From Escherichia coli (GTDB taxonomy: Bacteria > Pseudomonadota > Gammaproteobacteria > Enterobacterales > Enterobacteriaceae): a DNA stretch of 64,000 nt. The stretch lies in the NCBI RefSeq assembly GCF_003018235.1, contig NZ_CP027437.1. One strand, 5' to 3'. Both the position numbers and the translations under genes were made by a program. Positions 1 through 64,000 of the stretch are shown here, piece after piece. The notes beneath the pieces were generated by a model. It had not been told where the DNA came from, did not search any database, and saw only the letters and a program-made list of their open reading frames with translations. Positions within the stretch are counted from its first letter, which is position 1; the number at the start of each line of letters is the position of its first letter.

Positions 1-935
1 TTTATCAGGACACCATCCCGATCCTGTCTGAAAATCCAGAGATTAACGCGCTCTACGGCATAAAAAATAAAAAAGCAAAAGCCTCAGAAAAAATCGCCAA
101 CTTTTTTCATCTCATCAAGGTATTACGTGCCAATAAGTATGACCTTATCGTCAATCTTACCGATCAATGGATGGTTGCTATACTGGTTCGCTTATTAAAT
201 GCCCGTGTGAAAATTTCCCAGGATTATCATCATCGGCAGTCTGCTTTTTGGCGTAAAAGTTTCACCCATTTGGTGCCGTTGCAGGGTGGAAATGTGGTGG
301 AAAGTAACTTATCCGTGCTGACACCATTGGGACTTGATTCGTTGGTGAAGCAGACAACCATGAGTTACCCGCCTGCAAGCTGGAAACGTATGCGTCGCGA
401 ACTTGATCACGCTGGTGTTGGACAAAATTATGTGGTTATCCAACCTACGGCGCGGCAAATCTTCAAATGCTGGGACAACGCCAAGTTTTCCGCTGTGATT
501 GATGCCTTACATGCTCGTGGTTATGAAGTCGTTCTGACGTCCGGCCCAGATAAAGACGATCTGGCCTGCGTCAATGAAATTGCGCAGGGATGCCAGACGC
601 CACCAGTAACGGCGCTGGCCGGAAAGGTGACCTTCCCGGAACTTGGTGCGTTAATCGATCATGCGCAGCTGTTTATTGGCGTTGATTCCGCACCGGCGCA
701 TATTGCCGCAGCAGTTAATACGCCGCTGATATCGCTGTTTGGTGCGACAGACCATATTTTCTGGCGTCCCTGGTCAAATAACATGATTCAATTCTGGGCG
801 GGAGATTACCGGGAAATGCCAACGCGCGATCAGCGTGACCGAAATGAGATGTATCTTTCGGTTATTCCGGCGGCAGATGTCATTGCTGCTGTCGATAAAT
901 TACTGCCCTCCTCCACGACAGGTACGTCGTTATGA
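1..935 (+). CDS. waaQ: LPS heptosyltransferase III, 5'-truncated at window edge (reading frame open from nt 3)
   Basis: Frame continuous from window start with no stop; C-terminal sequence and position immediately upstream of waaG; overlaps waaG start (ATGA at 932-935). Confidence 0.85.
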   Translation, partial: YQDTIPILSENPEINALYGIKNKKAKASEKIANFFHLIKVLRANKYDLIVNLTDQWMVAILVRLLNARVKISQDYHHRQSAFWRKSFTHLVPLQGGNVVESNLSVLTPLGLDSLVKQTTMSYPPASWKRMRRELDHAGVGQNYVVIQPTARQIFKCWDNAKFSAVIDALHARGYEVVLTSGPDKDDLACVNEIAQGCQTPPVTALAGKVTFPELGALIDHAQLFIGVDSAPAHIAAAVNTPLISLFGATDHIFWRPWSNNMIQFWAGDYREMPTRDQRDRNEMYLSVIPAADVIAAVDKLLPSSTTGTSL

Positions 936-2056
936 TCGTTGCTTTTTGTTTATATAAATATTTTCCCTTTGGCGGTTTGCAGCGCGATTTTATGCGTATT
1001 GCTCAGACAGTCGCCGCCCGAGGTCATCATGTTCGGGTTTATACCCAGTCGTGGGAAGGCGAATGCCCTGATGTATTTGAACTGATCAAAGTGCCGGTTA
1101 AATCGCATACCAATCACGGGCGCAATGCGGAGTATTTTGCCTGGGTGCAAAAACATTTACGCGAACATCCCGTCGATAAAGTCGTTGGATTCAACAAAAT
1201 GCCGGGGCTGGACGTTTATTATGCCGCTGATGTTTGTTATGCCGAGAAAGTAGCGCAGGAGAAAGGCTTTTTCTATCGCCTGACGTCACGTTATCGCCAT
1301 TATGCCGCCTTTGAGCGGGCAACCTTCGAACAGGGTAAGCCGACACAGCTGCTGATGCTGACAGATAAGCAAATCGCCGATTTCCAGAAACATTATCAGA
1401 CTGAAGCGGAGCGTTTTCATATTCTGCCACCGGGGATTTACCCTGATCGTAAATATAGCCAGCAGCCAGCCAATAGCCGTGAAATCTTCCGTAAGAAGAA
1501 TGGAATAACCGAACAGCAATATTTATTGTTGCAGGTCGGTTCAGACTTCACGCGTAAAGGTGTCGATCGTTCCATTGAAGCACTTGCTTCGTTACCGGAT
1601 TCGCTGCGCCACAACACATTGCTATATGTTGTTGGGCAGGATAAACCGCGAAAATTTGAGGCGCTGGCAGAAAAACGCGGCGTGCGCAGTAATGTTCACT
1701 TCTTCTCGGGGCGCAACGATGTCTCGGAATTAATGGCGGCGGCGGATTTATTACTGCATCCTGCCTACCAGGAAGCGGCGGGAATTGTGCTGCTGGAAGC
1801 GATTACTGCAGGATTACCGGTACTAACAACAGCCGTTTGTGGCTATGCGCCTTATATTGTCGAGGCCAATTGCGGCGAGGCTATTGCTGAGCCATTCCGC
1901 CAGGAAACATTGAATGAGATTTTACGCAAAGCGTTAACGCAATTTTCATTGCGCCAGGCCTGGGCGGAAAATGCGCGACATTATGCTGATACACAAGATT
2001 TATACAGTCTGCCAGAGAAAGCGGCGGACATCATAACGGGTGGTCTGGATGGTTGA
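932..2056 (+). CDS. waaG: LPS core alpha-1,3-glucosyltransferase I (GT4)
   Basis: 374-aa ORF beginning [20 protein letters not shown]; length and context match WaaG. Confidence 0.9.
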
Positions 2057-2846
2057 ACTTAAAGAGCCGTTTGCCACGTTATGGCGCGGAAAAGATCCTT
2101 TTGAGGAAGTTAAAACTTTGCAGGGTGAGGTATTTCGTGAACTGGAAACTCGCCGTACTCTACGCTTTGAAATGGCGGGCAAAAGCTATTTTCTCAAATG
2201 GCATCGCGGCACGACCCTGAAAGAGATAATCAAAAATTTACTCTCATTGCGGATGCCAGTATTAGGCGCAGACCGCGAATGGAATGCGATTCATCGACTG
2301 CGGGATGTCGGCGTTGATACTATGTATGGGGTGGCATTCGGCGAAAAAGGCATTAATCCGCTCACCAGAACCTCGTTTATTATAACCGAAGATCTGACAC
2401 CAACCATCAGTCTGGAAGATTACTGTGCTGACTGGGCGACTAACCCACCAGATGTTCGCGTAAAGCGTATGCTTATTAAGCGTGTCGCGACGATGGTGCG
2501 CGATATGCATGCTGCGGGCATTAACCACCGTGACTGTTATATCTGTCATTTCCTGCTGCACTTGCCTTTTTCCGGTAAGGAAGAGGAGTTAAAAATTTCG
2601 GTAATTGACCTGCACCGGGCGCAGCTTCGCACGCGCGTTCCACGTCGTTGGCGCGATAAAGATCTTATAGGGCTTTATTTTTCTTCGATGAATATTGGCC
2701 TGACTCAGCGGGATATCTGGCGGTTTATGAAAGTGTATTTTGTCGCCCCGCTTAAAGACATTCTCAAGCAGGAACAAGGGCTGCTGTCGCAAGCAGAAGC
2801 AAAAGCCACAAAAATCAGGGAAAGAACGATTAGAAAATCGTTGTAA
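2049..2846 (+). CDS. waaP: LPS core heptose(I) kinase
   Basis: ORF track starts at 2040 ([10 protein letters not shown]...); internal ATG at 2049 gives 265 aa beginning [21 protein letters not shown], matching WaaP length. Confidence 0.85.
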
Positions 2847-2888
2847 CCCGTAACTTATTTTTGCCAAAATTTTGGATACAGAATAAAT

Positions 2889-3896
2889 ATGTCTCAACTC
2901 AATGATAGTGACATCATCCTTTTTGAGTATAACTTTCATTATCAAAATATAAGATCTAAAAATACTCTTGATATCGCATTTGGTATTGACAGAAATTTTC
3001 TTTTTGGATGTGGTGTAGCCATCGCATCTATTCTATTAAACAATAGCGAAATCTCTTGTGAATTTCATGTTTTCACAGATTATATCAGTGATAAAGACAA
3101 GTTATATTTTTCCGATTTAGCAAAACAATATAATTCAAGAATTAATATTTATGTAATCAATTGTGATAAACTGAAGTCATTACCAAGCACGAAAAACTGG
3201 ACTTACGCAACATATTTTCGATTTATAATTGCAGATTATTTCTATCATAAACATGAAAAAATACTATATCTTGATGCAGATATTGCTTGCAAGGGTAGTA
3301 TTAAAGAACTCTTAGATTATCAATTTTCTCCTAATGAAATTGCCGCAGTTGTAGCTGAAAGAGATGTTGAATGGTGGCAAAATCGAGCCTCGGTATTAAC
3401 TACACCACAGTTAGCTTCTGGATATTTCAATGCTGGTTTTTTACTGATAAATATTGATGAGTGGAATCTAAATAACATTTCGTCAAAAGCTATTGAAATG
3501 TTGCGTGATCCAGATTGGGTAAGTAAAATTACCCACCTTGATCAAGATGTACTGAATGTATTATTGAATGGTAAAGTGAAGTTTATTTCGGGGAAATATA
3601 ATACCCGATATAGTATTAACTACGAATTAAAAGACAAAGTTGATAATCCAGTCAATGATGACACCGTGTTTATACACTATGTGGGACCTACAAAACCCTG
3701 GCATGAGTGGGCTGATTATCCGGTGTCACGTAGTTTTTTGATCGCCAAGGCAGCTTCTCCGTGGAGTAAAGAAGATTTACTTAAACCTGTAAATAGCAAT
3801 CAGTATCGGTATTGTGCAAAACATAAATTTAAACAAAAGCATTATATGGCAGGCATTTTTAATTATTTAAAGTATTATAAAGAAAAATGTTTCTAA
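2889..3896 (+). CDS. LPS outer-core alpha-1,3-glycosyltransferase, GT8 family (WaaI/WaaO-like)
   Basis: 335 aa; GT8 hallmarks (NxxFxxG...YLDADI...DQD...HYxGxxKPW); AT-rich; follows waaP. Confidence 0.75.
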   Translation: MSQLNDSDIILFEYNFHYQNIRSKNTLDIAFGIDRNFLFGCGVAIASILLNNSEISCEFHVFTDYISDKDKLYFSDLAKQYNSRINIYVINCDKLKSLPSTKNWTYATYFRFIIADYFYHKHEKILYLDADIACKGSIKELLDYQFSPNEIAAVVAERDVEWWQNRASVLTTPQLASGYFNAGFLLINIDEWNLNNISSKAIEMLRDPDWVSKITHLDQDVLNVLLNGKVKFISGKYNTRYSINYELKDKVDNPVNDDTVFIHYVGPTKPWHEWADYPVSRSFLIAKAASPWSKEDLLKPVNSNQYRYCAKHKFKQKHYMAGIFNYLKYYKEKCF

Positions 3897-3921
3897 AGAT
3901 TTAAGGTTAAAATAATTCATT

Positions 3922-4629
3922 ATGATATATAATAAAACGATAAACGGATTGAAAGTTTTCATAAAAGATAATGATCCCTTTTATGAGCAAGTTCTGAATG
4001 ACTTTTTAACTTGCAGGGTTAAAACATTAAAAGTTTTTCGTTCTATTGATGATACTAAAGTCATTCTTATTGACACTGCTCGTGGACCTCTTGTACTTAA
4101 AGTTTATGCGCCAAAGCATAAAATGATCGAACGTTTCTTAAAATCTTGCATAAAAAAAGATTATTATGAAAATTTAATTTATCAAACCGATCGGGTACGT
4201 GGTGAAGGCGTTCAATCAATTAATGACTATTTTTTGCTTGCTGAACGTAAAACATTAAATTTCGCGCATTATTATATTATGCTCATTGAGTATATTGAAG
4301 GTGTCGGGTTAAATGAGTATTTGGAAATTTCTGAAGATCTGAAGGATCAATTATCAGAATCGATAAAAGAGCTGCATCAGCATGGAATGGTGTCTGGCGA
4401 TCCTCATAAAGGAAATTTTATAGTATCCGAAAAAGGTTTAAGACTAATTGACCTTTCAGGTAAAAAAACAACCGCTGTTTTAAAAGCAAAAGATCGCATT
4501 GATCTTGAACGGCACTATAATATAAAAAATGAATTGAAAGACTTTGGCTATACATATCTTATATTCAAAAAGAAAATTAAAAAAGTAATCAGGGATGTAA
4601 AAGTCAAACTAGGATTGAAGAGCAAATAA
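3922..4629 (+). CDS. waaY: LPS core heptose(II) kinase
   Basis: 235 aa, small kinase-like protein embedded between two GT8 genes in the waa operon; length and position as for WaaY. Confidence 0.7.
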   Translation: MIYNKTINGLKVFIKDNDPFYEQVLNDFLTCRVKTLKVFRSIDDTKVILIDTARGPLVLKVYAPKHKMIERFLKSCIKKDYYENLIYQTDRVRGEGVQSINDYFLLAERKTLNFAHYYIMLIEYIEGVGLNEYLEISEDLKDQLSESIKELHQHGMVSGDPHKGNFIVSEKGLRLIDLSGKKTTAVLKAKDRIDLERHYNIKNELKDFGYTYLIFKKKIKKVIRDVKVKLGLKSK

Positions 4630-4653
4630 TGATTATGATGAAGGGTAATTAAA

Positions 4654-5667
4654 TTGGATTTTAAACATCTTACTCAATTTAAAGATATAATTGAACTGGA
4701 CAAGCGCCCTGTTAAACTTGATGAACGGGAAACGTTTAATGTCTCATGGGGTATTGATGAGAACTACCAGGTAGGGGCTGCGATTTCAATTGCTTCAATT
4801 CTTGAAAATAATAAACAAAACAAATTTACCTTTCACATAATCGCTGATTACTTAGACAAAGAGTATATTGAATTATTATCACAATTAGCAACGAAGTATC
4901 AAACAGTAATTAAATTATATCATATTGATTCTGAGCCATTGAAGGCGCTACCTCAATCAAATATCTGGCCAGTATCTATTTATTATCGTTTGCTTTCATT
5001 TGATTATTTTTCTGCGCGATTGGATTCATTATTATATCTTGATGCTGATATCGTCTGTAAGGGTTCATTGAACGAGTTAATAGCATTAGAGTTTAAAGAT
5101 GAATATGGGGCTGTGGTAATTGATGTAGATGCTATGCAAAGTAAAAGCGCTGAGCGTTTATGTAATGAGGATTTTAACGGTAGCTATTTTAACTCTGGTG
5201 TAATGTATATTAATTTACGGGAATGGTTACAACAAAGACTAACGGAGAAATTCTTTGATCTATTATCAGATGAGTCAATTATCAAAAAATTAAAGTATCC
5301 GGATCAAGATATTTTAAACTTAATGTTTTTACATCATGCTAAAATATTACCGAGAAAATATAATTGTATTTATACTATAAAGTCAGAATTTGAAGAAAAA
5401 AATAGTGAATATTACACCCAGTTTATTAATGATGAAACTGTCTTCATACATTATACTGGTGTAACTAAGCCATGGCATGATTGGGCGGACTACGCATCTG
5501 CAGATTATTTCCGTAATATTTATAATATATCTCCATGGAGAAATATACCTTATAAAAAAGCTGTTAAAAAACATGAGTACAAAGAAAAATATAAACACTT
5601 GCTTTACCAGAAAAAATTTCTCGATGGTGTTTTTACAGCAATTAAATATAATGTTATGAAAGGTTAA
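4654..5667 (+). CDS. LPS outer-core glycosyltransferase, GT8 family (WaaJ/WaaT-like)
   Basis: 337 aa, paralogous to the 2889-3896 product (same YLDADI / DQD / KPWH motifs). No in-frame ATG after the upstream stop; TTG at 4654 preceded by AAGGG Shine-Dalgarno. Confidence 0.7.
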   Translation: MDFKHLTQFKDIIELDKRPVKLDERETFNVSWGIDENYQVGAAISIASILENNKQNKFTFHIIADYLDKEYIELLSQLATKYQTVIKLYHIDSEPLKALPQSNIWPVSIYYRLLSFDYFSARLDSLLYLDADIVCKGSLNELIALEFKDEYGAVVIDVDAMQSKSAERLCNEDFNGSYFNSGVMYINLREWLQQRLTEKFFDLLSDESIIKKLKYPDQDILNLMFLHHAKILPRKYNCIYTIKSEFEEKNSEYYTQFINDETVFIHYTGVTKPWHDWADYASADYFRNIYNISPWRNIPYKKAVKKHEYKEKYKHLLYQKKFLDGVFTAIKYNVMKG

Positions 5668-5675
5668 TACTCGAG

Positions 5676-6818
5676 ATGGTTGATAAAATAATATTTACAG
5701 TCACTCCTATTTTTTCAATTCCTCCTCGCGGAGCGGCCGCTGTTGAAACGTGGATGTATCAGGTTGCTCAGCGTACCAATTTCCCAAATCGTATTGTTTG
5801 TATCAAGAATCCAGGATACTCAAATTACACCTTTGTTAATGATAATTGTAGTATTCATAGGGTTGGATTCAGTCGCATATATAAGCGGTTATTTCAAAAA
5901 TGGACAAGACTTGATCCTCTTCCATATTCACAGAGAATATTGAATATTGCCCATGATTTTCCTATAACGAAAGAAAGTGTTATTGTAGTTCATAATAGCA
6001 TGAAACTATACACTCAAATTCGTAAGCGAGCTCCTCAGGCAAGAGTGGTTATTCATATGCATAATGCATTTGAACCAAAATTGCTTGAGCAAAATGTTAA
6101 AATGATAGTGCCTAGTTTATACTTGAAAAAGTATTACCAATCTTATTTAGCAAATGCAGATATTGAGATTGTACCAAATGGAATTGATTTAGAAACCTAT
6201 CAATCTACTTTTCAGCCGATCACTAGAAGCGAACTTAATATCTCCCCTGAAGAGAAAATTATTTTTTATGCTGGGCGTATCGTCCCTGATAAAGGCATAT
6301 TACTGTTGATGCAATCATTCGAAAAATTGGCCGCTGCTCACAAAAATTTAAAATTAGTTGTGATTGGTGATTATACAGAAATGAGTAAAAGTGACAAAGG
6401 TGCATATCAACGCAATGTCAGGGAAATTGCAAAACGTTTGAAGGATCGTTGCATTATGTTAGGAAGCATACCGCCTGAAAATATGCATTGTTATTACCCA
6501 CTGGCGGATTTAGTCGTCATTCCTTCCCAGTTCCAGGAACCATTTTGCATGGTGGCAATTGAAGCTATGGGGGCTGGTAAGCCTGTTTTAGTGAGTACGC
6601 GTGGGGGGATGACGGAATTTGTCAAAGAAAATACTACGGGATTCCATTTAAAAGAACCTATGACTGCAGACTCCATAAGCAGCGATATTTTAAAAACGTT
6701 AGCGAATCCTGAATTAACAGCAGTTGCAAAGCAAGGTCAGGATTTTGTGTTTGATCACTACAGTTGGGATGGCGTAACTCAAAGATTTGAAGAGGTTATT
6801 CATAATTGGTTTGAATAA
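5676..6818 (+). CDS. LPS core glycosyltransferase (GT-B fold, GT4-like), last gene of the waaQ operon
   Basis: 380 aa; C-terminal region resembles GT4 retaining glycosyltransferases (EPFCMVAIEAMGAGKPVL); lies where strain-specific outer-core transferases sit. Confidence 0.65.
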   Translation: MVDKIIFTVTPIFSIPPRGAAAVETWMYQVAQRTNFPNRIVCIKNPGYSNYTFVNDNCSIHRVGFSRIYKRLFQKWTRLDPLPYSQRILNIAHDFPITKESVIVVHNSMKLYTQIRKRAPQARVVIHMHNAFEPKLLEQNVKMIVPSLYLKKYYQSYLANADIEIVPNGIDLETYQSTFQPITRSELNISPEEKIIFYAGRIVPDKGILLLMQSFEKLAAAHKNLKLVVIGDYTEMSKSDKGAYQRNVREIAKRLKDRCIMLGSIPPENMHCYYPLADLVVIPSQFQEPFCMVAIEAMGAGKPVLVSTRGGMTEFVKENTTGFHLKEPMTADSISSDILKTLANPELTAVAKQGQDFVFDHYSWDGVTQRFEEVIHNWFE

Positions 6819-6820
6819 AT

Positions 6821-6856
6821 AAAAAGGCCGCATTATGCAGCCTTTTTATTTTTTAC
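6821..6856. terminator. Putative bidirectional terminator between the convergent waaQ operon and waaL
   Basis: Imperfect hairpin AAAAAGGCCGCA-TTA-TGCAGCCTTTTT flanked by A/T runs, in the 34-bp gap between the two convergent stops. Confidence 0.4.
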
Positions 6857-8061
6857 TTGTTTTTCATCGCTAATAATAAGCCGGCGTAAACACCTAATAA
6901 ATTTGGTTCAATTTGTTCTACGTTTCCACGGATAACAAAATAACCTATAAAAGATAGTAAGATTATATAATATGCATTATATGGTGAGCGGTATTTATTC
7001 TGGACGCCATTTTTTATACACTCTTTCAATATTGCACAGTATAGCATCATAAGACTTACCAGCCCTAATAAACCAGTGCCAAACCAGATGAATAGCGCAA
7101 AATTATGTGGCCCTATTGATTGTCTAAAGGTCCATTCTGGATAATCAACGACACGTTTATTATAGACATCTTTATATGCAACGTTACCGTAACCATAACC
7201 AATAACAGGATTCTCTAATATTAGATCGAGTGCGCTGCCTTGAGTACCATTTGCATAGCGATAAGAACTATTAGTTTGTTGAAGTTTATACGTTAGCTTT
7301 GCGGTCATCTCCTTATGTGTGAAAATAACCGACAATGCAATGATGGAAACCATTACTCCTACTAATAGTAACTTCCATTGTTTAAACATCAGAATCCATA
7401 TTAATCCAATGACTAACACGGAAAGCCAGGCCCCTCTGGATAAAGTTCCTAATATCAGAAAAATAAAAATAAAGCTTAGAACCACAAAAGAAATGCGGTA
7501 TTTTGCTGATTTGATAAGCCAGAGATTTAACAATGCAGGGAATAAAAAGACCATCGAGTCAGAAATGCTACGGTGTCTATAATCTGCGAATGGCATTATC
7601 CCTTGTTGATAGTCCTTATAATAGGCAATCAATTCAGAAAAACAGCGTAAGCCCAACGCACTAATAAATGAGAAGAAAACGATTTTTTCGACATCTTCTC
7701 TTTTCTCGTCTCTCAATATGACTGGTATTGCTATTGTGCATAGTAAAGTATTCTCAATAATAGCTTTGAAAATTTCCTTCATGCTAGCCCCTGCATCAGG
7801 GGATTGAAGAAGTGACAGCAATGCAGCAATAGTTAATATGGCAACACTACCAAAAAGAAATGTTTTAAATAGTGAGAGATAATGTTTTGGCCGTTTGCAG
7901 AGATAGACGATTGTCGTTATTGTCATAAGAATAACGATAAGATGTTTATACCTTGTAATCCCACCCAAAAAATAGGTGGTAATGAATAAGAATACGAGAG
8001 CTCTGTTCCAGTACGCTATCCAGTTTTTTTTCTCGAGAGAGAAAAATAATGTTGAGGTCAT
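6853..8061 (-). CDS. waaL: O-antigen ligase
   Basis: 402 aa, highly hydrophobic polytopic membrane protein, last gene of the hldD-waaF-waaC operon; AT-rich. Confidence 0.75.
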   Translation of the reverse strand: MTSTLFFSLEKKNWIAYWNRALVFLFITTYFLGGITRYKHLIVILMTITTIVYLCKRPKHYLSLFKTFLFGSVAILTIAALLSLLQSPDAGASMKEIFKAIIENTLLCTIAIPVILRDEKREDVEKIVFFSFISALGLRCFSELIAYYKDYQQGIMPFADYRHRSISDSMVFLFPALLNLWLIKSAKYRISFVVLSFIFIFLILGTLSRGAWLSVLVIGLIWILMFKQWKLLLVGVMVSIIALSVIFTHKEMTAKLTYKLQQTNSSYRYANGTQGSALDLILENPVIGYGYGNVAYKDVYNKRVVDYPEWTFRQSIGPHNFALFIWFGTGLLGLVSLMMLYCAILKECIKNGVQNKYRSPYNAYYIILLSFIGYFVIRGNVEQIEPNLLGVYAGLLLAMKNK

Positions 8062-9050
8062 CTTATCTCCGATGTCAACTTATTGGTTATTATTTCAAGA
8101 TTTAAATTTTGAAAAACGGTTTGAGCTGGCAAATCTGCAAGAGACATACTTGTAGAACGACACTCTACTTGATTCTTCCCATACCCACCAATTAATCCAG
8201 GATCGGTTGGTCCATAAACCGTGATATTGGGTCTATCCAGTGCCGCCGTTAAATGGCTTAACCCCGTATCCACCGACACTACAAATTTAGCCCCGGCCAG
8301 CACGCGGGCAACGCCTTCCAGACTCATCTTCGGCAATACTTCAACATAAGCAAATCCTTCCGCCAGTCGTTTCGCCCGTTCTTCCTCATGCGGCGCGCCC
8401 CACGGAAGTTTAATCCGTATTCCTGAATCAGCCAGTAAACCAATCAATTCTCGCCAGTGTTCTTCCGGCCAGTGTTTATCATCTCGGGTTGTTGCATGAA
8501 GAAATACGGCATATTCGCCAGCATCTGTAGGCAGGTTCGTCAGGAAATGCTGTGCGATAGCATAATCGCCCTGGGTTTGTGGTTTGCTATAGCCCAGACT
8601 TTTGGCAAACAGTTCGCGGGTGCGTTCTACGGCGTGCTGCTGTTTTGCAATATGATGCTTACGATTGTAAAACAGGCTGGCTAAAGGTTCGCGAGCGGTT
8701 TGCCAGTCCATTCCATGCTTTACGCCATGCGCCAGACGCGTCACCAGCGCCGCGCTTTTTACCAGCCCCTGAGCGTCGATAACTGCGTCATAGTTCTCTG
8801 CTTGTAGCGCTTCACGAAACGCTTTCCGTTCAGCTTTTATGGGGGCCGAGAACCAGGCTTTACGCCAGCGACGTATTGCCACAGGAATAACTCGCTCAAC
8901 AGCGGCGTGCCAGGAAGGAATTTGTGCGAACCCTTCTTCCACCACCCAGTCAAACTTAATCCCCGGGATTGCCTGCTGGGCATCAGTGAGTGCGGGCAAC
9001 GTATGGAGAACATCGCCCATCGACGATGTTTTAACGATCAAAACCCGCAT
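8058..9050 (-). CDS. waaC: LPS heptosyltransferase I
   Basis: 330-aa ORF starting MRVLIVKTSSMGDVLHTLPALTDA, GT9 heptosyltransferase; between waaF and waaL. Confidence 0.85.
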   Translation of the reverse strand: MRVLIVKTSSMGDVLHTLPALTDAQQAIPGIKFDWVVEEGFAQIPSWHAAVERVIPVAIRRWRKAWFSAPIKAERKAFREALQAENYDAVIDAQGLVKSAALVTRLAHGVKHGMDWQTAREPLASLFYNRKHHIAKQQHAVERTRELFAKSLGYSKPQTQGDYAIAQHFLTNLPTDAGEYAVFLHATTRDDKHWPEEHWRELIGLLADSGIRIKLPWGAPHEEERAKRLAEGFAYVEVLPKMSLEGVARVLAGAKFVVSVDTGLSHLTAALDRPNITVYGPTDPGLIGGYGKNQVECRSTSMSLADLPAQTVFQNLNLEIITNKLTSEIR

Positions 9051-9053
9051 CCG

Positions 9054-10100
9054 TCAGGCTTCCTCTTGTAACAATAGCGCGTTAAGTTCTTCCAGTACGC
9101 GCTGGGGAGTAATGTCGATCAAGCTCTGGTGATAACCCTCCGCAGCGTCACCTTTACGCACTTTGTGATAGCCGGTAATCAGGCGGATCACGCGTGCTTT
9201 ATGGGATAGCGGCGGTGTGAAGTCCGGGCTACTCGGACCATACAAGGCAACCAGCGGACGATTGAGCGCCGCCGCAACGTGCATCAGGCCAGAATCGTTA
9301 GTGACAATGGCTTTACAGGCTGTAATCAGGATAACCGCTTGATCAAGCTGTGTTTCCCCTGCCAGGTTCCGGCACCATGCCTGCTGCTCGGTATTTAAAG
9401 CGGCAAGAATCTCATTGCCCGCTTCATGATCTTTCGCCGAGCCAAACAGAACCACCTGATAACCTTCATCAATCAGCTGCTTTGCCAGCTCCGCATAGTG
9501 GTAGTGTGGCCAGCGTTTTGCCGGACCAAACTCCGCACCCGGGCAAAAGCCAATCATCGGACGTTCTGATGAAAGCGAAAATTGATTACAGGTATATGAT
9601 TTTTCACCTTCGCTCACCTGCAACTGCGGCCATAACAATGGCTGCGGCAGATCTTGTGCTGTACGCATAATGCCTTTGTCATAGGCCAGCGCGACATAGC
9701 GTTCCACCATTAGCGGCCAGGCTTCTTTATCGAGCACGCGTACATCGTTAAGTAAACCGTAGCGCATCTCGCCGCGCCAGCCGGTGCGATGAGGAATACC
9801 CGCGAAGAAAGGCACTAATGCGGATTTGAAGGAGTTGGGTAAGACGTAGGCGCGGTCGTAGCGCTTTTCACGCAGACTATGACCCAGTTTGCGGCGTTCG
9901 CCGATTTCCAGCGCTCCGTGACCGAGAGGCATAGGAATAGCTTCGTTAACTTCCGGCATCCGCGATAATAATGGACGGCACCATGCCGGTGCCATCACGT
10001 CGATTATCGCCTGGGGATAGCGCGCCTGGAGCGTGCGATAGAGACTTTGCGACATCATCATGTCGCCAACCCAAGACGGGCCGATCACCAGTATTTTCAT
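9054..10100 (-). CDS. waaF: LPS heptosyltransferase II
   Basis: 348 aa, MKILVIGPSWVGDMMMSQSLYRTL..., GT9; directly downstream of hldD. Confidence 0.9.
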   Translation of the reverse strand: MKILVIGPSWVGDMMMSQSLYRTLQARYPQAIIDVMAPAWCRPLLSRMPEVNEAIPMPLGHGALEIGERRKLGHSLREKRYDRAYVLPNSFKSALVPFFAGIPHRTGWRGEMRYGLLNDVRVLDKEAWPLMVERYVALAYDKGIMRTAQDLPQPLLWPQLQVSEGEKSYTCNQFSLSSERPMIGFCPGAEFGPAKRWPHYHYAELAKQLIDEGYQVVLFGSAKDHEAGNEILAALNTEQQAWCRNLAGETQLDQAVILITACKAIVTNDSGLMHVAAALNRPLVALYGPSSPDFTPPLSHKARVIRLITGYHKVRKGDAAEGYHQSLIDITPQRVLEELNALLLQEEA

Positions 10101-10109
10101 GCAGAGCTC

Positions 10110-11042
10110 TTATGCGTCGCGATTCAGCCAGGCCATGTATTCCGTTACACCTTCAGCAACGGTTTTGAACGGTTTATCGTAACCCGCCGCGCGCAGATTC
10201 GTCAGATCTGCCTGAGTGAACGCCTGGTAGCGGCCTTTCAGTTTATCCGGGAACGGAATGTATTCGATCTGGCCTTTCTTGTGATAAGCCAGCGTAGCAT
10301 CGGCTACCGCCTGGAAGGATTCCGCACGACCGGTGCCGAGGTTGAAGATGCCGGAAACGCCATTTTCCAGGAACCACAGGTTTACATCTGCCACGTCGCC
10401 TACGTAAACGAAGTCGCGTTTGAAGTTCTCGCTACCTTCAAACAGCTTCGGCGATTCACCGTTGTTAAGCTGAGTGTTGAGATGGAAAGCGACGCTCGCC
10501 ATGCTGCCTTTATGGCCTTCACGCGGTCCATAAACGTTGAAATAGCGGAAGCCAACAATCTGCGAGTTCGCTTCTGGCAGGATTTGACGAACATATTCAT
10601 CAAACAGGAATTTTGAGTAACCGTAGACGTTCAACGGTTTTTCGTACTCGCGGGATTCAATAAAGTCGGAGGTGCGACCGCCGTAAGTGGCCGCGGAAGA
10701 GGCATACAGGAACGGGATTTCGCGTTCCAGACAGTAGTGCAGCAGCTCTTTGGAGTATTGATAGTTGTTATCCATCATATACTTGCCATCCCACTCGGTG
10801 GTGGAAGAGCATGCGCCTTCGTGGAAAATCGCTTCGACATCACCGAACTCTTCGCCAGCCATAATCTGGATCAGGAAGTCTTCCTTATCCATATAGTCCG
10901 CGATATCCAGATCCACCAGGTTCACAAACTTGGTGCCGTCTTTCAGGTTGTCCACCACCAGAATATCGGTGATGCCTTTATCATTCAGGGCCTTAACGAT
11001 GTTGCTGCCGATAAAGCCCGCGCCGCCGGTAACGATGATCAT
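10110..11042 (-). CDS. hldD: ADP-L-glycero-D-manno-heptose 6-epimerase
   Basis: 310 aa, N-terminal Rossmann motif [16 protein letters not shown]; first gene of the hldD-waaF-waaC-waaL operon. Confidence 0.9.
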
Positions 11043-11330
11043 AACTGTAACCTTCGAATTATGGAGTCAGAGACAATCTCAGACACGAATGTCTGTAATC
11101 ATACCATCACATCCGAATCCCTTCAGCCCTTTACATAGAGGTGCAAGGATGCTAATTGCAACAAACTAGTTTGGGTTTTAGCTAGTCCTTCATGGCGGAT
11201 GTTGGTTTTGTATGTGAATAGTGCTTTAGTATCAATATTCCGATGTATGATAAATAACGGAAGCATTTGAATGGATAATATACAGTATACATTCTGTTAA
11301 TATTTATGATATAATTCTTTTTTTATATTA

Positions 11331-12203
11331 ATGGTCTTATTAGTAATGAAATCATCCACCACAATTATCACTGCATATTTTGACATTGGTAGAGGGGATT
11401 GGACTGCTAATAAAGGGTTCCGTGAAAAACTAGCTCGTTCAGTTGATGTTTATTTTAGTTACTTTGAGCGTCTGGCCGCACTTGAAAATGAGATGATTAT
11501 TTTCACTTCTCCCGATTTGAAACCAAGGGTTGAAGCGATTCGCAACGGAAAACCAACAACGGTTATCGTTATCGATATAAAAAAGAAATTTAGATATATC
11601 AGAAGTCGTATCGAAAAAATTCAAAAAGATGAGTCGTTTACAAATAGACTTGAGCCTCGACAATTAAAAAACCCAGAGTACTGGTCACCAGAGTATGTTT
11701 TGGTATGTAACCTTAAGGCCTATTTTGTAAATAAAGCTATCAACATGGGCTTAGTGAAAACTCCTCTTGTTGCGTGGATAGATTTTGGCTATTGCCGTAA
11801 GCCAAATGTAACTCGAGGATTGAAAATTTGGGATTTCCCATTTGATGAAAATAAGATGCATCTTTTCACTATAAAAAAAGGGCTTACTGTCACATCTCAA
11901 CAACAGGCTTTTGATTTCATGATTGGCAATCATGTATATATTATTGGTGGCGCAATTGTTGGTTCACAGCATAAATGGAAAGAATTCTATAAATTAGTTC
12001 TGGAAAGTCAAAAAATAACCCTAAACAATAACATTGTGGACGATGACCAGGGCATCTTTGTCATGTGCTATTACAAACGTTCCGATCTCTTCAACCTAAA
12101 CTATCTGGGGAGAGGAAAATGGTTCGATTTGTTTCGCTGCTTCAGGAGTAACACTTTAGGGGCAAAAATGCAGGCGCTGAGAATTTTCCTTTCAAGAAAA
12201 TAG
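11331..12203 (+). CDS. htrL: HtrL/YibB-family protein (LPS-associated, AT-rich gene)
   Basis: 290-aa AT-rich ORF between hldD and kbl, the K-12 position of htrL (yibB). Start uncertain: the ATG at 11346 (MKSSTTIITAYF) is an alternative. Confidence 0.6.
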   Translation: MVLLVMKSSTTIITAYFDIGRGDWTANKGFREKLARSVDVYFSYFERLAALENEMIIFTSPDLKPRVEAIRNGKPTTVIVIDIKKKFRYIRSRIEKIQKDESFTNRLEPRQLKNPEYWSPEYVLVCNLKAYFVNKAINMGLVKTPLVAWIDFGYCRKPNVTRGLKIWDFPFDENKMHLFTIKKGLTVTSQQQAFDFMIGNHVYIIGGAIVGSQHKWKEFYKLVLESQKITLNNNIVDDDQGIFVMCYYKRSDLFNLNYLGRGKWFDLFRCFRSNTLGAKMQALRIFLSRK

Positions 12204-12477
12204 GTTTCCCTCCATTAGTGGGTAGCGTTTTGATACCAAATGAGATTGGAAAAATGATGCTCTGGCATCATTTTTTCTTTTTATATCAATGCAGTAAAAT
12301 CACTCATCATTATGCCCAGCCAAAACTGTACAGTTTTTCTACTATCTATAGGTGTTGAGAGACATCAAGATTCACGTTATTTATCCTGAATTTTGCAGAA
12401 GTGTTAACGCGTCATCTCGTCGCGACCTATAAGTTTGGGTAATATGTGCTGGAATTTGCCCTGTCTGGAGAATCGCA

Positions 12478-13674
12478 ATGCGTGGAGAATTTTATCAGCA
12501 GTTAACCAACGATCTGGAAACCGCACGGGCGGAAGGGTTGTTTAAAGAAGAGCGCATTATTACGTCTGCGCAGCAAGCAGATATCACTGTGGCTGATGGA
12601 AGCCACGTCATTAACTTTTGTGCCAATAACTATCTCGGACTGGCGAATCATCCGGATCTGATTGCGGCGGCAAAGGCGGGAATGGATTCTCACGGTTTCG
12701 GCATGGCTTCGGTGCGTTTTATTTGCGGCACTCAGGACAGCCATAAAGAGCTTGAACAAAAACTGGCGGCCTTCCTGGGGATGGAAGATGCGATTCTCTA
12801 CTCTTCCTGCTTTGATGCTAACGGTGGCCTGTTCGAAACGCTGTTAGGCGCGGAAGACGCCATTATCTCCGACGCACTGAACCACGCGTCTATTATTGAT
12901 GGTGTGCGTCTGTGCAAAGCTAAACGCTATCGTTATGCCAACAACGATATGCAGGAGCTGGAAGCACGTCTGAAAGAAGCGCGTGAAGCCGGTGCGCGTC
13001 ATGTGCTGATTGCCACCGATGGTGTGTTCTCGATGGACGGCGTGATTGCCAACCTGAAAGGTGTTTGCGATCTCGCAGATAAATATGATGCCCTGGTGAT
13101 GGTAGATGACTCACACGCGGTAGGTTTTGTCGGTGAAAACGGTCGTGGTTCCCATGAATACTGCGATGTGATGGGCCGGGTCGATATTATCACCGGCACG
13201 CTCGGTAAAGCGCTGGGCGGGGCTTCTGGTGGTTATACCGCGGCGCGCAAAGAAGTGGTTGAGTGGCTGCGCCAGCGTTCTCGTCCGTACCTGTTCTCCA
13301 ACTCGCTGGCACCGGCCATTGTTGCCGCTTCCATCAAAGTGCTGGAGATGGTTGAAGCGGGTAGCGAGCTGCGTGACCGTCTGTGGGCGAACGCGCGTCA
13401 GTTCCGTGAGCAAATGTCGGCGGCGGGCTTTACCCTGGCGGGAGCCGATCACGCCATTATTCCGGTCATGCTTGGCGATGCGGTAGTAGCGCAGAAATTT
13501 GCTCGTGAGCTGCAAAAAGAGGGGATTTACGTCACCGGTTTCTTCTATCCGGTCGTTCCGAAAGGTCAGGCGCGTATTCGTACCCAGATGTCTGCGGCGC
13601 ATACCCCTGAGCAAATTACGCGTGCAGTAGAAGCATTCACGCGTATTGGTAAACAACTGGGCGTTATCGCCTGA
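12478..13674 (+). CDS. kbl: 2-amino-3-ketobutyrate CoA ligase (glycine C-acetyltransferase)
   Basis: 398 aa, PLP-dependent aminotransferase class II fold; GGAGA Shine-Dalgarno before the ATG; followed 10 bp later by tdh. Confidence 0.9.
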
Positions 13675-13683
13675 GGATGTGAG

Positions 13684-14709
13684 ATGAAAGCGTTATCCAA
13701 ACTGAAAGCGGAAGAGGGCATCTGGATGACCGACGTTCCTGTACCGGAACTCGGGCATAACGATCTGCTGATTAAAATCCGTAAAACAGCCATCTGCGGG
13801 ACTGACGTTCACATCTATAACTGGGATGAGTGGTCGCAAAAAACCATCCCGGTACCGATGGTCGTGGGCCATGAATATGTCGGTGAAGTGGTAGGTATTG
13901 GTCAGGAAGTGAAAGGCTTCAAGATTGGCGATCGCGTTTCTGGCGAAGGCCATATCACCTGCGGTCACTGTCGCAACTGTCGTGGCGGTCGTACCCATCT
14001 GTGCCGCAACACGATCGGCGTCGGCGTTAACCGTCCGGGCTGCTTCGCCGAGTATCTGGTGATTCCGGCGTTCAACGCTTTCAAAATCCCCGACAATATC
14101 TCCGATGATCTGGCTTCCATTTTTGATCCCTTCGGTAACGCCGTGCATACCGCGCTGTCGTTCGATCTGGTGGGTGAAGATGTGCTGGTCTCTGGTGCAG
14201 GCCCGATTGGTATTATGGCGGCGGCGGTGGCGAAACACGTTGGTGCACGTAACGTGGTGATTACTGATGTTAACGAATACCGCCTTGAGTTGGCGCGTAA
14301 AATGGGTATCACCCGTGCGGTTAACGTCGCTAAAGAGAACCTCAATGATGTGATGGCAGAACTGGGCATGACCGAAGGCTTTGATGTCGGTCTGGAAATG
14401 TCCGGTGCGCCACCAGCGTTTCGTACCATGCTCGACACCATGAACCACGGCGGTCGTATTGCGATGCTGGGTATTCCACCGTCTGATATGTCTATCGACT
14501 GGACCAAAGTGATCTTTAAAGGCTTGTTCATTAAAGGTATTTACGGTCGTGAGATGTTTGAAACCTGGTACAAGATGGCGGCGCTGATTCAGTCTGGCCT
14601 CGATCTTTCGCCGATCATTACCCATCGTTTCTCTATCGATGATTTCCAGAAGGGCTTTGACGCCATGCGTTCGGGCCAGTCCGGGAAAGTTATCCTGAGC
14701 TGGGATTAA
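13684..14709 (+). CDS. tdh: L-threonine 3-dehydrogenase
   Basis: 341 aa, Zn-dependent alcohol dehydrogenase motifs ([16 protein letters not shown]); kbl-tdh operon. Confidence 0.9.
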
Positions 14710-14716
14710 CACAAAC

Positions 14717-14741
14717 AAGGGCTGGTATTCCAGCCCTTTTT
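14717..14741 (+). terminator. Rho-independent terminator of the kbl-tdh operon
   Basis: AAGGGCTGG-TATT-CCAGCCCTT hairpin followed by T-run, 8 bp after the tdh stop. Confidence 0.6.
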
Positions 14742-14947
14742 CCTGAGGATAATCTGTTAAATATGTAAAATGCTGTCAGTAAAATAAAGAATGGGTAATT
14801 GCGCTGATCTCTTATATAGCTGTTCTCATTATCTCTCTACCCTGAAGTGACTCTCTCACCTGTAAAAATAATATCTCACAGGCTTAATAGTTTCTTAATA
14901 CAAAGCCTGTAAAACGTCAGGATAACTTCAGAGGTAGTCGGTAATTT

Positions 14948-15982
14948 ATGATGAACAGCACCAATAAACTTAGTGTTATTATTCCGTTATATAATGCGGG
15001 TGATGATTTCCGCACTTGTATGGAATCTTTAATTACGCAAACCTGGACTGCTCTGGAAATCATTATTATTAACGATGGTTCAACGGATAATTCTGTTGAA
15101 ATAGCAAAGCATTACGCAGAAAACTATCCGCACGTTCGTTTGTTGCATCAGGCGAATGCTGGCGCATCGGTAGCGCGTAATCGTGGGATCGAGGTGGCGA
15201 CGGGCAAATATGTCGCTTTTGTCGATGCTGACGATGAGGTCTATCCCACCATGTACGAAACGCTGATGACCATGGCGTTAGAGGACGACCTCGACGTGGC
15301 GCAGTGCAACGCTGACTGGTGTTTTCGTGAAACGGGAGAAACCTGGCAATCCATCCCCAGCGATCGCCTTCGCTCAACCGGCGTATTAACCGGCCCGGAC
15401 TGGCTGCGAATGGGGCTTTCTTCCCGCCGTTGGACTCATGTTGTCTGGATGGGCATTTATCGTCGCGATGTCATTGTTAAAAATAACATTAAATTTATTG
15501 CCGGATTACATCATCAGGATATTGTCTGGACAACAGAATTTATGTTTAACGCGCTACGTGCGCGATATACCGAGCAATCGTTATATAAATATTATCTGCA
15601 TAATACGTCAGTAAGTCGCTTGAATAGACAGGGAAATAAAAACCTTAATTATCAACGCCACTATATTAAGATTACCCGACTGCTAGAGAAATTAAATCGA
15701 AATTATGCCGACAAAATTACGATTTATCCGGAATTTCATCAGCAAATAACTTACGAAGCATTGCGTGTTTGCCATGCGGTGCGCAAAGAGCCGGATATTA
15801 TTACCCGCCAACGGATGATTGCCGAGATATTTACTTCTGGTATGTATAAGCGCCTGATTACCAATGTGCGCAGCGTGAAGGTGGGTTATCAGGCGTTACT
15901 GTGGTCTTTCCGCTTATGGCAATGGCGCGACAAAACGCGGTCGCACCATCGCATTACGCGTAGCGCCTTTAATTTACGCTAG
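14948..15982 (+). CDS. waaH: GT2-family glycosyltransferase (LPS glucuronic acid transferase WaaH/YibD)
   Basis: 344 aa, GT2 signature [13 protein letters not shown]...DADD; position between tdh and yibQ. Confidence 0.8.
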
Positions 15983-16928
15983 CGTTAAGCTTCGCCGCTT
16001 CAGGCTGTTTGCCCCAGCCTTGCCACTGATGCTGGAAGTAAACGATCAGCGTGCTCTGGCTGATGCTTTCGCTTAATACTTCAAAGAAGCGATTAGCATA
16101 AACAGGTTCTATCGGTTTCTTCGGTTTGCACAGCTTCACGCCACGGAACGGATTACGCGGTGTGTCAGGCACAGTGTTTTTCGGCGGTGTAGACGTATCA
16201 ACCTGCGGTTCATTCAGCAAGCTGCTGGCTTTCACCAGCGTAATGTCTGGCGGCAGGTTATAAACCATCTGTTGTAGCACGCGTACCGTTGAAGGGTGAG
16301 GATGCCCAATGGCAATGGTTGAACCGTTGCGACGCGCCAGATCAATTGCGCGATTGAACTGCACACGGATGTCCGCTTCATTTTGCGAATCGTCGAGGAA
16401 CACTTTCCGTTTGATCACCTTCACGCCAGTGCCTTGCGCTGCGCGCATCGCCTGGGTATTACCGATGGTTACGCTGTCGAGGAAGTAAAGATTGTAACGC
16501 TCCAGCGCCTGCATCACTTTCTGCATACCAAACAGGTTAGAGGTCATCTTGCTGCCCATGTGGTTGTTGATCCCCACGGCATAGGGCACGTTATTGACCG
16601 CACTACGAATAATGCGCTCAATTTCGTCGCTGCTCATCTCCGGGCGTAGCGTATTTTTCTCCAGCGGCTGTTTACTCAGTGGTGCCATCGGTAGATGAAT
16701 CAACACTTCGTGACCGCTGTTATGCGCTTTGGTCGCCATCTCTCTGGCGTGTGGTGAATCGGGTAATACAGCGACGGAGATAGCGGAAGGCATCGCCAGC
16801 ACCTGGTTTTCGTTGTGCGGGCGATACCCAAAATCATCAATGACGATGGCAAGTTTGCCAGCAATTACGGGGGAGGAGAGCGCCAACAGAGCGGCAAATG
16901 CAAGAACGTTACGACGAAATGGAAACAA
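15969..16928 (-). CDS. yibQ: Divergent polysaccharide deacetylase family protein
   Basis: 319 aa with N-terminal signal peptide ([24 protein letters not shown]); the 3' end overlaps the waaH 3' end by 14 bp (convergent). Confidence 0.8.
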
Positions 16929-16931
16929 AAC

Positions 16932-18191
16932 TTATCTTCCCAACCACGGCTGTGGATTGACCGCCTGACCCTGGCGGCGAATTTCGAAATAGAGTGAAGG
17001 CCGACCCTGACCGCCACTGCTGCCCACCAGTGCAATCGGCTGGCCCGCGCGAACCTGCGAACCAACGCTCACCAGTGCGCTCTGATTATAGCCGTAAAGA
17101 CTCATGTCGCCTTTACCATGCTCAACCACCACCACCAGACCGTAGCCTTGCAGCCAGTCAGCCAGAATCACCCGACCGTCGGCAATTGCTTTAACTTCAG
17201 TACCTTCAGAGGCACCGATAACCATTCCTTTCCAGCGTAATTCGCCCTGTAGCTGCTCGCCATAGCGATGCAGCGTCGGCCCGCGAACTGGCCAGAATGC
17301 CTGACCACGCGGCGCACCCAGGCCACCAGTTCGGGACATCAGCGATTTTTCGCTTTCGGTCGGTTTGTAGGTGGTGCCTTTGCGCGTCGCTTCTTTCTGG
17401 CGGTCGCGAACCGCCTGGGCCTCACGCGCTTCTCGTTCAGCACGCGCTTTCGCCGCGGCTTCCGCACGGGCAATGCTGTTACGCAGACGGGATTCGTTGG
17501 CGCGCAGCTCGCTCAACTGTTGCTGACCTTGCTGGATGGAAGACTCCAGCCCTGCCAGCGTCTTTTTACGCTCGTTCAGCGCCTGGGTCAGCTTCGCCTG
17601 TTGGGCGCGCTGCTCATACAACAGCGTTTGTTGCTCGCTCTGTTTCTCTTCCAGCTCGGCGCGTTGCATAGCGACTTCTTCACGCGTTTGTTTCAACTGA
17701 GCAATGGTTTCTTGTCGCGCCTGGTTGAGATAGCCGAAATAAGCCTGTAAACGCTGTCCACGCTGGCTTTCTTCACCGCTGAGAATCAGCTGAATACCGG
17801 TATGCTCGCCCTGACGGAATGCGGCATCCAGTTGTGCGGCGAGGCTGCGCTCCTGGGCGGCTTTTTGCTGCTCCAGTTTGGCAATCGACGCGTTCATCTC
17901 ATCAATCTGTTTATTCAGTTGATTGAGCGTGTTTTGCGTTTCGCGCAGTTTGCGAGTGGCTTCCGAGATCGCTTCTTCCTGCTTTTTCAATTGTGCGAGC
18001 AGGCTTGCGCGTTGTTGTTGCTTTTGGCGTACCGCGCGCTCTTTCGCGGCGATATCGGCCTGAATAGATTTGAGTTGGTCACGCTCATCCGCGTGGGCGG
18101 AAAAGGCGCACAACAATACGCCAGCGCTAAGAACGCTGGCGTAGATGATGGGCCTGATTGCAAACCTGCGCGGTTTCACGGCCCGTGTCAT
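16932..18191 (-). CDS. envC: Murein hydrolase activator EnvC (coiled-coil plus LytM/M23 domain)
   Basis: ORF track gives 427 aa; internal start MTRAVKPRRFAIRPIIYASVLSAG followed by a long Q/E-rich coiled coil and a C-terminal M23 domain. Confidence 0.85.
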   Translation of the reverse strand: MTRAVKPRRFAIRPIIYASVLSAGVLLCAFSAHADERDQLKSIQADIAAKERAVRQKQQQRASLLAQLKKQEEAISEATRKLRETQNTLNQLNKQIDEMNASIAKLEQQKAAQERSLAAQLDAAFRQGEHTGIQLILSGEESQRGQRLQAYFGYLNQARQETIAQLKQTREEVAMQRAELEEKQSEQQTLLYEQRAQQAKLTQALNERKKTLAGLESSIQQGQQQLSELRANESRLRNSIARAEAAAKARAEREAREAQAVRDRQKEATRKGTTYKPTESEKSLMSRTGGLGAPRGQAFWPVRGPTLHRYGEQLQGELRWKGMVIGASEGTEVKAIADGRVILADWLQGYGLVVVVEHGKGDMSLYGYNQSALVSVGSQVRAGQPIALVGSSGGQGRPSLYFEIRRQGQAVNPQPWLGR

Positions 18192-18224
18192 GGTATTAAT
18201 CGCCTTTCCCCTCATGGGGAGGGA

Positions 18225-19769
18225 TTATTCCACGATGAACAGCGGCTTACCAGTCATCTCTTGCGGGATTTCCATACCCATCAGCGACAACATGGTCGGC
18301 GCGATGTCAGAAAGTTTGCCGCCTTCAACCGCTTTCACGTTCTTATCACCAACGTAAATCAGCGGAACTGGCAGGTTGGTGTGTGCCGTGTGTGCCTGAC
18401 CCGTTGCCGGATCGCGCATCTGTTCAGCGTTACCGTGGTCAGCGGTGATCAGCAGTTGTCCACCCACGGACTCAACCGCTTTCGCGACTTCTTCCACGCA
18501 GTGATCCAGCGCTTCAACCGCTTTAACCGCCGCTTCCATCACCCCGGTGTGACCTACCATGTCGCCGTTCGGATAGTTACAGATAATGGTGTCGTATTTG
18601 CCGCTCTTGATTGCCGCAACCAGTTTTTCGGTCAGCTCTGCAGAGCTCATTTCCGGTTGCAGATCGTAGGTAGCCACTTTCGGTGAGTTGATCAGAATGC
18701 GATCTTCGCCTTTGAACGACTCTTCTACGCCACCGTTGAAGAAGAAAGTAACGTGGGCATATTTTTCGGTTTCGGAAATACGCAACTGAGTTTTGTCGTT
18801 TTTCGCCATCCACTCGCCGAAGGTGTTAACCAGGGACGCTGGTGGGTAAGCAACCGCAGTTTTGATGTCAGCGGCGTATTCGGTCAGCATCACGAAATCG
18901 ACGTTAACCACTTTCTTGCGCGCGAAGCCATCGAAATCAGCGTTCACGAATGCACGAGTGATTTCACGCGCGCGGTCAGCACGGAAGTTCATGAAAATCA
19001 GCGTATCGCCGTCTTCCATTGCCGCGTCTGGCTGACCTTCTGCACGAATAACGGTCGCTTTCACGAATTCGTCGTTTTCGTCGCGAGCATAAGCAGCCTG
19101 CAAACCAGCAACGGCGGTATCGGCCTGGAACTCACCCTGCGCCAGAGTCAGCAGGTCATAAGCTTTTTCAACGCGATCCCAGCGGTTATCGCGGTCCATG
19201 GCGTAGTAACGACCAATGATGGACGCTACGCGGCCTTTACCCAGCGCGGCAAATTTCTCTTCGAATTTTTTCAGCGAGGATTCAGCACTGCGCGGCGGAG
19301 TGTCGCGACCGTCAAGGAATGCGTGCAGGTAGATTTTTTCTGCGCCGCGTTCAGCGGCCAGTTCTACCATCGCCATGATGTGATCTTCGTGGCTGTGTAC
19401 GCCGCCTGCGGAGAGCAGACCCATAATGTGAACTGCTTTGCCTGCGTTTTTCGCTTTATCTACCGCGCCAGTCAGTACCGGGTTAGCGAAGAAAGCGCGA
19501 TCTTTGATTTCAACGTCCAGACGAGTCAGGTCCTGATACACGATGCGGCCGGCACCCAGGTTAACGTGACCTACTTCGGAGTTACCCATCTGACGGTCAG
19601 GCAGACCGACTTCCAGACCGGAAGCGTCGATCAGGGTATGCGGACGATTGGCCCACAGTGCATCCATTACCGGGGTTTTAGCACTAAAAATGGCGTTATC
19701 CTGCTGTTCTTCACGATAGCCATAGCCATCCAGAATCACCAGTACCATAGGTTTTTTAGAAACCGACAT
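18225..19769 (-). CDS. gpmM: 2,3-bisphosphoglycerate-independent phosphoglycerate mutase
   Basis: ORF track 562 aa; start at internal ATG 19769 ([19 protein letters not shown]) gives 514 aa typical of iPGM. Confidence 0.9.
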
Positions 19770-20013
19770 TGCGACAACCTCATACTCAAGAGTCAAAATT
19801 TGCGTAATTTTACTACAGCTGAATCGATAAAATAGCCTCTGAAGATCAAAATATACGACCGCTCGCAGCAAGCCGATGCCAGATTTGCGCTTTTTTTTCG
19901 TCGCGCCCCGCAAAATTGCATTCCAGTTAACGCGCTGGCTGTATTTGCCGCACCGCGCAGGTATACTCCTTTCCTGGTTTTTTTAATCACTACGTCGGGA
20001 GTTGTTACCCCCC

Positions 20014-20445
20014 ATGCAAGAAATTATGCAATTTGTTGGCCGTCATCCCATACTGAGTATCGCCTGGATCGCGTTACTGGTGGCGGTTCTTGTGACTACG
20101 TTTAAGAGCCTGACCTCGAAAGTGAAGGTGATTACTCGTGGTGAAGCTACGCGTCTGATCAACAAAGAAGATGCTGTGGTTGTGGATTTACGTCAGCGTG
20201 ATGACTTCCGTAAAGGCCATATCGCAGGTTCTATCAACCTGTTGCCGAGCGAAATCAAAGCCAACAATGTTGGTGAGCTTGAGAAGCACAAAGACAAACC
20301 GGTTATCGTGGTAGACGGTTCTGGCATGCAGTGCCAGGAGCCTGCAAACGCGCTGACGAAAGCTGGTTTTGCGCAAGTATTCGTGCTGAAAGAGGGCGTT
20401 GCTGGCTGGGCTGGCGAAAACTTACCTCTGGTGCGCGGCAAATAA
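20014..20445 (+). CDS. yibN: Rhodanese-domain inner membrane protein
   Basis: Start [25 protein letters not shown] (TM helix) then rhodanese fold; position between gpmM and grxC. Confidence 0.8.
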
Positions 20446-20586
20446 TTTACCTGTCGTCTTTCATGATGCAGGCCGTTAGCTGCAATTAGGCCCCCAGCGA
20501 CTTATTGTTATAAGCTTCTGGGGATACTCCATTTTGCAGCCGCCCTGCAACAAGAAATTTCAGGGTAAAAAAACAGGAGCTAAGTT

Positions 20587-20838
20587 ATGGCCAATGTTGA
20601 AATCTATACCAAAGAAACCTGCCCGTATTGCCATCGTGCGAAAGCACTGCTGAGCAGCAAGGGCGTGAGTTTTCAGGAGTTGCCGATCGATGGCAACGCC
20701 GCTAAGCGTGAAGAGATGATCAAACGCAGCGGTCGCACCACGGTTCCCCAGATTTTTATTGACGCACAGCACATTGGCGGCTGTGATGACTTGTATGCAT
20801 TGGATGCACGTGGTGGACTGGATCCCCTGCTGAAATAA
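20587..20838 (+). CDS. grxC: Glutaredoxin 3
   Basis: 83 aa with CPYC active site ([14 protein letters not shown]). Confidence 0.9.
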
Positions 20839-20900
20839 CGTGTGAACGTTGGCATTACATTGTGCAGTATTTAAGGACAACACTTAAGGGTTTTCTACAC

Positions 20901-21368
20901 ATGTCAGAACAAAACAACACCGAAATGACTTTCCAGATCCAACGTATTTATACCAAGGATATTTCTTTCGAAGCGCCGAACGCGCCGCACGTTTTCCAGA
21001 AAGATTGGCAGCCAGAAGTTAAACTTGATCTGGATACGGCATCTTCTCAACTGGCAGATGACGTTTACGAAGTGGTACTGCGTGTTACCGTAACGGCCTC
21101 CCTGGGCGAAGAAACCGCGTTCCTGTGTGAAGTTCAGCAGGGCGGTATTTTCTCCATCGCGGGTATCGAAGGCACCCAGATGGCACATTGCCTGGGTGCA
21201 TACTGCCCGAACATTCTGTTCCCGTATGCTCGTGAGTGCATCACCAGCATGGTATCCCGCGGTACATTCCCGCAACTGAACCTTGCGCCGGTTAACTTCG
21301 ATGCGCTGTTCATGAACTATTTGCAGCAGCAGGCTGGCGAAGGTACTGAAGAACATCAGGATGCCTGA
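20901..21368 (+). CDS. secB: Protein-export chaperone SecB
   Basis: Internal ATG at 20901 gives 155 aa beginning [29 protein letters not shown]. Confidence 0.9.
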
Positions 21369-22387
21369 TGAACCAACGTAATGCTTCAATGACTGTGATC
21401 GGTGCCGGCTCGTACGGCACCGCTCTTGCCATCACCCTGGCAAGAAATGGCCACGAGGTTGTCCTCTGGGGCCATGACCCTGAACATATCGCAACGCTTG
21501 AACGCGACCGCTGTAACGCCGCGTTTCTCCCCGATGTGCCTTTTCCCGATACGCTCCATCTTGAAAGCGATCTCGCCACTGCGCTGGCAGCCAGCCGTAA
21601 TATTCTCGTCGTCGTACCCAGCCATGTCTTTGGTGAAGTGCTGCGTCAGATTAAACCGCTGATGCGTCCTGATGCGCGTCTGGTGTGGGCGACCAAAGGG
21701 CTGGAAGCGGAAACCGGGCGTCTGTTGCAGGACGTGGCGCGTGAGGCGTTAGGCGATCAAATTCCGCTGGCGGTTATCTCTGGCCCAACGTTTGCGAAAG
21801 AACTGGCGGCAGGTCTACCAACGGCCATTTCGCTGGCCTCTACCGACCAGACCTTTGCCGATGATCTCCAGCAATTGTTGCACTGTGGCAAAAGTTTCCG
21901 CGTTTACAGCAACCCGGATTTCATCGGTGTGCAGCTTGGCGGCGCGGTGAAAAACGTCATTGCCATTGGCGCGGGGATGTCCGACGGTATCGGTTTTGGT
22001 GCGAATGCGCGTACGGCACTGATCACCCGTGGGCTGGCTGAGATGTCGCGTCTTGGCGCGGCGCTGGGTGCCGATCCTGCCACCTTTATGGGCATGGCGG
22101 GGCTGGGCGATCTGGTGCTTACCTGTACCGACAACCAGTCGCGTAACCGCCGTTTTGGCATGATGCTCGGTCAGGGCATGGATGTACAAAGCGCGCAGGA
22201 GAAGATTGGTCAGGTGGTGGAAGGCTACCGCAATACGAAAGAAGTCCGCGAACTGGCGCATCGCTTCGGCGTTGAAATGCCAATAACCGAGGAAATTTAT
22301 CAAGTATTATATTGCGGAAAAAACGCGCGCGAGGCAGCATTGACGTTATTAGGGCGTGCACGCAAGGACGAGCGCAGTAGCCACTAA
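21368..22387 (+). CDS. gpsA: NAD(P)H-dependent glycerol-3-phosphate dehydrogenase
   Basis: 339 aa, N-terminal [11 protein letters not shown]ossmann motif; start overlaps the secB stop. Confidence 0.9.
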
Positions 22388-22466
22388 ACCCAGGGAACCT
22401 TTGTTACCGCTATGACCCGGCCCGCGCAGAACGGGCCGGTCATTATCTCATCGTGTGGAGTAAGCA

Positions 22467-23288
22467 ATGTCGTGTGAAGAACTGGAAATTGTCTGGAACA
22501 ATATTAAAGCCGAAGCCAGAACGCTGGCGGATTGTGAGCCAATGCTGGCCAGTTTTTACCACGCGACGCTACTCAAGCACGAAAACCTGGGCAGTGCACT
22601 GAGCTACATGCTGGCGAACAAGCTGTCATCGCCAATTATGCCTGCCATTGCTATCCGCGAAGTGGTGGAAGAGGCCTACGCCGCCGACCCGGAAATGATC
22701 GCTTCTGCGGCCTGTGATATTCAGGCAGTGCGTACCCGCGACCCGGCGGTGGATAAATACTCGACTCCATTGTTATATCTGAAAGGTTTTCATGCCTTGC
22801 AGGCCTATCGTATCGGTCACTGGCTGTGGAATCAGGGCCGCCGCGCACTGGCAATATTTCTGCAAAACCAGGTTTCTGTAACGTTCCAGGTTGATATTCA
22901 CCCGGCAGCAAAAATTGGCCGCGGTATCATGCTTGACCACGCCACGGGCATCGTTGTGGGTGAAACGGCGGTGATTGAAAACGACGTATCGATTCTGCAA
23001 TCTGTGACGCTTGGCGGTACGGGTAAATCTGGTGGCGACCGTCATCCGAAAATTCGTGAAGGTGTGATGATTGGCGCGGGCGCGAAAATCCTCGGCAATA
23101 TTGAAGTTGGGCGCGGCGCGAAGATTGGCGCAGGTTCCGTGGTGCTGCAACCGGTGCCGCCGCATACCACCGCCGCTGGCGTTCCGGCACGCATTGTCGG
23201 TAAGCCGGATAGCGATAAACCGTCAATGGATATGGATCAGCATTTCAACGGTATTAACCATACATTTGAGTATGGTGATGGGATCTGA
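22467..23288 (+). CDS. cysE: Serine O-acetyltransferase
   Basis: 273 aa with C-terminal left-handed beta-helix hexapeptide repeats; downstream of gpsA. Confidence 0.9.
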   Translation: MSCEELEIVWNNIKAEARTLADCEPMLASFYHATLLKHENLGSALSYMLANKLSSPIMPAIAIREVVEEAYAADPEMIASAACDIQAVRTRDPAVDKYSTPLLYLKGFHALQAYRIGHWLWNQGRRALAIFLQNQVSVTFQVDIHPAAKIGRGIMLDHATGIVVGETAVIENDVSILQSVTLGGTGKSGGDRHPKIREGVMIGAGAKILGNIEVGRGAKIGAGSVVLQPVPPHTTAAGVPARIVGKPDSDKPSMDMDQHFNGINHTFEYGDGI

Positions 23289-23302
23289 CGTCCTGTGATT
23301 GT

Positions 23303-23335
23303 GCCGGATGCGATGTAATCATCTATCCGGCATAC
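23303..23335. repeat. REP-like palindromic element between convergent cysE and trmL
   Basis: GCCGGATGCGATGTAATCATCTATCCGGCATAC: GCCGGAT/ATCCGGC arms resembling the E. coli REP consensus. Confidence 0.5.
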
Positions 23336-23340
23336 AGTAA

Positions 23341-23814
23341 CTAATCTCTCAATACCGCTCCCGGATACCCCAGCTGCCGCCAGGCTTCATACACCACGAC
23401 CGACACCGCATTGGACAGGTTCATGCTGCGGCTGTCCGGCACCATTGGAATGCGAATTTTTTGTTCAGCGGGCAGGGCATCAAGAATGCTTGCTGGCAGG
23501 CCGCGCGTTTCCGGGCCGAACATCAGATAATCGCCATCCTGATAGCTTACGGCGCTGTGAGCAGGCGTACCTTTCGTGGTGAGGGCAAACAGGCGCTGGG
23601 GATTTTCTGCTTCGAGGAACGCGCGATAGTCATGATGACGCGTAACGGCGGTAAACTCGTGATAGTCCAGCCCCGCGCGGCGCAGGCGCTTATCGTCCCA
23701 GGCAAATCCCATTGGTTCGATGATATGCAGACGAAAGGCGGTATTAGCGCAAAGACGGATGATGTTGCCAGTATTTGGCGGAATTTCTGGTTCGTAAAGT
23801 ACGATGTTTAGCAT
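23341..23814 (-). CDS. trmL: tRNA (Cm34/cmnm5Um34) 2'-O-methyltransferase, SPOUT family
   Basis: 157 aa, [27 protein letters not shown]...; position next to lldD. Confidence 0.85.
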
Positions 23815-23861
23815 ACTGCCCCCTTAGTGCGGGGGCAGAATAGCAGATATTAATCTAACCC

Positions 23862-35694: not shown

Positions 35695-36842
35695 TATTGC
35701 ATTGCTTTATAAGCGGTTACCGCCTCGGATACAACCTCGCTGTTGGCATCAAGACCGGAAATCTGTGCCAGCGCCGCCAGCGGACCTTTGTCAGCGATCA
35801 GTGCTGCCAGTTCCTGAGCCTGCGGATCATCTTCACTGCGGAAGTGCATTGCAGCGGCAATACCTTCAATCAGGTTTTTATGTGGCAGACTATATTCCAG
35901 CGTTCCGAGCAGTGGCTTGATCAGACGGTCGCCAGCACTCAGTTTACGCAGCGGCTGACGGCCTACGCGCTCTACATCATCTTTCAGGTACGGGTTCTCG
36001 AAACGACCGAGGATTTTCCGGATGTACGCCGCATGTTTGTCTGCGTCAAAGCCGTAGCGCTTGATCAATACTGCACCACTTTCTTCCATCGCACCTTTTA
36101 CCACCGCGCGGATTTTCTCGTCGAGAATCGCATCACGAATGGTCTGATGACCCGCCAGTTTTCCGAGGTACGCGGTTATAGCATGACCCGTATTCAGGGT
36201 GAAGAGTTTACGTTCGACAAATGCCATCAGGTTGTCGGTTAACTCCATGCCTGGGATGTTCGGCAGCGCGCCTTTGAACTGGGTTTTATCAACAATCCAT
36301 TCGCTGAATGTTTCTACCGTCACTTCCAGCGGATCGTTGGTTGCAGAAGCCGAAGGCGGCACGATGCGGTCAACGGCGGAATCGACAAAGCCAACGTGTT
36401 CTTCTACCCACGCTTTGGCATCTTCCGGCAGGGCGTTCATCACATGGCCTTTCAGCTGCGTGGTGCCGCGTACCATGTTTTCACAGGCGATAATGTTCAG
36501 CGGGGATTCATTACCTTGTTCTTTACGTTTCACCAGCCCTTTGGCGATTGCCGGGGCAATACGTTCCAGCACAACCGGACCAACGGCGGTAGTGACTAAA
36601 TCAACCAGAGCAATCAGATCAACGACATCATCACCAATGCTGCTGACGGCATTGACGCCGGAAACGGTATCTACCTGCTCGGTTTCACCGACCACATGAA
36701 CCTGATAGCTATGACGGGCATTCAGGGCATCAAGTACCACCTGATTGACATCGGCAAACGTCAGTTGGATACCCGCGTCTGCCAGCAGTTTACCGATAAA
36801 GCCACGACCGATATTACCTGCGCCAAAATGTAATGCTTTCAT
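35694..36842 (-). CDS. mtlD: Mannitol-1-phosphate 5-dehydrogenase
   Basis: ORF track 443 aa reads through intergenic palindromes; true start at ATG 36842 ([20 protein letters not shown], Rossmann) gives 382 aa. Confidence 0.9.
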
Positions 36843-36881
36843 AGTATTAACCTTCATCAATGTTTTTACCCGAGAGGGCTG

Positions 36882-36926
36882 GGGTGAGGCTTTTCCCTCA
36901 CCCAAACCCTCTCCGTGAGGAGAGGG
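36882..36926. repeat. Two adjacent GC-rich perfect hairpins in the mtlA-mtlD intergenic region
   Basis: GGGTGAGG-cttttc-CCTCACCC (36882-36903) and CCCTCTCC-gtga-GGAGAGGG (36907-36926). Confidence 0.5.
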
Positions 36927-36936
36927 TAGGATTGGA

Positions 36937-38850
36937 TTACTTACGACCTGCCAGCAGTTCCAGCACTTCATCCACGCTGGTGGTGTGTGCCAGACGCTCG
37001 ATGACGGATTCATCATCCAGTGCATTGGTCAGGCTGGTGATAACCTGAATGTGCTCGTTGTTACGGGCAGCAATACCAATTACCAGACGGGCAATGTCAT
37101 CTTCTTCTTCACCGAAGCGCACGCCTTCTGGGTACTGGCAGAACACCACGCCCGTTTTCAGTACGCGATCTTTTGCTTCAACCGTACCGTGCGGCACCGC
37201 GATAGACTCACCCAGATAAGTCGGGGTCAGTTTTTCACGATCCAACATCGCCTGAACGTATTCTGGCTCAACGTAACCGCCTTTCACCAGCTGCTCGCCA
37301 GCAAAACGAATCGCTTCTTCTTTGGTTGCCGCTTTGCGACCGAGGAAGATGTTCTCCGCGCCCAGTTTGAACAGGTTAGCACTGGAATCGTCAAAGCTGT
37401 CTTTCAGACTGTCTTTCACTTTTACTTCGTTTTCAGTATGGCGCTGAGCAGCAACCAGACGTTCGGTCAGGCTGGTGTACAGGCCGCTGTCGAGGAAGTT
37501 GGTCAGCGAAATATGCTGTGCCTGCGGAACCTGGCGCATAGCGCGTTCGGTCAGGTCACGGTGAGTGATGACCAGGTCCACATCTGGCGGCAGGTTGTTG
37601 ATCGCGCTGTTAGTAACAGAAATCTGCGACAGACCTGCATCCTGAATTTTCTTACGCAGCACGCCTGCGCCCATCGCACTGGAACCCATACCGGCATCAC
37701 AGGCAACGATGATTTTACGTACGTGGCTCAGGTCGTTAGTCACATCGCCTGCAGACAGCGGAGACGCACCTTTAGACTCAGCTTTCATGTCCTGCATACG
37801 ACGAGTTGCTGCTTCAATATCATCTTCTTCTTTCACTTTGCTGGTTTTCAGCAGAATGGCAGAGACAACGAAGGAGACAGCCATCGCCGCACACACACCC
37901 GCGATGTTAGCGAAATAAGCACCTTTTGGTGTCATCGCCAGTACAGCAAGGATAGAACCCGGAGATGCCGGAGAAACCAGACCACCGCCCAGGATAGTCA
38001 GCGTGAACACGCCAGTCATACCGCCGAGGATAACGGCCAGAATCAGACGCGGATTCATCAGCACATACGGGAAGTAGATTTCGTGGATACCGCCCAGGAA
38101 GTGGATGATTGCCGCACCGCCCGCAGACTGTTTAGCGCTACCACGCCCAAAGAACATGTACGCCAGCAGCACGCCCATACCCGGACCTGGGTTAGCTTCA
38201 ATCAGGAAGAAGATGGATTTACCCAGTTCATGGGACTGCTGAATACCCAGCGGCGAGAAGATACCGTGGTTAATGGCGTTGTTGAGGAACAGGATTTTCG
38301 CCGGTTCAACAAAGATAGACGCCAGCGGCAGCATGTCATGGACAACCATGAAGTTAACGCCCGCAGCCAGCATTTTAGACAGAGCTTCAACAATCGGGCC
38401 AATGCCGAGGAATGCCAGAATAGCGAGGATCATCCCGATGATGCCTGCGGAGAAGTTATTCACCAGCATCTCAAAACCGGATTTGATCTTACCGTCTACC
38501 CAGCGGTCGAAGTGCTTAATGCACCAGCCGCCCAGCGGACCTGCAATCATAGAACCGAGGAACATCGGCATATCTGCGCCGACGATAACGCCCATGGTGG
38601 TGATGGCACCGACTACACCGCCACGTTCGCCGCCTACCAGCTTACCACCGGTATAACCGATCAGCAGCGGCAGGAGATAAGTGATCATCGGCCCGACCAG
38701 CTTCGCCAGCGTTTCGTTCGGTAACCACCCTGTTGGAATAAATAACGCGGTGATGATACCCCACGCGATAAACGCGCCGATATTTGGCATCACCATGTTG
38801 CTGAGGAAACGACCAAAGCTTTGCACTTTGATCTTAATATCGGATGACAT
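36937..38850 (-). CDS. mtlA: PTS mannitol-specific EIICBA component
   Basis: 637 aa; N-terminal membrane EIIC, then EIIB and EIIA domains; upstream of mtlD-mtlR. Confidence 0.9.
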
Positions 38851-39110
38851 AAAAACACCCCTTCTTATGTTTGCTGTCGCGCAGGCTGGAAGCCCGAGGT
38901 TTTTTGTTAATGTGGCGGCAGAGGTAGCCGGACCTTGTAGATACTGCGAAATCTGGCACTGAATCGGTTAACTGTCCAGTCGACGGCCTTTTGTGTGATA
39001 TCAGTCACATAAATATAGGGGGTAGAGAGGTAATTGACGTGATGCTCATCACAAAACGACTGTGTAAAAAAGCAACAAGGCGGCGATTTTCGCTAAAAAT
39101 GGCATTTAAA

Positions 39111-39126
39111 TGTGAGTAATGTCACA
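39111..39126. promoter_or_regulatory. CRP binding site (perfect TGTGA-N6-TCACA) in the mtlA upstream region
   Basis: TGTGAgtaatgTCACA, about 260 bp upstream of the mtlA start. Confidence 0.55.
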
Positions 39127-39154
39127 TTTTTGTTTTGTTAGTTTGTTGAATCTT

Positions 39155-39170
39155 TGTGATCTGAATCACA
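39155..39170. promoter_or_regulatory. Second CRP binding site (perfect TGTGA-N6-TCACA) in the mtlA upstream region
   Basis: TGTGAtctgaaTCACA; a third weaker half-site, TGTGAtctgcaGCATG, lies at 39198-39213. Confidence 0.55.
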
Positions 39171-39386
39171 AGATATTTTCTTACGGCGTTCACCTGATGT
39201 GATCTGCAGCATGTTATGCCTTCGTCATAAAATCGTTATGTAACTAAGCAACTCATCACCTCTAAAAATTATTCTTTGGTGTTATGGCGAGAATCGCGAA
39301 CCCGAATTATTGTCAAAATATCAGCCTGACTCCCTTCTGGCTGCCAGCCAAAAAACAACACCGATAAACGTGAATCCGAGGCAGAT

Positions 39387-39749
39387 ATGTTTCTAAACTA
39401 TTTCGCGTTGGGAGTGCTGATCTTCGTCTTTCTGGTGATTTTTTATGGAATCATCGCGATACATGACATCCCTTATCTGATTGCCAAAAAGCGCAACCAT
39501 CCCCATGCCGACGCTATTCATACGGCGGGCTGGGTGAGCCTGTTTACTCTACATGTTATCTGGCCGTTCCTGTGGATCTGGGCGACGCTCTATCAACCGG
39601 AGCGCGGCTGGGGCATGCAGTCACATGTTGCGTCGCAAGAGAAAGCGACTGACCCGGAAATCGCCGCACTTTCTGACCGAATTTCCCGGCTGGAGCACCA
39701 ACTCGCCGCCGAGAAAAAGACTGACTATTCCACGTTCCCGGAGATCTAA
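39387..39749 (+). CDS. yibI: Small inner membrane protein YibI (DUF3302)
   Basis: 120 aa, N-terminal TM helices; divergent from mtlA and followed 2 bp later by yibH. Confidence 0.75.
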
Positions 39750-39751
39750 AT

Positions 39752-40888
39752 ATGGATCTATTGATTGTTTTAACTTACGTGGCGCTGGCGTGGGCGGTCT
39801 TTAAAATCTTCCGCATTCCGGTGAATCAGTGGACGCTGGCGACGGCGGCGCTGGGAGGCGTGTTTCTGGTGAGTGGTTTGATTTTGTTGATGAACTACAA
39901 CCACCCTTACACTTTTACCGCGCAAAAGGCAGTGATAGCGATCCCCATCACGCCACAGGTGACGGGAATTGTTACTGAAGTCACCGACAAAAATAATCAG
40001 CTTATTCAAAAGGGCGAGGTGCTTTTTAAACTCGACCCGGTTCGTTACCAGGCGCGAGTTGACAGACTTCAGGCTGACCTGATGACGGCGACGCATAATA
40101 TAAAGACGCTGCGCGCGCAGCTCACTGAAGCGCAGGCCAACACCACCCAGGTTTCAGCGGAGCGCGACCGTCTGTTTAAAAATTATCAACGTTATCTGAA
40201 AGGCAGCCAGGCGGCGGTGAATCCGTTCTCGGAACGTGACATCGACGATGCGCGGCAAAATTTCCTCGCGCAGGATGCGCTGGTGAAAGGCTCGGTGGCG
40301 GAGCAGGCGCAGATCCAGAGCCAGCTCGATAGTATGGTTAACGGCGAGCAATCGCAGATTGTGAGCTTAAGAGCGCAACTTACTGAAGCAAAATATAACC
40401 TTGAGCAGACTGTCATTCGCGCGCCGAGCAATGGCTACGTTACTCAGGTACTGATCCGCCCAGGTACATACGCAGCTGCCTTGCCGTTGCGTCCGGTGAT
40501 GGTTTTCATCCCCGAGCAAAAACGGCAAATTGTCGCCCAATTTCGGCAAAACTCGCTGTTACGTCTGAAACCCGGCGATGATGCGGAAGTGGTGTTTAAC
40601 GCGCTACCTGGGCAGGTGTTCCACGGCAAACTGACCAGTATTTTACCTGTCGTGCCAGGCGGTTCTTATCAGGCGCAGGGGGTATTGCAATCATTAACGG
40701 TCGTGCCCGGCACGGACGGTGTGCTGGGAACCATTGAACTGGACCCTAACGATGATATCGATGCCTTACCCGACGGCATCTACGCCCAGGTGGCGGTTTA
40801 CTCCGACCATTTCAGCCATGTTTCGGTGATGCGGAAAGTGCTGCTAAGAATGACCAGCTGGATGCATTATCTTTATTTGGATCATTGA
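39752..40888 (+). CDS. yibH: HlyD-family membrane fusion/secretion protein
   Basis: 378 aa, N-terminal TM anchor, long coiled coil and barrel-sandwich hybrid region. Confidence 0.8.
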
Positions 40889-40958
40889 GACTTATATCAC
40901 CTGTGTTTTGCGTGAGCCTGAGCCATACTGATATTTTTCCTCGCACAAAGGACTCGGC

Positions 40959-41567
40959 ATGAAACTCGTCGGTAGCTACACCAGCCCGTTTGTACGCAAA
41001 CTTTCTATTCTGTTGTTAGAAAAGGGCATAACTTTCGAATTTATTAATGAACTGCCCTATAACGCGGACAACGGCGTGGCGCAATTTAACCCGTTAGGGA
41101 AAGTGCCGGTGCTGGTGACCGAAGAGGGCGAATGTTGGTTTGATTCGCCGATCATCGCTGAATATATTGAATTAATGAATGTCGCTCCGGCGATGTTGCC
41201 GCGCGATCCGCTGGAGTCGTTGCGGGTGCGCAAAATTGAGGCGCTGGCGGATGGCATTATGGATGCCGGGCTGGTATCGGTGCGTGAACAGGCGCGTCCG
41301 GCGGCGCAGCAGTCTGAAGATGAATTGTTACGCCAGCGGGAGAAAATCAACCGCAGTCTGGATGTGCTGGAAGGATATCTGGTCGATGGCACGCTCAAAA
41401 CCGATACGGTCAATCTGGCGACTATCGCCATTGCCTGTGCCGTCGGATATCTCAATTTCCGCCGCGTTGCGCCAGGCTGGTGTGTCGACCGCCCACACTT
41501 AGTCAAACTGGTCGAAAACCTGTTTAGCCGCGAAAGTTTTGCTCGCACCGAACCGCCAAAGGCTTGA
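40959..41567 (+). CDS. yibF: Glutathione S-transferase-like protein
   Basis: 202 aa GST fold ([24 protein letters not shown]...); position before selA. Confidence 0.8.
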
Positions 41568-41664
41568 TGCGCGATATGTCCTCCTGACCCATCTCACGTT
41601 ACAATCCGTGGTTATGTTAAACGCCCTTCTCCGTGTGAGAGGGCCTTGATCAGCCAGGTTTCCT

Positions 41665-43056
41665 ATGACAACCGAAACGCGTTCCCTCTATAGTCAACTT
41701 CCGGCTATTGATCGCTTATTGCGCGATAGCTCCTTCCTTTCTTTGCGTGATACTTATGGTCACACCCGCGTGGTGGAATTGCTGCGTCAGATGCTTGACG
41801 AAGCGCGAGAAGTGATTCGTGACAGCCAGACGCTGCCCGCATGGTGTGAAAACTGGGCGCAAGAAGTCGATGCCCGACTGACAAAGGAGGCGCAGAGCGC
41901 GCTGCGTCCGGTGATCAACCTGACGGGAACCGTGCTGCATACCAATCTTGGGCGAGCTTTACAGGCGGAAGCCGCAGTGGAAGCCGTTGCGCAGGCTATG
42001 CGTACGCCAGTGACCCTCGAGTACGATCTGGACGACGCCGGACGCGGACATCGCGATCGGGCGCTGGCGCAGCTGCTGTGCCGCATTACGGGAGCGGAAG
42101 ATGCCTGTATCGTTAATAACAATGCGGCGGCGGTGTTATTGATGTTGGCGGCCACTGCCAGCGGGAAAGAGGTGGTGGTATCTCGCGGCGAACTGGTGGA
42201 GATTGGCGGCGCGTTTCGTATTCCTGATGTCATGCGTCAGGCAGGCTGCACCCTACACGAAGTGGGGACCACCAACCGCACGCACGCTAATGATTATCGT
42301 CAGGCGGTGAATGAAAATACCGCGCTGTTGATGAAAGTACATACCAGTAACTACAGCATTCAGGGATTCACCAAAGCGATAGATGAAGCGGAACTGGTGG
42401 CGCTCGGCAAAGAGCTGGATGTTCCCGTAGTGACTGATTTAGGCAGTGGCTCGCTGGTTGATCTTAGCCAGTACGGTTTGCCGAAAGAGCCAATGCCGCA
42501 GGAGTTGATTGCGGCGGGTGTCAGTCTGGTGAGCTTCTCCGGCGACAAGTTGTTAGGCGGGCCGCAGGCAGGAATTATTGTTGGTAAAAAAGAGATGATC
42601 GCCCGCCTGCAAAGCCACCCGCTGAAGCGTGCATTACGCGCGGATAAAATGACCCTCGCGGCGCTGGAAGCCACGTTGCGTCTTTATTTACACCCTGAAG
42701 CACTGAGTGAAAAATTACCGACCCTGCGCCTGCTTACCCGCAGCGCAGAGGTCATTCAAATCCAGGCACAACGTTTACAGGCCCCCCTTGCCGCACATTA
42801 CGGCGCGGAGTTTGCGGTACAGGTTATGCCATGTCTTTCGCAGATTGGCAGTGGTTCGCTGCCGGTTGATCGCCTGCCGAGCGCGGCATTAACGTTTACA
42901 CCCCATGATGGACGCGGTAGCCACCTTGAGTCATTAGCCGCCCGCTGGCGTGAATTGCCAGTGCCGGTGATTGGTCGTATTTATGACGGACGATTGTGGC
43001 TGGATTTACGCTGCCTTGAAAATGAGCAACGGTTTTTGGAGATGTTGTTGAAATGA
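41665..43056 (+). CDS. selA: L-seryl-tRNA(Sec) selenium transferase
   Basis: 463 aa; start overlaps selB by 4 bp. Confidence 0.9.
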
Positions 43057-44897
43057 TTATTGCGACTGCCGGACACGTTGACCACGGCAAAACAACCTTA
43101 TTGCAGGCGATTACTGGCGTAAATGCCGACCGTCTGCCGGAAGAAAAAAAGCGCGGCATGACCATCGATCTCGGCTATGCCTACTGGCCGCAGCCGGATG
43201 GCCGTGTGCCTGGTTTTATCGACGTACCCGGTCATGAAAAGTTTCTTTCCAACATGCTGGCTGGCGTTGGTGGTATCGATCACGCGCTGTTGGTGGTGGC
43301 GTGCGATGACGGCGTGATGGCACAGACCCGTGAGCATCTGGCGATTTTGCAGCTGACCGGTAACCCGATGCTGACAGTGGCGCTGACCAAAGCCGATCGC
43401 GTGGACGAAGCGCGTGTTGATGAGGTTGAACGCCAGGTAAAGGAGGTGCTGCGGGAATACGGTTTTGCTGAGGCAAAACTGTTTATCACCGCAGCAACCG
43501 AAGGTCGGGGAATTGATGCCCTGCGCGAGCATTTGCTTCAGTTACCAGAACGTGAACACGCCAGCCAACATAGTTTCCGCCTCGCGATCGACCGTGCATT
43601 TACCGTAAAAGGTGCCGGGCTGGTCGTCACCGGTACGGCGTTAAGCGGGGAAGTGAAGGTAGGCGATTCACTATGGCTGACTGGTGTAAATAAACCGATG
43701 CGCGTGCGTGCGCTGCATGCGCAAAATCAGCCAACAGAAACTGCCCATGCCGGTCAGCGTATCGCGCTTAACATCGCGGGTGATGCGGAAAAAGAGCAGA
43801 TTCACCGTGGTGACTGGCTGCTTGCCGATGCGCCGCCGGAGCCTTTCACACGGGTGATTGTCGAGCTTCAAACCCATACACCGCTGACCCAGTGGCAGCC
43901 GCTGCATATTCACCACGCCGCCAGCCACGTCACGGGACGCGTTTCGCTGCTGGAAGATAACCTTGCCGAGCTGGTGTTCGACACGCCGCTATGGCTGGCG
44001 GATAACGATCGCCTGGTGCTGCGCGATATCTCGGCCCGCAACACGCTGGCGGGGGCGCGTGTGGTGATGCTTAACCCGCCGCGTCGCGGTAAGCGTAAGC
44101 CGGAATATCTGCAATGGCTGGCGTCTCTTGCACGGGCGCAGAGCGATGCCGATGCGTTATCTGTTCATCTGGAACGCGGAGCGGTTAACCTTGCGGATTT
44201 CGCCTGGGCACGGCAGCTCAACGGCGAAGGGATGCGCGAACTGCTGCAACAGCCTGGCTATATTCAGGCTGGTTATAGCTTGTTGAATGCGCCGGTTGCC
44301 GCCCGCTGGCAGCGGAAAATTCTCGACACATTAGCGATTTATCATGAGCAACATCGCGATGAACCTGGTCCTGGGCGCGAACGTCTGCGACGTATGGCGT
44401 TGCCAATGGAAGATGAAGCGCTGGTACTGTTGCTGATTGAAAAGATGCGCGAAAGCGGCGACATCCTCAGTCATCACGGTTGGCTGCATCTGCCGGATCA
44501 TAAAGCGGGCTTCAGCGAAGAGCAGCAGGTCATCTGGCAAAAAGCAGAGCCGCTGTTTGGTGACGAACCGTGGTGGGTGCGTGACCTGGCAAAAGAGACG
44601 GGAACCGACGAGCAGGCAATGCGCCTGACGCTACGCCAGGCGGCGCAGCAGGGGATAATTACCGCGATCGTTAAAGATCGTTATTACCGTAACGATCGGA
44701 TTGTCGAGTTTGCCAATATGATCCGCGATCTCGATCAGGAGTGTGGTTCAACCTGCGCGGCGGATTTCCGCGATCGCTTAGGTGTAGGCCGAAAGCTGGC
44801 AATTCAGATTTTGGAATATTTTGACCGCATTGGCTTTACGCGTCGTCGTGGAAATGATCATTTATTGCGCGACGCATTATTATTTCCGGAAAAATAA
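43053..44897 (+). CDS. selB: Selenocysteine-specific translation elongation factor
   Basis: 614 aa; N-terminal GTPase motifs ([23 protein letters not shown]). Confidence 0.9.
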
Positions 44898-44957
44898 GGA
44901 AATGATTAATTAAGTTTTAAAATAAATTAATACAAAATTCTTATGAATTTAAAAAAA

Positions 44958-44995
44958 GCACATTGTTTAATGAATACAATGTGCTTTTTATTAGA
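44958..44995 (+). terminator. Rho-independent terminator downstream of selB
   Basis: AGCACATTG-tttaatgaata-CAATGTGCT perfect 9-bp stem followed by TTTTTATT, preceded by an A-run (potentially bidirectional). Confidence 0.65.
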
Positions 44996-45086
44996 TTAAT
45001 TTTGATAATCAATAATACTGATCATATTTTCAAATGAAAATCCTCAGTAAGCTGCCCGCCCTTTTTTACACTTTCAGGAGTGTGTT

Positions 45087-46238
45087 ATGGCAGCTTCAAC
45101 CTTTTTTATTCCTTCCGTGAATGTTATTGGTGCTGATTCATTGAATGATGCAATGAATATGATGGCAGATTATGGATTTACCCGTACCTTAATTGTCACT
45201 GACAATATGTTAACGAAATTGGGTATGGCGGGTGATGTGCAAAAAGCACTGGAAGAACGCAATATTTTTAGTGTTATTTATGATGGCACCCAACCTAACC
45301 CCACCACGGAAAACGTCGCTGCAGGTTTGAAATTACTTAAAGAAAATAATTGCGATAGCGTGATTTCCTTAGGCGGTGGTTCTCCACACGACTGCGCAAA
45401 AGGTATTGCGCTGGTGGCAGCCAATGGTGGCGATATTCGCGATTATGAAGGCGTTGACCGCTCTGCAAAACCGCAGCTGCCGATGATCGCCATCAATACC
45501 ACGGCGGGTACGGCCTCTGAAATGACCCGTTTCTGCATCATCACTGACGAAGCGCGTCACATCAAAATGGCGATTGTTGATAAGCACGTGACCCCGCTGC
45601 TTTCTGTCAATGACTCCTCTCTGATGATCGGTATGCCGAAGTCACTGACCGCCGCAACCGGTATGGATGCCTTAACACACGCTATTGAAGCGTATGTTTC
45701 AATTGCTGCAACGCCGATCACTGACGCTTGCGCACTGAAAGCGGTGACCATGATTGCCGAAAATCTGCCGTTAGCCGTTGAAGATGGCAGCAATGCTAAA
45801 GCGCGTGAAGCAATGGCTTATGCCCAGTTCCTCGCTGGCATGGCATTCAACAACGCATCTCTTGGTTATGTTCATGCGATGGCGCACCAGCTGGGCGGTT
45901 TCTACAACCTGCCACATGGTGTATGTAATGCCGTTCTGCTGCCACACGTTCAGGTGTTCAACAGCAAAGTCGCTGCTGCGCGTCTGCGTGACTGTGCTGC
46001 TGCCATGGGCGTTAACGTGACAGGCAAAAATGACGCGGAAGGCGCAGAAGCGTGCATCAATGCCATCCGTGAACTGGCGAAGAAAGTGAATATCCCGGCA
46101 GGCCTGCGTGACCTGAACGTGAAAGAAGAGGATTTCGCGGTACTGGCCACCAATGCCCTGAAAGATGCGTGTGGGTTTACTAACCCGATTCAGGCAACTC
46201 ACGAAGAGATTGTGGCAATTTATCGCGCTGCGATGTAA
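45087..46238 (+). CDS. yiaY: Iron-containing (group III) alcohol dehydrogenase
   Basis: 383 aa, Fe-ADH family; GGGSPHD motif; position before aldB. Confidence 0.85.
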
Positions 46239-46438
46239 TCATCATTCCCCCAATGGCTGGCTAATTGTCAGCCATTTTTTAAACTATCTCAAAATTTGCG
46301 ATTTTTGAGAGAGTTTTAGTTATCTCTGTAGTCCTTGCCCGTAAATTCGTGATAGCCGTCGTAAAGCTGTTACCGACTGGCGAAGATTTCGCCAGTCACG
46401 TCTACCCTTGTTATACCTCACACCGCAAGGAGACGATC

Positions 46439-47977
46439 ATGACCAATAATCCCCCTTCAGCACAGATTAAGCCCGGCGAGTATGGTTTCCCCCTCAAGTT
46501 AAAAGCCCGCTACGACAACTTTATTGGCGGCGAATGGGTAGCCCCTGCCGACGGCGAGTATTACCAGAACCTGACGCCGGTGACCGGGCAGCTGCTGTGC
46601 GAAGTGGCGTCTTCGGGCAAACGAGATATCGATCTGGCGCTGGATGCTGCGCACAAAGTGAAAGATAAATGGGCGCATACCTCGGTGCAGGATCGCGCGG
46701 CGATTCTGTTTAAGATTGCCGATCGGATGGAGCAGAACCTCGAACTGTTAGCGACCGCTGAAACCTGGGATAACGGCAAACCCATTCGCGAAACCAGTGC
46801 TGCTGATGTGCCGCTGGCGATTGACCATTTTCGCTATTTTGCCTCGTGTATTCGGGCGCAGGAAGGCGGTATTAGTGAAGTGGATAGCGAAACTGTGGCT
46901 TATCACTTCCACGAACCGTTAGGCGTGGTGGGGCAGATTATTCCGTGGAACTTCCCGCTGCTGATGGCGAGCTGGAAAATGGCTCCCGCGCTGGCGGCGG
47001 GCAACTGTGTGGTGCTGAAACCCGCACGTCTTACCCCGCTTTCTGTACTGCTGCTAATGGAAATCGTCGGTGATTTACTGCCGCCGGGCGTGGTGAACGT
47101 GGTTAACGGCGCTGGTGGGGAAATTGGCGAATATCTGGCGACCTCGAAACGCATCGCCAAAGTGGCGTTTACCGGCTCAACGGAAGTGGGTCAACAAATT
47201 ATGCAATACGCCACGCAAAACATTATTCCGGTGACGCTGGAGCTGGGCGGCAAATCGCCAAATATCTTCTTTGCTGACGTGATGGATGAAGAAGATGCCT
47301 TTTTTGATAAAGCGCTGGAAGGCTTTGCACTGTTTGCCTTTAACCAGGGCGAAGTTTGCACCTGTCCAAGCCGTGCTTTAGTGCAGGAGTCTATCTACGA
47401 ACGCTTCATGGAACGCGCCATCCGCCGTGTTGAAAGTATTCGTAGCGGTAACCCGCTCGACAGCGTGACGCAAATGGGTGCGCAGGTATCTCACGGGCAA
47501 CTGGAAACCATCCTCAATTACATTGATATCGGCAAAAAAGAGGGCGCAGACGTGCTCACCGGCGGGCGGCGCAAGCTGCTGGAAGGCGAACTGAAAGACG
47601 GCTACTACCTCGAACCGACTATTTTGTTTGGTCAGAACAATATGCGGGTGTTCCAGGAGGAGATATTTGGCCCGGTGCTGGCGGTGACCACCTTCAAAAC
47701 GATGGAAGAAGCGCTGGAGCTGGCGAACGATACGCAATATGGCCTGGGCGCTGGCGTCTGGAGCCGCAACGGTAATCTGGCCTATAAGATGGGGCGCGGC
47801 ATTCAGGCTGGGCGCGTGTGGACCAACTGTTATCACGCTTACCCGGCACATGCGGCGTTTGGCGGCTACAAACAGTCGGGCATCGGACGCGAAACCCATA
47901 AGATGATGCTTGAGCATTACCAGCAAACCAAATGCCTGCTGGTGAGCTACTCGGATAAACCGTTGGGGCTGTTCTGA
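46439..47977 (+). CDS. aldB: Aldehyde dehydrogenase B
   Basis: ORF track 542 aa; internal ATG at 46439 ([22 protein letters not shown]) gives 512 aa; aldehyde dehydrogenase catalytic motifs (ELGGKSP, CTCPSR). Confidence 0.9.
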
Positions 47978-47981
47978 TGTG

Positions 47982-48020
47982 AAAGGCAGGCAACGTTAAT
48001 AGTTGTCTGCCTTTGTTTTA
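47982..48020. terminator. Putative bidirectional terminator between convergent aldB and the 359-aa nuclease-like gene
   Basis: AAAGGCAGGCAAC-gttaata-GTTGTCTGCCTTT (13-bp stem, 1 mismatch) followed by a T-rich run. Confidence 0.5.
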
Positions 48021-49097
48021 GTTGTATAAAGCGGCAGTCGCTTTTAACTCATCGCTGAAAGAATAAATATCATCGAGAGATTCAATAGGATGGCGGGTTT
48101 CGTTTTTCTCTAAGTCAAATAAACCAATATATTTTTGATTTCGATTGAAATGTAATCTACAGAGTGGCTTTCGATTATTGTCATCTACAAGTATACCAAA
48201 ATAGCTTTTTGTATCTCTGTGGACTATTCGTGGTGCATCAAGCACTACGCGAACTATAGCTTTAACAATATGAAATCCTTCAAGTTCCTCCATAGTAGTA
48301 GCAATATCGGTTTCTTCTTTATTAATACATTCTACTTCCTCATTGTGTGAATTCGAATCAATTACAGATAATGACCCACCACCTATTGCCGATTTCAATC
48401 TTTCGTTTATTTGAGAGTTAATATATTGATTGGCAGCTTTCTTTGTTAATTTTGCAAACGTATCTTTTACCTTTTGTGTTAACATACCTTCATAAATTCT
48501 TGCTGCAAAGAATTTTACAAAATCCTCTTCAGGATTATTCATTTGTGCATGGAGAACTTTTTTAATTAAACTAACATATTTTAATTCACCTGCAGCATTA
48601 ATTATTGATTCCAAATCAAATGCTGATTTAGTAAGCTTCTTTATCTCGGGAACAACTGTTTCATCTAAGTCAAGTAGATCTATCTCAAGAAATGGTTTTT
48701 CATCCATTTTATTAGGTGCTTCTAAATCAGTAAAAAATTTATAAACTTGTCCATTGGTTAGAATAGATATTCTTGCATTTGTTACATGAAAGTATCGAAA
48801 AAGCTGTGAAGCATGATTTATATTTAGAGGATCGCCAATTTTTTTGCATTCAATGAGAATCTGAACCTCGCTATTTTTTAAGATTGCATAGTCAATCTTT
48901 TCACCTTTCTTCGTTCCAATATCGCATACAAACTCTGGGATAACTTCGGTAGGATCAAAGACATCATAACCTAACACATTGTTAATGAACGGCATTACGA
49001 AAGCATTTTTGGTAGCTTCCTCCGTTTCAATGACTCCGGCTTGTTGTTTTATTTTTGCGGATAATGAATTCAGCTTATCTATAAACTCCATAGACAT
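48018..49097 (-). CDS. Hypothetical protein with N-terminal HsdR_N-like PD-(D/E)xK nuclease domain and an uncharacterised C-terminal domain
   Basis: 359 aa; AAGGAG Shine-Dalgarno 6 nt upstream; N-terminus has the HsdR_N pattern (TEEATKNAFVMPFINNVLGYD, then IDYAIL ... ILIECKK as D...ExK); gene is markedly AT-rich. Confidence 0.6.
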   Translation of the reverse strand: MSMEFIDKLNSLSAKIKQQAGVIETEEATKNAFVMPFINNVLGYDVFDPTEVIPEFVCDIGTKKGEKIDYAILKNSEVQILIECKKIGDPLNINHASQLFRYFHVTNARISILTNGQVYKFFTDLEAPNKMDEKPFLEIDLLDLDETVVPEIKKLTKSAFDLESIINAAGELKYVSLIKKVLHAQMNNPEEDFVKFFAARIYEGMLTQKVKDTFAKLTKKAANQYINSQINERLKSAIGGGSLSVIDSNSHNEEVECINKEETDIATTMEELEGFHIVKAIVRVVLDAPRIVHRDTKSYFGILVDDNNRKPLCRLHFNRNQKYIGLFDLEKNETRHPIESLDDIYSFSDELKATAALYN

Positions 49098-49571
49098 TAT
49101 AACTCCTTTTATATATATTTAATAAAAATGCGTTTTATAAAAATATAGAAAATATTTATATATTAACGCGTTATCATTGGTCATAGTTAATGTATAACAC
49201 ACAAAAAATAATGTTTGCACATTGTAAATACAATGGTGAAACAAACTTGATATTTATCAAGAAAATAAAACAATGTCTTTTATTGGTTGTTTTAAACGTT
49301 CAATGAATACGAGTTGGAGCTATAGCAAGACTAGCTTCGATATCGCATGGATAATCTAATACAGATTTTTTAACACCTAATACTATGAGTTATATGTAAA
49401 TTGCGAGCATCCTCGCATCTTTTCAACAAGTTACTGCACACCGTTATTCTCCTTCCGAGCGGCATTCCTGAGTCAACTTTATCCCCCTGACGGCCCATAT
49501 AAATCGCGCTATCGTGATTGTTATCGCTAATTGTGTGTGTATCGTGTGTATAATCATGGAAGGGCAGGGAT

Positions 49572-49757
49572 GTGAAAAGTGCAGACGTGATCGCCATCCT
49601 GAAGCAGCATGGCTGGGAACATATTCGAACCCGTGGCAGTCATCATCAGTTCCGCCACCCTGTTCATCCGGGTCTGGTGACGGTTCCGCACCCTAAAAAA
49701 GATATTAAGCCCGGTACGCTGGCGCAAATTGGGCGTCAGGCTGGTTTAACATTTTAA
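49572..49757 (+). CDS. hicA: HicA-family toxin (mRNA interferase)
   Basis: 61 aa; HicA motif HGWEHIRTRGSHHQFRHP...VPHPKKDIKPGTLAQIGRQAGL; GTG start assumed, exact start uncertain. Confidence 0.75.
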   Translation: MKSADVIAILKQHGWEHIRTRGSHHQFRHPVHPGLVTVPHPKKDIKPGTLAQIGRQAGLTF

Positions 49758-49773
49758 AATTTCAGGAGGCAAT

Positions 49774-50184
49774 ATGTTTTATCCCGCCTATATCCACAGT
49801 GATCCTGACGGCAGCGCCAGCGGTTTTTTCCCTGATGTTCCAGGCTGTTATTTTGCTGGTGATACGCTGGACAACGCTTTCCAGGATGCGCGAAGTGCAC
49901 TGGTCGCGCACTTCGAAACCTTATGCGAGATGAATGAAGAGTTGCCGCTTCCAGGCTCTGTGGAAACACATCTGGTCCAGCGTGCGCAGGACTTTATTGG
50001 CGGGCAATGGTTGCTGGTGGATATCAATATGAATCAGTTCGAAGGTCGGGCTGAACGTATCAATATTACGATGCCGAAAAGATTACTGAACAAGATTGAT
50101 ACCTACGTGCGCAATAACCCAGACTACGCCAACAGAAGTGCGTTTCTGGCGGAAGCTGCCCGGCGTGTATTGCCGGGCGCTTAA
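49774..50184 (+). CDS. hicB: HicB-family antitoxin (RNase H-like fold with C-terminal ribbon-helix-helix)
   Basis: 136 aa; AGGAGG Shine-Dalgarno; C-terminal RHH-like segment (ITMPKRLLNKIDTYV...SAFLAEAARRVL); 16 bp after hicA. Confidence 0.75.
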   Translation: MFYPAYIHSDPDGSASGFFPDVPGCYFAGDTLDNAFQDARSALVAHFETLCEMNEELPLPGSVETHLVQRAQDFIGGQWLLVDINMNQFEGRAERINITMPKRLLNKIDTYVRNNPDYANRSAFLAEAARRVLPGA

Positions 50185-50255
50185 TCCCGCGTTTCGATGG
50201 TTGGCGGGCAACCGCACCGATATGTTGATACTGATAAGACGCGTTAAGCGTCGCA

Positions 50256-52220
50256 TCATGCGCTGGTTTCCTCATTCACCCAGATCCGCATTTCGCCTTC
50301 ACCCCGGTTAGCCCAGCTAAACCACGGGATAAACGTCAGAGTTTGCGGCTGGCGTTTGGCTGGCGCGCTGTCGTAATGCCACAGCGGTTGCTGCTCTGGA
50401 TTGCTCTGTTCATACCGGTAACCCGGTGCCTGGATTAAGATCTTATGGCTGAACAATCCCTTGCCTTCAAAGGTCGTAAATGGCGCATCGGCGGGCAGCC
50501 ACAGGTTATGTAGTGACTCGCCGTTGTCGGCCTGTTCCAGGCAATACACCAGCGGGCCGCGCTGAATCGCCACTTTTCCGGCGACGTGACGCACCAGCGG
50601 GTTACCGTAAACGCGGCGTACCGGCATCGGCAAAGTCAGATTCAGCGTATCGCCCTCCTGCCATTCGCGGGTAATGTGCAAATACCCTTTACGAATATCC
50701 TGCCCGACCTCTTCCCCATTCAATATGATCTGCGGCTGTGTGCACCAGTCCGGCAGACGTAAAGCCAGCGTATGACGCACCGGCTGGGGCGATTCAACCG
50801 CAATTGTCACCTGTTCCTGCCACGGATAGTTCCCGCTAATCCGCAGGCGCAACGTGCCATTTTCTACCGGCACTTCCATGCTGTTTCCTGCATATATGTT
50901 GATATACAACGCATCTTCACGCGGCGTGTAGAGATAATGACCAATCGAGGTCAGTACGCGGGCGATATTTGGCGGACAACAAGCGCAGCCAAACCAACGC
51001 TGGCGGATCGGCTTAACGTGATCGTAGATATGGTTGAATTTCAGCGATTTTGGATGTACTTCCAGCGGATTCACATAGAAGAAATGTTTGCCATCCAGTG
51101 CCATGCCGCCGAGCACAGTGTTGTACAGTGCGCGCTCCATCACATCGGCATATTGACTGTCGCCTTCCATTTCCAGCATTCGTCGGGCGAACATCATCAG
51201 GCCGATGGAAGCACAACTTTCGGCGTAAACCGTGTCATTCGGCAGATCGTAATCGCTGCTAAACGCTTCGCCGCTGCTTTGTGAGCCAATGCCGCCGGTA
51301 ATATATAACTGACGCTGGGCCATATTGTTCCACAGCCGCAGGCAATCCTGACGCTTGCTTTCATCGTGACTTAAACGCGCCAGATGTGCGACGCCAGTCA
51401 TCAGGTAGACAAAGCGTACTGCATGTCCGATGGCGGTTTGTTGCTGTGCGATGGGCAAATGCGCCTGGCTGTAGGCTTTATCTTTCACCATCCACGCCGG
51501 GCCGTAGGTGTGCCAGTGCGAGGTCTGCCCGCGCTTTTCATATTCCTGGTCGTAATAGTGCGGTTGCGCACCACGCTGTTCGACAAAATAGTTCGTCAGC
51601 GCCAGGTAGCGCGGCTCTTCGGTCACTTCATACAGGCGCATTAGTGCCAGTTCAATTTCCGGGTGACCAGGATAACCGTGTAACTTACTTTCACCTGGAC
51701 CAAATACGCTGTCGATATGATCGGCCAGACGGCAAACCACTTCCAGCAAGCGCCGCTTGCCCGTGGCCTGGAAGAAGGCGACTCCGGCTTCAATCAGATG
51801 ACCGGCGCAGTAAAGTTCATGACACTCCGCCAGATTGCTCCAGCGTTCTTCGGGCGCTTTTACCGTAAAGTAAGTATTGAGATAGCCATCTTCGCACTGG
51901 GCGGAGGCGATCAGTTCAATCACCTCGTCAGCAGTTTTTTCCAGTTCGGCATCCGGCTTCTGGCACAGCGACCAGGCTACCGCTTCCAGCCATTTGGCGA
52001 CGTCGCTGTCCTGAAACACCATCCCGTAAAATTCACCGTCTTGCAGTCCTGCGGCAATGCGAAAGTTTTCAATCGCATGGCTGGGTTCCGCTTCTGGGAT
52101 ACGATCGTTCAAGGCGTCCCACTGATAAGGAATCACCACATCGCGGACCAGTTGTTGGTACTGACCGAGGAACGGATCGCTGACCGTCAGTTTATGCAGA
52201 TCGACTTCCGAAATGTTCAT
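50256..52220 (-). CDS. Glycoside hydrolase family 127 (DUF1680; beta-L-arabinofuranosidase-like)
   Basis: ORF track starts at an upstream TTG; ATG at 52220 (MNISEVDLHKL) is preceded by AAGGAG and gives about 654 aa; Cys-rich motif WFGCACCPPNIARVL. Confidence 0.75.
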   Translation of the reverse strand: MNISEVDLHKLTVSDPFLGQYQQLVRDVVIPYQWDALNDRIPEAEPSHAIENFRIAAGLQDGEFYGMVFQDSDVAKWLEAVAWSLCQKPDAELEKTADEVIELIASAQCEDGYLNTYFTVKAPEERWSNLAECHELYCAGHLIEAGVAFFQATGKRRLLEVVCRLADHIDSVFGPGESKLHGYPGHPEIELALMRLYEVTEEPRYLALTNYFVEQRGAQPHYYDQEYEKRGQTSHWHTYGPAWMVKDKAYSQAHLPIAQQQTAIGHAVRFVYLMTGVAHLARLSHDESKRQDCLRLWNNMAQRQLYITGGIGSQSSGEAFSSDYDLPNDTVYAESCASIGLMMFARRMLEMEGDSQYADVMERALYNTVLGGMALDGKHFFYVNPLEVHPKSLKFNHIYDHVKPIRQRWFGCACCPPNIARVLTSIGHYLYTPREDALYINIYAGNSMEVPVENGTLRLRISGNYPWQEQVTIAVESPQPVRHTLALRLPDWCTQPQIILNGEEVGQDIRKGYLHITREWQEGDTLNLTLPMPVRRVYGNPLVRHVAGKVAIQRGPLVYCLEQADNGESLHNLWLPADAPFTTFEGKGLFSHKILIQAPGYRYEQSNPEQQPLWHYDSAPAKRQPQTLTFIPWFSWANRGEGEMRIWVNEETSA

Positions 52221-52230
52221 CTTGTGCTCC

Positions 52231-53631
52231 TTAAGGCTGTACATGACGCTGACGCAGGTCGCTAGCAATGCGTGACATCATAGGGTTATTGAGTTTGCAA
52301 AAGCGGATCGCCATCGCCAGCAGTAGGTGGAATAGCGCAGGCAGCAATGTTTCCATCGCCGTGATCCCGCCAAGCGAACTGGCGGTCTGGTTTTCTACGC
52401 CTGGCTGGTAGGCGACAAAAATAAACAGCAGGCTGATGATCCCGGCGCTGGAGGCCCAGGCCAGTTTGATGAAAAACAGATTGAAGGCGAAGTTCATGCC
52501 GGAAGAACGTACGCGGGTTTTCCACTCGCCGTAGTCATCGGCAAAGGCCATCAATGAGAAGTGCAGTGGCAATGTGAAGCCAAGAATCACGCCATTACCG
52601 AGGATCACCGCCAGCCACAGCGTTTGATAAGCCGGGCCGGAGGGCAGGAACCACATCAACACCGCCAGTGAAGCGAGGAGCAGGTTGGTGTAGTAATAAA
52701 TTTTGACGGTATCGAAACGCCGCGTTAACGGGCTGACAATCACCGAGCCGATAATGGAGGCGAAGGTGACCATAGTGAAGAACAGCGACGTGTAGCCCGT
52801 ACTGCCTTGTAAGACGTAGGTAATGAAGTACATATACCCACCGCCGCGAATATTAAAGACGTTAATCAGCAGGAAAGACATGACCAGCATCAGCAGCAGT
52901 TGGTCGTTGTTTCGCAGCCCGGCAAGATGTTCGCGCAGGGTAAATTTCCCCATTGTGGAGAGTGGTACCCGTTCACGAACCCAGAAGAAACAGCACAGGA
53001 ACATCACCACAGCGATGGCGCACAGCACGCCGACGCCCAGTTGATAGCCGCGCGCGGCATTACCCTGACCGAAGAGATCCACCATCCACGGTAAGCCTAC
53101 CGAAACCAGAAATCCCGCTACACCGCAGAGAACGAATCGCCAGGACTGGCAGGAGATCACTTCATTGTGGCGGGTGGTCATGGTGTTGATCAGCGCGCAG
53201 TACGGCACGTTGATGGCGGTATAACCGACTGAAAGGAGCAGGTAAGTGCCGAACGCCCAGGCGATTTTTACTCCCATGCTGGCATCTGGCACGGTGAACG
53301 TCAGGATGCCGATAATGCCGATGGGAATGGCAATCCATAACTGCCACGGACGAAAGCGCCCCCAGTGACTTTGCGTCCGGTCGGCAATGACGCCCATCAC
53401 CGGGTCGGAGATGGCATCAAACACGCGCAGTGCAATAAACAGCGTGCCGACCAGCGCCGGAGTTAAGCCAAAAACGTCGGTGTAGAAAAAGGTGAGAAAG
53501 TTCATGATCAGGCAAGTTATTACGGTGCCGCCTGCGTCACCCAGGCCGTAGCCTATTTTTTCCCGTACAGATAACGCATCGTCAATTTTACCTTTAGCGA
53601 TATCAGCGGTAGTAATCGGTGTAGAGGTCAT
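52231..53631 (-). CDS. MFS glycoside-pentoside-hexuronide (GPH):cation symporter
   Basis: 466 aa, polytopic; GPH signature [25 protein letters not shown]; its stop lies 10 bp before the GH127 start. Confidence 0.8.
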
Positions 53632-53856
53632 AGATATTCCTCGTGAATAGGGAGCAATTTTTAGTTTTATTGCAATGACCTGATTAATTCTGCCGTGAAC
53701 GGGAATATCAACAAGGCGAGAAAAGAGTAAAAAAAGGTGACGATTCCGACCTGAATTTAAAAGTGTGAATTGGATCAGGTGAAATTAATGTTTTTGATTA
53801 ATAATCAAAAGGTAATGTGTTTAATCATTAATGAATAAGCGGGAAATTACATATCA

Positions 53857-54672
53857 ATGCTCGAATTATCCATGACGTTACCGATTAAAGTGCAAAATGG
53901 TGGATTATTTATTTCCCGTGGCGTAGGGAGGCATCCGGCAAGGCGGCTGGAGTCATGGGAAATTATCTTTGTCGAAAAAGGTCGATTAGCGATTCAGGAA
54001 GAAGAGCGGATATTTCTGGTCGATGCGGGAGAGAGTTTATTACTCTGGCCGAACCGACAGCATGTTGGGGTAGAGGATTTTCCCGCCGATCTCAAATTTT
54101 ACTGGCTGCATTTTGAGGTTAAAGCGCCGGATAGCGACCCGCGCTGGCTCACTCATCTTAGCGTGCCGCAACAAACGAAGGTTGCCGATCCGCAGGCGCT
54201 GGTGGCCCTGTTTCGCCAGTTCTTAAGCGAACAGGAAAAGCATCAACGCACTCCGGCGCTGGAGTTTATTGTGCTGCTGATTTTGCAGCAGCTCACCCGT
54301 GACGCGCGTCTTGATGAACAGGCCGATGCCGCAGGTACCACGCTTGCCTGGAAAGCGCAGAAACTGATCCGCACGCAATATCATCGCCCGCTTTCTACGG
54401 CGCTTTTAGCCCGCGAGCTGTACTGCAATGCCGATTATCTTGGGCGTGTCTATCGGCGGGTGTTTCATCTGACGTTAACAGAAGCAATTCATCGCCAGCG
54501 AGTGCGCGAAGCCGAAAAGCTGTTAATTAGCGAAGCGCGATCGCTCACTGAAGTGGCGGCGTTGTGCGGGTTTAATGACGTTGGCTATTTCCGGCAGATT
54601 TTTCGCAAACACACCGGTTTAACGCCAGCTGCGTGGAAGCGACGTTACAGCAAGGAACATATCAATTCGTAG
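53857..54672 (+). CDS. AraC/XylS-family transcriptional regulator
   Basis: 271 aa, N-terminal cupin-like domain and C-terminal double HTH (...EVAALCGFNDVGYFRQIFRKHTGLTPAAWKR); divergent from the transporter-GH127 pair. Confidence 0.8.
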   Translation: MLELSMTLPIKVQNGGLFISRGVGRHPARRLESWEIIFVEKGRLAIQEEERIFLVDAGESLLLWPNRQHVGVEDFPADLKFYWLHFEVKAPDSDPRWLTHLSVPQQTKVADPQALVALFRQFLSEQEKHQRTPALEFIVLLILQQLTRDARLDEQADAAGTTLAWKAQKLIRTQYHRPLSTALLARELYCNADYLGRVYRRVFHLTLTEAIHRQRVREAEKLLISEARSLTEVAALCGFNDVGYFRQIFRKHTGLTPAAWKRRYSKEHINS

Positions 54673-54703
54673 TGCCGGGGCAATGAAGCCCCGGCGTGAG
54701 GGA

Positions 54704-55399
54704 TTACTGCCCGTAATAGGCATTGGCCCCATGCTTACGCAGGTAGTGCTTATCCAACAGTTCGTTTTGCATCGCAGGAAGCTGCGGCGCAAGCTGACGC
54801 GAGAACAGGCCCATATAGGCACACTCTTCCAGCACCACGGCGTTATGCACTGCATCGGCGGCATTTTTTCCCCAGGCGAACGGGCCGTGAGAATGTACCA
54901 GAACCGCCGGGATTTGCGCTGGACTCCTGCCGCGTTCTTCGAGGGTTTCAATGATCACTTCGCCAGTCTGGTATTCATACTCGCCGTTGATCTCTTCTGC
55001 GGTCATCAGGCGCGTGCAGGGGATGGCTCCATAGAAGTAATCGGCGTGCGTGGTGCCCCAGGCGGGGAGATCCAGCCCGGCCTGTGACCAGATGGTCGCG
55101 TGGCGCGAGTGGGTATGCACAATGCCACCGATTTCGGCATAGCGACGGTAGAGCGCCAGATGCGTTGGCGTGTCGGACGAGGGCTTTTTGCTGCCTTCCA
55201 CCCCCTTACCGCTGGCTATCTCAACCACCACCATATCGTCGGCGGTCATCACGTCGTACTCGACGCCGGAAGGTTTGATTACCATCCATTGCCGCGTTTC
55301 GTCTACCGCGCTGACATTGCCCCAGGTGAACGTCACCAGATGGTGAGCGGGAAGTGCCAGATTTGCCGCCAGCACGTCGGCTTTCAGTTGCTCTAACAT
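54704..55399 (-). CDS. sgbE: L-ribulose-5-phosphate 4-epimerase
   Basis: 231 aa class II aldolase/epimerase fold; last gene of the yiaK-sgbE operon. Confidence 0.85.
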
Positions 55400-56253
55400 A
55401 TAAAACCTGCCTCCTGCATACGCGCTTCAATCCAGCGCCGCGCCTGAATAATCTCCAGCACCGGCTCTTTGGCTTTTTCGGTCCACATCTCAATCAGGAA
55501 AGAACCGCGATAGTTCAGTTCATGCAGCGTTTTGAAGATGCCAACGAAATCGACGCAGCCTTCGCCAAACGGCACGTCGCGGAACTGTCCGGGGCTTTGC
55601 TCGGTGACTGGCTGGGTGTCTTTCAGGTGGATCGCGGCGATACGATCAATGCCCAGTTTCAGTTCGGCGGGAACATCATTGCCCCAGGCGCTGAGGTTGC
55701 CGACGTCCGGGTAGACGGTGAACCACGGCGAGGCGAGCATCTCGTCCCATTTTTTCCATTTGCTGATGGAGTTCATAAACGCGGTATCCATAATCTCCAC
55801 TGCCAGCATGACTTGTGATGCCGCCGCCTGTTCGACCGCCCACGCCAGCCCTTCAGCAAAACGTTGCTGGGTGCCTTCGTCGTGGTCTTCGTAATAGACG
55901 TCGTAACCTGCCAGTTGAATAGTACGAATGCCGAGATCGCGCGCCAGGCGAATCGCTTTACTCATGATCTCCCGTGCTCGCTGGCGTACCGCGTCGTCAC
56001 GGCTACCAAAAGGAAAGCGACGATGTGCGGACAGGCACATCGACGGAATGGCAACACCCGTTTGGATCATCGCAGTGACCAGCAAAGCACGTTGTGCGGC
56101 GCTCCAGTCAAGGCGTGACAGACGCTCGTCAGTTTCATCCACCGACATTTCGACAAAATCAAAGCCGCAGCTTTTTGCCAGCACCAGCCGCTCCGGCCAG
56201 GAGAGATCTTTCGCCAGCGCTTTTTCATAAATCCCTAACGGATGATTACGCAC
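55393..56253 (-). CDS. sgbU: L-xylulose-5-phosphate 3-epimerase (putative)
   Basis: ORF track 316 aa; GTG at 56253 gives 286 aa ([17 protein letters not shown]...), TIM-barrel sugar epimerase; overlaps its neighbours. Confidence 0.8.
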
Positions 56254-56908
56254 GCGCGCCTCCCCAGATAGCGTCGATTTGCGCATGGAAATCGCCTGCC
56301 ACCTGTGCCGGATTTGCCGCGCCTGCCAGCGCCCGTCCGGCAATAAACGCCTTTACGCGGATATCTTTAAACAGTGGCAGATCAGCAGGAGTAATACCGC
56401 CGGTAATGGAAAGCTCAAGGCCGATATCGGAAAGCGCCTTCATGCGTGCAAGATCGGCTTCGCCCCACTGTTGCCCGCTGGCTTGCGCGTCGCGACCGCG
56501 ATGATAAATCGCCTGCCGCACGCCAATACGATGCCAGTCGCGGGCGTCGTCCAGCGTCCAGTTACCGAACAGCTCTATCTGAATTTCACCGCCGCAGCGT
56601 TGCGCCATCGCGTGGCCTTTTTCCACCGTCGCGAGCGGTGCGGCGCAGATGATGGTCATCCAGTTAGCGCCTGCGCCAAATGCCTGTTGCGCGAGCGTTT
56701 CACCGGCATCGGCGACCTTCCAGTCAGCGACGATGATTTTGTTCGGGCACTGTTCGCGCAAGGCTTTCACTGCGCCAAGCCCTTCGTTTAAACAGAGAAT
56801 GGTGCCCGCTTCGACGATATCGACGCTGTCTTTTAACAGCATCACGTCGCGCTGTGCGTCTTCAAGTGATGAGTGGTCGAGGGCCAGTTGCAGAAGTGGT
56901 CGGCTCAT
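56246..56908 (-). CDS. sgbH: 3-keto-L-gulonate-6-phosphate decarboxylase
   Basis: 220 aa, OMP-decarboxylase-like; context. Confidence 0.85.

Positions 56909-64000: not shown

Follow-up and report, generated by a model that had tools for sequence, protein, structure and literature searches.

Gene content and layout of the locus

What do three adjacent genes for an AraC-type regulator, a transporter and a glycoside hydrolase do on this Escherichia coli chromosome, and do they share a pathway with the neighbouring sgb genes? The locus was analysed within a window of 64,000 nucleotides (contig NZ_CP027437.1), and its features are collected in Table 1. A first-pass annotation had described a putative module for the import and cleavage of plant-derived beta-L-arabinofuranosides, with the released pentose possibly taken further by the sgb genes. 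Its sequence statements all held when they were checked against the ORFs and the sequence; of its interpretation, the unit layout and the GH127 homology were retained and the sgb link was not. The module is genuine, and as a sugar-scavenging unit of three genes (a regulator, a membrane importer and a predicted cytoplasmic GH127 glycosidase) it is ordinary.

Table 1. Coordinates of the features of the locus in the window.
Feature	Position	Strand	Details
GH127 glycoside hydrolase	50256-52220	-	654 aa; Pfam and PDB matches, invariant catalytic residues
GH127 catalytic codons	E318 51269-51267; E334 51221-51219; C336 51215-51213; C414 50981-50979; C415 50978-50976	-	
Segment absent from E. coli K-12	50548-54568		4,021 bp; delimited by blastn with the K-12 scar
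Transporter/GH127 junction	52221-52233	-	TAA stop, overlapping AAGGAG Shine-Dalgarno, 10 nt to ATG
GPH:cation symporter family transporter	52231-53631	-	ORF, 466 aa; GPH, glycoside-pentoside-hexuronide
Divergent control region	53632-53856		225 bp, AT-rich; between regulator and transporter genes
AraC/XylS-family regulator	53857-54672	+	ORF, 271 aa; N-terminal AraC-like (cupin) ligand-binding domain, C-terminal HTH_18
GC-rich hairpin	54674-54695		in the 31-nt spacer between regulator and sgbE

The mechanical ORF of the hydrolase opens at TTG 52268, but the real start is ATG 52220, and RefSeq uses this start as well in a nearly identical genome. RefSeq/PGAP names the three products 'glycoside hydrolase family 127 protein', 'MFS transporter' and 'AraC family transcriptional regulator', and its gene calls are identical to ours. 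The novelty of the locus had therefore been overestimated, as RefSeq already carries the same annotation. The strong family matches described below, the orthologues in 69 species loci and dN/dS values of 0.03-0.14 show that the three genes are not chance ORFs.

On the minus strand the junction between transporter and hydrolase reads ...CAG CCT TAA GGAGCACAAG ATG, and the distance from stop to start is exactly 10 nt, as had been claimed. The AAGGAG at 52232-52227 lies 6 nt ahead of the GH127 ATG. It had been placed inside the 3' end of the transporter gene, which is nearly right: it shares the last two bases of the TAA stop codon. A T(A/G)AGGAG-N6-ATG layout with a 10-nt gap was found in 52 of the 69 species loci; the other gap values came mostly from alignments not starting at residue 1, and the junction is kept in at least 52. 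The 10-nt gap, the Shine-Dalgarno sequence overlapping the stop and the adjacency of the two genes in all 69 loci suggest that transporter and hydrolase are co-transcribed. Terminator-like matches within the coding regions were weak, with stems of 5-6 bp.

The GH127 hydrolase

Three GH127 Pfam domains were detected, PF07944 (1.1e-111, residues 12-427), PF20736 (4e-23, residues 438-532) and PF20737 (3.5e-25, residues 534-649), so that the catalytic (alpha/alpha)6 domain is followed by the middle and C-terminal beta domains and the protein belongs to the family. The best structural match was PDB 4QJY, a Geobacillus GH127 protein (E 1e-235, about 55% identity over 630 aligned residues), whose beta-L-arabinofuranosidase activity we take from the name of the PDB deposition and a cited title. 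The match to HypBA1 (PDB 3wkw) was much weaker (E 8e-153), and further relatives were 6ex6 (E 3e-115) and 5mqo (E 1e-94).

The WFGCACCPPN motif occupies residues 409-418 (nt 50996-50967). In HypBA1, Glu322 is the acid/base, Cys417 is the nucleophile and a Cys3-Glu site holds zinc (PMC8106489). Glu322 aligned with E318 and Cys417 with C414, and both residues were invariant in 81 orthologues. The predicted Zn2+ site of E334, C336, C414 and C415 was likewise fully present and invariant in this set. It corresponds to the HypBA1 ligands Glu338, Cys340, Cys417 and Cys418. No hydrophobic stretch was found at the N-terminus of the GH127 protein, so the enzyme would be cytoplasmic and would need an importer.

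By homology, the protein is predicted to be a cytoplasmic beta-L-arabinofuranosidase (EC 3.2.1.185). The identity to 4QJY, the HypBA1 match and the invariant Glu, Cys and zinc ligands agree with the activity that had been proposed, but the family contains other specificities. Examples are aceric acid hydrolase and 3,6-anhydro-D-galactosidase (PMC5698469). The aceric acid hydrolase equivalog (NCBIfam NF049879) scored 455.4 bits against a cut-off of 950 bits and was rejected.

Transporter, regulator and control region

The transporter showed multiple hydrophobic segments and matched TIGR00792 'gph' with 330.8 bits (cut-off 231.35; residues 25-462 on model positions 1-437), which places it in the GPH family. 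The best NCBIfam matches among named members all stayed under their cut-offs, namely YagG (354.6 against 610 bits), PRK11462 (322.6 against 836), MelB (206.8 against 456) and the glucuronide transporter (191.8 against 528). The protein thus forms a separate GPH subfamily. Its identity across the other Enterobacterales triad loci was 79-98%, with the exception of Rouxiella (69%).

In the regulator, HTH_18 (4e-19, residues 184-263) and AraC_binding (1.5e-8, residues 26-132) establish membership of the AraC/XylS family; the activator role given in the first-pass annotation was an assumption. The top NCBIfam match was AraC itself (NF007860), but 61.2 bits is far under the equivalog cut-off of 208 bits, so the regulator belongs to the AraC family and is not AraC.

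Within the control region lies a perfect palindrome, TTTTGATTA-A-TAATCAAAA (53792-53810), which is conserved. An FNR site at this position was rejected, because the half-sites TTGAT and ATCAA are spaced by 5 nt and not 4. Per-column conservation over 70 aligned intergenic regions gave further conserved blocks at about 53715-53745 and at 53662-53685. A CRP-like sequence, TGTGAattggaTCAgg, at 53764-53779 has two mismatches to TGTGA-N6-TCACA; this pattern is not above chance in the window (20 found, 25.6 expected), and it is cross-species conservation that makes the sequence a candidate CRP site. A simple scan of 50000-54800 gave no consensus sigma-70 promoter, a result that is expected for activator-dependent transcription but is uninformative.

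Conservation and distribution

The order and orientation of the triad, a transporter-hydrolase pair with a divergent AraC-type regulator as first described, were identical in 69 Enterobacterales species loci, regardless of which genes lie beside it. The dN/dS values given above indicate purifying selection on all three genes. In the comparison with the nearest Escherichia species, for which dS is not saturated, they were 0.03-0.06. No stop codons were found in the 81 orthologues. The flanks in Pantoea and Bradyrhizobium held unrelated genes, and no secreted GH121 or GH43 enzyme or binding protein was found beside the triad there.

Within E. coli the triad was intact in 2313 of 5426 complete genomes (about 43%), and the carriers include BL21 and probable O157-type strains. 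The K-12-type deletion junction was present in 2461 of the 5426 (about 45%). In K-12, the 4,021-bp deletion left a scar annotated as the pseudogenes ysaC/ysaD, which joins window positions 50358-50547 directly to 54569-54726 (blastn of the scar against the window). In E. coli, GH127 has been described as an accessory family whose presence depends on the clade (bioRxiv 10.1101/2021.10.19.464957), and an E. coli GH127-family gene was up-regulated in a transcriptome study (PMC6561948). GH127 is also reported to co-segregate with invasiveness in isolates from IBD (PMC11879602), which hints that the presence/deletion polymorphism may be niche-relevant; the link to invasive isolates might be no more than phylogenetic hitch-hiking.

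Our literature search for the characterisation of an E. coli or enterobacterial GH127 enzyme, its transporter or its regulator returned genome surveys and one transcriptome mention only; the search on ysaC/ysaD returned nothing relevant to the locus. RefSeq and published surveys already cover the genes, the families they belong to and their uneven occurrence across E. coli.

Proposed function and alternatives

We consider that the triad is probably an accessory catabolic module, complete in itself, with which E. coli and other Enterobacterales would use small beta-L-arabinofuranosides, a reading drawn from homology. A small glycoside, perhaps beta-1,2-L-arabinofuranobiose, Araf-beta-hydroxyproline or a similar plant-derived fragment, would be brought in by the GPH symporter together with a cation. 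The signal-less GH127 enzyme would then cleave non-reducing beta-L-arabinofuranose in the cytoplasm with the zinc-held nucleophile C414 and the acid/base E318, and the L-arabinose set free would be metabolised by the usual AraA/AraB/AraD route. The divergent regulator would turn the transporter-hydrolase pair on when the sugar is present, and the module would probably also be under catabolite control. No secreted E. coli enzyme is known to release such beta-L-arabinofuranoside fragments, so other organisms would have to supply the substrate.

The same architecture could serve another natural substrate, such as a different furanoside, an unusual GH127 sugar or, in place of the extensin-type beta-1,2 fragments, an arabinoside that is beta-1,3-linked or aglycone-specific. 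This is unlikely, in our judgement, given how far the aceric acid hydrolase score falls below its cut-off, how much closer the two proteins deposited as beta-L-arabinofuranosidases are, and that the catalytic and zinc residues are identical to those of HypBA1. In its favour are the several specificities of the family, the matches to 6ex6 and 5mqo, a transporter that matches no curated equivalog, and the fact that the aceric acid hydrolase model is the sole NCBIfam equivalog to match the GH127 protein at all. Least credible of all is the reading that the genes are decaying or cryptic and no longer serve a function in E. coli: the deletion in nearly half of the complete genomes would fit it, and no growth phenotype of the module is known, but the frames are intact in all three genes of the 2313 carriers, the orthologues are free of stops, dN/dS is low even against the nearest Escherichia species, and a GH127-family gene responded in the transcriptome study cited above. 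The intact frames and the dN/dS values led us to reject a pseudogene.

The remaining alternative takes up the earlier suggestion that the sgb genes carry the released pentose further, and joins the module and the neighbouring yiaK-S/sgb operon into one pentose pathway, with SgbE, SgbU and LyxK processing the sugar. The proximity itself is exact: sgbE (54704-55399, minus strand) ends 31 nt from the regulator stop and is followed by sgbU, sgbH, lyxK and yiaO. This adjacency recurs in 25 of the 69 species loci, and SgbE is annotated as an L-ribulose-5-phosphate 4-epimerase, the same reaction as that of AraD. In 44 of the 69, however, the triad stands without sgbE alongside, the flanks in Pantoea being unrelated genes. 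Where the two adjoin in the window they are convergent, with a hairpin, GCCGGGGC-AATGAA-GCCCCGGC, between them (−22.1 kcal/mol for a 45-nt stretch, z = −3.1); it has no U-run, so that it can only be called a putative terminator. At its far end the yia operon carries yiaJ, an IclR-type regulator gene of its own, and K-12 lost the module yet retained the whole sgb operon. By established biochemistry L-arabinose requires AraA and AraB, neither of which comes from the sgb operon, and L-arabinose released by the module would go into AraA/AraB/AraD with no need of SgbE. Synteny, orientation and pathway logic thus led us to discard sgb coupling, which we hold to be highly improbable, and the adjacency looks like a shared chromosomal position between the yia operon and aldB.

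If the module does act on small beta-L-arabinofuranosides, certain E. coli lineages and many Enterobacterales might cross-feed on beta-Ara2 or Hyp-arabinosides that other gut bacteria, Bifidobacterium longum for example, release from extensins or arabinogalactan proteins of the diet, and the balance of presence and deletion in E. coli would then be niche-relevant; we put this forward tentatively, as a possibility that is more doubtful than probable. The discovery value of the locus is small and its practical value modest. The module is present in thousands of E. coli genomes, including the laboratory strain BL21, with K-12 as a natural deletion mutant, and defining its function could add a carbon source to those known for E. 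coli and establish a GPH transporter specificity.

Comparison with known systems

The closest solved relative of the hydrolase is Ara127N of Geobacillus stearothermophilus T6 (PDB 4QJY/4QK0), which shares its three-domain layout and its C-x-C-C motif. Its host is a Gram-positive thermophile, unlike E. coli, and its gene lies in a large L-arabinan utilisation cluster with ABC transporters, not with a GPH symporter and an AraC-type regulator.

HypBA1 of B. longum follows the same logic, an intracellular GH127 enzyme cleaving an imported small beta-L-arabinofuranoside, with the same acid/base Glu, Cys nucleophile and Cys3-Glu zinc site. In the HypBA2/ABC-transporter/HypBA1 system of B. longum, a secreted GH121 acts on hydroxyproline-rich glycoproteins to release beta-Ara2, and uptake is by an ABC importer (PMC8106489). 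The E. coli module has neither the GH121 nor the ABC importer and carries a GPH symporter instead; without a GH121 it could only scavenge fragments made by others.

Its design is the same as that of the K-12 pairs in which a GPH importer adjoins a signal-less cytoplasmic glycosidase, namely yicJ-yicI, yagG-yagH, uidB-uidA and melB-melA. The difference lies in the hydrolase family, GH127 with a cysteine nucleophile here as against GH31, GH43, GH2 and GH4 in the K-12 pairs.

Organization of the Locus

The window lies in the E. coli chromosome, with the order mtlA ... selAB, yiaY, aldB ... sgb/yia operon. Over the 4.7 kb surrounding the GH127 module, identity to complete E. coli genomes reached 99.1%, and every match was chromosomal. 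The sequence statements of the first-pass annotation (ORFs, 10-nt gap, AAGGAG, WFGCACCPPN motif, divergence, and sgb adjacency) were all borne out. The TAA stop of the transporter was 10 nt from the GH127 ATG. The AAGGAG placed at the transporter 3′ end was confirmed; the motif takes in the final two bases of the stop codon, and 6 nt separate it from the ATG. In the mechanical ORF list the GH127 frame runs back to a TTG at 52268, instead of the ATG used by RefSeq. WFGCACCPPN occupied residues 409-418. The ends of sgbE and the convergent regulator gene were 31 nt apart, with a GC-rich hairpin in the gap.

Features of the module and its surroundings (window coordinates)
Feature	Position	Strand	Basis or remark
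AraC/XylS-family regulator gene, 271 aa	53857-54672	+	ORF
AT-rich spacer, 225 bp, between divergent regulator and transporter	53632-53856		sequence
Perfect 9-1-9 palindrome	53792-53810		in conserved spacer blocks
CRP-like TGTGA-N6-TCAgg	divergent spacer		among conserved blocks (70 sequences)
GPH-family symporter gene, 466 aa	52231-53631	-	ORF
GH127 gene, 654 aa	52220 (ATG)-50256 (stop)	-	start from RefSeq call in near-identical genome
hicA	49572-49757	+	type II toxin-antitoxin pair
hicB	49774-50184	+	type II toxin-antitoxin pair
359-aa gene, ~32% GC	48018-49097	-	between aldB and hicA
Four clustered CRP consensus sites (upstream of mtlA-like ORF)	38994-39170		divergent spacer

Conservation of the Three Genes

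Relatives of the hydrolase were sought in one genome per species, and the best 80 loci of the 278 stretches found were kept. The proposed arrangement, a transporter–hydrolase pair with a divergent AraC-type gene, was retained in the same order and orientation in 69 of these 80, and the stop/Shine-Dalgarno/10-nt/ATG junction was identical in at least 52 of the 69. All 69 were from Enterobacterales, including Escherichia, Citrobacter, Klebsiella, Raoultella, Enterobacter, Kluyvera, Leclercia, Lelliottia, Buttiauxella, Pantoea, Mixta, Rouxiella, and Salmonella enterica subsp. diarizonae. Nei-Gojobori dN/dS values against several species spanned 0.02-0.07 (hydrolase), 0.03-0.14 (transporter), and 0.06-0.14 (regulator). 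Against the nearest Escherichia species, where the comparison is unsaturated, they were 0.037, 0.028, and 0.060, respectively.

Across 70 sequences, conservation exceeded 90% in several blocks of the divergent spacer. Because the CRP-like match was not above chance as a pattern and no sigma-70 consensus promoter was found at the locus, the regulation of the module is put forward here as predicted.

Bradyrhizobium spp. (six loci; e.g., L076, 4701-8953) carried a GH127 protein 72% identical to that of E. coli, with no GPH or AraC genes. This is unexpectedly close for alpha- and gamma-proteobacteria and suggests horizontal transfer. In L076 the gene follows immediately on a 698-aa ORF matching an S9 (oligopeptidase B-like) peptidase, a neighbour that hints at glycopeptides as substrates. 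One record titled Chryseobacterium sp. 18061 showed enterobacterial synteny (GH127 85%, AldB 93% identity) and was almost identical to the Citrobacter sp. 18056 locus; it is probably mislabelled or contaminated.

Relationship to the sgb Genes

The earlier suggestion that the released pentose is taken further by the sgb genes was rejected on synteny, orientation, yiaJ, pathway, and K-12. Of the 69 triad loci, 25 had sgbE next to the regulator gene and 44 did not; in Pantoea ananatis the flank held an ABC transporter, a phosphodiesterase, and a diguanylate cyclase. Many loci also had aldB within a few kb on the opposite flank. The module and the sgb/yia operon are convergent, and the latter has its own regulator gene, yiaJ. 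E. coli converts L-arabinose to D-xylulose-5-phosphate via AraA, AraB, and AraD, and only the final reaction is also catalysed by SgbE. K-12 has lost the module and retained the whole sgb operon. The most economical interpretation is that the two units share a place on the chromosome rather than a pathway, and the connection should be dropped. In Escherichia whittamii (L004, 3657-5364) only 44 bp separate the end of sgbU from the AraC-type gene, a gap that cannot hold sgbE; apparently this species has lost sgbE and kept the module, which is further evidence against functional dependence.

Occurrence across E. coli and the K-12 Deletion

The central 4,021 bp of the module (≥80% coverage) was present in 2313 of 5426 complete genomes, including a BL21 derivative; the large cattle and pork isolates among the carriers are, going by their genome size and source, probably O157-type. 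In K-12 MG1655, pseudogenes ysaC and ysaD are annotated at the position adjoining sgbE. Alignment to the window showed 50358-50547, within the GH127 gene, fused directly to 54569-54726 (the final 104 nt of the regulator gene and the start of the sgbE end), so the loss in K-12 is a clean 4,021-bp deletion. A 120-bp probe across this joint (≥80% coverage) detected the K-12-type junction in 2461 of the 5426 genomes; intact and K-12-type alleles together made up ~88%. Within the MG1655 locus, 4814-5110 corresponds to 50358-50547 joined to 54569-54672. Both pseudogenes are edges of the deletion: ysaC derives from the 3′ end of the AraC-type gene, ysaD from an internal-to-3′ stretch of the GH127 gene.

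Immediately beyond the 3′ end of the GH127 gene, in convergent orientation, was the hicA/hicB pair; at this position K-12 has yiaT-yiaU-yiaV-yiaW, and HicB homologues adjoin the GH127 gene in several other genera. The neighbouring 359-aa product, named 'type I restriction endonuclease' by RefSeq, gave weak HSDR_N/PD-(D/E)XK nuclease-like matches (Pfam 1.8e-7; PADLOC type IIG REase-MTase 2.7e-7). No more than 189 of the 5426 complete E. coli genomes had its gene, which was absent from those best matching the module and appears to be a recent insertion of small size, perhaps a stand-alone defence or nuclease gene. The four CRP sites were near-perfect (three with 0 mismatches) and clustered upstream of a 637-aa minus-strand ORF whose length and location fit mtlA; they presumably mark the known mannitol promoter with its multiple CRP sites.

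Proposed Function

Domain and family profile matches supported the AraC-type and GPH identities. The transporter exceeded the curated GPH threshold (TIGR00792, 330.8 against 231.35) and fell under those of the YagG, PRK11462, MelB, and glucuronide transporter models; these scores assign it to the GPH family, with undefined specificity. The regulator combined AraC-like ligand-binding and HTH_18 DNA-binding domains and scored well under the AraC equivalog cut-off. As no hydrophobic stretch was found at the hydrolase N-terminus, the enzyme should be cytoplasmic.

We consider it likely that a small beta-L-arabinofuranoside would be taken in by cation-coupled import and cleaved in the cytoplasm by the Zn/Cys GH127 enzyme, the freed L-arabinose feeding into AraBAD, with transcription of the pair governed by the AraC-type protein. 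Since we know of no obvious secreted E. coli enzyme that would release such fragments, plants or other microbes may supply the substrate. The main rival, which we regard as rather improbable, keeps the same design with a different glycoside as substrate. Aceric acid hydrolase was the sole NCBIfam equivalog matching the hydrolase; at 455 bits, under half of the 950-bit cut-off, this specificity is therefore not indicated. What value remains lies in a simple comparison of K-12 with BL21 or a wild strain, from which a substrate could be assigned.

The module is real, ordinary, and already annotated, and its core reading is correct; the RefSeq labels of the three genes match the first-pass inference exactly. 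No activity measurement for the E. coli enzyme, transporter, or regulator was found in the accessible literature, most subscription journals lying outside the search. A preprint (bioRxiv 10.1101/2021.10.19.464957) places GH127 among the accessory CAZy families whose presence in E. coli depends on clade, and a 2024 paper reported that GH127 co-segregates with invasiveness in IBD isolates, interpreting it as a beta-Ara2-cleaving enzyme (PMC11879602).

Comparison with Characterized GH127 Enzymes

The assignment to GH127 held up on domains, structural matches, and conserved catalytic residues. The protein showed the complete Pfam architecture (PF07944, 1e-111, then middle and C-terminal domains). 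Its nearest solved structure was the Geobacillus GH127 beta-L-arabinofuranosidase (4QJY/4QK0; E 1e-235, ~55% identity over 630 aligned residues), followed by B. longum HypBA1 (E 8e-153). The latter is a cysteine glycosidase with nucleophile Cys417, acid/base Glu322, and zinc in a Cys3-Glu site (PMC8106489). Its catalytic and zinc positions aligned with C414, E318, E334, C336, and C415 of the E. coli hydrolase, all unchanged across 81 orthologous sequences. By alignment, the two enzymes thus share the nucleophile Cys, the acid/base Glu, and the Cys3-Glu zinc positions.
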